Assembly: GCA_964479045.1 (NCBI GenBank)
Contig: CAYZJI010000006.1
Location: 80,241-144,240 of the forward strand
Reading direction: 5' to 3'
Length of the DNA: 64,000 nucleotides
Origin: an uncultured Enterobacteriaceae bacterium
Lineage (GTDB): Bacteria; Pseudomonadota; Gammaproteobacteria; Eutrophobiales; Eutrophobiaceae
Shown here: positions 1 through 64,000 of the stretch, one piece after another
Layout: every line of letters begins with the position of its first letter
How positions within the stretch are numbered: position 1 is the stretch's first letter
Notes under the pieces: model-generated
Seen by the model: only the letters and a program-made list of their open reading frames with translations
The model's database searches: none
Told to the model about the DNA's origin: nothing
Made by a program: the position numbers and the translations under genes

Positions 1-261
1 GTCAATACCGAACAGCGCCAGTCATCCAACACCAATCAACTGATTTTTGATTGTTATTATCTGGTGGAATATCTCTCCACGGTGATGACGCTGGAGCCCG
101 GCGATATTGTTGCGACCGGGACCAGCAGCGGTGTCGGCGTGAAAATGAAACCGCGTGGTTACATGAAGGCCGGTGATGTAGTGCGGGTGGAAATCGAAAA
201 GATTGGTGCGCTGGAGAACCCGGTGATTAATGAACCTGGGGATACGAGGTTTGTTGAATAA
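1..261 (+). CDS. Fumarylacetoacetate hydrolase (FAH) family protein, C-terminal fragment (gene starts upstream of window)
   Basis: The ORF ends at 261. The translated C-terminus contains the GDIVATGTSSGVG block typical of FAH-family hydrolases/isomerases. No start codon appears in the window. Confidence 0.55.
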   Translation, partial: VNTEQRQSSNTNQLIFDCYYLVEYLSTVMTLEPGDIVATGTSSGVGVKMKPRGYMKAGDVVRVEIEKIGALENPVINEPGDTRFVE

Positions 262-284
262 ATCGAAGTGGTCTCAAAAATCAC

Positions 285-322
285 TACCCCCTCCCCTCGT
301 GGGAGGGGGTTAGGGGGAGGGT
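285..322. repeat. REP-like GC-rich palindrome (ccccctcccc-tcgt-gggagggggt)
   Basis: Perfect hairpin seen in the intergenic sequence. It is related to the ccctctccc/gggagaggg palindromes at 7.8, 15.8 and 51.3 kb. Confidence 0.6.
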
Positions 323-331
323 GTTGTATGT

Positions 332-925
332 TCAGTTATTAAATTGATCGATACTCACATCCTGCAATAAAACCTGCAAAACCTGCAACCGATCAATAGG
401 ATCATCTTTTTCCAGAAGAATCTGTTTGTCACTCATGTCCAGCGGTAACAACTCCGCCAGCCGGCAACTGACCCAGTTGGCATCGAGATAACGTTCTTTT
501 TCGGTAAGATGACTCAACCGGAAACGATCCGCAATCTGTTGCAGCAAGTCAGCCAGCAGTTGGAATTCCACAGGGAGTTCTTCGTCATCATATTCATCTA
601 TCAGTTCAATATCGCCTTCCTGTAAATTGTTTTTACGGATGCGCCTGTTGATTACCTGAAAGCGCCGGCCACCCTGCACAGTGATACCCAGCAACCCGTC
701 CTCATGCTGCTCCCAGTCAATAATGTGTGCGAGGGTGCCAACAGGATGAAACTCCGCCGGCACACCCACTTCGTTACCTTGCGTAATCAGACAAATCCCG
801 AACGGCGTTTGTGCGCGCATGCTTTCACTGACCATGTCGATATAGCGCGCTTCAAAAATCCGCAAAGGCAATATTCCTTCCGGAAACAGGACGGTATTCA
901 GTGGAAAGATCGGTATTGTATTCAA
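332..925 (-). CDS. LON substrate-binding (LON N-terminal) domain protein
   Basis: 197-aa ORF of the kind annotated 'ATP-dependent protease La (LON) domain protein'. Its N-terminus (PIFPLNTVLFPEGILPLRIFEARYIDMV) resembles the LON N-terminal domain. It overlaps the mpl stop by 4 nt, suggesting an operon. Confidence 0.6.
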   Translation of the reverse strand: MNTIPIFPLNTVLFPEGILPLRIFEARYIDMVSESMRAQTPFGICLITQGNEVGVPAEFHPVGTLAHIIDWEQHEDGLLGITVQGGRRFQVINRRIRKNNLQEGDIELIDEYDDEELPVEFQLLADLLQQIADRFRLSHLTEKERYLDANWVSCRLAELLPLDMSDKQILLEKDDPIDRLQVLQVLLQDVSIDQFNN

Positions 926-2283
926 CTCATGCTCCGCATGCGCTCAATCATCTTGAGCTGGATCCCTCCAAAACCGCCGTTACTCATGAAAACGATCTGA
1001 TCACCTGACTGTGTTTGTTTAATGGTGTATTCGATGATGGCGTCAATTGAATCAAACACCGCGCGCTTGCCTTCGATGCTCCGGGTTTGATCGGAAATAT
1101 TCCAACCGATGTTTGCCGGCTGATAAAAGATGACCTTGTCAGCTTCCTTGAAGGATCCGGCCAAGGTTTCCTTATGCACACCGAGTTTCATGGTGTTGGA
1201 TCGCGGTTCCATAATGGCGATGATCCGGTTTTTTCCGGCCCGGTGCCGTAATGCTGCCAGTGTTTCGCGGATGGCCGTTGGGTGATGTGCAAAATCATCA
1301 TAGACATGTATGCCTTTGACCTCTGCCAGATGTTCCAGCCGCCGTTTCACACTTTTGAATCCGGCCAGCGCTTCACACACTTCACCGGCCGTGATTCCGG
1401 CATGGGCAGCAGCAGCGGCCGCCGCCAGTGCATTGTAGGCATTATGCCGGCCGATTAAGTCCCAGCGCACGATACCGCCTGGCTGGTTATCAATCATGAT
1501 GTCAAACTCACTGAAATCATCCGCGAGCGGTTTGGCCTGCCAGCGGGCATCCCCCGCCCCGAAGTATTCCACCGGCGTCCAGCAGCCCATGGAAATAACC
1601 TTTTGAATTTCTTCATCATTTTCAAGAGCCACAATCAGGCCATGGTCTGGCACGATCCTGACTAAATGGTGGAATTCGCGTCTGATAGCTGCAATATCGG
1701 CGAAAATGTCAGCATGATCGAACTCAATATTATTGATAATCAGGGTTTTCGGGGAATAGTGGATGAATTTTGACCGTTTATCAAAAAATGCCGTGTCATA
1801 TTCGTCGGCTTCGATGACGAAATAGTCCTTGCGCCCCAACCGGGCTGAAATCCCGAAATTGGCCGGTATGCCACCCACCAGAAAGCCCGGATTCAGTCCG
1901 GCCTGCTCCAGTATCCAGGCCAGCATGGAGGTCGTCGTCGTCTTGCCATGCGTACCTGACACTGCCAGCACATGCCGGCCATGCAGAACATTATCATGCA
2001 GCCATTGCGGCCCGGACGTGTAACGCAGGCCATGATTGAGAATATATTCAACACACGCGTTACCGCGGCTCATGGCATTGCCGATGATCACTACATCCGG
2101 CGCCGGATCGAGTTGAGCGGGATCATAACCCTCTGTCAGTGTTATGCCCTGCTCCTGTAATTGCGTGCTCATAGGTGGATAGACATTGGCGTCCGATCCA
2201 CTCACCTCATAACCCAGTTCACGCGCAAGTAACGCAATGCCGCCCATGAAGGTGCCGCAAATTCCGAGGATATGAACTCTCAT
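922..2283 (-). CDS. mpl: UDP-N-acetylmuramate:L-alanyl-gamma-D-glutamyl-meso-diaminopimelate ligase (murein peptide ligase)
   Basis: From the internal Met the protein begins MRVHILGICGTFMGGIALLARELGYEVSGSDANVYPPMSTQLQEQGITL, a canonical Mpl N-terminus, followed by Mur ligase motifs (GTHGKTTTTSM). The 162 aa upstream in the 615-aa track ORF are spurious because a separate membrane-protein gene occupies another frame there. Confidence 0.85.
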   Translation of the reverse strand: MRVHILGICGTFMGGIALLARELGYEVSGSDANVYPPMSTQLQEQGITLTEGYDPAQLDPAPDVVIIGNAMSRGNACVEYILNHGLRYTSGPQWLHDNVLHGRHVLAVSGTHGKTTTTSMLAWILEQAGLNPGFLVGGIPANFGISARLGRKDYFVIEADEYDTAFFDKRSKFIHYSPKTLIINNIEFDHADIFADIAAIRREFHHLVRIVPDHGLIVALENDEEIQKVISMGCWTPVEYFGAGDARWQAKPLADDFSEFDIMIDNQPGGIVRWDLIGRHNAYNALAAAAAAAHAGITAGEVCEALAGFKSVKRRLEHLAEVKGIHVYDDFAHHPTAIRETLAALRHRAGKNRIIAIMEPRSNTMKLGVHKETLAGSFKEADKVIFYQPANIGWNISDQTRSIEGKRAVFDSIDAIIEYTIKQTQSGDQIVFMSNGGFGGIQLKMIERMRSMS

Positions 2284-2813
2284 AATGCACCCGTTTCTGG
2301 CAAGGTGACACTGATCAGCATAGACGTTATCAGGATATAAATGATCGCAAATATCACACCTGCCCCCAATGAAGTGTCCAGTGCATGCCGAAGGATATGG
2401 CCCATAATTACTACATTCCACACCAGCAACAATAGATAGAACAGTAAGATCAGGGATTGTATTGCGCCCGTTACCGGCTCCAGCATACCTGCAAGAAACA
2501 AGGGAATGGCCACCACACTGACAATACAACCTGTCCCGGCCAAGGCAATCAGGGTTTTCACTGTACGCCCGGGATGTTTGTTCAATCTCAGGATGGCGTA
2601 TGTGATGAGGATCATCAGCGTCGTTTCCAGCACTGCTGAAAATATTGCATGATCCAAACCTGCTGATGTCCATAACAACAGGATATTGATCAATGTATAA
2701 ATAATGAGAAAAAGCGCGAGCAGTTCCTGTGAATGCGGCAGATCCTGTGGCTTTCTTTTCAACAGGCACATTTCAAAAAACGTGCGAAACAGCGTGAAAA
2801 TGGCTTGTATCAT
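2280..2813 (-). CDS. Hypothetical polytopic inner-membrane protein (Yip1-like topology)
   Basis: 177-aa ORF that is very hydrophobic with several predicted transmembrane segments. Its stop overlaps the mpl ATG (ATGA overlap). It is encoded in a different frame from the spurious mpl extension. Confidence 0.5.
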   Translation of the reverse strand: MIQAIFTLFRTFFEMCLLKRKPQDLPHSQELLALFLIIYTLINILLLWTSAGLDHAIFSAVLETTLMILITYAILRLNKHPGRTVKTLIALAGTGCIVSVVAIPLFLAGMLEPVTGAIQSLILLFYLLLLVWNVVIMGHILRHALDTSLGAGVIFAIIYILITSMLISVTLPETGAL

Positions 2814-2822
2814 CCGGATACC

Positions 2823-3989
2823 TTACAAACGGTCCCGGTAATGGGCATAGGTATATTCCTTGATAAGTTCCACCTCACCCTCTGTATGCAAGGTATAAAT
2901 GTTTGGAAGATTAATGCCGTTGAACATACTGGCCTTGACCAGCATATAAGCGCCCATGTTGGCAATGATGATCCGGCTGCCGATGTCTAATGGCCGATCA
3001 AATGAATAATCCCCGAACAAATCGCCGCTGAGGCAACTGGCGCCTGCAAGCCGGTAGGCATACTGGCCGGTGCGGGACTCATTTAATATCAACGGCCGGT
3101 ACTGATATTCAAAAATCTCCGGCAGATGATTCACCGTAGTATCCAGCACGGCGATGGTTTTGTCCCCGGACGCAAACAAATCAATTACGCTCGCCACCAG
3201 ATATCCGGCACTGCCCACGATGCCCTTGCCCGGTTCAAAAAACACATTCAGGCCAAATCCCTGTTGAAGACCAGTCACCACTCCGGTGAGCACATCAAGC
3301 TGGCTGCGGTTTTCGATCAGATAACCACCGCCGAGATTAAGCCATTGCAATTTTTTCAGCCTGTGCGGGAGATGCGTCCGGAGTTGTTCTATTGTCTGCT
3401 CAAGCTGCCCGAAATCACGGGCCTCACAATTATTATGCACATGCAAACCGCTGATGCCACCCCATGTTTGATCATCTGCGGCAGCCATCTGTTCTAGCGG
3501 CACACCCAGCTTGGATGCAGGACGGCACGGGTCATAACGTTCATCCCGCACAAATGACATACCGGGATTAATACGCAAGCCGCATCGAACGTTTCCGGCG
3601 TAAGCCTTGCAACGTTGCCACTGGGTCAGAGAGTTGAAACTGATGTAATCACAATTTTCTGCAAGTCCCGGCATATCACGGATCGTGATGCCCGGCGTAG
3701 CGAGGTGAACCGTGCCCTGCTCTCCGAGGATTTCACGCGCCAGCCGTGCTTCAAACAATGAACTCACGGAAAAGCCGTCCACATGCGGTGCAATAGAACG
3801 CAATAACGCGCCATGAGAAAGTGCTTTGATGGAATACAGGACATGGCAGCCGCTCTGCTGGCGCACGGCATTGAGCATCTGCAGCCGCTCCACTATGGCC
3901 GCACTGTCATAGACAAAAGCCGGCGTCACCAGCGTGCTGCTGGTCCACAACGGCAAAAGGCGATTATTGAACGTTTGTGCGGCGGTCAT
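2823..3989 (-). CDS. nspC: Carboxynorspermidine/carboxyspermidine decarboxylase (NspC-like, alanine-racemase-fold PLP decarboxylase)
   Basis: 388 aa. The blocks LYSIKALS..., GLRINPGMSF and ASCLSGDLF parallel Vibrio NspC (LALKCFS..., GLRLNPGVSY, CSCLAGDQF). Confidence 0.7.
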   Translation of the reverse strand: MTAAQTFNNRLLPLWTSSTLVTPAFVYDSAAIVERLQMLNAVRQQSGCHVLYSIKALSHGALLRSIAPHVDGFSVSSLFEARLAREILGEQGTVHLATPGITIRDMPGLAENCDYISFNSLTQWQRCKAYAGNVRCGLRINPGMSFVRDERYDPCRPASKLGVPLEQMAAADDQTWGGISGLHVHNNCEARDFGQLEQTIEQLRTHLPHRLKKLQWLNLGGGYLIENRSQLDVLTGVVTGLQQGFGLNVFFEPGKGIVGSAGYLVASVIDLFASGDKTIAVLDTTVNHLPEIFEYQYRPLILNESRTGQYAYRLAGASCLSGDLFGDYSFDRPLDIGSRIIIANMGAYMLVKASMFNGINLPNIYTLHTEGEVELIKEYTYAHYRDRL

Positions 3990-4064
3990 GGTCTATGCTG
4001 TGTTGACTCCGGATCTCATTGCCGGTTACTTTAACCAACTTCAAAAAACACAGAATAACAAAAT

Positions 4065-4577
4065 ATGATTAAGCCTTTTACCCCTGATTCACTCCGTTAC
4101 CCGTTATTTTTGCTGGCCCTTGGTCTTTCCGGGCACGCCTTGACAGAAGAAGTTGAAGGACTGGAAGTCCCGCAAATGCCTCAGGAGATGTATATCACCC
4201 CGGACAAGATGACCAGTGAAGACCGCATGCTGCTGTCTGAATACTCAGGTAGTTATAACAGCTGCCTGACGGGAGTCTCCATGCAACAGATGGAAGTCCA
4301 GGCGGATGCCCGTAATGTTGTTGATTATGCGATGAAGGAATGTGCAGTAAAACTGGAAGAGTTAGACCAGAAAATGATTGAGCGGAATTTTGAACCTAAT
4401 TTCCGGATGGGTTATTTACACATGGTCAGCAACAAGGGGGCGAATAACGTCCTGCGCAGTGTGATGATGGGAATGGCAACACGGCCAGCACCTGCAGAAC
4501 CTGCGTCTGAAGCAGAAGCCGCTCCGGAAACAACCGTACCGGAAGTGCGCCAGGTCACCGGCCCGAAACCGGAATAA
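4065..4577 (+). CDS. Hypothetical secreted protein (N-terminal signal peptide, Ala/Pro/Glu-rich C-terminus)
   Basis: 170-aa ORF. It has a hydrophobic N-terminal segment (LFLLALGLSGHA) consistent with a signal peptide. I recognise no family. Confidence 0.4.
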   Translation: MIKPFTPDSLRYPLFLLALGLSGHALTEEVEGLEVPQMPQEMYITPDKMTSEDRMLLSEYSGSYNSCLTGVSMQQMEVQADARNVVDYAMKECAVKLEELDQKMIERNFEPNFRMGYLHMVSNKGANNVLRSVMMGMATRPAPAEPASEAEAAPETTVPEVRQVTGPKPE

Positions 4578-4580
4578 TTT

Positions 4581-5063
4581 TTATCTAAAATCTGGGAAGA
4601 TATAAGGTGCGAACTGCCGCAATGCTGTTTCGTACACATTACGCTTGAAAGCCACCACTTGCTGCACCGGATCCCAGTAATCGATCCAGCACCAGCTGTC
4701 GAACTCGGGTTTTTTGCTGGCATCCAGTTTCACCCGGCTTTCATCCGTGATGAGTTTTAACAGAAACCAGATCTGCTTCTGACCGATACACACCGGCAAG
4801 GTGTTCTGCCGGATATATTTTTTGGGCAACCAGTAACGCAACCAGTCATCGGTGCTGGCGACGATTTCCACATCTTCCGGCATGAGGCCGATTTCCTCAC
4901 GCAACTCGCGATACATGGCGACTTCCACATCTTCATTCTTTTTGATGCCACCCTGTGGAAACTGCCATGCATCCATGCCGGCACGGCGCGCCCACAGCAG
5001 CTTACCCTGCCCGTTGCTGAGCAGGATGCCGACATTTGCACGAAAGCCTTCTGAGTCAATCAT
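4581..5063 (-). CDS. rppH: RNA pyrophosphohydrolase (Nudix)
   Basis: From the internal Met, [15 protein letters not shown]...WQFPQGGI...REEIGL...[11 protein letters not shown]...SWCWIDYW aligns along its whole length with E. coli RppH, including the Nudix box. The ATG at 5063 was verified in the sequence. Confidence 0.85.
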
Positions 5064-5207
5064 GACCAAAAACCCAATAATTCGAATGACCCGGATTTTT
5101 TCAAAAAATACCCCTGTCCGCAATGATAAACCGGGTCCAGCATCCGACAGATTTTACCTTTTTCTGGAATGCACCTAGACTAGCCCGCTTTTAGTGCGGA
5201 ACAACCG

Positions 5208-5861
5208 ATGAAACTGGCCATCTTCGATCTCGATAACACCCTTATGGGCGGTGACAGCGACTACCTGTGGGGACAGTTTCTGGCCGAAAGTGGCCACGTG
5301 GATGGCGTGGTTCGCCAGCAAAAGAACCGTTATTACTACGAGGAATACAAGGAGGGCCGGCTGGATATCCACGATTTTCTGAATTTTCAGTTACAACCAC
5401 TGGCCGGCGTCGATCCGGACATCCTGCACCAGCGGCGCGCAGAATATATCGATGCAAAAATTCGCCCGATCCTGCTGCCGAAAGCAATCAAGCTCATTAA
5501 TGATCACCGTGAAAAAGGACATGAACTGTTGATCATCACCGCGACCAACCGTTTTATTACTCAACCGATTGCCGAACTCTTCGGCATCAAACATCTGATT
5601 GCATCCGAAGCCGAGATCAAGGATGGACGTTACACCGGCAAGGCCATCGATATTCCTTCCTATGCCGAAGGCAAAGTCACACGCCTGAATGCATGGCTCA
5701 AGAAAAATAAACTCCAGCCGGATGAAACCTGGTTTTACAGCGATTCACACAACGATCTGCCTTTGCTCAGAATCGTCGATCATCCCGTCGCCGTCGATCC
5801 GGATGAGATATTGAAAAAAGAAGCAGAACAACAAGGCTGGCCGATGATTAGTTTGCGGTGA
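5208..5861 (+). CDS. HAD-IB family hydrolase (SerB-like phosphatase fold)
   Basis: It begins with the DxD motif of HAD phosphatases (MKLAIFDLDNTL) and has the HAD motifs II-IV (LIITATN..., DSHNDLPLL). It is divergent from rppH. Confidence 0.7.
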   Translation: MKLAIFDLDNTLMGGDSDYLWGQFLAESGHVDGVVRQQKNRYYYEEYKEGRLDIHDFLNFQLQPLAGVDPDILHQRRAEYIDAKIRPILLPKAIKLINDHREKGHELLIITATNRFITQPIAELFGIKHLIASEAEIKDGRYTGKAIDIPSYAEGKVTRLNAWLKKNKLQPDETWFYSDSHNDLPLLRIVDHPVAVDPDEILKKEAEQQGWPMISLR

Positions 5862-5966
5862 GTTCCTTCACTTCCTCTAAACAGGTTATATACTCCATTA
5901 ATAGCTCGAGTTTATGATATTTAATGAGTACTTCATTATTATTTGCTTTAATGGAAAATTCGTAAC

Positions 5967-6629
5967 ATGGAAAAATATACTGATATAGAAAAAGCAAACA
6001 TAAACTTCTATGGCAATGCTGTAAGTTATTCCATGCGAATTGATGAAGTAAAATCATTTTTAAATGAAATTCATAACTTTATTGAAAAGACGAATAAACA
6101 TCTAAAGAAAATTAAAACTAAAAAAATTGATCCCGATGCTCTAGAAGATTTAAAATATCATTTTGAGTATACGCACGGAGATATTTTAAGAAAATCGATC
6201 ATCATCTCGATCATTATAATACTATCTTCGGAATTAAATAATTATTGCAATGATTTTAAAAAACATAAAAAATTAAAAATAAACTATAAAGATTTTAAAG
6301 GTGACTTGCTAGAAAGATTTAAAAATTATTGCTTAAAAGTTCTAGATATTAATCTTGACTTTGAATCTGATATTTGGAAAGACATTGCTAGCATATACGA
6401 AATTCGTAATTGCTTAATTCACAATGATGGCTGTTTAAATAATTTCATTAAACGCAATCTTATTGAAGATTTTGCAAAAAGACATAACTCACCTGAAATC
6501 ATACTTGATGATTATTTAGATATTACGAATCAAGTATGCCTCGAATCTATCAGCACTGTAGAAAAATTTCTCGATATCCTTACGTTCATTGCTTTTGAAC
6601 ATTTCCCCGGAAATTATGGTGGGAAATAA
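5967..6629 (+). CDS. HEPN-like (R-x4-H motif) protein in an AT-rich islet; candidate abortive-infection/RNase toxin
   Basis: 220-aa ORF filling a strongly AT-rich insertion. A C-terminal EIRNCLIHNDG segment fits the Rx4-6H HEPN catalytic motif. Lys/Asn/Ile-rich codon usage differs from the neighbouring genes. No homolog was recognised by memory. Confidence 0.4.
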   Translation: MEKYTDIEKANINFYGNAVSYSMRIDEVKSFLNEIHNFIEKTNKHLKKIKTKKIDPDALEDLKYHFEYTHGDILRKSIIISIIIILSSELNNYCNDFKKHKKLKINYKDFKGDLLERFKNYCLKVLDINLDFESDIWKDIASIYEIRNCLIHNDGCLNNFIKRNLIEDFAKRHNSPEIILDDYLDITNQVCLESISTVEKFLDILTFIAFEHFPGNYGGK

Positions 6630-6743
6630 GGTACGGTAACTATAGGAGTCAAATTGATTAATTTTTAAACCGGTCAAACAAGAAAGCCACTTATAATAAT
6701 AAAGGGGCCGGAGTGATTTATTTTTGACCAGTTAAATTTATAA

Positions 6744-6770
6744 ACAAAAAAGCCACTCATTGAGTGGCTT
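6744..6770 (-). terminator. Rho-independent terminator of mdh (hairpin agccactc-attg-agtggct followed by a T-run on the minus strand)
   Basis: A perfect 8-bp stem is flanked by an A7 run on the plus strand. It lies 27 nt downstream of the mdh stop. Confidence 0.65.
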
Positions 6771-6796
6771 CTTCATTTACATCAAAAACAATTCTG

Positions 6797-7777
6797 TTAT
6801 TTCAGAATTTTTGCTACGGCATCCCGTTCTTCTTCGAGTTCCTTCTGCGTGGCCGCCATTTTGGCTTTGCTGAAGTCGTCGATCTTCAAGCCCTGCACGA
6901 TCGAGTAATCGCCGTTCTTGCAGGTAACCGGAAAAGAATACATCAGTCCTTTCGGAATACCATAACTGCCATCACTGGCGACCGCCATGCTGACCCAGTC
7001 ATCTTTGGGTGTACCCAGCACCCAGTCATGCATGTGATTGATAGCACCGTTCGCTGCTGAGGCTGCACTGGATGCGCCGCGTGCGGCAATAATTTCTGCA
7101 CCACGTTTGGCGACACGCGGAATAAATTCATTTTCATACCAGCCGCGATCAACCATGCCGCTGGCCGCTTTACCGGCAACCGTGGTGTTGCTGATGTCCG
7201 GATATTGTGTAGTGGAATGATTGCCCCAGATGGTCATCTTTTTAATGTCACTGACTTTTGATCCGGTCTTGGCAGCGAGTTGTGCGAGCGCACGATTGTG
7301 ATCGAGGCGGGTCATTGCAGAAAAATTACGCGGGCTGATGTCCGGTGCACTGACCATCGCGGTATGGGCATTGGTGTTCGCAGGATTACCCACCACCAGC
7401 ACTTTCACATTCCGATCTGCATTGTCATTGATCGCCTTGCCCTGCACCTTGAAGATGCCGCCATTGGCTTCAAGCAGATCGCTGCGTTCCATGCCGGGGC
7501 CGCGTGGTTTCGCACCGACAAGTAATGCATAGTTGACATCCTTGAAAGCCTTGTTCACATCATCGGTGAGCACACAACCGGCCAGCAAGGGAAAGGCACA
7601 ATCATCCAGTTCCATGGCCACACCTTCCAGCATTTTCATGGCCGGTGTAACTTCCAGCATTTGCAGTATTACAGGTTGATCCTTGCCGAGCATTTCGCCA
7701 GCGGCAATGCGGAACAGGAGTGCATAGCCGATCTGCCCTGCAGCGCCGGTCACAGCTACACGTACGGGTGCTTTCAT
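6797..7777 (-). CDS. mdh: Malate dehydrogenase (NAD), LDH-like MDH type 2
   Basis: It has a [22 protein letters not shown] Rossmann motif and an MDH catalytic region (...GNPANTNA... MTRLDHNRA ... IWGNHS). The start was chosen at the second ATG (7777), which follows a GGAG Shine-Dalgarno. The track ORF starts at 7792. Confidence 0.85.
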
Positions 7778-7818
7778 ATTGTTATTCTCCACTAACTTGT
7801 AAAGTTTTAATTGTTATT

Positions 7819-7890
7819 CCCCCTCACCCCAACCCTCTCCCACAGGGAGAGGGTCAGAGCCTGCCCTGTACTTGATACGGGGGTGAGGGC
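7819..7890. repeat. REP-like nested palindrome (cccctcacccc ... ccctctccc-acag-ggagaggg ... gggggtgaggg)
   Basis: Inverted repeats seen directly in the sequence between mdh and gltA. It is the same core as the repeats at 15.8 and 51.3 kb. Confidence 0.65.
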
Positions 7891-7895
7891 ATTAA

Positions 7896-9191
7896 TTAAC
7901 CACGTTTATCCATCGGCACGTAATCACGTTGTTGACTACCGATGTACAACTGGCGTGGACGGCCGATGCGGAAGTCCGGATCGACCATCATTTCCATCCA
8001 TTGTGATATCCAACCGGCCGATCTGGCAAGTGCAAACATCACGGTGTACATGGCCGTCGGGATGCCCAGTGCCTTGAGGATAATGCCGGAATAAAAATCC
8101 ACGTTCGGATACAACTTGCGTTCTATGAAATAGTCGTCTTTGAGTGCAATTTGCTCAAGTTCCATCGCAATATCAAACAAGGGCTGGTCAACTGTATCCA
8201 CTTCCTGCAACAAATCGTGACAGGCCTGACGAATGATGGTCGCGCGCGGATCGTAGTTTTTGTAGACGCGATGACCAAAGCCCATGAGCCGGAACGGATC
8301 GTTTTTGTCCTTGGCCCGGGCGATGTATTGCGGAATGTTTTTCGGGTCCTTGATTTCCATCAGCATGCGCAGTACCGCCTCATTGGCGCCGCCATGGGCC
8401 CGGCCCCAGAGTGTCACGATGCCGGCCGCAATACAGGCAAACGGATTGGCTTCGGCACTGCCCGCCAGACGCACCGTGGAAGTTGATGCGTTCTGTTCAT
8501 GATCGGCATGCAGGATCAGTAATAAATCCAGCGCCCGGATGGCGGTCGGGTTCGGCACATAAGCGCGGTTCGGCAGGGAGAACATCATGTTAAGAAAATT
8601 ATGAACATAACCGAGGTCATCACGCGAATACACAAACGGATGGCCCATCGCATGTTTATAACAATGCGCCGCGAGGATCGGCATTTTGGCAATCACGCGG
8701 ATAGCCGTGAGGTTGCGGTCCGCCGGATCATTAATGTCCAGCGCTTCATGATAATAAGAGGACAACGCCCCGGTAATACCAACCAGGATGGACATCGGAT
8801 GGGCATCGTAGCGATAACCGGTGTAAAAACGTTCCAGATGTTCGTGCACCAGATTGCGCATGTTGAGATCGGCGCGGAATTGATCATATTGCTCGCGGGT
8901 GGGCAAATCACCATAAAGCAGCAGGTAGCAGACTTCCAGATAGGTGCTGTGTTTGGCCAGTTGCTCGATGGGATAACCCCGGTGCAGCAAGATGCCCTTA
9001 TCGCCGTCCAGATAGGTGATGGCGCTGCGGCATGCGGCGGTGGTCATGAAACCGGGGTCGAACGTAAACAGGCCCAGCTCGCTGTTGAGCGATTTGGTAT
9101 CGATCACCGGTGCGCCATAAGCGCCTTCAATCACCGGGCATTCCAGCTTTTTGCCGGTTTTATTGTCAATAATCGTCACGGTATGAGTCAT
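7896..9191 (-). CDS. gltA: Citrate synthase (type II, hexameric)
   Basis: 431 aa. [14 protein letters not shown] and other citrate synthase signature blocks are present. It is divergent from sucA. Confidence 0.9.
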
Positions 9192-9278
9192 TAATCATCT
9201 CCCTGGTCGCATTACTGTCTGGAGTACAGTTGGATCTTCTTGGTTTTGCTGACGACGTACCCGGATTGCCCGGGTATA

Positions 9279-9547
9279 TAGAACCTATCTCAAGATTAAA
9301 CGTGCGTGCGTTGCAGACCCAAAAAGCGTGGATTGCAGGCGCGAGGCGCAGGCCATGTGTCAACCTGGGCAAGCCGAGTAACGCCCAAGCCGCGCTTTTT
9401 GGGCGCAACCCAAAGGGACGGGGCTATTTTCACGCCTGCCATTGTCGCTTGTCGCTCATGGGCAATAAGCCAATCTCGCTCCGCGCTTCGCGGCCGGCGC
9501 GAAAATAACCGCCGTCGCACACGCGTTTAATCTTGAGATAGGTTCTG
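9279..9547. mobile_element. MITE-like non-autonomous element with ~23-bp perfect terminal inverted repeats (agaacctatctcaagattaaacg)
   Basis: Left end 9279-9309 and right end 9516-9547 are perfect reverse complements over 23 bp and imperfect over about 30 bp. The roughly 210-bp interior contains further inverted repeats (gacccaaaaagcg / cgctttttgggc) and no long ORF. Confidence 0.55.
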
Positions 9548-9817
9548 AAAGAATACCGTCCGCTCTGGCGATGCAGCAAGTTATAATTGCATGACCCGGA
9601 CAATAAATTCCGGGCGGCCCTGACAAAATCAGGGCATGGTCTAAAACTTTCACGGACTTAGGCCCTGAAGTTTACGGATGCGCTAAACTTGTACCAATTA
9701 CCGGTAAAAGCACTTAAACTTAAGGCCGGTAATTGTTTGAGCACAGGGGATATTTACCAGTAGATTTGCCGTTTTCAGATGTTTACCCCGCAGTTATAAA
9801 TTCGATAAGGCCGGACT

Positions 9818-12685
9818 ATGGATAAAGAGAATTCTTCCTGTCTTTACAGCGGAAATGCATGGTTTATTGAAGACCTGTATGAAACCTTCCTGACTCGCCC
9901 CGGCGATCTGAGCCCGGAATGGCGGCACTATTTCGAGAACGTGCAAAAAAGTGAACCGGCGGCACGCGATGTTCCCCACTCACCTATCCAGCAGGCTTTT
10001 CTGACTGCCGCAAAACAGGGCAATGGCAAACAACGGCCCCAAACCAGTGCAGTTGCCGCGCCGGCAAGCGTTGATCATCAGAAACAGGTCGCGGTATTGC
10101 AGTTAATCAATGCCTACCGTTTCCGCGGCCACCGTCAGGCCGATCTCGATCCGCTCAAACAATATGAACGTCCGGTGATTCCTGAACTCGATCCGGCCTA
10201 TCACGGCCTGACCGAGGCGGACATGGACAAACCATTCAATACCGGTTCTTTGCAGTTCACAGATGCGGAAATTCCCCTGCGTGAAATTCTGAACATCGTG
10301 CAAGCCACGTATTGCCGCAGCATCGGTGCGGAGTATATGCATATTAATGAGACCGAACAGAAACGCTGGATCCAGCAGCGTCTGGAAACCTGTCTGGCCC
10401 GCCCTGACTTCGACAAGCTCAAAAAAGTACGCATCCTGGAACGGCTGATCGCAGCAAACGGACTGGAAGAATATCTGCACACCAAGTACGTTGGCCAGAA
10501 ACGTTTCTCGCTGGAAGGTGGTGAGCCCTTAATTCCGCTACTGGATGAACTGATTCAGGACGGTGGCCGCCAGCAAATCAAGGAAGTCGTGATTGGCATG
10601 GCGCATCGTGGCCGTATCAATGTACTGGTCAATGTGATTGGAAAATTGCCCAGCGATCTGTTCAGTGAATTTGAAGGCAAGGGCAAGGCCAATGAAAACA
10701 GCTCCGGTGATGTGAAATATCACCTCGGGTATTCCTCAGATATAGAAACGCCGGGCGGACCGATTCATCTCACACTTGCTTTTAATCCATCCCATCTGGA
10801 AATTATTGACCCGGTGGTGGAAGGATCAGTACGCGCGCGACAGGAACGGCGCCTGGACACCAAACGCGATCAGGTATTGCCGATATTAATACACGGTGAT
10901 GCTGCGTTTGCCGGTCAGGGCGTGGTAATGGAAACCTTCAATTTCTCCCAGACGCGCGGTTACACCACGGGTGGGACGGTACACATTATAATTAATAACC
11001 AGATTGGGTTTACGACGAGTGATCCGCTGGATTCTCGCTCAACACTGTATTGCACGGATGTGGCGAAGACCGTACAGGCGCCGATTTTCCATGTGAATGC
11101 TGATGATCCGGAAGCGGTGGTGTTCATTGCCAGGCTTGCACTGGATTTCCGCATGCAATTCCACAAGGATGTGGTGATTGATCTGGTGTGCTACCGCAAG
11201 CATGGACACAGCGAAGCTGATGAACCGGCGGCGACACAACCGATCATGTACAAACAGATCCGCAAACATCCGGGTGCACGCAAACTCTACACCGATAAAC
11301 TGGTGAATGAAGGCATCATCACCGCCGACGGTGCCGGTAAACTACACGACAATTATATCCAGTCGCTGGAATCGAATCGTGCAGTGGCCGGACCACAGGC
11401 TACAAACGTCAGCCGTGACTTCCTGATCGATTTTACGCCGTACAAAGGCAAGCACTGGGACATGGTGCTGAACACCAATATTAATGAAGCAACGCTCAAG
11501 CGCCTTGCAGAGCGGATAACCACGATCCCTGACGGCTTCAAGCTGCATCCGACCGTACAACGCATCATGGACAGCCGCATCAAGATGGCTGCAGGTGAAT
11601 TACCGATGGACTGGGGCTTTGCTGAAACCATGGCCTATGCGTCATTGCTGGATATCGGCCATCCGGTGCGTGTTTCAGGACAAGATTGCGGCCGTGGCAC
11701 GTTCTTCCATCGCCATGCGGTGCTGCATGACAGTGAAACCGGCGCCACTCATGTACCGCTGCGTCATATCAATGACGCACAGGCGAATTTCCTGGTGATC
11801 AATTCCACACTGTCGGAAGAAGCGGTACTGGCTTATGAATATGGTTACAGCAGTGCCGAACCGAATGCGCTGGTGATCTGGGAAGCGCAGTTTGGTGATT
11901 TCGCCAACGGCGCGCAGGTGGTATTTGATCAATTTATCAGTTCCTGTGAAGCCAAGTGGGGACGCTTTTGTGGTCTCGTGGTATTTCTGCCGCATGGGTA
12001 TGACGGCCAGGGGCCGGAACATTCCTCCGCGCGGCTGGAACGTTATCTGCAACTGTGTGCGGAAGAAAATATGCAGGTGTGTGTGCCGAGTACAGCCGGA
12101 CAGATGTATCACATGCTGCGCCGGCAGATCATGCGGCCGTATCGCAAGCCATTGATCGTGATGAGTCCCAAGAGCCTCCTGCGACACAAGCTTTCTACAA
12201 CTCCAATCGAAGACATCCTCACCGGCCGCTTTCAGACTGTGATCGATGAAGTGGATACGATGGACAAGAAAGCCATCACGCGCCTGCTCTTCTGCTGCGG
12301 CAAGGTGTATTACGACCTGCTCGAAGCCCGGCGCGCAAACAATATCCAGAATATTGCAATCGCCCGCATTGAACAGTTGTTCCCCTTCCCCAAGGAAGCG
12401 GTACAGCGGGTGCTGGCACAGTATGAAAATCTCAAGGAAGTGGTATGGGTGCAGGAAGAACCGAAGAACCAGGGCAGCTGGTACTACATGCAATCCCGCG
12501 GCACCATGATCGGCAGCCTGAGTGATCACCACACCTTTGGGTATGCCGGACGTTTCTATTCCGCATCACCGGCCGTGGGATACATGTCCAAGCATCTGGA
12601 GCAACAGCGGCAACTGGTGGCGGACGCCTTGCAGATCGACAAGCTGGAAGTGACGACGCATAAAAAAACAGTACAGCATGTGTGA
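9818..12685 (+). CDS. sucA: 2-oxoglutarate dehydrogenase E1 component
   Basis: 955 aa. The N-terminus (SGNAWFIEDLYETFL) and TPP-binding regions match SucA. It lies upstream of sucB. Confidence 0.9.
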   Translation: MDKENSSCLYSGNAWFIEDLYETFLTRPGDLSPEWRHYFENVQKSEPAARDVPHSPIQQAFLTAAKQGNGKQRPQTSAVAAPASVDHQKQVAVLQLINAYRFRGHRQADLDPLKQYERPVIPELDPAYHGLTEADMDKPFNTGSLQFTDAEIPLREILNIVQATYCRSIGAEYMHINETEQKRWIQQRLETCLARPDFDKLKKVRILERLIAANGLEEYLHTKYVGQKRFSLEGGEPLIPLLDELIQDGGRQQIKEVVIGMAHRGRINVLVNVIGKLPSDLFSEFEGKGKANENSSGDVKYHLGYSSDIETPGGPIHLTLAFNPSHLEIIDPVVEGSVRARQERRLDTKRDQVLPILIHGDAAFAGQGVVMETFNFSQTRGYTTGGTVHIIINNQIGFTTSDPLDSRSTLYCTDVAKTVQAPIFHVNADDPEAVVFIARLALDFRMQFHKDVVIDLVCYRKHGHSEADEPAATQPIMYKQIRKHPGARKLYTDKLVNEGIITADGAGKLHDNYIQSLESNRAVAGPQATNVSRDFLIDFTPYKGKHWDMVLNTNINEATLKRLAERITTIPDGFKLHPTVQRIMDSRIKMAAGELPMDWGFAETMAYASLLDIGHPVRVSGQDCGRGTFFHRHAVLHDSETGATHVPLRHINDAQANFLVINSTLSEEAVLAYEYGYSSAEPNALVIWEAQFGDFANGAQVVFDQFISSCEAKWGRFCGLVVFLPHGYDGQGPEHSSARLERYLQLCAEENMQVCVPSTAGQMYHMLRRQIMRPYRKPLIVMSPKSLLRHKLSTTPIEDILTGRFQTVIDEVDTMDKKAITRLLFCCGKVYYDLLEARRANNIQNIAIARIEQLFPFPKEAVQRVLAQYENLKEVVWVQEEPKNQGSWYYMQSRGTMIGSLSDHHTFGYAGRFYSASPAVGYMSKHLEQQRQLVADALQIDKLEVTTHKKTVQHV

Positions 12686-12736
12686 TATCAATCGATTCAG
12701 AAATCTTTAATACCGTTTGAATTTAAGGAGATTATC

Positions 12737-14083
12737 GTGACCGTTGAAGTAAAAGTCCCGGTACTGGCGGAATCCGTCGCCGAAGCCACATTGATGAAGT
12801 GGCACAAAAAAGTGGGTGATAAAGTAACTCGGGGTGACAGCCTTATTGATATTGAAACCGACAAGGTCACACTCGAAGTTGCCGCACCGGATGCCGGCGT
12901 GATTGCAGAAATCCTGAAACTGGATGGTGAAGAGGTTAAAAGCAACGAAGTCATAGCCCGCATTGAAACGGGTGACGTATCGGTTGCAGCTCCTGCACCT
13001 GCCGCGGTTAAACCAGCTCCCGCGAGCAAACCGGAACAGCAAACATTAATTGATCCGCCGGCACCGGCATCTGCATCCAAAGCCGATCCCAAACTCAGCC
13101 CGGCCGTGCGCAATCTTTTGCACGAACACAATGTTGAATCCAAAGATGTAAAAACCGCACCCGGCAGCGATCGGGTCACCAAGGAAGATGTACTCAAACA
13201 TGTTGGTCAGACCACGGCCTCTGCTCCTGCTCCTGCTCCGGCGAGACCATCCCCTGCTCCGGCTCCAACACCAGCACCCAAACTTGTGGCTGAAAATAAA
13301 CCCGAACCCAAACCTGAGCCTGTGAAAGCAGCACCTGCGCCTGCTGCTCCAGTTTCAGCACCGGCGCCCGCAGTGTCCGGTGATCGTCCTGAACAACGTG
13401 TGGCCATGACCCGTTTGCGCAAGCGTGCGGCGGAACGCCTGCTGAGTGCGCAACATGAAAACGCCATCCTCACCACGTTCAATGAGATCAACATGCAACC
13501 CGTGATGGATCTGCGTGCCCGTTACAAGGATGAATTTGAAAAGGCACATGGCGTGAAACTCGGTTTCATGTCGTTCTTCACCAAGGCGGCCGTGGAAGCA
13601 CTGAAAAAATTCCCTGTCATCAATGCGTCAGTCGATGGACAGGACATTATCTATCACGGTTACTTTGATATCGGCATTGCGGTAAGCGCTCCGCGCGGTC
13701 TCGTGGTGCCAATCCTGCGCGATGCCGATACGATGTCATTTGCCGGCATTGAAACGAAAATACGCGAACTCGGTGAAAAAGCGCGTGATTCAAAACTCAC
13801 CATTGAAGAACTGACCGGCGGCACGTTCACGATTACCAATGGCGGTGTGTTCGGCTCATTACTCTCGACACCGATCATCAACCCGCCACAGAGCGCGATC
13901 CTCGGTATGCACAAAACACAGGACCGTCCCATTGCGTTGAATGGTGAGGTCGTGATCCGGCCGATGATGTATGTGGCGCTCTCTTATGATCACCGCATCA
14001 TTGATGGCCGCGAAGCCGTGCAGTTCCTGGTCGCGATTAAAGAACAGATTGAAGATCCCACCCGTCTGCTGTTACAGGTGTGA
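12737..14083 (+). CDS. sucB: Dihydrolipoyllysine-residue succinyltransferase (2-oxoglutarate dehydrogenase E2)
   Basis: GTG start after an AAGGAG RBS. It has a lipoyl domain (IETDKV), an Ala/Pro-rich linker, and a catalytic DHRIIDG motif. Confidence 0.9.
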
Positions 14084-15677
<1,594 letters not shown>

Positions 15678-15774
15678 TAAAAAAATACACATCCCTGTGT
15701 ATCAGAAATTCAGTGAATTACTCATTCGAGGAGGAGGTCGTAATCTCACTGATATGGGAAGGTAATCTATAAAT

Positions 15775-15872
15775 TGCCTCCCCCTTGACGGGAGAGGCCG
15801 TTGTACGAAGTACAACGGGTGGGGGTGGAAACTTTCACCCTCACCCCAACCCTCTCCCAAAGGGAGAGGGTG
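15775..15872. repeat. Cluster of REP-like palindromes (cctccccc-ttgac-gggagagg; ccgttgtac-gaa-gtacaacgg; caccctcaccccaaccctctccc-aaa-gggagagggtg)
   Basis: Seen directly in the sequence. The last unit is near-identical to the element at 7.82 kb. Confidence 0.65.
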
Positions 15873-15880
15873 TTTTCTGG

Positions 15881-16315
15881 TTAATTCCAGCTCTGTAAGC
15901 GGATCTTCCAGCTGCCGTCTTTCTGGCGTTCCAGCACATTGCTGATGTTGCCTTCGAACTGGATGGCCTGACCGTCAGCCGTGCGAGTGGCTTCCCACAA
16001 AGCAGTCTGGTAGGCGGTATCGCCTTCGATACGGGTCTCAACCGTGCGCACGGTGTATTCATTCACACCGACTTTACGCAGGCCGTCCCAGTAATTGCGG
16101 ATGGCTTCCGGGCTCGCGAGGATCTCGCTGCTCGGTGGCATCACCACCGCATCCTTGGCATATAACTTCGCCAATTCCGCGGTATTGCCCTTATTAATGG
16201 CCGCATCCCAGTTACTGTTCAGGCTGCGGATGGCGGCGGTTTCATCCACTTCTGCCTGTACAAAACTCATCAGCGCCAAGGCACTGATAAGGACTGCTGT
16301 GCTTAATGTTTTCAT
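15881..16315 (-). CDS. SnoaL-like/NTF2-fold (DUF4440-type) secreted protein
   Basis: 144 aa with a signal peptide (MKTLSTAVLISALALMSFVQA). Its size and pattern are typical of NTF2-like domains. It is divergent from a LysR regulator. Confidence 0.45.
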   Translation of the reverse strand: MKTLSTAVLISALALMSFVQAEVDETAAIRSLNSNWDAAINKGNTAELAKLYAKDAVVMPPSSEILASPEAIRNYWDGLRKVGVNEYTVRTVETRIEGDTAYQTALWEATRTADGQAIQFEGNISNVLERQKDGSWKIRLQSWN

Positions 16316-16479
16316 TGTCGTTTACCTCAAGTAGTTGAAATTAAAAGCTTTTACACTTTTAACCTGCTTTTATCAGCAGATTAATTTGTGCGATGCGGTA
16401 AAGATAGTTATGCTTTAATTCATTTACAATGATTAAATAATTTATAAATTGTTTCTTAAATTGAAATTATTGGTGAATA

Positions 16480-17403
16480 GTGATGGATAAACTGACCAGC
16501 ATGAAGGTCTTTGCTACTGTTGCCCGTCTAGGCAGCTTCTCAGCGGCGGCAGAAGAACTGGGCATTTCCCGGGCCATGGCCTCGAAATACATGAGTCACC
16601 TTGAAGAGAACCTGGACGTGCGTTTACTTAACCGGACGACACGACAGTTGAGTCTGACCGAGGTAGGAAGCGCTTACCTCGAGAAGATCTCCAATATCAT
16701 TGCGGAGGTTGAGGAGGCCGAACAGGCCGTCTCACAATTACAGTCTGAACCACGTGGCACATTGAAAATCATGACGCCACCTTCGTTTGGATCATTCCAT
16801 CTGGCGCGGGCACTTGGTGCCTACAAAGAACGCTATCCGGAAGTGGTGATTGAAATGGTGCTGACCGATCGGGCTCCGGATCTGTTTGAGGAAGGTGTGG
16901 ACCTCGCCATCTGGCTGGGTGATCTGGAGGATTCCAATCTGGTAGCCCGCAAGCTGGCCTCCAGCCGCACGGTAGTCTGTGGCTCACCGGATTATCTGGC
17001 GCGTAAGGGTACGCCACAAACACCCGCTGATCTGGATGATCATAATTGTCTGTCACTTTCATTACGCACACCCTACTTCGACTGGAAATTCCGCATCGAC
17101 GGTAAAATTGTCACACTGCATCCGGAGGGTTCATTCCGCGCCAATACCGCTGATCCCTTAAGGATTGCGGCCATCAATGGCTGTGGTCTGGTGCAACTCC
17201 CTTCCTACATCGTCGGCCTGGATATCCGGGACGGGCGTTTGATCCCGGTACTGGAAGGCTACGAACCTGATCCGGTCCAGATCCATGCGGTGTATATCCA
17301 TCGCCGCCATCTTTCCACCAAAGCCCGTACCTTTGTCGATTTTATGTGTGGCTTGTTCCAACCTGAACCCTACTGGGAGAAGTGGATAAAAGAGCCAAAC
17401 TGA
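16480..17403 (+). CDS. LysR-family transcriptional regulator
   Basis: It has an N-terminal HTH (FATVARLGSFSAAAEELGISRAMASKYMSHLEENL) and a LysR substrate-binding domain. Confidence 0.8.
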   Translation: MMDKLTSMKVFATVARLGSFSAAAEELGISRAMASKYMSHLEENLDVRLLNRTTRQLSLTEVGSAYLEKISNIIAEVEEAEQAVSQLQSEPRGTLKIMTPPSFGSFHLARALGAYKERYPEVVIEMVLTDRAPDLFEEGVDLAIWLGDLEDSNLVARKLASSRTVVCGSPDYLARKGTPQTPADLDDHNCLSLSLRTPYFDWKFRIDGKIVTLHPEGSFRANTADPLRIAAINGCGLVQLPSYIVGLDIRDGRLIPVLEGYEPDPVQIHAVYIHRRHLSTKARTFVDFMCGLFQPEPYWEKWIKEPN

Positions 17404-17551
17404 CATCTGATTTAGAGTAGTTACAAGGAACCCCGCCGGGGAAGCTGGAGTCGCTGAAAAGATTCTGTTAACATCCTTTCAGGGTTTTGTGCAGTGCAAC
17501 GTAAAATTACAAATCGCTGATAGCCTCGACGTCTGAGGGAGGAAAATTAAC

Positions 17552-18733
17552 ATGTCTGACAATGTCGTAATTGTGGCTGCCGGCCGCACTGCCATAGGCA
17601 GTTTCGGGGGCGCACTCTCTGAAATACCCGCCGCCCAGCTGGGGGCAAAAGTCATTTCCGGTTTGTTGGCCAAAACCGGCATCAAACCGGAACAGGTCGA
17701 TGAAGTCATTCTGGGTCAGGTGTTGACCGCCGGTGTTGGTATGAACCCGGCCCGTCAGGCCGCCATCTATGCCGGTCTGCCGGAAAACATTCCGAGCATG
17801 ACGATCAACAAGGTCTGTGGTTCGGGTCTGAAAGCTGTGGCCCTGGCTGCACAATCCATCCGTGCCGGTGATGCGGAAATTGTCATCGCTGGTGGCCAGG
17901 AAAACATGAGCCTGTCACCGCATATCCTGCCCAAATCCCGCAACGGCAACAAAATGGGTGACTGGGCCATGAAAGACCACATGATCAATGAAGGTCTCAC
18001 CGATGTCTTCAACAATTATCACATGGGCGTCACTGCGGAAAATATTGTGAAGAAATACGGCTTCACCCGTGAAGCCCAGGACGAATTTGCCGCTGCCTCA
18101 CAGCAAAAAACGGAAGCCGCCCAGAAAGCCAACAAGTTCAATGATGAAATCATTCCGGTGGAAATCCCGCAGCGTAAAGGTGATCCAGTCATCTTTGCCA
18201 AGGATGAATTTCCACGTGCCGGAACCACCGCTGAATCACTTGGCAAACTCAAACCGGCATTTGATAAAGCCGGGTCGGTTACTGCAGGCAATGCCTCCGG
18301 CATCAATGACGGCGCTGCTGCTGTAATTGTGATGAGCGAAAAGAAAGCGAAGGAACTCGGTCTGAAACCGCTGGCGACCATCAAGGCCTATGCCAGCGCC
18401 GGCGTGGATCCGCAAATCATGGGCACGGGCCCGATTCCGGCCACCCAGCGTTGTTTGAAGAAGGCAGGATGGACAGTGAAGGATCTGGACCTGATTGAAT
18501 CCAATGAAGCCTTTGCGGCACAAGCCATGTCCGTGAATAAAGACCTTGGCTGGGACACCAGCAAGGTGAATGTAAACGGTGGTGCCATTGCAATCGGTCA
18601 TCCGATCGGTGCTTCCGGCTGCCGCGTGCTGGTCACATTGCTGCATGAAATGAATCGCCGTGATGCGAAAAAAGGCCTGGCCACATTATGCATCGGCGGC
18701 GGTCAGGGTGTGGCCCTGGCGGTGGAGAGGTAA
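17552..18733 (+). CDS. phaA: Acetyl-CoA acetyltransferase (beta-ketothiolase)
   Basis: Thiolase signatures ([11 protein letters not shown]; GGGQGVAL ending) are present. It is followed directly by phaB and phaR. Confidence 0.85.
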
Positions 18734-18738
18734 GCGCC

Positions 18739-19485
18739 ATGGCAAATCTGAAGGGTAAAGTAGCACTCGTCACCGGTGGTACCGGTGGAATAGGAGCAGC
18801 CATTTGTCTGCGGCTTGCCGATTCCGGCGCCAAGGTTGCCACGAATTATCGTGACGAAGCCAAGGCCCGCAAATGGCAGGAAGAAGTGAAAGCCAAGGGT
18901 TATGACATCGCCATCTATCAGGCCGATGTATCTGATCTGAACGCCTGCGTGGAACTCGCTAAAAAGATAACTGCTGATCTCGGTCCGGTCGACATTCTGG
19001 TCAATAACGCCGGCATTACCAAGGACGTCACCTTCCGTAAAATGACCCGCGAACAGTGGGACGCCGTGATGAAGATCAATCTTGACAGCCTCTACAACGT
19101 CACCAAGCAGGTGGTCGATGGCATGATGGAAAAAGGCTGGGGACGTGTGATCAATATCTCGTCCATCAATGGCCAGAAAGGCCAGATTGGGCAGACCAAC
19201 TACACGGCCTCCAAGGCCGGCATGCATGGCTTTACCATGTCGCTGGCACAGGAAGTGGCGCGTAAAGGTGTTACAGTGAATACTGTGTCGCCGGGTTATA
19301 TTGCCACAGATATGGTGATGGCCGTGGCGGAAGACATCCGTAACAAAATCATTGCCGGTATTCCGGTTGGCCGTTTGGGTACGTCTGAAGAAGTGGCCGC
19401 CATGGTGGATTTTCTGGTTTCGGATGAAGCCGGATTCTGCACCGGCGCCGATTTCTCCATGAACGGCGGGCAGCACATGATGTAA
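18739..19485 (+). CDS. phaB: Acetoacetyl-CoA reductase (SDR)
   Basis: From the internal ATG at 18739 the protein begins MANLKGKVALVTGGTGGIGAAI. It carries NAG..., the YxxxK catalytic pair (YTASKAG) and an NGGQHMM ending typical of PhaB. Confidence 0.85.
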   Translation: MANLKGKVALVTGGTGGIGAAICLRLADSGAKVATNYRDEAKARKWQEEVKAKGYDIAIYQADVSDLNACVELAKKITADLGPVDILVNNAGITKDVTFRKMTREQWDAVMKINLDSLYNVTKQVVDGMMEKGWGRVINISSINGQKGQIGQTNYTASKAGMHGFTMSLAQEVARKGVTVNTVSPGYIATDMVMAVAEDIRNKIIAGIPVGRLGTSEEVAAMVDFLVSDEAGFCTGADFSMNGGQHMM

Positions 19486-19570
19486 TTATGTCGACCTGCG
19501 CCGTTGCTATACGATGGGCAACGGTGCAGGATCGGTTACAGACACAAATACTTGGGGGAACTGATTAATC

Positions 19571-20020
19571 ATGAGTGCGCGAATTATCAAAAAATATCCG
19601 AACCGGCGCCTGTACGACACTGAAGACAGCAAATACATTACGCTCGATGATGTGAAACGTCTGGTGTTGGGCGGCGTTGAATTTGTGGTGAAAGATGTCA
19701 AGACCGATGAAGACCTGACCCGTAACATTCTGCTGCAGATCATCGCCGAACAGGAACATGACGGCGAGCCCTTCTTCTCCACCGAACTGCTGACCCAGAT
19801 CATCCGTTCCTACGGTGATTCCATCCAGAGCATGGCGGGAGATTACATTGAAAAAAGCATGCAGCTATTCCTGAACCAGCAGAAGGAGTTCCAGAAAGCC
19901 ATCTCTGCCAATCCCCTGACGGCCATCTCTGATATGGCAGAGCAAAATATGAAAATGTGGCAACAGATGCAGGACAATTTCTTCAAGGCAGCAGGCCTGA
20001 GCAGCAAGGACAACAAGTAA
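19571..20020 (+). CDS. phaR: Polyhydroxyalkanoate synthesis repressor PhaR
   Basis: The N-terminal IKKYPNRRLYDTEDSKYITLDDVKRLV is the PhaR (PHB_acc_N) signature. Confidence 0.85.
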   Translation: MSARIIKKYPNRRLYDTEDSKYITLDDVKRLVLGGVEFVVKDVKTDEDLTRNILLQIIAEQEHDGEPFFSTELLTQIIRSYGDSIQSMAGDYIEKSMQLFLNQQKEFQKAISANPLTAISDMAEQNMKMWQQMQDNFFKAAGLSSKDNK

Positions 20021-20080
20021 ACAAAACCGGACTTCTGTTTGAAATAACAAAAACAACAAGACAAGCACGAGGGTTGACGA

Positions 20081-21115
20081 ATGTTTAAAGCAGGATCGGT
20101 ATACGCCTACCAGGACATGTGGACAGAATTCAGCAAGTTGATGCATAAAACCCAGAAGTCGATGTTCAATCCATGGAGCAATCCGTTTGAACTTACCTTT
20201 GATACGCTGAGTGGTTTGTCCGAATTAACGGGCAATGCCCTCTCCCGGCTGGCCCAGCAGCAACAGGACACCTTGAGTTTTTATCTGGATCCGCTGGCAC
20301 TGAATTCCATCGGCACCATTCAAAAATCCGGCCCGGTAAAAACAACTGCACATAACAAACGCATTGAAAGCGGCCGCGTGGCCCTGGTCACGGGTGGCAT
20401 CGGCGGTATCGGTACGGAAATCTGCAAACAGCTCTATGCCGCTGGCCATAAAGTTATTGCCACCTATATTGCTCCGGAGCAGGAACGCGCCATTGCCTGG
20501 GAAGTGGAACATGAAGCTGCCGGATATGACATCGACATCATCCTCTGTGATGTAACGGATTTCGATTCCTGCAAGCACATGAGCAAGGAACTTGAAAAGC
20601 GTTATGGTCACATTGACATTCTGGTGAACTGCGCAGGCATCACCCGTGACGCCACACTGCGTAAAATGGAAGCCGATAAATGGCATGCTGTTCTTGATAC
20701 CAATCTCGACAGTGTCTTCAACATCACCCGTAATTTCATCAACGGCATGGTGGACCGTGGTTACGGCCGTATTATTAATATCTCCTCCGTGAACGGTCAG
20801 AAAGGCCAGTTCGGCCAGACCAACTATGCCACGGCCAAGGCCGGCATGATTGGTTTCAGCAAAGCATTGGCACTGGAAGTGGCGGATTCAGGTGTGACTG
20901 TGAATTCGGTGTGTCCGGGCTATGTCGGCACCAGCATGATGGACGCCATCCCGGAAGATATTCTTAAAGGCATTATTGCCAAGATACCGGCCGGCCGTCT
21001 CGCCAAACCGGCAGAAATCGCTGCAGCAGTGGTTTATCTGGCCGGCGAAGATGCGGCCTATATCACCGGCTCAGAAATTTCCATCAACGGTGGATTGTTC
21101 ACTGGCATTTCCTGA
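20081..21115 (+). CDS. Acetoacetyl-CoA reductase paralog (SDR) with ~95-aa phasin-like N-terminal extension
   Basis: Residues about 99-344 form a PhaB-like SDR (RVALVTGGIGGIGTEI ... YATAKAG ... NGGLF). Residues 1-95 form a helical region whose pattern (ELTGNALSRLAQQQQDTLSFY) resembles the N-terminal region of the two phasins encoded nearby. Confidence 0.65.
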   Translation: MFKAGSVYAYQDMWTEFSKLMHKTQKSMFNPWSNPFELTFDTLSGLSELTGNALSRLAQQQQDTLSFYLDPLALNSIGTIQKSGPVKTTAHNKRIESGRVALVTGGIGGIGTEICKQLYAAGHKVIATYIAPEQERAIAWEVEHEAAGYDIDIILCDVTDFDSCKHMSKELEKRYGHIDILVNCAGITRDATLRKMEADKWHAVLDTNLDSVFNITRNFINGMVDRGYGRIINISSVNGQKGQFGQTNYATAKAGMIGFSKALALEVADSGVTVNSVCPGYVGTSMMDAIPEDILKGIIAKIPAGRLAKPAEIAAAVVYLAGEDAAYITGSEISINGGLFTGIS

Positions 21116-21245
21116 ATACACCGAATAAATAAATATGGGCAGGAGCCATTTTGCCTATGCCCGTTATTTACACAAGTATTTGATATTTAATAGTATTTAT
21201 TAAATATCGTTTTTGCATTTCCAGTTTCCACCATTAGATAAAGTC

Positions 21246-21275
21246 CTTGACATCGGCCTATGAGTTTCCTATGCT
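21246..21275 (+). promoter_or_regulatory. Candidate sigma70 promoter of the phasin gene (TTGACA-17-TATGCT) overlapping TGC-rich palindromes
   Basis: cTTGACA at 21247-21252, a 17-nt spacer, then TATGCT at 21270-21275. It is followed by ctgcaatgca...gtgcgacgcac...tgcag inverted repeats, a possible PhaR operator. Confidence 0.4.
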
Positions 21276-21342
21276 GCAATGCATCATTGTGCGACGCACA
21301 ACATTAATGCAGTCCAGATCAACAAACTCGAGGAGAGCCCGA

Positions 21343-21720
21343 ATGAACACCATGTACGAACAGATGAACAAATATGGCTTGAATGCCTATGAAACCCTGA
21401 AGCAGTTATATGCCATCAACACCAGCCTGGCTGAACAACTGATTGAACAGCAGTTTGCACTGGGCACTCTGGCGATTGAATACAGCACCAAACAGATGAA
21501 GCTTGCCAGCACCGCCAAAGGTTACAAGGAACTGTTGTCCGCCCAGACCGAAATTGCCGGGGAAATGAGCAGCAAGGTACAAGGCATCGCCCGCAACACG
21601 CTGGACATTATGAGCGAAACCAAGGACGAGATTGGCGCATGGTTTGAAAAGTCCATGAAAGATGCCGAGAAAGGTTTGAAAGAAGCCGCCAAGGTTGTGC
21701 CGGTAGCCAAAGCCGCCTGA
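21343..21720 (+). CDS. phaP: Phasin (PHA granule-associated protein, phasin_2 family)
   Basis: From the internal ATG at 21343 (preceded by a GGAGAG RBS) the product is a 125-aa Ala/Glu/Lys-rich helical protein with a phasin-family pattern. It lies in the pha cluster. Confidence 0.7.
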   Translation: MNTMYEQMNKYGLNAYETLKQLYAINTSLAEQLIEQQFALGTLAIEYSTKQMKLASTAKGYKELLSAQTEIAGEMSSKVQGIARNTLDIMSETKDEIGAWFEKSMKDAEKGLKEAAKVVPVAKAA

Positions 21721-21762
21721 GATGATTTTGGATTGTAGTTATTTAAGGTAATACCTCCTCTG

Positions 21763-21806
21763 AAAAAACCGTATCCCCGAAAGGGATACGGTTTTTTGTT
21801 TTTTTA
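21763..21806 (+). terminator. Rho-independent terminator after phasin (accgtatcccc-gaaa-gggatacggt + T6)
   Basis: Perfect hairpin plus a U-run, seen in the sequence. Confidence 0.75.
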
Positions 21807-21837
21807 AGCGCAAAAAATACAGCCCGTATCCGGTCAT

Positions 21838-21886
21838 CCAAAAACAAAACCCGTACTCCTTGAAAGAAATACGGGTTTTGTTTATT
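21838..21886. terminator. Bidirectional terminator hairpin (aaacccgtactcc-ttgaaagaa-atacgggttt) serving phaC on the minus strand
   Basis: The stem has A/T runs on both sides. It lies 20 nt downstream of the phaC stop on the minus strand. Confidence 0.65.
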
Positions 21887-21905
21887 ACAGATAAACAGCA
21901 AACGA

Positions 21906-22970
21906 TCAGGTACGTTTATCCAGCCACTGGCCGACTGAAGGTGGAATCATTTTCTGCGCCTTGCCGCTGACATAAATACCGATATGCCCGCCGGGAAATT
22001 CAAGCTCGGTATAATCCTTGCTACTCACACATCCTTGCAAGGCTTTGGAAGAATCCGGTGGTACCAGATGGTCCGCTGCAGCAAAGATGTTCAGTACCGG
22101 AATGGTAATCTTCTCCAGATCCACGGTCTGGTTACCTATTTTAACCGTGCCTTTGACCAGTCCGTTTTCCTGATAAAACTGTTTGGTAAACTGGCGGAAC
22201 GCTTCGCCGGCCTGATCCGGGCTGTCAAAAATCCACTTTTCCATGCGCATGAAATTACGCGCCTGCTCCTTGTCATCCAGCAGATTGACCAGATCGATAT
22301 ATTTCTGCCCGACCAGCCGGAAAGGCTTCAATGAAAGATAGGTCATGTTGAGCAATTCACCCGGAACATTCCCCATCGTATCGACCAGCAGATCAACATC
22401 AATATGCCGTACCATTCTGCTCAGCAGATCGTCTTTGGTGTGGAAATCCACCGGGGTAACCGTGGTGATCAGGTTTTTGATTTTGTCCTGATGCAATGCT
22501 GTGTAACAGAGACTGAAAGCGCCGCCCTGACAGATGCCGAGCAGGTTGATTTTCTTGATCTTGTGTTCGCGGCAAATCACATCCACACAACGATCGATGT
22601 AACCATTGATGTAGTCATCGAGCGTAAGAAATTTATCAGCACTGTCCGGATAGCCCCAGTCAATCAGGTAAACATCCAGCCCCGCATCCAGCAGCCCCTG
22701 CACCATGGAACGGCCATCCTGCAAATCCGCCATATACGGCCGGTTGACCAGCGCATAGACAATGAGAAGAGGTACCGGATTGCGTTTTTTCACCCGCGGC
22801 TCAAAATGGTACAACACCAGCTTGTCTTCCTGATACACAGGTGCCTTCTTTGAGATACCGACTTCGATATCGCCAATTTCAGTGAGTGTATTGATGCCCT
22901 GCGCCAGTTTCACGTTGAACTGGTTGACTTCGTGGACTATCTCATCGGGCCTGATTTGGAAAGGTATCAC
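21906..22970 (-). CDS. phaC: Poly(3-hydroxyalkanoate) synthase, class III, catalytic subunit PhaC
   Basis: 354 aa, about the size of class-III PhaC. A lipase-box-like GICQGG and a conserved C-terminal region are present. The phaE stop lies 19 nt upstream. Confidence 0.9.
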   Translation of the reverse strand: MIPFQIRPDEIVHEVNQFNVKLAQGINTLTEIGDIEVGISKKAPVYQEDKLVLYHFEPRVKKRNPVPLLIVYALVNRPYMADLQDGRSMVQGLLDAGLDVYLIDWGYPDSADKFLTLDDYINGYIDRCVDVICREHKIKKINLLGICQGGAFSLCYTALHQDKIKNLITTVTPVDFHTKDDLLSRMVRHIDVDLLVDTMGNVPGELLNMTYLSLKPFRLVGQKYIDLVNLLDDKEQARNFMRMEKWIFDSPDQAGEAFRQFTKQFYQENGLVKGTVKIGNQTVDLEKITIPVLNIFAAADHLVPPDSSKALQGCVSSKDYTELEFPGGHIGIYVSGKAQKMIPPSVGQWLDKRT

Positions 22971-22989
22971 GACAGGTGTTCCTCAAGGG

Positions 22990-24171
22990 TCAAATTTTGA
23001 TGATGATCTTTTCGTCTTTCTTGCCGGGTTTACGCACAGGTTTGCGGGCAACCTCCACGCGTTTGCGGGATTCCTTCACTACCGGTTTTGATACTGGCGC
23101 AATTGTGGGTGCTGTTCTGGGTTTTGTGCCGTTGGTGCCGGAAGGTTTAGGTACACCGGCAGCGACCGTTTTCTGCAAATCCCTGATCTGGTCCTGTAAA
23201 TCTGTAATCCGGCGTGACATTTCCTTTGCATCCCGGCGCATTTCCTGCTGACGTTTTTGCAGGGTATTCATGCCACGGCGGGTGGGCATATTGAGCCCGC
23301 CCAGCAGCTCATCCACCACATTGCGTCCATGATGCTTCACCGCCATCAAGGAGTTGGTCAGGCGACCATAGAGAACGGAAAATTCTTCGGTGGCAGTATA
23401 AGCCGCATAAGCATCTTCATTACAATCCACCCAGAGATCATAAATCTCGCGCAGACTGTTGATCTCTTCGCCCTCTTCCGCCAGTTTGATAATCCGTTTA
23501 CGCATTTCTTCCAACGCATCGACACTGACTTTGGTCATGGCAACGTTGTAATCACGTGAATTTTTCTGATATTCATTCCAGAGACGGATTCCTTCCTGGG
23601 CCTGTTCCTGGCTTTCGCGGGTATAGCCTACACCCGGTATGGAGAGAAACTTGTCGGTCACGCTTTCCAGTGCATCCGGTTTCAGATCAGCAAGGAAATC
23701 ACCGGGCATCAGGGATGCTGAAGAGAAAGTGCGTTGCAGGGTATCCAGTGGTAATTGCTGCCAGGCACCCCACATCCCATGCATGGCCTGTGTTGAGTCT
23801 GCCTGTTGACTCTGAAACAGCCGCTTCATTTCTTCAAATTGCGTATTGAGCGCAGTTTGCCAGTCGCCCGTGGCCTTGTTGTATTCGTTGACGTTATTCA
23901 ACAGCTGGGTGAATTGCTCACTGAGGACGTAGAAAAATCTGCCCTGTTCAAGCATCTTGGTGACAAACTCGGAACTGCCTTCCGGCAAGGCGCCGGAAAC
24001 AGATTTCCACCAGAAATCCATCATGTCAGCCAGAGGATTGTTCTTTGCTGAACCAGTCTTGATCCTCGCCGCCGGCTGGGTAAATGACAGCCACGCTTCC
24101 ATCCATTTGCGCTGGGACTCCATCCAGTCCGTACCCCCCCACTGATTTTTACCGGTATTGCTCATTGCCAT
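22990..24171 (-). CDS. phaE: Poly(3-hydroxyalkanoate) synthase, class III, subunit PhaE, with lysine-rich C-terminal tail
   Basis: The N-terminus W..QRKWMEAW matches the PhaE pattern (A. vinosum-type W..QRKYWDNW). It is longer than typical PhaE because of a Lys/Pro/Arg/Val-rich tail (KPVVKESRKRVEVARKPVRKPGKKDEKIIIKI). Confidence 0.8.
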   Translation of the reverse strand: MAMSNTGKNQWGGTDWMESQRKWMEAWLSFTQPAARIKTGSAKNNPLADMMDFWWKSVSGALPEGSSEFVTKMLEQGRFFYVLSEQFTQLLNNVNEYNKATGDWQTALNTQFEEMKRLFQSQQADSTQAMHGMWGAWQQLPLDTLQRTFSSASLMPGDFLADLKPDALESVTDKFLSIPGVGYTRESQEQAQEGIRLWNEYQKNSRDYNVAMTKVSVDALEEMRKRIIKLAEEGEEINSLREIYDLWVDCNEDAYAAYTATEEFSVLYGRLTNSLMAVKHHGRNVVDELLGGLNMPTRRGMNTLQKRQQEMRRDAKEMSRRITDLQDQIRDLQKTVAAGVPKPSGTNGTKPRTAPTIAPVSKPVVKESRKRVEVARKPVRKPGKKDEKIIIKI

Positions 24172-24257
24172 TTTGTCCGCTGATTACGATGGTCAAAGCC
24201 ACCATTGTTATTTTTTTATCCTACCACAGAGTGGTTTACCTGCTTGCCTGGCGCAGC

Positions 24258-24295
24258 ATAAAAAAAGCCCGTATACCAGAGGTAGTACGGGCTTT
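24258..24295 (-). terminator. Rho-independent terminator of second phasin gene (agcccgta...tacgggct + T7 on the minus strand)
   Basis: Hairpin preceded by an A7 run on the plus strand. It lies 40 nt downstream of the phasin stop. Confidence 0.7.
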
Positions 24296-24336
24296 CTGTC
24301 TGGCGCATATCGCCAATCTTCAATGAAGACGGTGGC

Positions 24337-24705
24337 TTATTTTTTGGCAGTGCGTTTGGCCGGGACTTTCGCAGTAGTTTCTGCGGTTTCGAGGCCTTTT
24401 TCCATCCAGGTCACAATTTCATCGCGGGATTCACTCAGGATAGAAGCGGCCTGCTTGGTGAAATCCATCGCCTTGGCACTGTATACACCGGCAAAGTCAG
24501 TTTCAGCGGTCAGGTAATCCTTGTAATTGCTGGTGCTGGTCAGCAGCTTGGTCTGCTCTATGCCGGTTTCGATATTGAATGTGGCAAATTTGAACTGCAG
24601 ATCCATCAGCTTCTGGAAAGCCTTGGCATTGATGGCCCCCAGTTCCTGCAGGGACTCATAAGATGCCCGGCCGGCGGTGGTAAATTGTTCTACATAGTCT
24701 TGCAT
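24337..24705 (-). CDS. Phasin family protein (second copy)
   Basis: 122-aa helical Ala/Glu/Lys/Thr-rich protein whose pattern parallels the first phasin (LQELGAINAKAFQKLMDLQFKF). It is adjacent to phaE. Confidence 0.7.
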   Translation of the reverse strand: MQDYVEQFTTAGRASYESLQELGAINAKAFQKLMDLQFKFATFNIETGIEQTKLLTSTSNYKDYLTAETDFAGVYSAKAMDFTKQAASILSESRDEIVTWMEKGLETAETTAKVPAKRTAKK

Positions 24706-24898
24706 GATATGACTCCTTGGGATTAACCAATCATTTTGGGTTGAAAATACGCTGTTTCACCTTTATGGTGCGGCGCAATATATTGCAATGCAACATATCC
24801 CAATGGCCATGCCCTGTCAACAGTTTTTCGATGAATTATTTATGAAATCCTGTGTCCGAACCGGATTGAATTCCGGCACGGACACGGGCAGCAGCCCC

Positions 24899-27466
24899 TC
24901 AGGCTGTTTTCATGACTTTGCAGAGAATTTGGGCCAGAGGCAGGGGCTTACCGAAATAATAACCCTGGATGGCATGACAACCTTTTTCCCTCATGTAGTT
25001 GAACTGCTCAACCGTTTCCACGCCTTCTGCCAGGACTTTCAGGCCCAGTTGCCGCGCAATGGCGATAATCGCCTCACATATAGCAGCATCGCTCGGATTG
25101 GTATACAAATCACGCACAAAGGATTTGTCAATTTTGATGATATTGATGGGAAACTGCTTGAGATATGCCAGTGAAGAATAGCCGGTGCCAAAATCATCGA
25201 GGGACAGTTTCAGTCCGAGGGCGCTTAACTGATTCAGTATTTCCAGGCTACGGGCCGTTTCCGTCATCATGATCGTTTCGGTAATTTCGATCACCAGTTG
25301 TTCCGGGGTGACACCGGTTTCATCCATGATCAGCTTGATGCGATCCACGATAGTGTTATCCACAAACTGGCGCGCCGAGAGGTTAATTGAAACGCTGCGA
25401 AAATCCGGATTCATCCGGGACATCTCCGCAATATCACGGCAGGCGCGTCGCAATATCCAGTCACCCACCGGCACAATCAACCCGGTATCTTCCAGTAATG
25501 GTACAAACTGATCAGGAGAGACGAGGCCGGTTTCCGAGTCATGCCAGCGGATCAGTGCTTCATAGCCTGATACTTGCAAGGTTTGTACGTCCACTTGCGG
25601 CTGGTAATACAACATAAACTGATCATATTCCACAGCACGCCGCAGCCGGTTTTCGCGATCCAGTCGCTGCCGGGCCTCTGCATTCATGGTCTGGGTATAG
25701 TACTGGTAATTATTGCGGCCCTTGGACTTGGCGTGATACATGGCCGAATCTGCATTCTTGACCAGGGATTCTATATCCTCAGCATCATCCGGAAATATGC
25801 TGACGCCTATACTCGGGCTGATACTGATCTCTTCGCCGCCGATACTGAATGATGTATCCAGCAGACTGATGATTTTTTCTGCGACCTTGCCTGCTACGCT
25901 GATGTCCTGTATTTCGGGCAATATGATTGTGAATTCATCCCCACCCAGGCGACACACGGTATCCGTACTGCGTACACACTGTGCAAATCGTACAGCGACA
26001 TTTTTCAGGAGTTCATCGCCGGCACTGTGCCCGAGTGAATCATTGATTTTCTTGAAGCGGTCCAGATCTATGTAAAGCAACCCCAGCAACTTTTGATGAC
26101 GGCGTGAACGGTCCATGCCCTGTTGCAAACGGTCCATAAACAGGGAACGGTTGGGCAGCCCGGTAAGTGTATCGAAATTGGCCATATGCAGCAGTTCTTC
26201 TTCGGAACGCTTGCGCTGAGTTATGTCTTCAAACAGCCAGATGACACCTTCTGCCCCGGTTTTTTCAGAAATGGATTTTGCTGAAACAGCACACCAGAAG
26301 ATGGTTCCATTCTTGTGCTTCATCTTCCATTCACCCTGATACGTTTCATCATTGGCCAGCAAGTTGACCGCCGCCTCATTGATCGCTTCATGGGTCTGTG
26401 TCGATGGATAAAGTATGTCCTTGTTCCGGCCCTCAATCTCTTCACGATCGTAACCGAATATTTCCTCGAACTTCCGGTTCACAGCAACGATCTTTTTATC
26501 CATGACCTGGGCAATGCCAACCAGCGCATTTTCCAGTATGGCACGCATGCGTTTTTCATTACGTTCCAGTGCGGTGTTGGCATTGATCACTTCATTAAAC
26601 AGGGACTCAAGGCGTTCAGCAGAGCGGTTGAAATCCATGGTCAATTCCGCAAACTCATCATGTACTTCACGGTTTTCATCCAGGCGGCGTGACATATCAC
26701 CCCCGGACAAATCATGCATGGCTATCCGCACGTTGTTCAGCGGTGCATCGATCCGGTAAATCACCAGTGCTGTGCCGGCCACGATAATTGCGATTACCAG
26801 CAGACTCACAATCATGACAATTGCGAGGTTTATAAAACTCAAGTCACGAGAAGCTGAGGTCAGCGTATTAATCTTGTCTGCAGTGAGTGTTGATATTCTT
26901 TTCAGTGTTGCCGTCAACTCGGCATCTCGCGTGCCGATTTCTGCATTCATATCAATCAACTCGTCCTGCGTGCAGGATGCATTCGGCCCTTCAGTGGCCG
27001 ACACTTCCAGGATATTTAGCTTGCATTTTGTCAATGCGAGATCGTGCGCAAGATAATCCCTGAATTTCTCCACCAGGCCCGGTAACATCGTACGCAGATC
27101 CGAAAAGTCCGCATTATGGCGTGTGAGTTGCGCCAGATAACCGGTTATCAGCTCTTCCTGACTACCCTGTTCCAGATATGCGCCCAGATCTTCAATCCGG
27201 TTTGTCTCCATGAGGTCCTGCCGGAGTTTCTGCTTTTCAGCAAGCTGATATTCAAGGTTTCTGAGAATATTGCTGGAGGGAATCAGATTTTCATCAAGCA
27301 ATTCCTGTTTGGATGAAATAACATCATTGGTGACGAGTGCTGTAATGGACAGCAGAATAACTGCAGAGGAACAGATGATCGCCCAGTTCTGCAGCAGTTT
27401 CCTGATGGAGAGATTATTCAGGAGCCGGGAATTTTTGAGATAACCTGGAAGATCAATATTATGCAC
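24899..27466 (-). CDS. Sensor-containing bifunctional diguanylate cyclase/phosphodiesterase (TM sensor - HAMP-like - PAS - GGDEF - EAL)
   Basis: It has two TM helices flanking a periplasmic region, a PAS block, and a GGDEF domain (RLGGDEF). The EAL domain carries YEALIRW and DDFGTGYSSL. Confidence 0.85.
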   Translation of the reverse strand: MHNIDLPGYLKNSRLLNNLSIRKLLQNWAIICSSAVILLSITALVTNDVISSKQELLDENLIPSSNILRNLEYQLAEKQKLRQDLMETNRIEDLGAYLEQGSQEELITGYLAQLTRHNADFSDLRTMLPGLVEKFRDYLAHDLALTKCKLNILEVSATEGPNASCTQDELIDMNAEIGTRDAELTATLKRISTLTADKINTLTSASRDLSFINLAIVMIVSLLVIAIIVAGTALVIYRIDAPLNNVRIAMHDLSGGDMSRRLDENREVHDEFAELTMDFNRSAERLESLFNEVINANTALERNEKRMRAILENALVGIAQVMDKKIVAVNRKFEEIFGYDREEIEGRNKDILYPSTQTHEAINEAAVNLLANDETYQGEWKMKHKNGTIFWCAVSAKSISEKTGAEGVIWLFEDITQRKRSEEELLHMANFDTLTGLPNRSLFMDRLQQGMDRSRRHQKLLGLLYIDLDRFKKINDSLGHSAGDELLKNVAVRFAQCVRSTDTVCRLGGDEFTIILPEIQDISVAGKVAEKIISLLDTSFSIGGEEISISPSIGVSIFPDDAEDIESLVKNADSAMYHAKSKGRNNYQYYTQTMNAEARQRLDRENRLRRAVEYDQFMLYYQPQVDVQTLQVSGYEALIRWHDSETGLVSPDQFVPLLEDTGLIVPVGDWILRRACRDIAEMSRMNPDFRSVSINLSARQFVDNTIVDRIKLIMDETGVTPEQLVIEITETIMMTETARSLEILNQLSALGLKLSLDDFGTGYSSLAYLKQFPINIIKIDKSFVRDLYTNPSDAAICEAIIAIARQLGLKVLAEGVETVEQFNYMREKGCHAIQGYYFGKPLPLAQILCKVMKTA

Positions 27467-27606
27467 AAATCAGCATTCCGTATCCGTGGATCCCATATGG
27501 TTGTTGTTATGCGGAAAGTATACTGCAATTATCCCCTTGTTCATCCACCGTGGCACTTTAACTTAGAGTAAATCCAGACAAAAACGCCGCAGATCAAGCA
27601 CTTTTG

Positions 27607-28155
27607 CTAGAAATTCATCTTTTCCGGCGAGGCCTTGTAACGCTCAAGCGCGCTGCGTATCTCGTTTTTGGCGGCTTCGGCATCGCGCCAGCCGTGTACC
27701 TTCACCCATTTATTGGGTTCCAGATCCTTGTAATGCTCGAAAAAATGAGTGATCTGATCCAGCAGGGCCGGTTGCAGATCCGAGGGAGATTTCACATTAC
27801 GATGAAATTTTGAAACTTTCGGGATAGGAATGGCGAGTACCTTGCTGTCATCTCCGGCTTCATCCGTCATATCCAGTACGCCTATTGGATGACAGCGCAT
27901 CACCGCACCATGAATGATAGGCATGGGCGTGGCAACCAGTACATCCACCGGATCACCATCCATCGCCAGTGTGCGCGGGATGTAGCCATAATTGCAAGGA
28001 TAGACCATGGATGTGTTCAGATAACGATCCACAAACAGTGCGCCAGTTTCCTTGTCGAGTTCATATTTGACCGGCTCACCGCGTATGGGAATTTCAATGA
28101 TGACATTGATTTCATCCGGTGGATTACGGCCCGGCCCGACTCTGTCCAGATTCAT
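27607..28155 (-). CDS. ppa: Inorganic pyrophosphatase
   Basis: 182 aa with family-I PPase motifs (DGDPVDVLV; YELDKETG). Confidence 0.9.
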   Translation of the reverse strand: MNLDRVGPGRNPPDEINVIIEIPIRGEPVKYELDKETGALFVDRYLNTSMVYPCNYGYIPRTLAMDGDPVDVLVATPMPIIHGAVMRCHPIGVLDMTDEAGDDSKVLAIPIPKVSKFHRNVKSPSDLQPALLDQITHFFEHYKDLEPNKWVKVHGWRDAEAAKNEIRSALERYKASPEKMNF

Positions 28156-28170
28156 GCTGTGCTTACCTGT

Positions 28171-30111
28171 TTATTTGACTGCCCGGTTGCTGATTAAATG
28201 ATCGACCACGCTCGGATCCGCCAGAGTACTGGTGTCACCCAGACTGTCAACTTCATTGGCGGCAACCTTGCGTAAAATACGGCGCATGATCTTGCCGGAA
28301 CGGGTCTTGGGCAGGCCCGGTGCCCATTGAATGATATCCGGTGTGGCAATTGGTCCGATTTCCTTGCGCACATGTTGCACCAGTGCCTTGCGTAATTCTT
28401 CACTGGGTTCCACACCGGCCATGAGCGTGACATAGGCGTAAATGCCCTGTCCTTTGATCTCATGTGGATAACCGACAACTGCTGCTTCGCACACAGCATC
28501 ATGCAGTACCAGTGCACTTTCCACTTCTGCTGTACCCATGCGATGGCCGGATACGTTAATCACATCATCAATGCGGCCGGTAATCCAGTAATAACCATCC
28601 TTGTCCCGGCGGGCTCCGTCACCGGTGAAATATTTTCCTGGAAACATCTTGAAATAGGTGTCAATAAAACGCTGATGATCGCCATAGACCGTCCGCATTT
28701 GTCCCGGCCACGGCCGCTTGATACACAATGCACCTTCGGCTTCACCTACGAGTTCTTTACCCTTGTCATCCACGATGCAGGGCTCAACCCCAAAAAACGG
28801 CAATGTGGCAGAACCCGCTTTTAGATCAATGGCCCCCGGTAAGGGTGTGATCAGATGACCCCCGGTTTCGGTCTGCCACCAGGTATCCATGATCGGACAC
28901 CGGCTTTCGCCGACAACGGTGTAATACCACTCCCAGGCTTCAGGGTTTATCGGTTCACCCACACTGCCGAGTATACGCAGACTGCGGCGATCATGTTTTG
29001 TGACGAATGCATCTCCCTGACCCATCAACGCGCGTATGGCCGTGGGTGCAGTGTAAAATATATTCACCTTGTGTTTTGCCACCACCTGCCAGAATCGTCC
29101 GGCATCCGGCCAGGTTGGCACACCTTCAAACATGACTGAAATCGCGCCATTACACAACGGACCATAAATAATATACGAATGACCGGTGACCCAGCCAATA
29201 TCTGCCGTGCACCAGTAAATGTCGCCATCATGATAATCAAACACATATTTGTGTGTCATGGCGGCATAAAGCAGATAACCGCCCGTGGTGTGCAGGGCGC
29301 CCTTGGGTTTGCCGGTTGAACCGGAGGTATAAAGAATAAACAACGGATCTTCCGCATCCATGTCTTCCGGAGGACATTCGGATGCAGCCGTGGCCATTGC
29401 TTCGTGATACCAGATATCACGACCGGCATTCCAGGCAATATTGCCGCCGGTACGCTTCACCACAATCACGCTTTTTACTCCTGGACAGGCTTTCAGTGCC
29501 TGATCGGCATTGGCCTTCAATGGTGTGTTACGGCCACCGCGGACACTTTCATCCGCGGTGATCAGTACGCTGCAGTTGGAATCGATTATACGATCCTTCA
29601 ATGCTTCCGGTGAGAATCCACCAAATACAATGGAATGCATGGCACCGATACGCGTACAGGCCAGCATGGCAACAGCCGCTTCAGGGATCATGGGCATGTA
29701 TATGGAAACACAATCGCCTTTTTTAACGCCATGGTTTTTCAGCACGTTGGCAAATTTACAGACATCCGCATGTAACTCGCGGTAAGTGATTTTTTTATCC
29801 GTATTGGGGTCATCCCCTTCCCAGATAATGGCGGTCTGATTACCACGTGTAGCGAGATGACGATCCAGACAATTGTAGGAAATATTCAGTTTGCCGCCGG
29901 CAAACCATTTAACATCGACATTTTTGTCGTAGTCCCACTTTAGAACCTTGTCCCATTTTCTGGACCAGGTAATAAACTTTTCCGCCTGTTCAGCCCAGAA
30001 ATGATCCGGATCCTTAAGCGAGCGCTGGTACATCTCTTGATACTGTTTCTTGTTAATATGGGCGTGCCGGGCGGTCGCCTCCGTAACAGGATGGGTTTTA
30101 ACCTCTGACAT
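28171..30111 (-). CDS. acs: Acetyl-CoA synthetase (AMP-forming)
   Basis: 646 aa. An AMP-binding motif ([11 protein letters not shown]) and the Acs C-terminal region with lysine ([11 protein letters not shown]) are present. Confidence 0.9.
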
Positions 30112-30226
30112 GGTTTGCCTCCTCAGTCATCTACTCTATAGGCAGTTTTTAGTAATGACACTTTATACAAAGTGAATATGCTGTTACAACGCAAAAATAT
30201 CTGTACTCCCTCCCGGCAAGGTATTC

Positions 30227-30964
30227 TCAGGATCCAAATACTTTTTTCAGTAATTCGGTCGTCCGGGCCGCAGGGTCCTTTCGGATCTGCTTCTCCTCAT
30301 TTGCCAGTATCCTGAACAGCCCATCAATACTTTTGTTGGTAACATATTGATCGATATCCAGTGATTCAGGATCGATAAAGCCGGACGCAATACCCAGCTT
30401 GTCCACCATACTTTTGTATCTGGCCGTAACGCCGACCTTGCTGGTGGACTTTTGCACGATTGGCAAAATCTTTTCAGCCAGACGTTCACCGCTCTTCTTG
30501 CGGAAATACCGGGTGGCCGCATCATCCGGCCCACGCAGGATGTTGCCGGCCTCTTCAATACTCATGGATTTGATAGCATCGACAAAAATGGCAGTGGTTC
30601 CGGGGACGGCCTGTTCAGCTGCGCGGTTCAGGGTCAGTATGAACTCATCGGCATATTTATCCTGCTTTACTGCGCGCAGGGCATCCTCCACCTTTTCCAG
30701 TGATTCCGGCATGGGAATCCTGACCTTGGGGTTCCGGTAAAATCCATCGATACGCCCCAGTTTTTTAATCGCATTCTGGCTGCCCAAGGTCAACGCCTGC
30801 TTCAAACCATCAATAATCTCATTATTGGTCAATCCGGAACTGCCAGTCCCCTTCTCATCACCAAACAGATCAAAAATACCGCTCCAACCGGCATGTGCAC
30901 ATGCAGACATCATAAGTGATGTGATGATCATGCCATGAAAAATTTTGGTTCTTTTCTGTTTCAT
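30227..30964 (-). CDS. DUF4197-like periplasmic protein
   Basis: It has a signal peptide (MKQKRTKIFHGMIITSLMMSACAHA). The EIIDGLKQALTLGSQNAIKKLGRIDGF block recalls DUF4197. The start was set at the ATG at 30964, because the track ORF begins at a TTG. Confidence 0.45.
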   Translation of the reverse strand: MKQKRTKIFHGMIITSLMMSACAHAGWSGIFDLFGDEKGTGSSGLTNNEIIDGLKQALTLGSQNAIKKLGRIDGFYRNPKVRIPMPESLEKVEDALRAVKQDKYADEFILTLNRAAEQAVPGTTAIFVDAIKSMSIEEAGNILRGPDDAATRYFRKKSGERLAEKILPIVQKSTSKVGVTARYKSMVDKLGIASGFIDPESLDIDQYVTNKSIDGLFRILANEEKQIRKDPAARTTELLKKVFGS

Positions 30965-30982
30965 AAATATAAATGCCAAGAT

Positions 30983-31018
30983 TAAAAAAAAGGGGCAAGG
31001 TTTTATCCTTGCCCCTCT
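30983..31018 (-). terminator. Strong rho-independent terminator after the OmpA-family gene (aggggcaagg-tttta-ccttgcccct + T8 on minus strand)
   Basis: A 10-bp perfect stem and an A8 run on the plus strand, seen directly. Confidence 0.75.
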
Positions 31019-31048
31019 GTCATTTAAACGGAATTAGTGGATCAATGC

Positions 31049-31828
31049 TTATTTGGCAATAATCTCAACCCGTCTGTTCTGCGCGCGGCCTTCGCGAGTG
31101 TCATTGCTGGCAATCGGATGGCTCTCACCCTTGCCCACTGGACTCAGTCGTGAACTGCTGACTCCTTTGGATGTCAGGTAATCGGCCACAGAACGGGCAC
31201 GACGTTGTGAAAGCTGAGAGTTGTAGGCATCTGAACCAATGCTGTCCGTATGTCCTTCAATTGCAATGGAATCAGACGGATTCGCATTGATCGCCGCCAC
31301 CGCCTGATCCAGTATCGACTTGGCCTGGCTGGTCAGTTGCGCACTGTCGAAAGCAAAGTGCACATCAGACAAGGTGAGCAATGTGCGCGGGCAACCATCA
31401 GTATCCACGACTGTGCCCAGCGGAGTGTCCGGACACTTATCAAGGTAATCCGGTACGCCGTCGCCATCACTGTCCAGTTCACAACCCCTGGCATCCACAG
31501 CAACGCCTTCCGGTGTAAACGGACACATATCATCCTTGTCACGGACGCCGTCACCATCCTGGTCATCTGCCCAGAAATGTCCGGCTTGTTCTTCAGCAGC
31601 AGGTGCAGGAGCCGGTGCACTGCCGTCACAGAACATGAAACCCAGCAAGGCACCGCTTGCCAGACCGGCGCCAGCACCGACAACGTTGCCAACCGCCCCG
31701 CCTACCCCAAAACCGGTCAGGGACGTACCCCAGATACAGGTGTTACGGTCTGCTTCCGGCCAGATAGTCGCACACCCCGAAAACAGCAATGCCGCCATCA
31801 AGGCCAGTATGATTTTTAGGTTTTTCAT
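31049..31828 (-). CDS. OmpA-family lipoprotein with thrombospondin type-3 (Ca-binding DxDxDG) repeats
   Basis: It has a lipobox (LLFSGC), repeated DQDGDGVRDKDD / DSDGDGVPD motifs, and a C-terminal OmpA domain (IEGHTDSIGSDAYNSQLSQRRARSV...NRRVEI). Confidence 0.75.
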   Translation of the reverse strand: MKNLKIILALMAALLFSGCATIWPEADRNTCIWGTSLTGFGVGGAVGNVVGAGAGLASGALLGFMFCDGSAPAPAPAAEEQAGHFWADDQDGDGVRDKDDMCPFTPEGVAVDARGCELDSDGDGVPDYLDKCPDTPLGTVVDTDGCPRTLLTLSDVHFAFDSAQLTSQAKSILDQAVAAINANPSDSIAIEGHTDSIGSDAYNSQLSQRRARSVADYLTSKGVSSSRLSPVGKGESHPIASNDTREGRAQNRRVEIIAK

Positions 31829-31998
31829 TTTCAGAGACTCCTTATATTTGTTCAACGCCCGGTTGTTATACAAGTCCACATTCTGGGTAATTATAAAATG
31901 AGGGCTGCAAAGTTTCAGGTAACTTATGCCATTTTACAGCGGCATTTACCGAGAAATCTATCACAAAAGCCCTCTGATAGATGGAATTATAGACGAAA

Positions 31999-33237
31999 TC
32001 AGGCCGTTTTCCGCTGCGGATAACGTCGTTTCACGTAATCATCCACGATCTGGCGGAATTCTGAAGCGATGTTGTCCCCGCGCAGGGTCAATACCTTTTT
32101 GCCATCAATATAAACCGGTGCTGACGGGGCTTCACCCGTCCCCGGCAGGCTGATGCCAATATCAGCATGTTTGCTCTCTCCGGGTCCATTAACAACACAA
32201 CCCATTACTGCCAGAGTCATATCCTCAACACCCTCATACTGCTCACGCCAGATCGGCATCTGACTACGGACATGCGCCTGTATGCTATTCGCCAGTTCCT
32301 GAAATACAGTGCTGGTGGTCCGGCCACAACCCGGGCAGGCCGTGACCAGGGGGGTAAATGAACGCAGTCCCATGGTTTGCAGAATCTCCTGAGCCACAAT
32401 CACTTCGCGGGCACGATCCCCGCCTGGTTCCGGTGTCAGGGATACCCGGATCGTATCACCGATACCCTCCTGTAACAGGACACCCATGGCCGCAGTGGAA
32501 GCGACGATACCCTTGGAGCCCATGCCGGCCTCGGTCAGGCCGAGATGCAGGGCATAATCACAACGGGCAGCCAAGTCCCGGTAAACGGAAATCAGCTTCT
32601 GTACCCCACTGACCTTGCATGACAAAACGATGTGATCTTGCGGCAGGCCAATTTCCTGGGCGCGTTCCGCATTGCTGATGGCGGACACGATCAAAGCCTC
32701 TTTCATGACATCCTCGGCATCCAGCGGCTCTGGCAATTTGGCATTTTCGTCCATCATGGTCGTCAGCAATTCCTGATCCAGACTGCCCCAGTTCACACCG
32801 ATGCGAACCGGTTTTTTGTATTCGATGGCCTTTTCAATCATGGTGGCAAACTGGCTGTCTTTCTTGCGGCCAAATCCAACATTGCCGGGGTTAATACGAT
32901 ACTTGGCGAGGGCTTCGGCACACTCAGGGTATTTAGTCAGTAACTGATGGCCGTTATAGTGAAAATCACCCACGATCGGGACCCGGCAACCCACCTTCTC
33001 AAGCATGTCACGGATACGCGCCACCTGGGCTGCGGCTTCCTCGTTATTAACGGTGATACGTACCAGTTCTGACCCGGCCGCCGCCAGTTGCTGTATCTGT
33101 TTGGCCGTGGCTTCGGCATCCGCCGTATCGGTATTGGTCATGGACTGCACAACTATCGGGGCCCCGCCACCTATGGTCACGGAGCCTACTTTTACACCAA
33201 CGGTGTGATGTCTGCGGATGGTATTACTGGTTGACAT
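31999..33237 (-). CDS. ispG: 4-hydroxy-3-methylbut-2-en-1-yl diphosphate synthase (flavodoxin)
   Basis: It shows IspG/GcpE conservation ([20 protein letters not shown] ... the CPGCGRT Fe-S motif). Confidence 0.9.
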
Positions 33238-33532
33238 AAGGGCTCATATGGCTGAAATGGCAGTGCAGTCTAGCGGTAACAGGTTTGCAGTCAAGAATCA
33301 TGTCGCGCTAATATACTTCATATATTCATTAATTTTTAGGCTGCTAGTCCAAAGTTCGCATTTTCGGTCTGGAAATACTGACCTTCCCATATTACTGATT
33401 AAGCCTGAATATCCCGGATTAGTTCACTGCAGATTACGACTATCCAAGAGGCCGGCCGTATTGCCTGTCCAGGCAGGACTCAGACTGTTATCCAGGGAAT
33501 TAAATGTGACATGAAGAGAGATATATTAAGAA

Positions 33533-34048
33533 ATGGATAACAGACACCAATACAATCTGGAAGAGTTGCTGGCCTGTGCCCGCGGTGAAATGTTTGGTGA
33601 CGGCAATGCCCAGTTGCCATCCCATCCGATGCTGATGTTTGATCGTATCACCTCCATCAGCCGGGATGGTGGGGAGTTTGGCAAGGGCTGCATCACTGCT
33701 GAACTGGATATCCGCCCGGATCTCTGGTTTTTTCAGTGTCACTTCAAAAATGATCCGGTAATGCCGGGTTGTCTGGGTCTGGATGCCATGTGGCAACTGG
33801 TGGGATTTTACCTCGGCTGGCTGGGTGCCCCGGGGCGGGGCCGCGCTCTGGGCTCAGGTGAAGTGAAATTCACAGGACAGGTTACTCCAGCCAATCAAAA
33901 AGTAACCTACCACATCAATATCAAGCGGGTTATTCTGCGCAAACTGGTGATGGGGTTTGCCAATGGCAGCATGGATGTCGACGGCAAAATTATTTATACC
34001 GCGAATGATTTACGCGTGGGCCTGTTTAAATCGACTGATGGTTTTTAG
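33533..34048 (+). CDS. fabA: 3-hydroxydecanoyl-ACP dehydratase/isomerase
   Basis: 171 aa. The FabA active-site region ([24 protein letters not shown]) is present. Confidence 0.9.
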
Positions 34049-34063
34049 GAGACAAATGGCTTT

Positions 34064-35284
34064 ATGAGGCGTGTGGTTGTGACCGGCATGGGGATAGTCT
34101 CCAGTATCGGCAATAACAAGACGGAAGTGTTGTCCTCGCTGCAGGAAGGAAAATCCGGCGTCGAATTTGCACCGGAGTACAAGGAACTGGGTTTCCGGTC
34201 CCATGTACACGCACCAATGCGTCTTAATCCTGAAGATCTGATTGATCGCAAGTTGCTGCGTTTCATGGGTGATGCTTCCGCTTATGCCTATCTCGCGATG
34301 CGGGAGGCCATTGCAGATGCCGGACTGGAAGCCACAGATATTTCCAACCCGCGTACCGGACTCATTGCCGGTTCCGGTGGTGGTTCCAATAAAAACATGT
34401 GCCTTGCAATTGATACTCTCCGTGAAAAAGGCGCGCGCAAGGTTCCGCCAACGCTGGTGCCCCGGATCATGTCGAGTACAAACAGCGCCTGCCTTTCTGT
34501 CGCTTATGAAATCAAGGGCGTGAACTATTCCATCAGTTCTGCCTGCGCCACCAGCGCACATTGTATCGGCAATGCATCTGAAATTATCCAGACCGGCAAA
34601 CAGGATATCATTTTTGCCGGTGGTAGCGATGAACTGCACTGGACCAGTTCCATATTGTTTGATGCGATGGGCGCATTGTCATCTACATATAATGAAACAC
34701 CACGGGCAGCTTCACGTCCCTATGATGCCAACCGCGATGGTTTTGTGATCTCCGGCGGCGGTGGCATTGTTGTACTCGAAGAACTGGAACATGCACGGGC
34801 CCGTGGTGCAAAGATTTACGCTGAAGTGATTGGCTATGGCGCAACCTCTGATGGCTTTGACATGGTCAAACCTTCCGGCGAAGGCGCTGTGCGCTGCATG
34901 CAGCAGGCACTGGCCACTGTATCTGCGCCCATCGACTATATCAACGCTCATGCCACCAGTACACCAGCCGGCGATATTACTGAAGTCAATGCCATTCGCA
35001 CGGTATTCGGGAACAGGATTCCCCCCATCAGTTCCACCAAATCACTCACTGGTCATGGGCTGGGTGCAGCCGGTGTCAATGAAGCAATTTATTCATTGCT
35101 GATGCTGGAGCGTGATTTCATCAGTGCATCAGCGAACGTATTTACTCTGGATCCGCTTGCCGATGGTGCCCCGATTGTCACAAAACGGATCGATAATGCC
35201 GGACTGCAAACGATTATGTCGAACAGTTTCGGTTTTGGCGGCACCAATGCCACCCTGGTATTACAAAAATACAAAGCGTCCTGA
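34064..35284 (+). CDS. fabB: 3-oxoacyl-ACP synthase I
   Basis: 406 aa with KAS-I motifs ([14 protein letters not shown]; the ...HGLGAAG... region). It lies immediately after fabA. Confidence 0.9.
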
Positions 35285-35306
35285 TCTATGGTGACAGAGT
35301 AACGTC

Positions 35307-35714
35307 ATGGATTCCGAGCAGATGATCGCTGTGCTGTTGAGCTGGACTGTACATCTCTCACAATACCCTCTCCCTGAAGTCCCGCCCCGCGTCGAATACA
35401 AACCGCATTCATTTTTTATAGAACATGCCTGTCTGGGAAATGAGAAATGCCGGGCCGCCGGCTGGTATAACAATAACGGAATTGTCTATATTGATGAGCG
35501 CATCAAGGATCAGGATGATGCCATTACGCGCAGCCTGTACGTGCATGAATTCACGCATTACCTGCAGGATTTAAGCGGTAAATATAATCCACAGAATTGC
35601 CAGGATCATATGCGCCGTGAACGTGAAGCTTATTCCATTCAACGGCAATATCTGAACAAAATCGCCGGCCGTTTTGTTGCGGTTTACATCGACTACCCGC
35701 CCTGCCCTGATTAG
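35307..35714 (+). CDS. Small hypothetical protein with HExxH motif (putative minimal metallopeptidase-like)
   Basis: 135 aa. VHEFTHYLQD contains HEFTH (HExxH). It lies 22 nt after fabB, so it is likely co-transcribed. Confidence 0.4.
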   Translation: MDSEQMIAVLLSWTVHLSQYPLPEVPPRVEYKPHSFFIEHACLGNEKCRAAGWYNNNGIVYIDERIKDQDDAITRSLYVHEFTHYLQDLSGKYNPQNCQDHMRREREAYSIQRQYLNKIAGRFVAVYIDYPPCPD

Positions 35715-35729
35715 CTCACTTCACTGCAC

Positions 35730-36326
35730 ATGCCAAGAATAGATTTACTGCTCCTGTTGCTGTTATCTGCACAAGTTTTTGCAGACACTGGCGAAGAAAC
35801 AACCCGTCGATATTATCCTGTTCCCGAACACGGTGAACTGGTTCTGAACGTGCCTTCGGACTGGGAAGTCACCTATGTTGAAACCGGCAAAGTCAGCCCG
35901 CCAGTAATTACATTTTTCCGAAAAGATGTAAATAAACAGGAATTATTTCAATTGAACCTGTCCATACTCTGGGATGATGGTTTTGAACGTAATATCCTGG
36001 ATCCGGAACATATCCGGCAACTGGTGGAAGATACCGGCAAGAATGCGCTGGCGGGCGCTGAGCAGAGCGAGCTGTCCCTGTTGCCACTTGCCGGCGAAAT
36101 GGGCAGCGGCTATTTCTTCAACCTTGCCGATGCCGAGGCCAAAGCCGGTGAATACCGTTATCTGACCCAGGGCGCTCTGAGTGTCGGGGAGCTTCTTGTG
36201 GTTTTTTCCCTGTTTACACATCAACCGGATGATCATTTCCTGCACAAAAGCCTGCAGATGATACAAACCGCTACCCACCGTCTGCAGAGACATGTCGCCC
36301 TTCCGCTCAGTCTGGCAAAGGGCTGA
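35730..36326 (+). CDS. Hypothetical secreted protein
   Basis: 198 aa with a signal peptide (LLLLLLSAQVFA). It lies 15 nt after the HExxH ORF. The terminator follows. Confidence 0.4.
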   Translation: MPRIDLLLLLLLSAQVFADTGEETTRRYYPVPEHGELVLNVPSDWEVTYVETGKVSPPVITFFRKDVNKQELFQLNLSILWDDGFERNILDPEHIRQLVEDTGKNALAGAEQSELSLLPLAGEMGSGYFFNLADAEAKAGEYRYLTQGALSVGELLVVFSLFTHQPDDHFLHKSLQMIQTATHRLQRHVALPLSLAKG

Positions 36327-36525
36327 ACAAGGTATATAAAGAGGTTGGCTCGGCTAACTGACACTGTGAGAGAGTTTGCATTCAATGAGTCTGTGACAGG
36401 CAAAATTGAGGAATGCATCACATCCGTATGGGACCCGATGGACTAGAATATTCATTAACAAGTCATCAATCCTCCCCCTGATGCTTGTATATTTATAGCC
36501 TGGAGCGGCTCTACCTCCTCCCCCA

Positions 36526-36548
36526 TTGAGCCCTCCGGGCTTTTTATT
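36526..36548 (+). terminator. Probable rho-independent terminator of the fabA-fabB-ORF-ORF transcript (agccc-tcc-gggct + TTTTATTT)
   Basis: A short GC stem plus a T-run. It lies between convergent genes. Confidence 0.45.
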
Positions 36549-36556
36549 TACAGATC

Positions 36557-37615
36557 TCAGCCCTGTCCCATTTTCCAGATCATAACCCCCAGCACCAGCA
36601 ACAGCAGGGCTATCCCCGTAAAAACGACATAACGCTTCCAACCTCTTTTCGGGATGGAGGGCTGCAAAAGTGAGTGCCCGGGGCTGGCAGTACGTGCAAG
36701 ACGCCACTGGGTATTGGTGGAAACCACCGGATCAGTAAACATCTTGCGCCATTCGGCTATCGATTGCGGACGTTCCTTGTGATTTGATCGTAACGAATGT
36801 TCTATTGCCCGCAGAAAAAAAGTAGAGTATTTATTGCTGTGTTTATCCAGAGCCTCCCAGATTTCCAGAATCGCATGTTCCCCCGTCACACGATTACGGA
36901 AGGTCGAATCTACCGGCGGTTCTCCGGTAATCACCCTGAAAAGGGAAGCGCCGAGACTGTAAATATCGGTCCACGGTCCCTGCACATCACTCTTGCCAAA
37001 ATACTGTTCATAGGGAGCATACCCCGGCGTTACAAACTTGGTCAGGGTTCGGGTTTCTTCGCCCATCGCCTGGCGCGCTGAACCAAAATCCAGCAACACA
37101 GGAGTACCATCGGTACGAACAAAAATATTGGCCGGTTTAATGTCCCGGTGTATGAAGCCCTGTTTGTGCATGACCTCAAGACCATCCAGCAACGGCATGA
37201 TGATATCCATCAGTTCTTCTTCAGAAGGCTGGCCGCGTTTTATCATGTCGAGAAAGTTTTCACCTTGTTCATAACTCATCACCATGTAGGCGGTTTTGTT
37301 TGCTTCGAATACAGAATGAACCCGCACAATATTGGGATGATTGAATTTGGAGAGTGTTCTGGCTTCACGAATAAACCGTTCGAGACCGGTATGCAGGCTT
37401 TCCGTAGTATCCGCATCCACTGCCCCTACTGTCATGTCTGCATGGCGGGTGGCAATATCGCGCGGCATAAATTCCTTGATGGCCACATCCATGTCGAGAT
37501 TTGCGTCATGTGCCAGATAAGTAATTCCGAAACCACCCTGCCCCAGCACACTCCTGATGACGTACCAGTGTAATTTGTAACCTACAGGTAAGGGTTGTGG
37601 AGAGGCAATTGCCAC
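36557..37615 (-). CDS. Hanks-type serine/threonine protein kinase with C-terminal transmembrane anchor
   Basis: Kinase subdomains are present: GQGGFGITYLA, AIKEF, HRDIKPANIF, DFGSA and an APE-like GYAPYEQ. A hydrophobic TM segment sits at the extreme C-terminus (VVFTGIALLLLVLGVMIW). Confidence 0.8.
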   Translation of the reverse strand: MAIASPQPLPVGYKLHWYVIRSVLGQGGFGITYLAHDANLDMDVAIKEFMPRDIATRHADMTVGAVDADTTESLHTGLERFIREARTLSKFNHPNIVRVHSVFEANKTAYMVMSYEQGENFLDMIKRGQPSEEELMDIIMPLLDGLEVMHKQGFIHRDIKPANIFVRTDGTPVLLDFGSARQAMGEETRTLTKFVTPGYAPYEQYFGKSDVQGPWTDIYSLGASLFRVITGEPPVDSTFRNRVTGEHAILEIWEALDKHSNKYSTFFLRAIEHSLRSNHKERPQSIAEWRKMFTDPVVSTNTQWRLARTASPGHSLLQPSIPKRGWKRYVVFTGIALLLLVLGVMIWKMGQG

Positions 37616-37618
37616 AAA

Positions 37619-37813
37619 TCAGCCCTCATGAACAAGTATCCGGCTATCATACGCCATGACCTGGTCCTCAGGTAAATACAGTAAAATTTGTTCCGGTGCG
37701 ACGATATCTTTTACACGTAGCTGAAAACAGTACTGTTTGATAACGCATCGTCCGGGATCGGGAAGGTAACCACAATAATGCCCGGAGGATGTCTCCGGGC
37801 ATGATATGTACAA
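37619..37813 (-). CDS. Small hypothetical protein (64 aa) immediately upstream of kinase
   Basis: The ORF ends 4 nt before the kinase start. It is Cys-containing. It is supported only by ORF structure and operonic position. Confidence 0.3.
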   Translation of the reverse strand: MYISCPETSSGHYCGYLPDPGRCVIKQYCFQLRVKDIVAPEQILLYLPEDQVMAYDSRILVHEG

Positions 37814-37825
37814 CTGAGACGAGAT

Positions 37826-38074
37826 TTACTTGCCGGACTTACAGGCTTCCAGGGCACGATAAGCAACATTTCCCTTGTCTATGGTAGCGGCTGACTCAGA
37901 ACCATCAGTGAAAATAGTAGCGTCGTCCGCATCCCGGTACTTGTGCCCTGGTGACCACGTCTTGGGGTCAGCATAAAATTGTAATGCTTCGCGCATCATC
38001 TTGTTTTGGCGTTCGAGTTCCGTCACATCTGCACCTGAGCCGCCGCCTTCAGAACCTTTTTTGCCAAAAATCAT
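37826..38074 (-). CDS. Small hypothetical protein (82 aa), first gene of the kinase operon
   Basis: Gly/Ser-rich N-terminus and a charged helical middle. It lies 13 nt upstream of the next ORF. Confidence 0.35.
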   Translation of the reverse strand: MIFGKKGSEGGGSGADVTELERQNKMMREALQFYADPKTWSPGHKYRDADDATIFTDGSESAATIDKGNVAYRALEACKSGK

Positions 38075-38163
38075 TGTCCGGACTCCTGCATCGTATTAAT
38101 GGCAGGATACTAGCATTTATGGATTAATTTTCAACAATGCAGGCCCCTGGCTGATAATGTTAT

Positions 38164-38961
38164 CTACTTGATCACATCGGGAAAGAACAATGGCTGGCCA
38201 TTCACCCCAAATTCACGAATGATGGTCTGGCCTTGCTCACCCACAAGAAAGCTCACATATTTACGCGCCAGATCCAGTTTCACATGTGGATGCCGTTCCG
38301 GATTCACGATAATCACATGATAGGGATTATCCAGACCCGCGGTATATTCATAAACAATCGCCAGATCCAGCCGATCCATTCCGGCCAGATAGGTTCCACG
38401 ATCGCTCAGGGTATACGCCTGTTTGTCATTTGCCATCTGCAGGACCTGCCCCATGCCCTGACCCACAGCCAGATACCATGCGCCGCCGGGTTTTACGCCA
38501 GCGGCTTTCCATAATTCCAGTTCTTTCTGATGGGTGCCAGAATCATCGCCGCGCGAAATAAACGTATGCCCGCCTTTGGAAATATTCTGCATCGCGTTCG
38601 CCAGGGATTCAGCACCTTTAACGCCGGCCGGGTCATCCGCCGGACCAAGCAGAATAAAATCATTGTGCATGACCGGCTGCCGCTCAATCCCATGACCCGC
38701 ATTTACAAACTCAATTTCCGCCGCAGGCGCATGCACCAGAACCACATCTACATCACCATCCTGTCCAAGTCGCAAAGCCTTGCCGGTACCCACCGAGATC
38801 ACATGGACCTTTACATCATTTTGTTGCTCGAACGGTGGATGCAGAACAGCCAGCAATCCCGTATTTTCCGTACTGGTTGTGGTCGCGAGCCGCAAATATT
38901 CTTCGGCCAGTACTGTATTGCACAAGGCCACGCCTAAAACGAATGTAAAAATTCTTTTCAT
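38164..38961 (-). CDS. Periplasmic substrate-binding protein, TupA/ModA-like (oxyanion/tungstate-molybdate binding PBP2 family)
   Basis: It has a signal peptide. The blocks LRLATTTSTENTGLL ... ISRGDDSGTH are typical of TupA/WtpA-like binding proteins. No permease or ATPase genes are adjacent. Confidence 0.55.
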   Translation of the reverse strand: MKRIFTFVLGVALCNTVLAEEYLRLATTTSTENTGLLAVLHPPFEQQNDVKVHVISVGTGKALRLGQDGDVDVVLVHAPAAEIEFVNAGHGIERQPVMHNDFILLGPADDPAGVKGAESLANAMQNISKGGHTFISRGDDSGTHQKELELWKAAGVKPGGAWYLAVGQGMGQVLQMANDKQAYTLSDRGTYLAGMDRLDLAIVYEYTAGLDNPYHVIIVNPERHPHVKLDLARKYVSFLVGEQGQTIIREFGVNGQPLFFPDVIK

Positions 38962-38997
38962 CTTTAACTCCCCATGAAAAATATTTTTTATTTATTC

Positions 38998-40380
38998 CTA
39001 AAAGAAAAACTCAAGCTGTGTAAACAGATAATTCGCGTCATCTTTGTTTGCATCATCCATCAGATCACCGGCGATCAAATACGCGCCGCCAGCTTCCAAC
39101 CGCACATTGCCTGGTACGATATCCCAGCGCAGACTGCCTTCCAGTTGTGAACCAATATAACTTTCCGAAACACCGGGGGGATTGCGGATTCCAGAGACAG
39201 TCCAGGCATCATCGTCCGAAGCCAGCCAGTAACCACGGAACGCGATGAATCCGCTGGTGGCCGCAGTGGGTTTGAAAATGATACGCGCGCCCGGGGAGAT
39301 AATATTGGCGCGTGCGAATGGCCCATAGATACTGGTCGGGCCGAAATCAAAGCGGCGCGCGCCAAACAAGGGATCAAAACGGTTACTGTCGCCATCCACA
39401 CCGCTGTCATCACCGCTGGCATAATCAAATTGCGCCACCAGCCGCGGCGCCCATAGCGCATCAAAACTATATCCCACTTCAGCGTGGTGAAAATGCGCAA
39501 AATGATCGAGATCGGTGACATCCGTCGCGGCTGTGGAATTACGCGCCTCACCAAACTGGACAACTGATTCAAGCTGATAATCGAATTTCAGGTTGGCCGG
39601 ATCGCGATAAAGCCTGATCCCGGGCGTGTACAGATCGCGGTTGCGAGTCGCCAGGTCATCGTCATCATCCTCATTGAGTCCCAGTAAAAATACCTCGCCC
39701 TTGTCACTCCAGGGCAGGCTGCCCGGTGCGTAATATACGCCCCAGAATTTTACACTGGAAAATTCTTCATCAAATTTCGCATCATTATCGAGTATGCTGC
39801 CGCTCACCATACGCTGCACCGGCAGGGTATAAAACGCCCGCAGGTTGTTGCCGCCCGCCGTGGTCATCTTCCAGTCCACGCCGGTGAAGGCATTGATGGT
39901 ATTGCGATAACTGTTGCGCGCCAGCAGACGGCGATCACCGAGATCCATGGTCATACGGCCGCCGCGCACATTACTGCTACTGCCCGGCTGAAATACATCA
40001 TTGAGTTTGATATCGATATAGGCCTGCAACAACTCCAGCGGATTGATTTCGCTGGTGGTCAGTGGGGTGCCCGCATCCGCAAGTTCGCCTCGGGAATCCT
40101 GCATTTCAAAACCAAAACTGACTGGATCAAACTCAAGTTCAGCCAGCACCAGCGTTCGAAACAACAACACCTGGTCACCGCCACCCACACCCGCGCGGAA
40201 TTGATTATCGAGATTTTCAAACCGAGTCCGGTGCTGGCCCGATAGTGAAAACCAGGCGGGCATATTCAACGCTTTATTCAGCGTGAATGGCGTATTTTCC
40301 ACCGCACTCGCATACGGCAACATCCACGATGCTGTGCCGGACAGGAATAAACAGATAATTAATGTATTGCGCATTTTCAA
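38998..40380 (-). CDS. Outer-membrane beta-barrel channel, alginate-export (AlgE)-like family
   Basis: 460 aa with a signal peptide and an alternating amphipathic beta-strand pattern. It ends with an aromatic residue (LEFFF). Confidence 0.55.
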   Translation of the reverse strand: MKMRNTLIICLFLSGTASWMLPYASAVENTPFTLNKALNMPAWFSLSGQHRTRFENLDNQFRAGVGGGDQVLLFRTLVLAELEFDPVSFGFEMQDSRGELADAGTPLTTSEINPLELLQAYIDIKLNDVFQPGSSSNVRGGRMTMDLGDRRLLARNSYRNTINAFTGVDWKMTTAGGNNLRAFYTLPVQRMVSGSILDNDAKFDEEFSSVKFWGVYYAPGSLPWSDKGEVFLLGLNEDDDDDLATRNRDLYTPGIRLYRDPANLKFDYQLESVVQFGEARNSTAATDVTDLDHFAHFHHAEVGYSFDALWAPRLVAQFDYASGDDSGVDGDSNRFDPLFGARRFDFGPTSIYGPFARANIISPGARIIFKPTAATSGFIAFRGYWLASDDDAWTVSGIRNPPGVSESYIGSQLEGSLRWDIVPGNVRLEAGGAYLIAGDLMDDANKDDANYLFTQLEFFF

Positions 40381-40485
40381 AAACAGTCTCCTTGACGAGA
40401 GCAGCAGTGATAAATCCGGGATGGATTTATTCAGGACTTGCTTTATATTACCGGCTCACCACACCGAGATTAAATATGAAGTTAA

Positions 40486-41568
40486 TTGCATAATATGAAC
40501 CTGGGATTTGAAATCCGCTGGAAATTGATGGGACGGGAGATCGAGGAAATCGATCCGCTCCTGTTCTCGCTGCTCAAATCAATCCGGGATCAGGGTTCAT
40601 TGCAATCCGCCGCGAGAACCACTGGAATCTCCTACCGGCACGCCTGGGGTCTGATCAGGCACTGGACCGGGCGCATTTCCAAACCCATTGTAACCATGGA
40701 AAAGGGCCGTGGCGCCACACTGACGGAGATCGGTGAAAAACTGCTATGGGCTGAACAGATGATCAGTAACCGCCTCACACCAGATATGAACAGTATTGCC
40801 AATGAATTAAACAGCGAGTTCAACAATCTGATCAAGGCCCGGCATAAATCCAGTATGCTGCGCATCTATGCCAGTCACGGCCTGGGCATCGCACACCTGC
40901 AAATACTCTGTGCAGAATCACCGGTTTTCGATCTGGATTTTCATTTTCGCGGCAGTCTTGAAAGCCTGAGAGAACTGGCGAACGCACGCTGCGATATTGC
41001 CGGTTTTCATTTTCCATCCGGTGAACTCTCGGCAAGGTTGGCGCCGCTTTATCAACAATGGACCGATCCTGAAAAACATATGCTGCTGCATGTATCCACA
41101 CGCCAGCAGGGTTTAATGACGCAGAAAAACAACCCGCATAAAATTACCGGACTCAAAAGCCTCACCAAACGTGCCGTACGGTTTATTAACCGCCAGCCCG
41201 AATCCGGCACTCGTACTATTTTCGATGAAATGCTGCGTCAGGAAGGCATCAATAAAAACAGTATAAACGGATATAAGGAAGAAGAATTTACGCATGTTGC
41301 GGTAGCCGCCATGGTCGCCAGTGGTTCCGTGGATGCCGGATTCGGCATCAAAGCGGCAGCGGCCAGATTTGATCTGCACTTCATTCCGATCATCAGAGAA
41401 AATTATGTGCTGGCTGTCGATAAAACCCTGTCGAAAAAAATAATTGCCGAAATGACCAAGATATTGAAATCCCGTAAATACAAAAGCAAAGTCAGTACAC
41501 TTCCAGGCTATGATGTGAAACATGCCGGAAAAGAAATAACATTTGATGAATTATTCAGGGGTCATTGA
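40486..41568 (+). CDS. ModE-like winged-helix transcriptional regulator fused to a periplasmic-binding-protein-like (PBP) sensor domain
   Basis: The N-terminal region (LLFSLLKSIRDQGSLQSAARTTGISYRHAWGLIRHW ... GRGATLTEIGEKLL) parallels the ModE N-terminal HTH. Roughly 250 aa of PBP-like fold follow. It is divergent from the porin/SBP pair. Confidence 0.55.
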   Translation: MHNMNLGFEIRWKLMGREIEEIDPLLFSLLKSIRDQGSLQSAARTTGISYRHAWGLIRHWTGRISKPIVTMEKGRGATLTEIGEKLLWAEQMISNRLTPDMNSIANELNSEFNNLIKARHKSSMLRIYASHGLGIAHLQILCAESPVFDLDFHFRGSLESLRELANARCDIAGFHFPSGELSARLAPLYQQWTDPEKHMLLHVSTRQQGLMTQKNNPHKITGLKSLTKRAVRFINRQPESGTRTIFDEMLRQEGINKNSINGYKEEEFTHVAVAAMVASGSVDAGFGIKAAAARFDLHFIPIIRENYVLAVDKTLSKKIIAEMTKILKSRKYKSKVSTLPGYDVKHAGKEITFDELFRGH

Positions 41569-41583
41569 GTTCAACGACTCGCA

Positions 41584-42765
41584 CTAGATATAACAGACCA
41601 GCCCCTTGAGATACCGGCCCTCGGGAAAGTTCAGGGCGACAGGATGATCCGCGGGCTGTCCCAGATGCTGAACAATACGTGTTTCACATCCTGCATCCAC
41701 AGCCGCATCGGCAACGATTTTCTGGAACAAGTCCGGTTCCAGATGTCCGGAACATGAGAACGTGACCAACAGTCCGTTTTTTCTTAATAGTCTGAACGCC
41801 AACCAGTTGATGTCCTTGTAACCACGGCATCCGCGTTTCAGCTGATCTGCGGAACTGACAAACTTGGGTGGATCGAGAATAACCATGTCAAAGGTACGGC
41901 CACTGTCCCGGTATTTCCGCAATTCAGCAAAGACATCCGTTTGTATATTTTCAACCCTGTTTTTATCAACCGTATTTAATTGAAAATGTTTATTGATCAA
42001 TTGAATCGCTTCAGAGGAGGATTCAATATTTGTCACATGTCTTGCGCCGCCACGCAACGCGGCCAACGCAAAACTACCAGTGTAGGCAAAACAGTTGAGC
42101 ACGTCTCTGCCCTGTGCCAGCGATTGTACTACCCCGCGATTATCGCGTTGATCAAGGTACATTCCGGTTTTATGTCCATTGCGTACATCCACATGGAAGT
42201 CCAAACCACCTTGACGCACAGTGATATATTGCGGTGGTTCAGCGCCACTCAATAAACCGGAAACCGGTGACAGTCCTTCCTTTTCGCGCACTTCAACATC
42301 AGAACGTTCATAAATGCCGGCTGGTTTAACCAATTCTGATAATAAATCCACGATCGTCTGCTTGTGAAATTCAGCACCAGCAGAGAGAAACTGGCACACC
42401 AGAAAATCACTATAACGATCAACGATAACACCTGGCAATCCATCGGATTCTGCATTGATCAACCGACAGGCTGTGTCTGTTTCCGGAATTAACGTTCGGC
42501 GCAAGCTAATCGCTTGCTCAATCTGTTTATTGAAAAACCCGGCATCAACACTTTCCACCGGATCAAATGACCAGATGCGTACGCGTATCTGTGAATGCGG
42601 AGAATAGGCGCCACTGGCAAGAACATCGCCAGCGGAATTGACAATATTGACCGTCTCGCCGTTATGAATGGATTTCTTTGCATCATTTAGCGCACCGGAA
42701 AACAACCAGGGATGGCGGCGCAATAATGTCTTTTCGCGTCCGGGTTTTAAAATAATTTTATGCAT
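41584..42765 (-). CDS. rlmI: 23S rRNA (cytosine1962-C5)-methyltransferase
   Basis: It has a PUA-like N-terminus and a SAM-MTase domain (VLNCFAYTGSFALAA ... DMVILDPPKF), matching RlmI/YccW. The ATG at 42765 was verified. Confidence 0.8.
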   Translation of the reverse strand: MHKIILKPGREKTLLRRHPWLFSGALNDAKKSIHNGETVNIVNSAGDVLASGAYSPHSQIRVRIWSFDPVESVDAGFFNKQIEQAISLRRTLIPETDTACRLINAESDGLPGVIVDRYSDFLVCQFLSAGAEFHKQTIVDLLSELVKPAGIYERSDVEVREKEGLSPVSGLLSGAEPPQYITVRQGGLDFHVDVRNGHKTGMYLDQRDNRGVVQSLAQGRDVLNCFAYTGSFALAALRGGARHVTNIESSSEAIQLINKHFQLNTVDKNRVENIQTDVFAELRKYRDSGRTFDMVILDPPKFVSSADQLKRGCRGYKDINWLAFRLLRKNGLLVTFSCSGHLEPDLFQKIVADAAVDAGCETRIVQHLGQPADHPVALNFPEGRYLKGLVCYI

Positions 42766-42829
42766 GGTCTGTAAAATACGTCCGCAGGTTGTGAGGCAGA
42801 TATTTCGATTCAATATACGGTTATAATTA

Positions 42830-45535
42830 TTGTCCGTAGATATCTCTGGTTATGGCACCATGAGTATAATCAATCTTAACAGGTTATTTCGCCCGGATTC
42901 TGTTGTGCTTGTGGGTGCTTCAGCACAAACGGGAACGCTCGGCCATGTGGTGATGAAAAATCTGCTGGCCGGTGAATTCACCGGCCCCATACTCGCAGTC
43001 AATCCAAAATACAAAAGTATACTCGGTCAAATCTGTTACGCACATATCCATGAATTACCCATCGTGCCCGATCTCGCCCTGATTTGCACACCGGCAGCAA
43101 CGGTTCCCGGCATCATTACCGAACTCGCAGAACGTGGTACGCGTGCCGCCATCGTGCTTTCCGCCGGTTTTGATACCTTGGAAAACAACATTACGCTGCG
43201 CCAGAAAATGCTCGACGCATGCAAACCCTGGAAATTCCGCATACTTGGTCCAAATTGCGTGGGCATGCTGAATCCGGGCATAGGCCTGAATGCCAGTTTT
43301 GCCCATACCGGTTCCCTGCGCGGCAATATAGCCCTGGTTTCACAATCCGGCGCTATCTGTACTTCAATACTCGACTGGGCAAAATCGCGGGGCGTGGGTT
43401 TTTCCAGTTTTATTTCACTCGGAGACAGTTCTGATGTCGATGTGGGAGATGTACTGGATTATCTCAGCACAGATCAGCATACCCACAGTATTTTCCTTTA
43501 TCTTGAATCAATACAGGATGCCCGCAAGTTTCTGTCCGCAGCACGCGCTACCTCCAGAAACAAAAAAGTCATCGTGATCAAGGCCGGAAGGTATGCCGAA
43601 GGTGCCCAGGCTGCTGCATCTCACACCGGGGCACTGGCCGGCAATGACCAGGTTTTTGAAGCGGTGGTAGAACGTACTGGCATGTTACGCGTATATACCA
43701 TACAGAACCTGTTCGACGCCGTTGAAACGCTGGCGCATACCCGGCCCATTACTGGCAACCGCCTTGCTATCATTACCAATGGCGGTGGCATGGGTGTGTT
43801 GGCCACTGACAGTCTTATTGCAGAGGGTGGCAAGCTTGCACAACTCGCACCGGAAACGATTCAGGCTCTGAATCAGTGCCTGCCCGCAGCCTGGTCCAAA
43901 GCCAACCCTGTAGATATCATCGGTGACAGCGATGCGGCACGCTATGAACAGGCCCTGAATATCCTGCTGCAGGATCATAATTACGATGCGATACTGGTTA
44001 TTCTGGTCCCGATTGCTGTAATTGATAACACTCGTGTCGCCAGCGCAGTAACTGCCTGCGCACGCAACAGCGCCAAGCCGATCTTCACCTGCTGGCTCGG
44101 TGGTGATGCAGTGACAACTGCACGGGAGATTTTCGAACAGGCCGGCATCCCCACCTATGAAACTCCGGAATCGGCCATCCGGGCCTTCCTGCAGATCGTT
44201 GAATATGAACAAAACCAGACGGCATTGATCGAAACACCGCCTTCAGTCCCGGAGGAATTCGACCCGGATATTGCCACAGTAAAACAGATCATGGCAGAAG
44301 CATTATCCAGCAAGCATGAACTGCTGAATGAGCATGAAGCCAAATCAGTATTACACGCATACGGGATACCGGTGGTGAAAACACAGTTTGCCGCCACGAT
44401 CGATCAAGCCGTTGCCATTGCAGAAGATATCGGTTACCCGGTGGTACTGAAAATCGTGTCGCCACAGATTACACATAAATCCGATGTCGGCGGTGTACTG
44501 CTGAACATTGAATCTGCCACTATCCTAAGCACAGCCGCTGAAGGCCTGCTGGCACGGGTCAAACGCATCAGGCCGGATGCGCGGGTAGAAGGGTTTACTA
44601 TCCAGAAAATGATCGAACATGAAGATGCGCATGAATTGATTATCGGGGTGTCCACGGATCCGGTTTTCGGGCCCGTCATCCTGTTTGGCCAGGGTGGCGT
44701 ATCGGTGGAAATCATGCACGATCACCACCTCGCCCTCCCTCCGCTCAACCTCAAGCTTGCCCGGGACCTGATTAAACGCACCCGTGTTTATAATCTGCTC
44801 AAGGGTTATCGCAATGTTCCGTCGGCAGATTTGGCCAGTGTTGAACTGACTCTGATCAAAATTTCACAACTGATTATCGATCATCCGGAAATTCATGAAC
44901 TCGATATCAATCCCTTGTATGTCAATCCACATGGTATTGTGGCGCTGGATGCCCGCATCCGGGTTAAGTCCTGCGCAGGCAAACCCGGAAAACATCTCGC
45001 GATACGCCCCTATCCCAAACATCTTGAAGAAAACGTTGTACTCGATACCGGCGAAGCCATCCTGCTACGTCCCATCAAGCCTGAGGACGAACCCGCGCAT
45101 ACTGCCTCCATGGCAATGTCTGCACCGGAAGATATTTATATGCGGTTTTTCCGCAGCATCACGGCGCTCAGCCATGAACAAATGGCCCGTTTTACCCAGA
45201 TTGATTATGACCGTGAGATGGCTTTCATCGCCATACGCAACAGGGACACTGATGGATATGAAACGTTGGGGGTCGTCAGGGCCATCTGCGATGCTGATAC
45301 CATAAAGGCTGATCTCTCCATTATTATTCGATCAGATTACAAGGGCCGCGGCCTCGGCTCCCTGCTGATAGACAAGATGATCCGTTATTGCCGTGACAAA
45401 GGTTTACAACAGATCACCGGACAGGTGTTACCGGAAAACACGGCCATGCTGGCACTGGCCAAAAAATTCGGGTTTGAATCAAGCGCTGATCTGGAAAATC
45501 ATGTGGTGCTGATCAGCCTGGATTTGACGGGTTAA
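42830..45535 (+). CDS. pat: Protein lysine acetyltransferase Pat (ADP-forming acyl-CoA synthetase-like CoA-binding/ATP-grasp domains fused to C-terminal GNAT)
   Basis: 901 aa. The N-terminal CoA-binding and succinyl-CoA-synthetase-like domains are present. The C-terminal GNAT carries motif A (RSDYKGRGLGSLL). The architecture matches YfiQ/PatZ. Confidence 0.8.
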   Translation: MSVDISGYGTMSIINLNRLFRPDSVVLVGASAQTGTLGHVVMKNLLAGEFTGPILAVNPKYKSILGQICYAHIHELPIVPDLALICTPAATVPGIITELAERGTRAAIVLSAGFDTLENNITLRQKMLDACKPWKFRILGPNCVGMLNPGIGLNASFAHTGSLRGNIALVSQSGAICTSILDWAKSRGVGFSSFISLGDSSDVDVGDVLDYLSTDQHTHSIFLYLESIQDARKFLSAARATSRNKKVIVIKAGRYAEGAQAAASHTGALAGNDQVFEAVVERTGMLRVYTIQNLFDAVETLAHTRPITGNRLAIITNGGGMGVLATDSLIAEGGKLAQLAPETIQALNQCLPAAWSKANPVDIIGDSDAARYEQALNILLQDHNYDAILVILVPIAVIDNTRVASAVTACARNSAKPIFTCWLGGDAVTTAREIFEQAGIPTYETPESAIRAFLQIVEYEQNQTALIETPPSVPEEFDPDIATVKQIMAEALSSKHELLNEHEAKSVLHAYGIPVVKTQFAATIDQAVAIAEDIGYPVVLKIVSPQITHKSDVGGVLLNIESATILSTAAEGLLARVKRIRPDARVEGFTIQKMIEHEDAHELIIGVSTDPVFGPVILFGQGGVSVEIMHDHHLALPPLNLKLARDLIKRTRVYNLLKGYRNVPSADLASVELTLIKISQLIIDHPEIHELDINPLYVNPHGIVALDARIRVKSCAGKPGKHLAIRPYPKHLEENVVLDTGEAILLRPIKPEDEPAHTASMAMSAPEDIYMRFFRSITALSHEQMARFTQIDYDREMAFIAIRNRDTDGYETLGVVRAICDADTIKADLSIIIRSDYKGRGLGSLLIDKMIRYCRDKGLQQITGQVLPENTAMLALAKKFGFESSADLENHVVLISLDLTG

Positions 45536-45693
45536 TCATCATTATTGATTGTAAGACGCAGGCGGGAGGTGCGGTTGGTACCCGGTTTGAGGCCCGGATT
45601 CTGGCAAATGTAGCCGTATTTCATTGATATTAGTATTAAATTGCCGGGTTTCGGCTATAATGCCCGCCTTTTTCAGGCAGGTGCAACCCGTCC

Positions 45694-47514
45694 ATGGTCG
45701 AACATATCCGCAATATCGCCATCATCGCTCACGTTGATCACGGCAAAACCACGCTCGTGGATCAACTTCTGCGTCAGTCCGGCACCTTTGAAGCTCGCGC
45801 TGTCGTCCAGGAACGCGTTATGGACAGCAATGAACTCGAGCGTGAACGTGGCATTACCATCCTCGCCAAAAATACCGCCCTCCAATGGAACAATTACCGG
45901 ATTAATATCATCGACACACCCGGTCACGCCGACTTTGGCGGTGAAGTGGAACGTGTACTGTCCATGGCCGATTCCGTATTACTACTGGTGGATGCCGTGG
46001 ACGGCCCTATGCCGCAAACCCGCTTTGTGACGCAGAAGGCCCTCGCTCGTGGTTTCCGACCGATTGTGGTGATTAACAAAATTGATCGCCCCGGTTCCCG
46101 CCCGGACTGGGTACTGGATCGTACTTTTGATTTATTCGATCGACTCGGCGCCAGTGATTACCAGCTCGATTTTCCTGTGGTTTATGCTTCTGCGTTGCAG
46201 GGTTACAGTTCGCTGGATTCCTCTGCGCGTTCCGGTGATATGCAGCCGCTGTTTCAGACCATCGTTGATAAAGTCCCGGCACCGCAAGTTGATCCTGAAG
46301 GTCCGTTCCAGATGCAGATCAGTTCACTGGTCTATAACAGTTATGTGGGCATCATCGGTATCGGCCGGGTATCACGCGGTTCCATCAAAACCAATACCCA
46401 GGTCACGGTCATAGATACGCAAGGCAAACAGCGCACTGGCCGCGTTCTGCAGATTTTCCGCTTACTCGGTCTTGAACGCATTGAAATCCCGGAAGCCTCC
46501 GCTGGTGACATTATTGCCATGTGCGGTATAGAAGACCTCGGAATTTCAGAAACATTGTGCTCACCGAAACAACCCGAAGCACTACCGGCACTCTCGATAG
46601 ACGAACCTACAGTCAGCATGACCTTTCAGGTGAATGATTCACCGTTCTGCGGCAAGGAAGGAAAATATGTCACCTCGCGCCAGATTTATGATCGTCTGGA
46701 ACAGGAACTGAAACATAATGTCGCCCTGCGCGTGGAACAAACTGAAGACCCGGACAAGTTCAAGGTTTCCGGCCGTGGCGAACTGCATCTTTCCATCCTG
46801 ATCGAAACCATGCGCCGTGAAGGCTATGAACTCGGCGTGTCGCGTCCGGAAGTCATCATCAAGGAAATCGATGGTGTTCAGCATGAACCCTACGAACAAC
46901 TGACCGTGGACATGGAGAGCGCTTATCAGGGCGCGGTAATGGAGATGCTTGGCCAGCGTGGTGGTGATATCAAGGAAATGCTGCCGGACGGCAAAGGCCG
47001 TGTGCGGCTTGATTATGTAATTCCGGCACGCGGACTGATTGGTCTGCGCACGGATTTTCTGACAGCCACCTCCGGCACTGGACTCATGTATCATGTTTTT
47101 GATCACTACGGCCCGATCAAGAAAACCACGGTCAGCGAACGTAAAAATGGCGTACTGATCGCCAACGGCACCGGCAAGGCGCTGGGTTATGCGTTATTTA
47201 ACCTGCAGGAACGCGGCCAGATGCTGATCGATCCGGGTATTGAAGTCTATGAAGGCATGATCGTCGGCATCCATGCCCGCGATAATGATCTGGTCGTGAA
47301 CCCGCTCAAGGGTAAACAACTGACCAACGTCCGCGCGGCCGGCAAGGACGATAACATTCTGCTCACGCCCCCCATTCGTTTCAGCCTTGAACAGGCGCTC
47401 GAATTCATTGATGAAGACGAATTGGTGGAAATCACCCCAAAAAATATCCGCCTGCGTAAGAAATTGCTGCTCGAACACGAACGCAAGAGCGCATCACGTA
47501 GAAAAGCGGGTTAA
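45694..47514 (+). CDS. typA: Translational GTPase TypA/BipA
   Basis: It has G1-G4 motifs ([21 protein letters not shown]) and the BipA C-terminal domain. Confidence 0.9.
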
Positions 47515-47522
47515 GCAAAAGC

Positions 47523-47984
47523 TTACTTACACTCCAGTTTGAACCCGCATTTGGTCACATCCTCTTCCTGACAAACCAGCTCATCTGATTCTGTGCTGGC
47601 CCACTCACCGGCATCCGGAGTCACTGTGCATTTCCTGGTTAACGGTTCGCCATCAAGTGACACTGGCCATTTGGCTGTGGTATAGCGGCAGGAGATGTAT
47701 TTGTCTGTATCAATGATGCGCACGGAATAGAGTTTTTCCACGGACAGGAGTTGTTCCAGTGACACATTCTCTGGCACGGCCCAGTCATAGCGCCGGGAGA
47801 TTTCACGCTCGCGAATTTCCTTGGGTGTGGGACATTCGTCTGCGTAGGCGGGAGATGCGAGAACCGGAAAGATAATTATTGTCAGCCATAATCCAGTCAA
47901 GGCAGTTTGAAGGAAAGCATTATTTGATTTGGATTCCGGACAACTGCCGGGCAGTTTCCGGAATGACGATAGATACATGATCAT
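47523..47984 (-). CDS. Hypothetical secreted cysteine-rich protein
   Basis: It has a signal peptide (LWLTIIIFPVLASPAYA) and eight Cys residues. No family was recognised (possibly DUF3757-like). Confidence 0.35.
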   Translation of the reverse strand: MIMYLSSFRKLPGSCPESKSNNAFLQTALTGLWLTIIIFPVLASPAYADECPTPKEIREREISRRYDWAVPENVSLEQLLSVEKLYSVRIIDTDKYISCRYTTAKWPVSLDGEPLTRKCTVTPDAGEWASTESDELVCQEEDVTKCGFKLECK

Positions 47985-48008
47985 GGGCAGCAGGCACTTG
48001 TTTATGCT

Positions 48009-48617
48009 TTATTTCTCTTGGGTCTGTTTTTGCCAGTACAGGATACGATTGTTTGCAGGCATTTCATAATCCTGTTTGAAGGATAATCCTGAGGCCTGCG
48101 CCAGCGCGTTCAGATCTTCAAAGTTGCGAATACCGCTTTTTGGATCGCGTGCCTTCAGCCATAAATCAAAATTGGCATTACTCTCACTGGTATACTGATT
48201 ATTAATATTAAACGGGCCATATAAAACGAACTTGCCCTGTTCCGGCAACAATTGCCCCACCCCTGCAAATAAACATTCCACCGCATCCCGGTGCATGATA
48301 TGAACCGTGTTTGCAGAGAACACTGCATCTATCTTAAGCACCGGCCACTCCGGTTGGCACACATCCAGTACGACCGGAGCACGAAGATTGGCTGTTTCAG
48401 CTTCACTTAGCCAGGCCTTGATATCAGCATGGTTTTCCCGGAGATCGCTGGTATGCCAGATCAGATGTGGAAGTTTTCCGGCAAAAAACACGGCATGCTG
48501 GCCGGTGCCGCTGCCGATTTCCAGCACCGAGCTGCAATCTGCAAACAGGGATTCAATGACCGACAGGATCGGTACCTTGTTTCTGTCACAGGCTTCAGCA
48601 TAGGGTTTATTGATCAT
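48009..48617 (-). CDS. DUF938-like class I SAM-dependent methyltransferase
   Basis: It has a VLEIGSGTGQH SAM-binding motif. Its size and order are typical of DUF938 proteins. Confidence 0.55.
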   Translation of the reverse strand: MINKPYAEACDRNKVPILSVIESLFADCSSVLEIGSGTGQHAVFFAGKLPHLIWHTSDLRENHADIKAWLSEAETANLRAPVVLDVCQPEWPVLKIDAVFSANTVHIMHRDAVECLFAGVGQLLPEQGKFVLYGPFNINNQYTSESNANFDLWLKARDPKSGIRNFEDLNALAQASGLSFKQDYEMPANNRILYWQKQTQEK

Positions 48618-48620
48618 TTT

Positions 48621-50261
48621 TCAGTAATTCGGATCATACATCTGTGCAGCAATATACTCTTTCAGATCCCCCGCAGGCCTGGGTTCACGTGCAAGACTGG
48701 TTGTCCAGGCATGCTCCGCGATCGCAACAGCAATGGCTAATGAAATTTCCCGTATGCGTGCAACAGGTGGATAGAGCGCACCCATATCCAGATCATTTTG
48801 TATGACGGTAGCAGCAAGCGTTTTCGCCGCAATCAGAAACATTTCATCCGTAATACGGCTCGCGCTGCACACCATGGCACCCAGACCGATCCCCGGAAAT
48901 ACATAGGCATTGTTGCCTTGTCCGGACCTGAAAGTTTTGCCTAGATATGTCACAGGGGCAAAGGGACTGCCGCTGGCAAAGATGGCTTTGCCATTGCTCC
49001 ATACATAGGCTTGTTCAGCAGTGCATTCGGCCCTTGAAGTAGGATTGGACAAGGCAAATATTACCGGACGGTCATTGACTGATGACATGGTTTCGATGAC
49101 TTCATTTGTGAAAGCACCTGCAGCCCCGGTGGCGCCGATCAATACCTGTGGTTTGATGGATCTGATAGCTTCAATAAAACCAAGATGCTCATGGTCGTGT
49201 GCATATGGCATGTTATGTGACATCAGGTTCTGGCGGCCGGCGACCACCAGACCATCCACATCAACAAACCACAGGCGTTGCCGGGCTTCGTTTACACTCA
49301 TGCCCTTCTCAACGAACGCAGAAACCATGAGATCACCAATCCCGGTTGCCGCAGAACCGGCACCAAGAAACATGATTTTCTGATCAGCGAAATTAATCCC
49401 GGTAATTCCTGAAGCTGCAAAAACCCCGGCGAGCGCCACAGCGGCGGTACCCTGAATATCATCATTGAAACAGAGGATGCGGTTGCGGTATTTTTCCAGC
49501 AACGCATAGGCATTGGGCGTCAGAAAATCTTCAAACTGGATCAGTGCTTTTGGATATTTATCCTGTACGGCAAGAATAAATTCTTCCACGAGATCAAAAT
49601 AATCTTTGCCGGTAATCCGTGGCTGCGGATAGCCGAGATACAACGGGTGCGTGCGTAGCGGGGTATTGTTACTCCCCACATCCAGCATGACCGGCAAACA
49701 TTGGGCAGGGTGTATTCCGGCGCAGGCCACATACAGTGACAACTTGCCGATGGGAATGCCCATGCCATTGGCACCGAGATCACCCAGACCCAGGATGCGT
49801 TCACCGTCGGTAACCACAATCACGCGCACATCCTCTTCCGGCCAGTTATCCAGAATACGGCGAATAGCACCACGATCATCCGGGGTAATGTAGAATCCCT
49901 TGGGCTTGCGAAAAATCTGCGCGAACTCACTGCACGCCTGCCCGACGGTAGGCGTATAAATCAGAGGCAGCATTTCCTCAATGTTATCAATGATCGTACG
50001 ATAAAACAGCGTCTCGTTACGTTCGAGCAATCCGATTAAAAAAATATATTTTTCAATATCCGAGTTTTTCCGGCGCAGATTGGCCAGCACTCGTTGTAAC
50101 TGGGTTTGTAATGACCCTATGGAATGTGGGAGCAACCCGCGCAAACCAAGTTGTTCGCGTTCCTGCTGACTGAATGCTGTTGATTTATTGAGCCGGGCAT
50201 CATGTAAAACAGCATAACCATTTTTATCAGCCGGCGATTTCATATACCGTTTACTCCACAC
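48621..50261 (-). CDS. maeA: NAD-dependent malic enzyme
   Basis: 546 aa with the malic enzyme signature (FNDDIQGTAAVALAG), NAD-binding GAGSAATGI and a conserved N-terminal region. Confidence 0.85.
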   Translation of the reverse strand: MWSKRYMKSPADKNGYAVLHDARLNKSTAFSQQEREQLGLRGLLPHSIGSLQTQLQRVLANLRRKNSDIEKYIFLIGLLERNETLFYRTIIDNIEEMLPLIYTPTVGQACSEFAQIFRKPKGFYITPDDRGAIRRILDNWPEEDVRVIVVTDGERILGLGDLGANGMGIPIGKLSLYVACAGIHPAQCLPVMLDVGSNNTPLRTHPLYLGYPQPRITGKDYFDLVEEFILAVQDKYPKALIQFEDFLTPNAYALLEKYRNRILCFNDDIQGTAAVALAGVFAASGITGINFADQKIMFLGAGSAATGIGDLMVSAFVEKGMSVNEARQRLWFVDVDGLVVAGRQNLMSHNMPYAHDHEHLGFIEAIRSIKPQVLIGATGAAGAFTNEVIETMSSVNDRPVIFALSNPTSRAECTAEQAYVWSNGKAIFASGSPFAPVTYLGKTFRSGQGNNAYVFPGIGLGAMVCSASRITDEMFLIAAKTLAATVIQNDLDMGALYPPVARIREISLAIAVAIAEHAWTTSLAREPRPAGDLKEYIAAQMYDPNY

Positions 50262-50670
50262 TAACCTGTTTGGATCGCAGGTTTTTCAGACGGCCATGCC
50301 GGGTTTTACTTTCCAGACGTTTCAGTTTCGCGGCCCGGGTCGGTTTTGTCGGTTTGCGTTTTTTGCGTACCACCATTACGCTCCTGATCAGTTCCTGTAA
50401 ACGCGCCAGCGCCATTTCACGGTTCTTTTCCTGACTGCGGTATTCCTGTGCCTTGATGACAATTACACCGTCTCTGGTGATGCGGTGATCATGACAATTC
50501 AGCAATTTCTGTTTGCAGATGTCCGGCAGTGAGGCCGCCTGTGAGTCAAAACGCAAATGAATGGCCGTGGCGACCTTGTTTACATTCTGCCCGCCTGCGC
50601 CCTGTGCGCGGATCGCGGTAATTTCGATTTCATGATCCGGAATACTGATCTGTGGCGAGATTCTCAGCAT
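50251..50670 (-). CDS. arfB: Alternative ribosome-rescue factor ArfB (peptidyl-tRNA hydrolase, GGQ)
   Basis: A GGQ motif (RAQGAGGQNVNKV) and a basic C-terminal tail, about 140 aa, match YaeJ/ArfB. It overlaps the maeA start by 11 nt. Confidence 0.8.
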   Translation of the reverse strand: MLRISPQISIPDHEIEITAIRAQGAGGQNVNKVATAIHLRFDSQAASLPDICKQKLLNCHDHRITRDGVIVIKAQEYRSQEKNREMALARLQELIRSVMVVRKKRKPTKPTRAAKLKRLESKTRHGRLKNLRSKQVSVE

Positions 50671-50671
50671 G

Positions 50672-51061
50672 TCAGTGACGATGATTATTCTTGTCTTTTA
50701 TCAAAGCACCCAGCCCGGCAAATGGCTTGTGCGTGGACACCGGTTTGTGCAGGCCATGTGGTTTTGCCTCTTCACTGCTCTCCTGCTGCAGATAACGGGC
50801 GTGTTCATTATCATGACAATAAATGCACAGTAATTCCCAGTTGCTGCCGTCTTCCGGGTTGTTATCGTGATCATGGTCCCGGTGATGCACGGTCAACTCA
50901 TTCAGAGTTTCATGTGTGAATTCGCGCTGGCAACGGCCGCAAATCCAGGGAAAGAGTTTCAGGGCCTGTTCCCGGTAGGCATGTCCACGCGCTTCTCTCT
51001 GCCGCCGTGCATTGGCCACGACAGCATCCAGTTTGCTACTGTCTTTGGCTTTCTTGCTCAC
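50672..51061 (-). CDS. yajD: YajD-like HNH nuclease family protein
   Basis: REQALKLFPWICGRCQREF...LTVHHRDHDHDNNPEDGSNWELLCIYCHDNEH aligns with E. coli YajD. The start was set at the GTG at 51061. The track's TTG start at 51106 would overlap the small lipoprotein ORF. Confidence 0.7.
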   Translation of the reverse strand: MSKKAKDSSKLDAVVANARRQREARGHAYREQALKLFPWICGRCQREFTHETLNELTVHHRDHDHDNNPEDGSNWELLCIYCHDNEHARYLQQESSEEAKPHGLHKPVSTHKPFAGLGALIKDKNNHRH

Positions 51062-51090
51062 GCCCGCATGATGTCTGTCACGATATATGA

Positions 51091-51255
51091 TTATTTGAAG
51101 ATGCAATGCTTGGCGTAATCCGAGGCCTCATTAGCTGTCCAGTCACCCTTGGGTTTTTCCCCCATCATCGTGCACCACTTTTCGCTGCCGACTTCAGGCG
51201 TGCATCCTGCCAGCATCAACAAGGTTATAATCAGTATCGGGAAATAAACTTTCAT
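51091..51255 (-). CDS. Small lipoprotein (54 aa, DUF3012-like), not in ORF track
   Basis: The ATG at 51255 is preceded by an AGGAGA RBS. The product MKVYFPILIITLLMLAGCTPEVGSEKWCTMMGEKPKGDWTANEASDYAKHCIFK carries a lipobox (LLMLAGC) and the W-C...KPKG-W...C pattern of DUF3012. Confidence 0.45.
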   Translation of the reverse strand: MKVYFPILIITLLMLAGCTPEVGSEKWCTMMGEKPKGDWTANEASDYAKHCIFK

Positions 51256-51296
51256 CACTTTTCTCCTGTATGTTGTCGATAGGGAATGCCTGTATC

Positions 51297-51331
51297 GCCC
51301 TCATCCTGCCCTCTTCCGGAGGGAGAGGGTT
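51297..51331. repeat. REP-like palindrome (ccctcttcc-gga-gggagaggg)
   Basis: Same core palindrome as at 7.8 and 15.8 kb. It sits just downstream of tag. Confidence 0.6.
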
Positions 51332-51335
51332 ATTA

Positions 51336-51923
51336 TCATAATTCATTGTAACGAAAACAGTCTGTTGTGTGATCATTGACCATCCCGGTTGCCTGCATGT
51401 GCGCATAACAGATGGTGGAACCGACAAAGGTGAAACCACGTTGTTTGAGATCTTTTGAAAGCTTGTCTGATAATTCAGTTCTGGCCGGAATCTCTTTCAA
51501 TGATTTTCTGCGATTGCGTATGGGTTTGCCACCGATAAACTCCCAGATATATTTATTAAAGGTGCCAAACTCATCCCGGATACGCAGAAAGGCGTTGGCA
51601 TTCTGTACGGCGCCACGGATTTTAAGCCGGTTGCGCACAATACCTTCATCTTTCAACAGGGACTGGATTTTGCGCTCACCGTATTCCGCCACTTTGTTGT
51701 AATCAAAATTATCAAACGCATTGCGGTAGGCCTCACGTTTTCTCAGTATGGTAATCCAGCTCAAACCCGCCTGCGCGCCTTCCAGAACCAGAAACTCAAA
51801 CCATTTGCGATCATTCTGCACCGGCACACCCCATTCCCTGTCATGATAGCGGATGTAGATTGGATCGCTGAGACACCAGGTGCAGCGTATCTTTCCATCC
51901 AGCTGTAAATATTGTTTTATCAT
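51336..51923 (-). CDS. tag: DNA-3-methyladenine glycosylase I
   Basis: RCTWCLSDPIYIRYHDREWGVP...LEGAQAGLSWITIL...ICYAHMQATGMVNDH aligns with E. coli Tag, including the zinc-binding Cys/His residues. Confidence 0.85.
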   Translation of the reverse strand: MIKQYLQLDGKIRCTWCLSDPIYIRYHDREWGVPVQNDRKWFEFLVLEGAQAGLSWITILRKREAYRNAFDNFDYNKVAEYGERKIQSLLKDEGIVRNRLKIRGAVQNANAFLRIRDEFGTFNKYIWEFIGGKPIRNRRKSLKEIPARTELSDKLSKDLKQRGFTFVGSTICYAHMQATGMVNDHTTDCFRYNEL

Positions 51924-52067
51924 GAGCCTGTCTCAAAATGTAGCGAGCGTAGGCGAAACAAGGCGAAAACGGACGAAAAAGCGGAGTGTACACGCCAGTA
52001 CATGAGCATTTCGAGTTCGTTTTCAACACAGTATCGCCAAGCGCAGTAATTTTGAGACAGGTTCATA
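51924..52067. repeat. Inverted-repeat-bounded element filling the tag/monooxygenase intergenic space (13-bp perfect inverted repeats cctgtctcaaaat / attttgagacagg)
   Basis: The inverted repeats at 51927-51939 and 52049-52061 extend imperfectly to about 17 bp. The roughly 110-bp interior carries gcgaaa-type short repeats and no ORF. Confidence 0.5.
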
Positions 52068-53291
52068 TCAAATTTCCACCCGCTCCGGGTCTAGCCCATA
52101 CGCCATGATCCGTGCCAGCCGTTTCTGGAAAAAACCGAAACGCGCGAGCAGGCGCACCAGCAGTGGTGGCCGGAACGGCGCGTCGGATTCGAGAGCGCCG
52201 GCAATGATGCGCCGTTGAATCAGGGACTGCACACTCTGGATAAACCGGATGGCGCGTTCACGCCGGAGTTGTACCGCATGCAGATCGTCATCACTGATCT
52301 TACCTTTGAGTAAAGGCCCGCTAAGTACATTCGCCGCGGCCACTGCATCATGAATGGCGTAATTGATGCCGACGCCGCCGACCGGCGACATGACATGTGC
52401 GGCATCACCAATCAATAACAAACCGGGCCGGTGCCAGCGTTCGACGCGACCGGTGACGACTGACAATATCGCACATTGAGACCAGTCCTTAAGGGCGGCA
52501 GCAGATTCTTTCAGGGCAGGCATCAGTGTTGTAATGTCTTCCTGCAAGGCCGGCAAGCCTTTCTCGCGCAGGGATTTATACGAACCTTTGAGAATAATAA
52601 AACCGCATTGCAGTTCACTGCCACGATCCAGTATGGCCAATGCCGTACCACTGCCAAACCGGCCGCTGGTGGCATTTTCTGCACCAAACGATGCCGGACG
52701 TGGCAACTTGAACCAGAGCACATCCATCGGAGGTGTGGTTTTACCGAGCTTGATTCCGGCGAGTTCACGCACGCGGGAGCCGCGACCATCGGCGCCTATG
52801 GTCAGTAATGCGCGAACGTCATGGGCCTGACCGTCCTTGTGATAGCGCACGCCACACACACGATCATTTTCAATGATCAACTCATGCGCTTTCGCATTCA
52901 TGATCAAGGTGAAGTTCGGATATTTCCTTGCCTCATTGGTCAGGAATTCCAGTAACCGCGCCTGTGGAACGAGCCCGATGAATGGATAAGGCGTGTCGAG
53001 CCGGGAAAAATCCGCCATCGTGACCGTGTCCTGCGTGGTGATGATCTGAAACCGCGGCACCCGGGCATGACAGAGTGCAAGTACCGGTTGGCCAAGACCC
53101 ATTTGATCAAGAATTTCGAGCGCGGACGCATGCAGGGTGTCACCACGAAAATCACGATCAAAATCGGCCTGGGCTTCAAGCAAGGTTACGGAAATCCCCT
53201 TGCGTGCCAGTAATAAAGCCAGTATCACACCGGCAGGCCCGGCCCCGGCAATACAGACATTCGCCGGACTGGAGCTGGAAATCGTCGCCAT
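52068..53291 (-). CDS. FAD-dependent monooxygenase (UbiH/UbiF/VisC-like aromatic hydroxylase family)
   Basis: It has an FAD-binding motif (VCIAGAGPAGVILALLLARKG), the DG motif (IGADGRGSRVR) and GD-AHxxxP (IGDAAHVMSPVGGVGINYAIHDA). Confidence 0.75.
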   Translation of the reverse strand: MATISSSSPANVCIAGAGPAGVILALLLARKGISVTLLEAQADFDRDFRGDTLHASALEILDQMGLGQPVLALCHARVPRFQIITTQDTVTMADFSRLDTPYPFIGLVPQARLLEFLTNEARKYPNFTLIMNAKAHELIIENDRVCGVRYHKDGQAHDVRALLTIGADGRGSRVRELAGIKLGKTTPPMDVLWFKLPRPASFGAENATSGRFGSGTALAILDRGSELQCGFIILKGSYKSLREKGLPALQEDITTLMPALKESAAALKDWSQCAILSVVTGRVERWHRPGLLLIGDAAHVMSPVGGVGINYAIHDAVAAANVLSGPLLKGKISDDDLHAVQLRRERAIRFIQSVQSLIQRRIIAGALESDAPFRPPLLVRLLARFGFFQKRLARIMAYGLDPERVEI

Positions 53292-53438
53292 AGTTACATC
53301 CTTTTCATAAAGTTACTGTAATTAACACGGGGTTGATGCGCCGCACAAATAATTAGGCTAGACTTAACATCAACGCGCCTGCTCAAGGCCAGATAACAAT
53401 AATAACAATACTAACTCAAGCTGAACGAAGGTGGATCT

Positions 53439-54257
53439 ATGGAAATTAAAGGTAAAGTCGCTGTCATTACGGGCGCCGCCAGCGGTATCGGCAATGCACT
53501 TTGTCATGAACTCGCCAAACGTGGAGTAAAAGCCATCGCGATGGTCGACATGAACGATGAAGTCAAAGCCGCCGCAGAAAAAATTAACCATGAGAACAAA
53601 CGCGAAGTGGCTGTTCCATATATCGGTGATACCACCGATGAAGCATTCCGCAAAAAAGTATTTGTTTCCATCTCCTCTTCCCACGGCACGGTCAGTATCT
53701 GTGTCCCTTGTGCTGGCATCACGCGCGATGCCCTGGCCGTCAAAATCAGCAAGGAGACTGGCAAAGCCGAAATGTATTCGTTAGATAAATTCCGGCTGGT
53801 GGTGGAAGTGAATTTGATCGCGCCGACTTATTGGGCAATGGAAATGATTGCACGTATTGCTGAAGAACGCGCCAGCAAGGGGCTCAAAAAATGGCACCCG
53901 GATGAACGCATGCAGGGCGCTGTCGTTTTTATTGGCAGTATTTCATCCCAGGGCAACAAAGGGCAGATTTCCTATGCCAGTACCAAGGCTGGACTGGAAG
54001 GTGCTGCTGCCACATTGACCAAAGAAGCAATCTTCCATGGTGTGCGGTGTGGGGTGATACATCCCGGATTCACGGATACTCCTATGGTACGTGCGCTCGG
54101 AGAAGATTACATTCAAAAATATATCCTGAAAGATACCCAACTTGGTCGCCTGATTCATCCCGGTGAAATTGCCGATGCCATCTGTTTCATGCTCACCAAC
54201 TCCGCAGTGAGCGGAGAATTGTGGGCGGATGCAGGATGGCACCCGACTCCTGCCTGA
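53439..54257 (+). CDS. SDR-family oxidoreductase
   Basis: It has TGAASGIG, a YxxxK catalytic pair (YASTKAG) and PG motifs. Confidence 0.7.
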   Translation: MEIKGKVAVITGAASGIGNALCHELAKRGVKAIAMVDMNDEVKAAAEKINHENKREVAVPYIGDTTDEAFRKKVFVSISSSHGTVSICVPCAGITRDALAVKISKETGKAEMYSLDKFRLVVEVNLIAPTYWAMEMIARIAEERASKGLKKWHPDERMQGAVVFIGSISSQGNKGQISYASTKAGLEGAAATLTKEAIFHGVRCGVIHPGFTDTPMVRALGEDYIQKYILKDTQLGRLIHPGEIADAICFMLTNSAVSGELWADAGWHPTPA

Positions 54258-54287
54258 TCAGTAAACTGTTATTTCAGGGCTGAGACG

Positions 54288-55142
54288 ATGCCTCGACCGG
54301 TAGAACTGGGTGATGTATCACTCACTGCTATTGGTCTTGGCGCGATGCCGTTGTCTCTTGATACACGTCCGGATGAAGCAACCGCCGTTGAGGTTATAAA
54401 AGCCTTTGTCGATGGTGGTGGTAACTTTATTGATACCGCGAATGTATATTGTGTGGATGATCATGATATTGGTCATAACGAGCAATTGATTCACAGAACT
54501 CTCGCCAAACTCGGAAAACTGAAAGAAATAATGGTTGGCACCAAAGGCGGTTTGCGCCGCCCGAAGGGCCGTTGGGATTCCGATGCGTCACCGGCCTGGC
54601 TGCGTGCTTCCAGTGAAAAAAGTCTGCGCGACCTCAACACCGATTGTATTTTTCTTTATCAACTGCATGCGCCAGACCCCAAAGTTCCGTTGGCAGACTC
54701 CGTAGGCGAACTCAGCCGTTTGCGAGACGAAGGCAAGATTCAGCATATAGGACTTTCCAACGTCAATGTCCATGAAATTACGCTGGCACAGAAAATCGCG
54801 CCGATCGTTTCCGTTCAGAATCGTTGCAATATTCTCGAAAAAAAATCATTCACCGCCGGTGTAGTGGAATTATGCGCAAAGGAAAATATTGTGTTTATGC
54901 CGCACAGCCCGGTAGGCGGCCATTTTGATCACCGAAAGCTCATCACACATAAAATCCTGAAACAGATCGCAGAAAAACATAACGCCAGTGTTTACCAAAT
55001 CGCTCTGGCCTGGCTGTTACATAAAGGCAGCCATATTCTGCCCATCCCGGGTGCCAGTAAGGTCAGCAGTATCGTCAGTAGTCTTGGTGCCCTGAAGATA
55101 GTTTTGGACGCTACAGACATGCAGGCACTGCAGCGGATCTGA
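54288..55142 (+). CDS. Aldo/keto reductase
   Basis: Its AKR (beta/alpha)8 pattern (FIDTANVY ... GLSN ... IPGASK) resembles the Tas/YajO-like subgroup. Confidence 0.75.
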   Translation: MPRPVELGDVSLTAIGLGAMPLSLDTRPDEATAVEVIKAFVDGGGNFIDTANVYCVDDHDIGHNEQLIHRTLAKLGKLKEIMVGTKGGLRRPKGRWDSDASPAWLRASSEKSLRDLNTDCIFLYQLHAPDPKVPLADSVGELSRLRDEGKIQHIGLSNVNVHEITLAQKIAPIVSVQNRCNILEKKSFTAGVVELCAKENIVFMPHSPVGGHFDHRKLITHKILKQIAEKHNASVYQIALAWLLHKGSHILPIPGASKVSSIVSSLGALKIVLDATDMQALQRI

Positions 55143-55231
55143 GTCAGGTTTCTTTCCTGCCAGCCTGAAATTTTTTTAACTATATGAATTTATTAAAGTA
55201 ATTATTTACATTGCTATGCAACAAATTCTAC

Positions 55232-55259
55232 TTGCAAATGTCTCATATAAGCGTATATT
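55232..55259 (+). promoter_or_regulatory. Candidate sigma70 promoter (TTGCAA-16-TATATT) of an orphan transcript
   Basis: Hexamers seen in an AT-rich patch downstream of the AKR gene. No annotated CDS follows on this strand. Confidence 0.35.
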
Positions 55260-55597
55260 TCCCAGCCCCGATTCAGGGGACATGGAAACAAGCGAGACGT
55301 AATGAAGCAACTTTTCGCACAAGAAACGTATTACCGCACTGACCGCGCTGCGCAGGCGTATCGCGTACAGTCGTGGACCCATGGGGTTCATTACGCGGGC
55401 ATGTGTAACCATGTTGAGATGAAATTCAGCAGCTAGCCTTCCAGAATAACGTTCGGAAGGCATAGCAGAAACGATGCCTTCCGGGACACCGATACCAAAC
55501 CCCGGTCAGGCATCCAGCTTTACCGGGGTTTGATCGTTTTCAGGCCCCAAAAAAGGGTTACTTCCCTAAGCCCACTCCCCTAAGTGTGGGTACCTTA

Positions 55598-55642
55598 CGC
55601 GCAGGCATTGCCTCCTCCTCTAATGCCTGCGCATTTTTTTTA
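55598..55642 (+). terminator. Rho-independent terminator (gcgcaggcatt-...-aatgcctgcgc + T8), plus-strand orphan
   Basis: An 11-bp perfect stem and a U8 run. It lies about 450 nt after the nearest plus-strand CDS end. Confidence 0.6.
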
Positions 55643-55724
55643 TCTACATGGACGTAGTGTATGCCGCTTATGCATGGAGCAATAAGCGGCGATGTACAGG
55701 CAGTATTCGTGTCCATTCACCTGA

Positions 55725-57146
55725 TTAAACGACCTTCAATTTCCAATATCCTTTCCTGAACTGCAGCCAGGCGATCAGTGCAATCAGTGATTCGGCGATG
55801 GTGATGGCCAGAAATACTCCAGTAGGTCCAAGATTTACAATTTCCGCAAGCAGAAATGCCACCGGTATCTGCACCAGCCAGAAACAGATGAAATTGATCT
55901 GTGTTGGTGTAGTGGTATCTCCGGCACCATTAAAGGCCTGGGTCAAAACCATGCCAACGGCAAACAGGCCATAACCATATCCGACACAGCGCAAGCAATC
56001 ACTGCCATAGGCAATCACTCGCAGATCCTGCGAAAAAATACTTATCAGGGTTTCTGCGAACAACAGGAAAATAACTGCCACTGTCACCAGAAATACGAAA
56101 TTATATTGCATGATCTTCCACACGGATTGTTCCGCACGTTCCGGTTTGCCCGCACCGAGGTTCTGTCCTACCAGTGTTCCGGCGGCATTGCTCATGCCCC
56201 AGGCAGGAAGAATCGTCAGATCGATGATGCGTATCGCAATGGTGTAACCGGCAATTGCTGTGCTTCCATAGAGAGATACGATTTTCATCAACAAAACCCA
56301 ACTCGCCGTTGCGATCAGAAACTGCGCTATTCCACCGATCGCCAGTTGCATCAAACGTAACATCACTGCCGGGACCAGACGCAGATGCCTTGCCAGCAGC
56401 GTGATTTTTGCACGACCATCAAACAAATGATAAATCTGGTAAAGCATGCCCACCGTGCGTCCGGTCAATGTTGCACAGGCCGCACCGGTGACACCCAGTT
56501 CCGGAAACGGACCGATGCCGAAGATCAGTAAGGGATCCAGCACAATGTTGATTCCATTTGCGATCATCAGTGCCCGCAGGGAAATTCCGGCATTGCCTGC
56601 CCCCCGGAATATTGCATTGAACAGGAACAGATACAGAATCACGATAGAACTGCCAAACATGATGGTAGTGTAGGTCTCACCAGTTTCGATTACTGTTTCA
56701 TCTGCACCCATGAAACGCAGAACTTCCTCTGCATGCACTGCTGCAACGATTGATATGATTGTGCCGACGATACCGCCGATCCAGAACGCCTGTCCTGCGG
56801 TAACTGCAGCATCCTCAGTATTTTTTTCGCCAATACGCCTGGCCACCATTGCCGTGACGGCCATGCTGAATCCGACAGCGATCGCATATAACAGAGTAAT
56901 GACGGCTTCAGTCAAACCGACAGTAGCCACCGCTGCTGCACCCAGGCTCGAAACAAAGAAAATATCGGTGATCGCAAAGATCGACTCCATCGACAGTTCC
57001 AGCATCATCGGAATGGCGAGCAGCAGCACAGCCCGACGGATGGGGCCGGACGTGTAATCATAATTTTCAAGCGAAAACGATTGACGGATCAGTGCAAGCA
57101 TTTCACTGAAACCGAGGGTAACCGTCCGCCCGTTGTTGTAACTCAT
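55725..57146 (-). CDS. MATE-family multidrug efflux transporter (NorM/DinF-like)
   Basis: 473 aa with 12 predicted TM segments. The MATE N-terminal pattern (RRAVLLLAIPMMLELSMESIFAITDIFFVSSLG) is present. Confidence 0.85.
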   Translation of the reverse strand: MSYNNGRTVTLGFSEMLALIRQSFSLENYDYTSGPIRRAVLLLAIPMMLELSMESIFAITDIFFVSSLGAAAVATVGLTEAVITLLYAIAVGFSMAVTAMVARRIGEKNTEDAAVTAGQAFWIGGIVGTIISIVAAVHAEEVLRFMGADETVIETGETYTTIMFGSSIVILYLFLFNAIFRGAGNAGISLRALMIANGINIVLDPLLIFGIGPFPELGVTGAACATLTGRTVGMLYQIYHLFDGRAKITLLARHLRLVPAVMLRLMQLAIGGIAQFLIATASWVLLMKIVSLYGSTAIAGYTIAIRIIDLTILPAWGMSNAAGTLVGQNLGAGKPERAEQSVWKIMQYNFVFLVTVAVIFLLFAETLISIFSQDLRVIAYGSDCLRCVGYGYGLFAVGMVLTQAFNGAGDTTTPTQINFICFWLVQIPVAFLLAEIVNLGPTGVFLAITIAESLIALIAWLQFRKGYWKLKVV

Positions 57147-57200
57147 AAAATACCTGTCACTTTACGGTACCAAACCGTATTGGTTGCAAGAGTTCCGGCA

Positions 57201-57292
57201 AACGTTGCCGGACCGTCGCTGTGAGCTTCAACCAGCAGCAAACGTTGCCGGACCGTCGCTGTGAGCTTCAACCAGCAGCAAACGCTGGCCGG
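57201..57292. repeat. Perfect 40-bp tandem duplication (aacgttgccggaccgtcgctgtgagcttcaaccagcagca x2 plus partial third copy)
   Basis: Units at 57201-57240 and 57241-57280 are identical, followed by aacgctggccgg. It lies about 55 nt upstream of the MATE start. Confidence 0.8.
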
Positions 57293-57621
57293 TGATGCCT
57301 TATCCGCAGTCGGGAGGTATTACAGGGTTGATGGAGTTACGGGAAATGATGGCCCCACAATGACCCGTGTTCTTCCCACCGCAGAACATGCCGGTTTTAA
57401 GAAGAATGTTGTTTATGACAATTTCCATTCAGATCACGCCAGGGTATGAAAAGTGGTGCGAAGGATACTACTTTAAACATATCTGTCAACACAGGCAGTA
57501 TGAAATTGCTGTCCATTACTGAATTTTTCTGAACCCTCATCATTGAGGGCAATTTGATTTTGTTGTTTACGAGACGAACTACATGGCCCGAAGGATTATA
57601 GCCATGGTATAGAGAGATTCA

Positions 57622-57843
57622 TCAACAGCAACGGCTGATTCCAGACCATTTCTGTTGCATCCGCTGATCATAAAATGCCTTGCGATCCAGCGGCATAATT
57701 TCCGGGTGATGCTGCCGGCAATGGTGAAGATATTTTTCATAAGCCGCATCACCCGTGACTTCGCGCAAGCTATCAAACAGACTGTGGATGTTGATAACCA
57801 ACGATGAAAAATGTTTATTCTGTTGCAAACTTTGTCTGGACAT
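57622..57843 (-). CDS. ybdD: YbdD/YjiX-family small protein (DUF466), partner of CstA-family transporter
   Basis: The C-terminus YEKYLHHCRQHHPEIMPLDRKAFYDQRMQQKWSGISRCC matches E. coli YbdD ([31 protein letters not shown]...RCC). The start is uncertain (it overlaps the cstA end by 29 nt). Confidence 0.7.
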   Translation of the reverse strand: MSRQSLQQNKHFSSLVINIHSLFDSLREVTGDAAYEKYLHHCRQHHPEIMPLDRKAFYDQRMQQKWSGISRCC

Positions 57844-59872
57844 AGGGCGTCTCCGCAGTTGTTAAATCACGACGGCCACTGAGCGCAAGATAACAAACAC
57901 GAACAGTGTCCAGCACCAGCAGCCAGGTGATCGTCAGGAACAGCGCCGTTAAAACGGCATCCAGCCGGTCATTGAAAATCAGTTGCTGGGTCTGGGCGAT
58001 TTTGTCTGCCGGGATCAGGTTCGCGGAAAGTTGTTCCCCCAGAAGTTTTGCATGCGCAAGAAAACCGATACGCGGCTCAGCATTAAAGAGTTTCTCCAAC
58101 GCAGCTGTTGTCGTAATCGTCACCAACCACGCCAACGGCACAGCGCTGACCCACACATAACGCGATCTTCCTGATTTGACCAGTATCGTCGTTGCCACAC
58201 AAAGCGCGATCGCCGCCAGCATCTGGTTGGCGATGCCGAATAATGGCCACAAACTGTTAATACCCCCCAACGGGTCGATCGTGCCCATGTATAAAAAGTA
58301 TCCCCATGCTCCCACCACCAGCCCACTGGTCAGCAAGACCCCCGGTGTCCAGCTGGTTTGCCCCAGTTTCGGAAAAATATTGCCGAGCATGTCCTGCAAC
58401 ATGAAGCGCGCCACACGTGTACCTGCATCCAGTGTCGTGAGAATAAACAGCGCCTCAAACATGATGGCAAAGTGATACCACAATGCATGCCAGCCACTGC
58501 CGAACGCGGTAGCAAAAATACTGGCCATACCGACAGCCAGTGAAGGGGCGCCACCGGTGCGGGCAAACAGGGTGGATTCACCCATGTCCGCTGCCAGTGC
58601 CTGCATTTGATCAACGGTTACCGGGAAACCATATTGAGTAATTGTGGCCACGGCATCTGCCGCTTCCTTGCCCACGATGCCTGCTGGACTGTTGATGGCA
58701 AAATAGATACCTGGGTCCAGCACACACGCGGCGATCATCGCCATAATTGCCACAAACGATTCCATCATCATGGCACCATAACCGATAAAACGCGCATCGC
58801 TCTCATTAGTAATCAGTTTGGGCGTGGTGCCGGAAGCAATCAGTGAATGAAAACCGGAAATAGCACCACAGGCAATTGTGATAAATACAAATGGAAAGAG
58901 TGTCCCTGCGAAAATCGGGCCAGTGCCATCTATAAATTGTGTGACCGCCGGCATTTTCATTTCCGGCTGCACCAACAGGATGGCGATGGCAAGAATCAGG
59001 ATCGTCCCTATCTTCATAAATGTGGAAAGATAATCACGCGGGGCCAGCAACAGCCATACCGGAAGCACAGCAGCGGCAAAACCATAAGCGATGATCATCA
59101 GGGCGAGTGTTGGGCCGTCGTAATCAAACCAGTCGCGCAAACCCGGCTGATGATCTATCCAGCCACCACCAATTACTGCCAGCAATAATAATGTCACACC
59201 GATCAGGGTGGACTCCCACACACGGCCCGGACGTATATTTCTCAGATAAAGCCCAATGACAATGGCAATCGGAATTGTGGCGGCCACAGTTGATGTCGCC
59301 CATGGGCTGTGTTTCATCGCATTCACCACCACCAGCCCCAACACGGCGATCAGAATAATCATGATCATCATCACACCGATGAGCGCCACCACACCACCCA
59401 CTTTGCCGAGCTCGTCCCGCGCCATCTGCCCGAGTGAGCGGCCGTCACGCCGTATGGAGAAAAACAGAATCACGAAATCCTGTACACAACCACCCAGCAC
59501 TGCACCGATCAATATCCATAATGTGCCGGGCAAATAACCAAACTGGGCGGCGAGTGTCGGGCCAATCAACGGTCCCGGTCCGGCTATCGCTGCAAAGTGA
59601 TGGCCGAACACGATCCATTTGTTGGTCGGCATGAAATCGCGGCCATTATCCAGACGTTCAGCAGGAGTAGCCCGCGATGCATCCAGCATCAGCACCCGGG
59701 CCGCGACAAATGCACTGTAGAACCGGTAGCCGATCGCATACACGCAAACAGCGGCAACAATCAGCCAGATGCTGTTGATGGTTTCACCCCGGTTAAGTGC
59801 GATACCGCCTATTGCACCAGCGCCGGTAATTGCAATGAGGACCCAGAGCAGGGATTTTTTGAAATTATGCAT
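57815..59872 (-). CDS. cstA: Carbon starvation protein A family transporter (CstA/BtsT-type peptide/pyruvate transporter)
   Basis: 685 aa, polytopic. The conserved N-terminal region (WIVFGHHFAAIAGPGPLIGPTLAAQFGYLPG) is present. Confidence 0.9.
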   Translation of the reverse strand: MHNFKKSLLWVLIAITGAGAIGGIALNRGETINSIWLIVAAVCVYAIGYRFYSAFVAARVLMLDASRATPAERLDNGRDFMPTNKWIVFGHHFAAIAGPGPLIGPTLAAQFGYLPGTLWILIGAVLGGCVQDFVILFFSIRRDGRSLGQMARDELGKVGGVVALIGVMMIMIILIAVLGLVVVNAMKHSPWATSTVAATIPIAIVIGLYLRNIRPGRVWESTLIGVTLLLLAVIGGGWIDHQPGLRDWFDYDGPTLALMIIAYGFAAAVLPVWLLLAPRDYLSTFMKIGTILILAIAILLVQPEMKMPAVTQFIDGTGPIFAGTLFPFVFITIACGAISGFHSLIASGTTPKLITNESDARFIGYGAMMMESFVAIMAMIAACVLDPGIYFAINSPAGIVGKEAADAVATITQYGFPVTVDQMQALAADMGESTLFARTGGAPSLAVGMASIFATAFGSGWHALWYHFAIMFEALFILTTLDAGTRVARFMLQDMLGNIFPKLGQTSWTPGVLLTSGLVVGAWGYFLYMGTIDPLGGINSLWPLFGIANQMLAAIALCVATTILVKSGRSRYVWVSAVPLAWLVTITTTAALEKLFNAEPRIGFLAHAKLLGEQLSANLIPADKIAQTQQLIFNDRLDAVLTALFLTITWLLVLDTVRVCYLALSGRRDLTTAETPYVQTKFATE

Positions 59873-59944
59873 GTCTGATTTCTTGTTATATTCGAACCGG
59901 GTTCAGTCTAGCGGACACTCCAAGACACCTGCAATAGTAAATAT

Positions 59945-60697
59945 TCAGAATTCGAATTTCGCATAGAGCGGTGCATGATCTGATAACCTGTGCCATGGAT
60001 GATGTTTCAGGCAGCCACTCTCAACCGGTTTGACCCCGCGGTAATAAATACGATCGACAGGCAATAAAGGATACCAGGATGGAAACGTTCTGGCGTAACA
60101 TCCATGCAGTGTATAAAAAGCCTCTTTGAGATTCAGATCAGATTCAAGTGTTCTGTCCACCTGACCATGCCAGTCATTAAAATCGCCGGCCAGAACCAGT
60201 GGTTCATGCTGTGGAACACAATCACGTATGCGCTGGTTCAATACTTGTAATTGGCGCTTGCGTAAATTGGGCAGGAAATCCAGATGCACACACAGCACAT
60301 GTAATCTGATCTTCTGTCCCGGCACTTCCAGCAAACCATGCAATATGCTGCGGCTGGCCGGGCGTATCGTAGAAAATTTCAGGTTATCCCATTGTATAAA
60401 CGGGTATTTGCTCAGAATGGCATTGCCATGATGCCCGGCGCTGTAAATCGCATTTTTGCCATAAGCATAATGAGTCCATACCTGGTCCGCCAGAAATTCA
60501 AACTGTGTTTCATCCGGCCAGTTTTCAATATATATTTTACGCTGCAGATGTTCGCCTTGTATTTCCTGCAAGCAAAGTACATCCACATCATTTAACCGCA
60601 ATTGCTCCCTGATCTGCTCCAGCACGAAACGGCGATTACCGGAGCTGAATCCCTTGTGGATGTTATAGGTCATGACCCTGATGCTGAAACTGGACAT
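59945..60697 (-). CDS. Endonuclease/exonuclease/phosphatase (EEP) family protein
   Basis: It shows the EEP pattern: MTYNIHKG, LQEI, GDFND and SDHAPL. Confidence 0.7.
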   Translation of the reverse strand: MSSFSIRVMTYNIHKGFSSGNRRFVLEQIREQLRLNDVDVLCLQEIQGEHLQRKIYIENWPDETQFEFLADQVWTHYAYGKNAIYSAGHHGNAILSKYPFIQWDNLKFSTIRPASRSILHGLLEVPGQKIRLHVLCVHLDFLPNLRKRQLQVLNQRIRDCVPQHEPLVLAGDFNDWHGQVDRTLESDLNLKEAFYTLHGCYARTFPSWYPLLPVDRIYYRGVKPVESGCLKHHPWHRLSDHAPLYAKFEF

Positions 60698-60722
60698 AGA
60701 TCAGATCACGATATATCAGGAT

Positions 60723-61451
60723 CTAGCGAGGAGTCTTCCTGCGTTCAAACAAATGCGGATTCCGTTCTATGAACTTATGTACCCATTTCTCCAGAAATGA
60801 ATCATTTCCTTCCGTGCGCAGATAACCCCAGCCAAGGATGGAAATGGTGAGGGCGCCGATGCAATTCACAATCAGGTCCCACATGGTGTCCTTCAGGCCA
60901 CTCTTCATCATGTTGGTACCGAATAAAGAATCCATTCCAAACTCAAATATCTCCCATAGCGTGCCAAAACCAATCGCAAACACAAATGCAAATAACGCTA
61001 CAAACCCCGGCTTCATATCGAGTTCGACTTCCTTTTTCTCATTCAGCACATACACCAGCAGAAAACCCAGTATTCCCATCAGGAAACCGGAGCCCGCATG
61101 TAAAACAAGGTCCCACCACCAGAACTTCACATAATAGCCACGCACTTCACCGAGAAACAATGAGGCATAAATCAGGACTACCGCCAGTAATTCAAACTCG
61201 GACGGAATCCTCACCTGAAAACGGTTGCCGAGAACAACGGGAAGAAAAGTGATATAGACAATGCCGAGGGTAATCACGCCTGTTTCCACACGCCCCTGCA
61301 CAAAGGACAGCACCGCACCGATCATCAGGCTCATTTTCAGCAGAATGATTAACGCCTGTACCTGCCAGTAGCTTTTGATATCAGCGGAGTGCATGGGCAA
61401 TAATTCCTGTTTGGCAGCAACAAAACTATTGAGAACCTGCCCTGCTGTCAA
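60723..61451 (-). CDS. Hypothetical polytopic membrane protein (DUF2238/YjdF-like)
   Basis: 242 aa with six or more predicted TM helices. The family assignment is tentative. Confidence 0.4.
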   Translation of the reverse strand: MTAGQVLNSFVAAKQELLPMHSADIKSYWQVQALIILLKMSLMIGAVLSFVQGRVETGVITLGIVYITFLPVVLGNRFQVRIPSEFELLAVVLIYASLFLGEVRGYYVKFWWWDLVLHAGSGFLMGILGFLLVYVLNEKKEVELDMKPGFVALFAFVFAIGFGTLWEIFEFGMDSLFGTNMMKSGLKDTMWDLIVNCIGALTISILGWGYLRTEGNDSFLEKWVHKFIERNPHLFERRKTPR

Positions 61452-61471
61452 TTCCCTTATTACATCAATAA

Positions 61472-61833
61472 TCAGGGGGCTGAATAATCAGAATATACAT
61501 GAATTATTTTATGCTGCTGACTGCCATGAAGACGCGAGTATGGTTTGAACTTCTTCCGGCCGTTGCTGTGCGGCACTAGCCCAATCCAGTCCTGTTTCCG
61601 CAGCAAACCCGGCCATGGCCTGTATAACCTGAGAGCGAGTTGTTGTTCCTTGATAGAAACGTGGTCAGCAATGGTATCCAGTTCTATCAATGCTTGCCCG
61701 GCTTCTACATGCTCGCCTTCTTTCACCAAAATGCTTCTTACTATGCCGTTCTCCAGCGGCCGCCGGAGAACGGCGGCGTTTCCTGGATTTCCAGCGCAGC
61801 AGGTAAAAATTCAAGCTCTTCGTTGTGCCTCAT
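61472..61833 (-). pseudogene. Remnant of an HlyD-family type I secretion membrane-fusion protein (frameshifted, internally deleted, truncated)
   Basis: The upstream frame encodes MRHNEELEFLPAALEIQETPP (HlyD: ENEFLPAHLELIETPVS). A second frame encodes RRPLENGIVRSILVKEGEHVEAGQALIELD (HlyD: IVKEIIVKEGESVRKGDVLLKL). The TM segment and the C-terminal roughly 350 aa are absent. Confidence 0.5.
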
Positions 61834-61898
61834 AATGTATGCTTAAATATATGTATTTATATATTGCTATCTATATGGTTGTTAATTAAACTTTTTAC

Positions 61899-62186
61899 AT
61901 GAACAAGGAAAGTTTTGAATGGGATTATGTAAAGGACATCTATAACCGCCTGAAACATGGTGTTGCATTCAAGGACGCCCAATACGTATTTGATGATCCC
62001 TTCAGAATCATGGCTCCTTATAAAACGCATAGTTCCAGTGAGGCAAGATTTTATTGTATAGGAAAAGTTGTTGATGGAATCATGACTGTAAGATTTACAA
62101 TACGGGAAAACAGAATTCGAATTATAGGCGCAGGTTACTGGCGCAAAGGCTGGAAAGTTTATGAAGAAAAAAATCAAATACACTGA
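61899..62186 (+). CDS. brnT: BrnT-family toxin (DUF497 ribonuclease) of type II TA system
   Basis: FEWDYVKDIYNRLKHGVAFKDAQYVFDDPF ... RFYCIGKV ... IRIIGAGYWRKGWKVYEE matches the BrnT/DUF497 pattern. It overlaps the downstream antitoxin gene. Confidence 0.7.
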   Translation: MNKESFEWDYVKDIYNRLKHGVAFKDAQYVFDDPFRIMAPYKTHSSSEARFYCIGKVVDGIMTVRFTIRENRIRIIGAGYWRKGWKVYEEKNQIH

Positions 62187-62394
62187 TGAGCCAATGGGTG
62201 ATATTGAAATCATTAAAGATTTTCTGCCACCACCAGACAAACTGGTTTTCAAGGAGGATAAGGTTAAAGTGACCATCGCCTTAAACCGTTCCAGCCTCAC
62301 ATTTTTTAAAAAGCATGCTGCAAAATACCGTGTTCCCTATCAAAAAATGATCCGGAACCTGCTGGATGAATATGTCGCACGGCATAATAAATAA
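62161..62394 (+). CDS. brnA: BrnA-family antitoxin (CopG/RHH-like, COG3514)
   Basis: 77 aa. The C-terminal ALNRSSLTFFKKHAAKYRVPYQKMIRNLLDEYV matches the BrnA family. It overlaps brnT by 26 nt. Confidence 0.65.
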   Translation: MKKKIKYTDEPMGDIEIIKDFLPPPDKLVFKEDKVKVTIALNRSSLTFFKKHAAKYRVPYQKMIRNLLDEYVARHNK

Positions 62395-62735
62395 AAGACA
62401 TGTCCCCTGACCTCATAAGAATGAAACAGACAGTACGCTTATGACCGCGTTGCACAACATGACAGGGAATCCGGGGCAAAGAAAGACATCCTGGGTTTCC
62501 ATAGTATTCATCTTTCCATATCAGCTGTCTTTAATAACAACATAACTATCTGTTTCCCATTATGTTTCCATCCCTGTATCCTGCAGGAATTATTCAAGTG
62601 TGGCTTCAGCAACCATTTATTTATCGGTACTGCCTTTTTTCGTTTCATACGGAGAAACGTGATACTCATTACTGTAAATTAAGGATAATATTGTTCTAAA
62701 ATGGCAGTCTGTTCTGGGCATCCGGCAAGGCAACA

Positions 62736-63728
62736 ATGAATAAACCTAAAAATGCTCGTTCAAAAGATGCTGAAGCCCTCATCAAACTGATGAGTTACTA
62801 TCCCATTTTCAAAAATGTCGATTTGTCCACCATATCGGAGCCATTGAAGTTTTGCCGGATAAAGGAATTGAAGGAAGGGGAATTACTGCTCAGTCCGTCA
62901 GAGCCCAACACCCAGTTATTTATTCTTGTTGAAGGATTACTTACTGTCCATACCGAGTTACATATGGAACCGGTTGCTACGATACGACGTGGCGATTGTT
63001 TTGGTGAAATGTCACTGTTCGAGGGTGAATTACCTTCAGCGTATGTTGTTGCCATTCAACCCGTCAGGGTATTGGGGATCCACAAGGAAATTATCTGGCA
63101 ATTAATCGATGGAGACAATAAATTCGCCCAGAACATGTTACACATGTTATTACGTCGAATCAGTTCAGGTAATGAAGCGCTTGCAGAGGTACAGGAAAAA
63201 TTACAGGTTCAGGAAGTCAGCACGTTTGTCGATCCCCTGACTGGAATCTATAACCGTCGCTGGTTAAACAGCATGTTCAACCGTGTGATCGAACGTGCGT
63301 TAAAATCCGATCAGGAATGCGAAAAAGTTTTCCTGCTCATGATCGATATTGATCACTTCAAGGAATTCAATGATGTTTACGGGCATTTGTCAGGAGACCA
63401 ATGTCTGCGTATGGCAGCTTCCACCCTGCGCGACAAGATGCGTCCAACCGATCTTTTATCACGATATGGCGGTGAGGAATTCAGTGTATTATTGAGCGGA
63501 GCCAGTATCAGTGATTGCAGGATAGTCGCTGAACGGCTGCGGAGGGCCGTTGCCGATAAAAAAATCAAGGACAGACATGGAAATGAATTGCCTTCAGTTA
63601 CGATTTCCATTGGCATTGCGCAATTAAAACATAATGATTCCATTGAAGACCTGTTCGAACGTGCAGACAAGTCTCTCTACCACGCAAAGGAAAATGGCCG
63701 AAATCGCATTTGTTTTGATGGTTCATGA
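62736..63728 (+). CDS. Cyclic-nucleotide-binding (cNMP) domain-GGDEF diguanylate cyclase
   Basis: The N-terminal cNMP-binding domain carries GDCFGEMSLF. The C-terminal GGDEF carries RYGGEEF and an I-site-like RxxD. Confidence 0.8.
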   Translation: MNKPKNARSKDAEALIKLMSYYPIFKNVDLSTISEPLKFCRIKELKEGELLLSPSEPNTQLFILVEGLLTVHTELHMEPVATIRRGDCFGEMSLFEGELPSAYVVAIQPVRVLGIHKEIIWQLIDGDNKFAQNMLHMLLRRISSGNEALAEVQEKLQVQEVSTFVDPLTGIYNRRWLNSMFNRVIERALKSDQECEKVFLLMIDIDHFKEFNDVYGHLSGDQCLRMAASTLRDKMRPTDLLSRYGGEEFSVLLSGASISDCRIVAERLRRAVADKKIKDRHGNELPSVTISIGIAQLKHNDSIEDLFERADKSLYHAKENGRNRICFDGS

Positions 63729-63760
63729 TTAAATCATAATCATGAAGATCAATATCAAAA

Positions 63761-63786
63761 TGTCAGGGCTTTGATCCCTGACATTT
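63761..63786. terminator. Bidirectional terminator hairpin (tgtcaggg-ctttgat-ccctgaca) between convergent genes
   Basis: An 8-bp stem with T-runs on both sides. It overlaps the stop codon of the minus-strand partial CDS. Confidence 0.55.
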
Positions 63787-64000
63787 CTGTAAAAATTGTT
63801 TGGTAGATTCTGGCATGGGGACGCGTACAGTAGCGAGACTTACCAGCAAATTGCCCCCGGCGCGGATAAGGTCAAATACTTTCTTGTTGCCATTGGTGAT
63901 TTCAGGGGCCTGCTGTTCATAGTTAATGATGAACGCTTCAAGCGCTTCCTTGGCAGCAACATAGCGTGGCCAGACATCGAAGATGACCGGATCCGTGCGC
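63763..64000 (-). CDS. Hypothetical protein, C-terminal 78 codons (gene continues beyond window end)
   Basis: An open frame on the minus strand runs from the window edge to the TGA at 63763-63765 (...DVWPRYVAAKEALEAFIINYEQQAPEITNGNKKVFDLIRAGG...). It is absent from the track because it has no in-window start. Confidence 0.4.
   Translation of the reverse strand, partial: RTDPVIFDVWPRYVAAKEALEAFIINYEQQAPEITNGNKKVFDLIRAGGNLLVSLATVRVPMPESTKQFLQKCQGSKP

Follow-up and report, generated by a model that had tools for sequence, protein, structure and literature searches.

The HAD–mdh locus raises the question of what a lone gene of foreign composition, coding for a protein with an RNase-like motif, is doing between two housekeeping genes, and whether such a gene could act in defence without a partner.

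The AT-rich islet and its origin

The window, i.e., the whole 64-kb stretch of DNA that was analysed, contains an AT-rich islet between two convergent genes. The islet and the genes which bound it are organised as follows.

5208..5861, + strand: HAD-family hydrolase gene, left boundary, native GC (Pfam HAD PF12710, E = 3.5e-39), syntenic in the relatives L006 and L007
5862..6796, no strand: AT-rich islet, 935 bp, 28.0% GC, filling the interval between the stop codons of HAD and mdh, which are convergent
5862..5966, + strand: upstream spacer, 105 bp, presumed promoter region of the ORF, with sigma-70-like hexamer pairs at 5867-5894 and 5914-5942
5967..6629, + strand: ORF of the HEPN-like protein, 220 aa, 26 kDa, single-domain, 26.7% GC, full length
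6630..6738, no strand: downstream AT-rich spacer without recognisable function, in which 19 nt (6676-6694) nearly repeat the left terminator arm
6739..6779, no strand: intrinsic terminator hairpin between an A-run and a T-run (stem 6750-6770, 9 pairs)
6797..7792, - strand: malate dehydrogenase gene mdh, right boundary, native GC (Ldh_1_N and Ldh_1_C)

The initial annotation described the islet as far richer in AT than its flanks, which direct calculation confirms: its GC content of 28.0% compares with 50.3 ± 2.7% (mean ± sd; minimum 39.8%) for the 66 non-overlapping 935-bp segments outside 5862-6796 (z = -8.3). Both this calculation and the composition profile identify 5862-6796 as the lowest-GC extreme of the whole window. 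The ORF contains no frameshift or premature stop, and no second ORF of at least 70 aa was found in the islet, consistent with the description of a single 220-aa gene between the HAD gene and mdh. The hairpin at 6739..6779 (-25.7 kcal/mol, z = -7.9, with 0 of 200 shuffles equally stable) is the terminator of mdh on the - strand, and likely also terminates the + strand transcript of the ORF. Because the right-hand ~55 bp are this terminator, common with mdh, the foreign insert itself probably stops near 6740.

In the two nearest syntenic relatives, the order citrate synthase-mdh-HAD-RppH is preserved and a homologue of the ORF is absent; their mdh–HAD junctions are short, with 47 bp for L006 and about 13-16 bp for L007. 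Absence from the same junction, together with the low GC content, bears out the view that the gene is compositionally foreign. The Mdh of the window is 81% identical to that of Thiotrichaceae bacterium UBA7357, and the nearest comparison genomes are 75-81% identical in Mdh. Homologous genes have 25-34% GC and lie on contigs of 32-42% GC, one of them from Chryseobacterium vietnamense. As judged from these sequence comparisons, the islet was probably acquired horizontally, and recently, from a low-GC, probably Bacteroidota-like donor, the timing being bounded only by relatives that are 75-81% identical in Mdh.

A single repeat spans the islet boundaries, with 10 nt that match exactly at 5860-5869 and 6836-6845. 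One copy lies within mdh, and about 0.7 such matches would be expected by chance in 1.25 kb; the repeat is not taken as an insertion scar. The direct repeats of 54-64 nt which flank the homologue in L086 and L088 were not found in the window. No tRNA gene lies within 15 kb of the islet, and no integrase gene was found. A search of a phage collection gave no match and that of a plasmid collection two weak matches. The locus is a clean case of a defence-type gene present as a bare insert of ~0.9 kb between convergent housekeeping genes, without integrase or repeats.

The ORF product and the HEPN superfamily

The 220-aa protein has 18 full-length homologues with 35-58% identity (close set), and a broad alignment, A2, includes 117 diverse homologue sequences with a mean column identity of 23%. 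When clustered at 50% identity, the family forms at least 2,642 groups, whose members are 'hypothetical' in every source; a second homologue search with the broad alignment gained few sequences and no source name beyond 'hypothetical protein'. Its members come for the most part from metagenomes and from low-GC, Bacteroidota-like genomes. The protein had been said to fall into no recognised family, and indeed no Pfam, NCBIfam or PHROG model covers it: the NCBIfam scan returned nothing and the best PHROGs E-value was 1.1. Pfam DUF3496 (E = 0.043) was considered as the family of the ORF and taken as noise.

The C-terminal half of the protein includes the following motif.

6399..6431, + strand: codons of the Rx4H motif, E145-I-R147-N148-C-L-I-H152-N-D-G155 (peptide EIRNCLIHNDG)

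In the definition of HEPN domains, Rx4-6H is conserved and its Arg is directly followed by a polar residue, N, D or H (PMC3710099); R147, N148 and H152 are arranged in this way. The same definition includes an endoribonuclease activity which is independent of metal and relies on the Arg and His, usually at a composite site of a dimer. R147 and H152 are invariant in 117 of 117 A2 sequences, and N148 is present in 116. In the AF2 monomer model (pLDDT 89.8, pTM 0.87), helices are predicted at residues 6-48, 56-100, 114-126, 135-153, 163-173 and 188-212; R147-H152 occupy the last turns of helix 135-153, followed by a loop.

Library searches point in the same direction. The PADLOC model RTasHEPN is matched by all 18 members of the close set and by 113 of the 117 members of the broad family (best E = 8e-12), and by the window protein itself with E = 4.6e-4 over residues 126-163, including the motif. 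Sub-threshold Pfam matches among the 117 sequences are to RiboL-PSP (22 sequences), Cthe2314 (3) and Apea (2), and the recurrent ones are all HEPN models. The best family score against HEPN_RiboL-PSP (PF18735) is 22.2 bits (E = 1.5e-4) relative to a gathering threshold of 28.4 bits, and the window protein does not match this model. Comparison with the Pfam HEPN families therefore yields sub-threshold matches among homologues, none of which reach threshold. Profile–profile alignment by hhalign with PF18735-annotated proteins (E = 3.5e-4, probability 37%) places two segments in register: 'ILR.S..IS....E' with 'IL.RQ.FIS..GT.E' in helix 2, and 'RNC.VH..G' with 'RHDLVHRNG' in the Rx4H region.

At the level of structure, the AF2 model points to a HEPN fold, but Foldseek with the predicted structure found no significant match in the PDB (nothing below E = 0.1). 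A search of BFVD structures gave a single match (TM 0.53, E = 3e-3), to a protein from Myoviridae that is uncharacterised and of the same size. Sequence searches of the PDB, run with the single protein and with a profile of the 117 sequences, returned coiled-coil noise only, and a search with the RiboL-PSP profile found no solved relative.

Overall, membership of the protein in the HEPN superfamily is largely supported by sequence and by the predicted structure. The earlier proposal that EIRNCLIHNDG fits the HEPN Rx4-6H motif stands, as the invariant Arg and His, the AF2 fold, PADLOC, the sub-threshold Pfam matches and the profile–profile alignment agree. That the protein is instead an unspecific bundle of helices with a fortuitous R-x4-H spacing is very hard to credit: the motif is invariant despite a mean column identity of 23%, it lies at the usual HEPN position with Asn after the Arg, the recurrent library matches are all HEPN models, and two separate motifs align in register in hhalign.

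Ser87 and possible attenuation

One residue sets the window copy apart from its family.

6225..6227, + strand: codon TCT of Ser87, at the column which in HEPN domains holds the acidic residue of helix 2 (Glu in 112 of 117 family members, Asp in 3)

In many HEPN families, an acidic residue of helix 2 is predicted to augment the active site (PMC3710099). Ser87 is unique to the window copy among the 117 sequences; one family member has Gln at the same column. The landmarks ILRKS and YC, both conserved, have zero indels between them, which makes the column assignment unambiguous. In the window protein, Glu89 lies two residues from the Ser87 column. Given Ser in place of the helix-2 Glu or Asp, the window copy may be attenuated.

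The gene might accordingly be an attenuated or inactive relic, i.e., a toxin which is tolerated without a regulator through E87S or silencing and does nothing useful now. AT-rich foreign DNA is commonly silenced. A promoter in the islet is not demonstrable beyond chance consensus matches, as eight sigma-70-like matches were found compared with 5.3 ± 2.3 in shuffled sequences, which is not significant. Also, the composition of the islet is unameliorated and its residence in the genome therefore short, as a relic would allow. These features and the uniqueness of Ser87 are offset by an ORF which is full length without frameshift or stop and retains all the other invariant residues (G16, E27, S77, S81, G112, W137, E145, R147, N148, H152 and G155). 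In addition, the acidic residue is found only in 'many' HEPN families (PMC3710099), and the family itself tolerates Gln at this position in one member. A relic is therefore considered unlikely, while still deserving some weight.

Search for a partner or antitoxin

The initial annotation suggested that a small RNA or a short ORF hidden in the flanking AT-rich DNA could serve as an antitoxin. This suggestion was not substantiated. A search of Rfam with the islet flanks gave no match above noise, and the spacers contain no tandem repeats, the only tandem repeat being an A-rich run of 24 nt within the ORF. Compared with shuffled sequences, folding of the upstream spacer is not significant on either strand, and that of the downstream spacer gives z = 0.40 on the + strand and -1.68 on the - strand. 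All-against-all BLAST revealed no conservation of flank DNA between different orthologues and, when applied to the neighbour proteins across loci, no conserved neighbouring gene. A type III toxin–antitoxin system (AbiF/ToxIN-like) was rejected, as the upstream spacer has no tandem-repeat RNA gene, significant fold or Rfam match.

Two observations leave some room for the gene being the toxin of an addiction module whose antitoxin is an sRNA, an antisense transcript or a micro-ORF in the islet. Of 7 close orthologues, 5 have an antisense frame, in phase with the gene, that stays open through the final 35-60 codons (individual P 0.02-0.10, which is marginal), and a promoter-like site on the - strand (6668-6639) is directed into the 3' end of the gene. 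Moreover, the HEPN protein AbiF is cited as RNA-regulated, with a reported RNA antitoxin, and HEPN_RiboL-PSP is described as its distant kin (PMC3710099). Yet the antisense frame is interrupted in L090, L089 and every distant member, the position of its start varies, and promoter-like matches occur at chance level in such AT-rich DNA. Together with the lack of tandem repeats, Rfam matches above noise, flank folds beyond shuffles and flank conservation between different orthologues, this makes a toxin–antitoxin module improbable.

Genomic contexts and proposed mechanism

Homologues of the gene lie mostly in defence islands. Neighbours at the homologue loci include SIR2_2, HNH_5 and a STAND-type ATPase with TPR repeats; NucS_C, a helicase and SduA_C; Pycsar, AAA_15/21, DUF4238 and DUF5677; an EcoRI methylase with GmrSD and IS110; and a serine recombinase, MTES_1575, NOV_C and E1/E2. 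The neighbours in L090 are an EcoRV R-M system, DUF3800, a RiboL-PSP HEPN gene (a true PF18735 member) and TIR-STING. A further homologue adjoins a STAND-type ATPase with TPR repeats, and one on a Caballeronia plasmid has Abi_C and an integrase nearby. The view of the gene as a defence module is thus favoured by most of the contexts, but not by two in the broader family, i.e., ordinary genes in L092 and a housekeeping hot spot in L086.

These two contexts bear on the idea that the protein combines a HEPN-like fold with a role other than that of a nuclease or in defence, such as nucleotide or RNA binding, regulation, or propagation as a selfish cassette without benefit to the host. Function is here deduced from motifs and neighbours, and some HEPN domains are non-catalytic binders (PMC3710099). 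HEPN proteins that keep Rx4-6H are, on the other hand, argued to be RNases, and non-catalytic ones typically lose the motif (PMC3710099); the Arg and His are invariant in all 117 sequences. Further points against a housekeeping role are the neighbours in defence islands and a patchy distribution with horizontal movement. Such a non-nuclease function has a low probability.

The favoured reading, which is given about an even chance and draws on analogy for its mechanism, is that the islet was recently acquired from a low-GC donor and encodes a stand-alone, self-inhibited HEPN RNase which would cause abortive infection upon a phage trigger. In a homo-oligomer, two Rx4H motifs (R147, N148 and H152) would meet to form a metal-independent endoribonuclease site. 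In uninfected cells, this site would be kept off by the conformation of the protein itself and not by an antitoxin. A phage-derived cue would then open the site, and the opened site would cut cellular RNA, with tRNA anticodon loops as the likeliest target. The infected cell would no longer support the phage, resulting in abortive infection. Computation shows the foreign composition, the empty junction in relatives, the links to HEPN by fold, motif and profile, the location of homologues near defence genes and mobile elements, and the lack of a conserved partner. Oligomerisation, RNase chemistry, trigger, RNA target and abortive outcome are proposed because characterised HEPN proteins behave in this manner.

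A more extended reading is tentative and rather doubtful. It holds that the protein represents a large uncurated family of compact, antitoxin-less, one-gene anti-phage HEPN nucleases, moving between phyla as cassettes of roughly 1 kb (here from a Bacteroidota-like donor to a Thiotrichaceae-like gammaproteobacterium), and that E87S is an adaptation for tolerance by the host.

If the protein is active, a sizeable unannotated family would join the few HEPN nucleases known to provide immunity from one gene. With 220 aa and no separate sensor domain recognised, it would be a compact subject for studies of how a HEPN nuclease is held in the off-state and switched by infection. Tools for defence annotation would then also merit a new profile, as Pfam, NCBIfam and PHROGs contain nothing for the family and PADLOC gives a weak match to a component of another system. 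The locus stays within known categories of biology, and its novelty is below the initial estimate because HepS, ApeA and DARNA have already been characterised as stand-alone HEPN defence proteins.

Comparison with known HEPN systems

RTasHEPN (PDLC03820, classified under DRT) is the top library match for the family, but of its 148-position model only the C-terminal part (about 58-141) aligns. A literature search for 'RTasHEPN' found no paper; by inference, the name denotes the HEPN-like protein that accompanies reverse transcriptases of the UG22 type (PMC9226505). No reverse transcriptase gene is present in the islet or among the neighbours of the homologues examined, and the two-gene architecture of DRT is therefore absent.

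HEPN_RiboL-PSP belongs to an AbiD/AbiF-related clade, distantly akin to AbiF and AbiD (PMC3710099). It is the only Pfam family that recurs broadly (22 of 117), with the helix-2 and Rx4H segments in register. Unlike the window protein, the PF18735 proteins compared have 275 aa with an extra N-terminal region, and His, not Asn, follows the Arg. The L-PSP fusion and the ParB operon of this family are absent at the window locus.

HepT/MntA (HEPN-MNT, type VII toxin–antitoxin) differs in that no MNT nucleotidyltransferase gene adjoins the window ORF. HepT has an AMPylated Tyr in Rx4HxY, whereas RNCLIHND of the window protein has Asp at H+2, and the identity between the two proteins is 9-10%.

ApeA and DARNA (PD-T7-3) are single-protein HEPN anticodon nucleases which exert abortive infection from one gene, are activated by infection-derived ligands and do not need an antitoxin (10.64898/2026.01.26.701840; 10.64898/2026.02.22.705581). 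The functional class to which they and HepS belong is defined by one gene that suffices for phage resistance, with loss of this resistance when the motif His is mutated. In its genomic features, the window locus is similar, with a single HEPN gene whose homologues lack a conserved partner and lie mostly in defence islands. ApeA and DARNA are much larger and have extra sensor domains (456 aa for DARNA compared with 220 aa), and sequence links are sparse: HEPN_Apea is matched below threshold by only 2 of 117 family members and the PD-T7-3 model by none of the 117.

The closest parallel is HepS ('HEPN Solo'), an abortive-infection protein of the Gifsy-1 prophage in Salmonella, which is a self-inhibited oligomer and acts as an anticodon nuclease when triggered by a phage protein (PMC13043305). 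Like the window protein, HepS is a single small HEPN protein (<250 aa) with a canonical R-N-x3-H motif, has no co-occurring partner or inhibitor gene, and resides in mobile or accessory DNA. By this analogy, HepS would be the best model for how the window protein works. The lack of a partner is not anomalous and calls for no special explanation, given that HepS, ApeA and DARNA are characterised stand-alone, self-regulated HEPN defence proteins. The partner-less HEPN defence protein is an established type, of which the window protein is a further, as yet unnamed member.

Composition and borders of the islet

Across roughly 5850–6750, GC content falls from ~0.50 to 0.23–0.32, as judged from the composition profile and from reading the sequence of 5500–7100. 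The islet, 5862–6796, has 28.0% GC versus 50.3 ± 2.7% in 66 non-overlapping 935-bp windows elsewhere in the 64-kb window, where the minimum is 39.8% (z = −8.3). Its limits are exactly the stop codons of two convergent genes, and it contains a single long ORF, the remaining ORFs all being <70 aa. The description in the initial annotation, an insertion far more AT-rich than its flanks with one 220-aa ORF, is thus borne out.

Features of the islet and its borders
5208–5861, + strand: HAD-family hydrolase gene (Pfam HAD, E = 3.5e-39), left border
5967–6629, + strand: long ORF encoding the window protein, 220 aa, 26.7% GC
6225–6227, + strand: TCT codon of S87, in the helix-2 acidic column
6399–6431, + strand: EIRNCLIHNDG peptide within the ORF, residues 145–155
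6739–6779: strong hairpin between an A-run and a T-run, −25.7 kcal/mol, z = −7.9
6797–7792, − strand: malate dehydrogenase gene mdh (Ldh_1_N and Ldh_1_C), right border

The hairpin is best interpreted as terminating mdh transcription and probably that of the ORF too, which places the likely end of the foreign DNA near 6740. A 19-nt direct repeat is present at 6676–6694 (AAACAAGAAAGCCACTTAT) and 6742–6760 (AAACAAAAAAGCCACTCAT), the copies being 66 bp apart. The second copy forms the left arm of the terminator hairpin; the first could be what is left of an older terminator, now degenerate, or an insertion scar. The sole other low-GC patch in the window (34–40% GC, about 61.7–63.0 kb) carries a BrnT/BrnA type II toxin-antitoxin pair (61899–62394, + strand), in which the gene for the 95-aa BrnT toxin (PF04365, E = 4.8e-20) and a 77-aa ORF overlap, the latter giving a BrnA_antitoxin match below threshold (E = 2.7e-4).

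Probable insertion and origin

Relatives were sought with Mdh as query in a genome set with one representative per species, which yielded no genome of the same species. Two relatives keep the local order citrate synthase–mdh–HAD–RppH: Thiotrichaceae bacterium UBA7357 (L006; Mdh 81% identical) and L007 (Mdh 75% identical). The stop codons of the HAD and mdh genes are 47 bp apart in the former and about 13–16 bp apart in the latter, and in both loci the ORF has no homologue: the junction is empty. Searches around the islet found neither an integrase nor a tRNA gene, and no convincing duplication of a target site.

Every homologous gene for which DNA was obtained has 25–34% GC and lies in a contig of 32–42% GC, one such source being Chryseobacterium vietnamense. 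The islet is most simply read as DNA that this gammaproteobacterium of ~50% GC acquired recently from a Bacteroidota-like, low-GC donor and that has not yet ameliorated.

In three further mdh loci (L008, L012 and L014; Mdh 69–74% identical), rppH directly follows mdh and the intervening HAD gene is missing, so that gene content next to the mdh 3′ end varies in this part of Gammaproteobacteria independently of the islet.

A large family of stand-alone proteins

Scans of the window protein against Pfam, NCBIfam and PHROGs gave nothing meaningful, in keeping with the initial failure to recognise a family. A word-indexed search of 5.8 billion proteins detected 17 homologues beyond the window protein, full length, 35–58% identical and all annotated as 'hypothetical'. 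G16, E27, S77, I80, S81, G112, L115, F118, K119, W137, I140, E145, R147, N148, H152 and G155 are invariant in the 18-sequence alignment. Searching 1.84 billion cluster representatives with a profile extended the family to 2,642 clusters at E ≤ 1e-3, of which 789 reach E ≤ 1e-10; with few exceptions they are 200–230 aa long and stand-alone. Among 117 diverse members, with a mean column identity of 23%, R147 and H152 are the sole invariant columns, and N148 is kept in 116. One representative of 292 aa (P0125) bears a fused N-terminal XRE-type HTH domain.

Membership of the HEPN superfamily

[quoted passage not shown] The AlphaFold2 model of the window protein (pLDDT 89.8, pTM 0.87) has helices at 6–48, 56–100, 135–153 and 188–212, a short insert helix at 114–126, and, after helix 135–153, an insert of helix 163–173 and a small beta-hairpin. 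R147–H152 occupy the last turns of helix 135–153, and the predicted layout matches the HEPN definition. The fold by itself is weak evidence, because designed and generic bundles give similar structural scores and a Foldseek search with the model returned nothing significant.

This gap is closed by sequence matches to HEPN models. Of the close members all 18 match the PADLOC RTasHEPN model (best E = 5e-8), as do 113 of the 117 broad members (best E = 8e-12), and there are stray PADLOC matches to DzbB, CARF-HEPN, Cas13a and Cas13-ApeA. Recurrent Pfam matches are to HEPN families only (RiboL-PSP in 22/117, Cthe2314 in 3, Apea in 2), and all are sub-threshold. When the family profile was compared by hhalign with an alignment of PF18735-annotated proteins, seeded with a gene in homologue locus L090, the match (E = 3.5e-4, probability 37%) paired ILR.S..IS....E with IL.RQ.FIS..GT.E in helix 2 and RNC.VH..G with RHDLVHRNG in the catalytic segment. 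The HEPN motif initially proposed for EIRNCLIHNDG is thus supported by conservation and profile matches. We conclude that the window protein belongs to the HEPN superfamily, whose definition it fits, in or near the RiboL-PSP/AbiD/AbiF-like clade; having missed the Pfam threshold, it stands outside every curated family. That the ORF is a horizontally acquired HEPN-superfamily gene is highly probable.

Among viral proteins, the sole notable structural match is an uncharacterised protein of the same size (BFVD entry A0A8S5LJP3, Myoviridae sp. ct6F13, 215 aa; TM 0.53–0.54, probability 1.00, E = 3.2e-3), suggesting that relatives of the fold may also be phage-encoded.

The helix-2 acidic column is Glu in 112 of the 117 members, Asp in 3, Gln in 1 and Ser (S87) in the window protein alone; this assignment is firm, as no indel separates the flanking landmarks. 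Since the acidic residue is predicted to augment the HEPN active site (PMC3710099), the window copy may be attenuated. Apart from S87 the protein is intact, with all other invariant residues kept.

Neighbourhoods of homologues

Gene neighbourhoods of eleven different family members were inspected.

Neighbourhoods of homologue loci
L001 (Chryseobacterium): STAND-type ATPase with TPR repeats, HNH_5, SIR2_2
L003: NucS_C, AAA_11/12 helicase; SduA_C on a longer contig
L004: Pycsar (cyclase and PycTM), AAA_15/21 ATPase 12 bp downstream, DUF4238, DUF5677
L086 and L087: variable spot among housekeeping genes; IS110 in one
L088: EcoRI-type methylase and GmrSD
L089: serine recombinase, MTES_1575, NOV_C, M78 with HTH, E1/E2-like genes
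L090: DUF3800, EcoRV R-M, true RiboL-PSP HEPN gene, TIR-STING
L092: ordinary genes
L093: prophage-like run of small ORFs
L094: STAND-type ATPase with TPR repeats
L095 (Caballeronia plasmid): Abi_C protein gene 12 bp upstream; integrase

Most of these contexts belong to defence islands or mobile DNA; that of L092 is ordinary. No homologous neighbours are shared between loci, and no flanking DNA is common to different orthologues.

Tight but non-conserved partners are the AAA_15/AAA_21 ATPase gene (L004, 7635–9239) and the Abi_C gene (L095, 4901–5782). Together with the HTH fusion of P0125, these differing partners suggest that the HEPN module may have been recruited into different systems.

The L086 and L088 contigs encode an identical homologue, P0177, bracketed by 54–64-nt direct repeats 989–991 bp apart (L086, 7821–7874/8810–8863; L088, 233–296/1224–1287), and their contexts diverge outside the repeats. 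The repeats contain the palindrome GGAAGTAAACTTCC; L087 has the upstream copy only, with IS110 downstream. The arrangement around P0177 resembles a single-gene cassette of ~1 kb, much the same size as the islet. The window itself has no copy of the repeat.

Search for a hidden partner

A small RNA or short ORF in the islet flanks had been suggested as a regulator, and this found no support. Rfam at a permissive threshold yielded nothing but noise at the terminator, there were no tandem repeats like those of type III antitoxins, both flanks folded no better than shuffles on either strand (z from 0.40 to −1.68), and promoter-like matches were at chance level (8 versus 5.3 ± 2.3). An in-phase antisense frame is open over the final 35–60 codons in five of seven close orthologues (P 0.02–0.10 each; window 6516–6677, − strand, and equivalent positions in L001, L003, L004 and L086). 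The frame is interrupted in L090 and L089 and in every distant member, and its start position varies. In the window gene the final three Leu codons are CTC, CTC and CTT, whereas TTA and CTA prevail before them. The antisense signal is statistically marginal, unproven and probably compositional.

Proposed mechanism and comparison with known systems

Solo HEPN immune proteins that need no antitoxin are by now well established. HepS has a single HEPN domain and no partner genes that co-occur with it; its self-inhibited tetramer is opened by a phage tail-tip protein, after which it cleaves tRNA anticodons (PMC13043305). Deoxydinucleotides activate the ApeA oligomer (10.64898/2026.01.26.701840), and DARNA is switched on by complexes of ssDNA with phage SSB (10.64898/2026.02.22.705581). 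Given such systems, the puzzle of a missing antitoxin dissolves.

Fold, motif, horizontal origin, defence neighbourhoods and partner absence come from the computational analyses; oligomerisation, chemistry, trigger, target and phenotype we infer by analogy with these three proteins. The window protein would oligomerise via its HEPN core, bringing two R147/N148/H152 motifs together in an assembly that stays closed until an infection cue. Once opened, it would cleave cellular RNA, most likely tRNA, thereby aborting infection. A one-gene abortive-infection nuclease of exactly this form is an evenly balanced proposition. In practical terms, the analysis brings out a sizeable family overlooked by current annotation tools, and a very small candidate for work on HEPN self-regulation.

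HepS is the closest functional analogue of the window protein, whereas PADLOC RTasHEPN and Pfam RiboL-PSP are closest in sequence. The protein scores below the RiboL-PSP threshold; it differs from RT-associated DRT systems in having no RT gene, from HEPN-MNT in lacking both the MNT gene and the Rx4HxY motif, and from type III toxin-antitoxin systems in having no repeat RNA. As a HEPN protein that falls outside each of these specific families and systems, it is an unnamed addition to the already known solo-HEPN type, and a modest surprise to the specialist.

Follow-up and report, generated by a model that had tools for sequence, protein, structure and literature searches.

The window, the 64,000-nt stretch of DNA analysed here, contains a PHA gene cluster in which a canonical short phaB is accompanied by a second gene of this type, here called long phaB. 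Its product carries, ahead of an intact reductase domain, an N-terminal extension. Comparison with homologues showed this extension to be genuine and conserved, and its function is open to experimental test. The extension is predicted to form two amphipathic helices followed by a disordered linker, and its likeness to phasins is weakly supported. Whether the extension tethers the enzyme as a dedicated reductase to the PHA granule is discussed below, together with the alternatives.

A second PhaB-type gene in the PHA cluster

The features of the cluster are listed in Table 1. A preliminary description of this DNA had placed a second PhaB-like SDR within the PHA cluster, separated by 60 nt from phaR and provided with a long N-terminal extension ahead of the Rossmann motif, and each of these statements was confirmed. 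Residues 99-340 of long PhaB matched the TIGR01829 acetoacetyl-CoA reductase model with 368.9 bits, above the curated cut-off of 302.1, in addition to the short phaB at 18739-19485. The gap follows from the end of phaR at 20020 and the start of long phaB at 20081, and about 98 residues precede the SDR match, which begins at aa 99. The catalytic region also matched adh_short (E 9e-60), and residues 1-98 gave no match to any Pfam or NCBIfam model at E<=1. Long PhaB has both the TGxxxGxG dinucleotide-binding motif and the N-S-Y-K set. The glycine motif reads TGGIGGIG (aa 104-111), and T104, G105, G106, G108 and G111 as well as the catalytic N208, S236 (S235/236 position), Y249 and K253 are invariant in the long PhaBs (104 sequences). 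The catalytic residues are intact, and long PhaB presumably catalyses the (R)-specific reduction of acetoacetyl-CoA that its family assignment implies. The gene thus encodes a second PhaB-type reductase of the PHA cluster.

Table 1 Features of the long phaB gene, of the surrounding PHA cluster and of phasin genes next to phaB in related loci.
Feature	Position	Strand	Basis
phaA (beta-ketothiolase, 393 aa)	17552..18733	+	ORF; syntenic genes with Thiolase_N/C
short canonical phaB (248 aa)	18739..19485	+	TIGR01829, 376.8 bits
phaR (149 aa)	19571..20020	+	TIGR01848, 156.7 bits
Shine-Dalgarno-like GAGGG	20069..20073	+	7 nt 5' of ATG, read from sequence
long phaB (acetoacetyl-CoA reductase, 344 aa + stop)	20081..21115	+	ORF; TIGR01829
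extension core, aa 1-70, two amphipathic helices	20081..20290	+	AF2/DSSP, alignment A2, hydrophobic moment, dN/dS
variable linker, aa 71-98	20291..20374	+	pLDDT, alignment A2
classical SDR catalytic domain, aa 99-344	20375..21112	+	HMM matches, motif residues
terminator-like hairpin 3' of long phaB	21134..21159	+	consensus match only
promoter-like site 5' of phasin	21247-21275		consensus match only
phasin (Phasin_2)	21343..21720	+	PF09361, E 9e-13
class III PHA synthase subunit PhaC	21906..22970	-	TIGR01836, 554.6 bits
class III PHA synthase subunit PhaE	22990..24171	-	TIGR01834, 218.1 bits; PF09712, E 5e-76
second phasin (Phasin_2)	24337..24705	-	PF09361, E 9e-15
phasins 5' of phaB in related loci	L005:5618-5986, L029:5582-5965, L039:5630-6013, L040:834-1262		Phasin_2, E 1e-16 to 4e-20

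The start codon of long phaB is the ATG at 20081. An in-frame TGA (20075-20077) lies directly 5' of this ATG, and a start further upstream is therefore impossible. Consensus matching found no terminator-like site between phaA, short phaB, phaR and long phaB on the + strand, and the four genes likely form one operon with phaA as the first gene. Across the whole window (1-64000) every Rfam family stayed below its gathering score.

The gene order was compared in nine distinct loci (the window, L001/L002, L003/L004, L085, L086, L087, L088, L089 and L090/L091), whose long PhaBs are about 51-65% identical to the window protein. The order short phaB, phaR, long phaB is present in 9/9 loci, and phaR is immediately 5' of long phaB in all of them. 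A phaA gene precedes the short phaB in eight of the nine and is absent in L087; class III phaC/phaE and phasin genes adjoin the long phaB block in six. In the window cluster, and at these frequencies in the loci as a whole, long phaB is genomically associated with phaA and a PHA synthase, and across the nine loci the pha block is usually located downstream of sucAB-lpd.

Some observations on the neighbourhood are added here. The sucA-sucB-lpd genes (9818-15677 in the window) lie directly 5' of the pha operon (17552-21115) and are likewise found upstream in L001, L003, L085-L088 and L090, that is in 7/8 related loci, of which L089 begins within phaA. A LysR regulator is located between the two blocks in the window, L085 and L090, joined by a SnoaL-like gene in the window and L085. 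The second phasin gene of the window is adjoined by the gene of a large PAS-GGDEF-EAL protein (24899-27466, - strand), an arrangement that is kept in L085, and a PAS-GGDEF gene is present near a phasin gene in L003; this neighbourhood suggests a possible link of c-di-GMP signalling to PHA metabolism. In two loci the glycine motif of the co-resident short PhaB is degenerate: in place of VTGGxGGIG it reads VADGSSAIG in L087 (6668-7417) and VVGGAGEQG in L088 (6665-7417), with Y-x-x-x-K kept in both. The main functional reductase of these two lineages may thus be the long form. On L086:1-7364, a low-coverage long-read contig, sucA, sucB, lpd, phaA and short phaB are each broken up into several ORFs and long phaB is intact. 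The fragmentation most likely results from assembly indels and not from biology.

Conservation and translation of the extension

Among the best 120 homologous clusters found with full-length long PhaB (49-68% identity), at least 104 (50-68% identity) carry at least 75 aa ahead of the Rossmann motif, and Met1 is conserved in more than 90% of the long-form homologues. For one close pair (L090 vs L089) a dN/dS of 0.15 was determined for the helical core of the extension vs 0.08 for the SDR domain, the core value being based on the small counts of 8 synonymous and 5 non-synonymous changes. The extension frame, kept in at least 104 clusters and with this dN/dS of its core, is therefore not a product of chance, and these data indicate that the extension is translated and conserved. 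They are in agreement with the upstream start of the preliminary description, as are the common Met1 and the Shine-Dalgarno-like motif, and the survey of homologues suggested there came out in favour of a retained extension.

The one named organism that carries long PhaB is Methylohalomonas lacus (Gammaproteobacteria, Methylohalomonadales); all other carriers are gammaproteobacterial MAGs. When the extension by itself was used as query, a word-indexed search for homologues gave no match, and a full-length query was required. No extension was present within 6 kb of the canonical PhaB loci of other Proteobacteria (at least 80 loci, among the matches listed), which thus served as negative controls. 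In a profile search of 1.84 billion representative proteins no stand-alone extension module was found beyond contig-edge fragments; in every other case it was part of the reductase.

Two cases in the databases were considered as forms with a missing or a separate extension, and both were rejected. P0046 (L089:2225-3253) is annotated by NCBI with 250 aa, and its 'start' is an Ile codon within an intact long frame. P0177 (93 aa, annotated as 'hypothetical protein') and P0178 (238 aa) are not a natural split: the gene is broken within the Rossmann strand and the strand is missing, probably by a frameshift or an assembly error. In these entries the extension was cut or split off by automatic annotation, and the long-form family is therefore under-recognised in databases.

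Predicted structure of the extension

The preliminary description had predicted the extension to be helical. In agreement with this, AlphaFold2 (AF2/DSSP) predicted helices at aa 7-29 and 35-68 with moderate confidence (pLDDT 54-82), followed by a linker of low confidence (pLDDT below 50 for aa 72-90; disordered stretch 72-98) and a confidently predicted SDR domain. The model of the extension alone had a pTM of 0.25, and a mutual packing of the two helices is therefore not confident. A Foldseek comparison of the isolated extension model with the PDB yielded 0 matches, and a profile search of PDB sequences with the extension produced only chance helical matches (E>=0.68). The best PDB matches of the protein, PhaBs of 245-270 aa, span only aa 88-342, and the extension is not covered by any solved PhaB structure.

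An alignment of 44 diverse extensions (A2) revealed a conserved core at approximately aa 13-70 with the family motif Q..M...W..P.E.T..SF....E..N.A...L..Q...L..Y, at a sequence identity within the extension of 13-41%. The linker varies in length and sequence and has no conserved columns; it is rich in S, T, K, Q and P across the family. Family-averaged hydrophobicity peaks sharply at 100 degrees in both helices, with moments of 0.28 and 0.36 (p=0.007 for the first and <0.0005 for the second helix vs shuffles). The extension therefore has two conserved amphipathic helices, with a linker that is predicted to be disordered.

We also noticed that part of the extension core (aa 27-50, 20159-20230; consensus llENWHnpvDlTfnSlsql) resembles, family-wide, a helix of the SDR domain, ENWHAVLDTNLDSVFNV (aa 199-222, 20675-20746). 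An origin of the extension as an internal duplication of the SDR helix ENWHAVLDTNLDSVF was considered and discarded: the likeness is a match of a short motif with at most 10 bits (HMM) and was judged to be probably coincidental.

Likeness of the extension to phasins

An alignment to the Phasin_2 HMM (PF09361), the check named in the preliminary description, did not reveal a phasin domain. The window extension had no match at E<=1. At E<=10 none was obtained either, be it for 44 members of the family, for its consensus or for the three members most like phasins. The gathering score of PF09361 is 24.9 bits and, having no match to the model, the extension is not a Phasin_2 member by the family's own criterion. 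The phasin model TIGR01841 did not match the extension either.

Comparison of profiles gave a different kind of signal. With hhalign, A2 was aligned to 25 phasins with a probability of 50.8% (P 1.6e-4, score 27.9), aa 23-77 of the extension falling onto aa 1-53 of the phasins; with 37 more diverse phasins the probability was 62.8% (P 7e-5, score 30.9). Reversed alignments scored 13-15 and 40 block-shuffles at most 16.7. However, A2 also reached 27.2 (30.7%), near the phasin score of 30.9, with an unrelated SDR-domain helix, by a match through the short common motif ENWH..D.T..S.F. For the A2 profile, hhalign scores of about 30 therefore do not discriminate. Likeness to PhaR (16.6), PhaE (17.3) and PhaC (12.8) was at background level by hhalign, and these proteins were dismissed as relatives.

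Searching the 1.84 billion representative proteins with the A2 HMM retrieved only family fragments, two repeat proteins and P0132 (E 6.4e-4). The latter is a metagenomic Phasin_2 protein of 185 aa with three consecutive copies of the phasin N-terminal motif (aa 1-41, 40-81 and 59-135), each of which aligns to the extension core; its significance is the sum over the three repeated stretches, the best single one having an E of ~3.5 library-wide. The two repeat proteins, P0121 and P0131, were rejected as compositional matches. Among 10,395 ORF fragments of 89 loci, seven of the ten top non-self matches to the A2 HMM were Phasin_2 ORFs, and PhaR ORFs were present among the weak matches. Three of 37 phasins (P0132 with 36.4, the L086 phasin with 21.1 and the L001 phasin with 19.7 bits) scored above all 3,269 composition-matched decoys, the maximum of which was 18.0 bits. 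Reversed phasins also scored several bits against the extension profile, and the phasin signal therefore has a compositional component. Conversely, the window extension scored 10.3 bits with a phasin HMM, compared to a reversed-decoy maximum of 7.2, and forward scores were higher than reversed ones in both search directions.

The extension had been described as phasin-like, its residue pattern echoing the N-terminal regions of the two phasins of this locus. The phasin likeness is weakly supported: the register of ELTGNALSRLAQQQQDTLSFY vs ELGAINAKAFQKLMDLQFKF was recovered by hhalign (51-63%, P ~1e-4). For the two phasins of the window themselves it was not borne out, as the extension profile gave them no more than ~1-2 bits, inside the decoy range. 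From these comparisons a true Phasin_2 ancestry of the extension appears about as probable as its opposite, perhaps slightly more so.

Cofactor loop

The cofactor loop of the long form has the pattern T-Y-I-x-x-E-x-E (TYIAPEQE in the window protein) and lacks an Arg. The short PhaB of the window has NYRDEAKAR, which includes Arg, and in five loci (window, L001, L003, L085 and L090/L091) the loop of the co-resident short PhaB contains NYR. In C. necator PhaB1, R40 of this loop contacts the 2'-phosphate of NADPH, and the segment N37-R41 holds determinants of cofactor preference (PMC8904767); a related reductase of A. vinosum uses both NADH and NADPH (PMC5116212). Because of the missing Arg, the role of R40 in PhaB1 and the dual cofactor use in A. 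vinosum, it is a reasonable guess, but no more than that, that the long form differs from the short PhaB in its cofactor preference.

Possible origin from a phaP-phaB pair

Ectothiorhodospira haloalkaliphila (L005) has a full Phasin_2 gene immediately 5' of a canonical phaB and in the same orientation, and this arrangement recurs in Chromatiaceae and gammaproteobacterial MAGs (L029, L039 and L040; Table 1). The pha locus of A. vinosum has the same order of phasin and reductase. In neighbour-joining trees, the taxa of which included canonical short PhaB loci (at least 80, among the matches listed), the long-form SDR domains grouped with these phaP-linked PhaBs and apart from the co-resident short PhaBs in 59/60 bootstraps. 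The mean Kimura distances were 0.68 to the former vs 0.91 to the latter; monophyly of the long form was weakly supported (32/60 bootstraps). The grouping suggests that long phaB may have arisen by a phaP-phaB fusion and that the phasin part was shortened afterwards. Compared with other phasins, those of L005, L029, L039 and L040 do not stand out in likeness to the extension, and no fused intermediate was found among the loci examined.

Proposed mechanism and alternatives

We propose that the two amphipathic helices constitute a module that is connected to the SDR domain by a flexible linker of ~27 residues and that would bind, in the manner of a phasin, to the surface of the PHA granule or to its phasin/PhaEC coat. 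The reductase is presumably a tetramer, by analogy with canonical PhaB, and would then have four such arms. Long PhaB would be held at the granule and would produce (R)-3-hydroxybutyryl-CoA beside the class III synthase, and the short PhaB of the cluster would remain soluble. A Phasin_2 phasin is the probable source of the module, which would correspond to its N-terminal half and may have been acquired when adjacent phaP and phaB genes fused. Granule tethering by the extension is plausible by analogy: enzymes fused to PhaP by engineering are active on granules, and lists of granule-associated proteins include reductases (PMC5658603). Taken as a whole, this proposal of a granule-tethered dedicated reductase with a phasin-like arm is evenly poised between right and wrong in our estimate. 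To a more specific version, in which a half-phasin fusion anchors the second reductase beside PhaEC as a metabolon with NADH as possible cofactor, and in which the short PhaB works in the cytosol with NADPH, we assign somewhat less than even chances.

Amphipathic helices are equally able to oligomerise or to dock to a protein partner. The main alternative, which we consider less likely than not, is that the extension is a lineage-specific amphipathic module without relation to phasins that serves in oligomerisation, in regulation or in docking to PhaR, PhaE/PhaC or a phasin; it would not bind the polymer directly, and its resemblance to phasins would be compositional or convergent. The lack of any Phasin_2 HMM match, the scores of the reversed phasins and of the SDR-helix control (27.2) and the PhaR ORFs among the weak profile matches all fit such a module, as do the invariant adjacency of phaR in 9/9 loci and an extension model that has no confident tertiary fold. 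They have to be weighed against the three phasins that exceed all 3,269 decoys, a register that is the same across methods, and reciprocal searches in which forward and reversed sequences behave asymmetrically; the low hhalign scores with PhaR, PhaE and PhaC also argue against this explanation.

We regard it as improbable that the extension is a leader or spacer that is tolerated and has little or no function, such as the decayed remnant of a fused upstream gene, on an ordinary soluble PhaB paralogue that differs only in kinetics or cofactor use. The unconstrained linker, the low identity within the extension (13-41%) and the truncated or split database entries speak for such a leader, but the truncated entries stem from annotation or assembly errors and keep the upstream frame intact, the core has a dN/dS of 0.15, and length, helix positions, periodicity, W32, P35 and the S/F pattern are kept in proteins that are only 50% identical overall. 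Still far less probable is a mis-called start codon, in which case translation would begin close to the Rossmann motif and leave the frame ahead of it untranslated. A GTG codon is present at V100, and the NCBI annotation of the orthologue P0046 with 250 aa would be in line with it; however, a start at V100 would delete part of strand beta-1, no ATG occurs from codon 28 to the SDR domain, and the 'start' of P0046 is the Ile codon mentioned above. The Shine-Dalgarno-like motif is located ahead of the ATG at 20081, and the open frame with a common Met1 in at least 104 clusters and the dN/dS of its core likewise speak against an internal start.

If the half-phasin version of the proposal is correct, long PhaB would be the first known case of a pathway enzyme that is brought to carbonosomes by a phasin domain of its own. 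Whether the monomer-supplying PHB enzymes are organised at the granule surface has long been debated. Reductases occur in granule proteomes, yet we know of no targeting determinant. A conserved amphipathic arm on a dedicated second PhaB is a concrete and readily testable candidate for such a determinant, and the conserved pairing of long PhaB with a short PhaB of different loop suggests a division of labour. A short natural tether (~70 aa + linker) at the N-terminus of an enzyme could also aid the immobilisation of enzymes on PHA beads.

Comparison with known systems

The preliminary description knew of no characterisation of this arrangement, and neither our searches of full-text literature nor a review on phasins (PMC5658603) yielded an account of a natural PhaB that is extended in this way. 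Sources that name long-form proteins call them simply 'acetoacetyl-CoA reductase'. With canonical PhaBs (C. necator PhaB1, 3VZP/4N5L; Burkholderia, 4K6C) long PhaB shares the catalytic domain, the glycine motif, the N-S-Y-K set and a pha operon with phaA, and its identity to the solved PhaBs, read from the alignment, is ~50%. Unlike them it has the N-terminal extension of ~98 aa and is, in the loci examined, always a second copy that follows phaR; it also lacks the NADPH-contacting loop Arg of C. necator PhaB1 (PMC8904767).

Phasin_2 phasins and the extension have in common the amphipathic helices, the setting in a pha locus and a weak, register-consistent likeness between aa 23-77 of the extension and the first ~53 phasin residues, which is strongest for phasins of genomes that encode long PhaB (L086, 21 bits; L001, 19.7 bits). 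The two phasins of the window have no detectable one-to-one similarity to the extension. Phasins are free, abundant coat proteins, whereas the extension is fused to an enzyme and corresponds to only about half of a phasin domain. Pseudomonas PhaF consists of an N-terminal phasin domain and a C-terminal histone-like DNA-binding domain. It follows the same design logic of a granule-binding amphipathic module combined with a second functional domain, but belongs to another phasin family (PF05597), has a DNA-binding tail instead of an enzyme and another order of modules; the comparison concerns the design alone. In engineered PhaP-enzyme fusions (e.g. PhaP1-D-hydantoinase; PMC5658603) an N-terminal phasin tethers an active enzyme, as proposed here for long PhaB. 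These fusions are artificial and combine a full-length phasin with an unrelated cargo, whereas long PhaB is natural and would combine a partial module with an enzyme of the pathway. The closest parallel in gene arrangement is the phaP-phaB pair of Chromatiaceae and Ectothiorhodospira, in which phasin and reductase genes follow each other on the same strand with abutting frames, separated by no more than a few tens of nt, and the PhaBs of which are, among the loci listed, most closely related to the catalytic domain of the long form. There, phaP and phaB are two separate genes and the phasin has a full Phasin_2 domain, whereas long PhaB is one fused protein.
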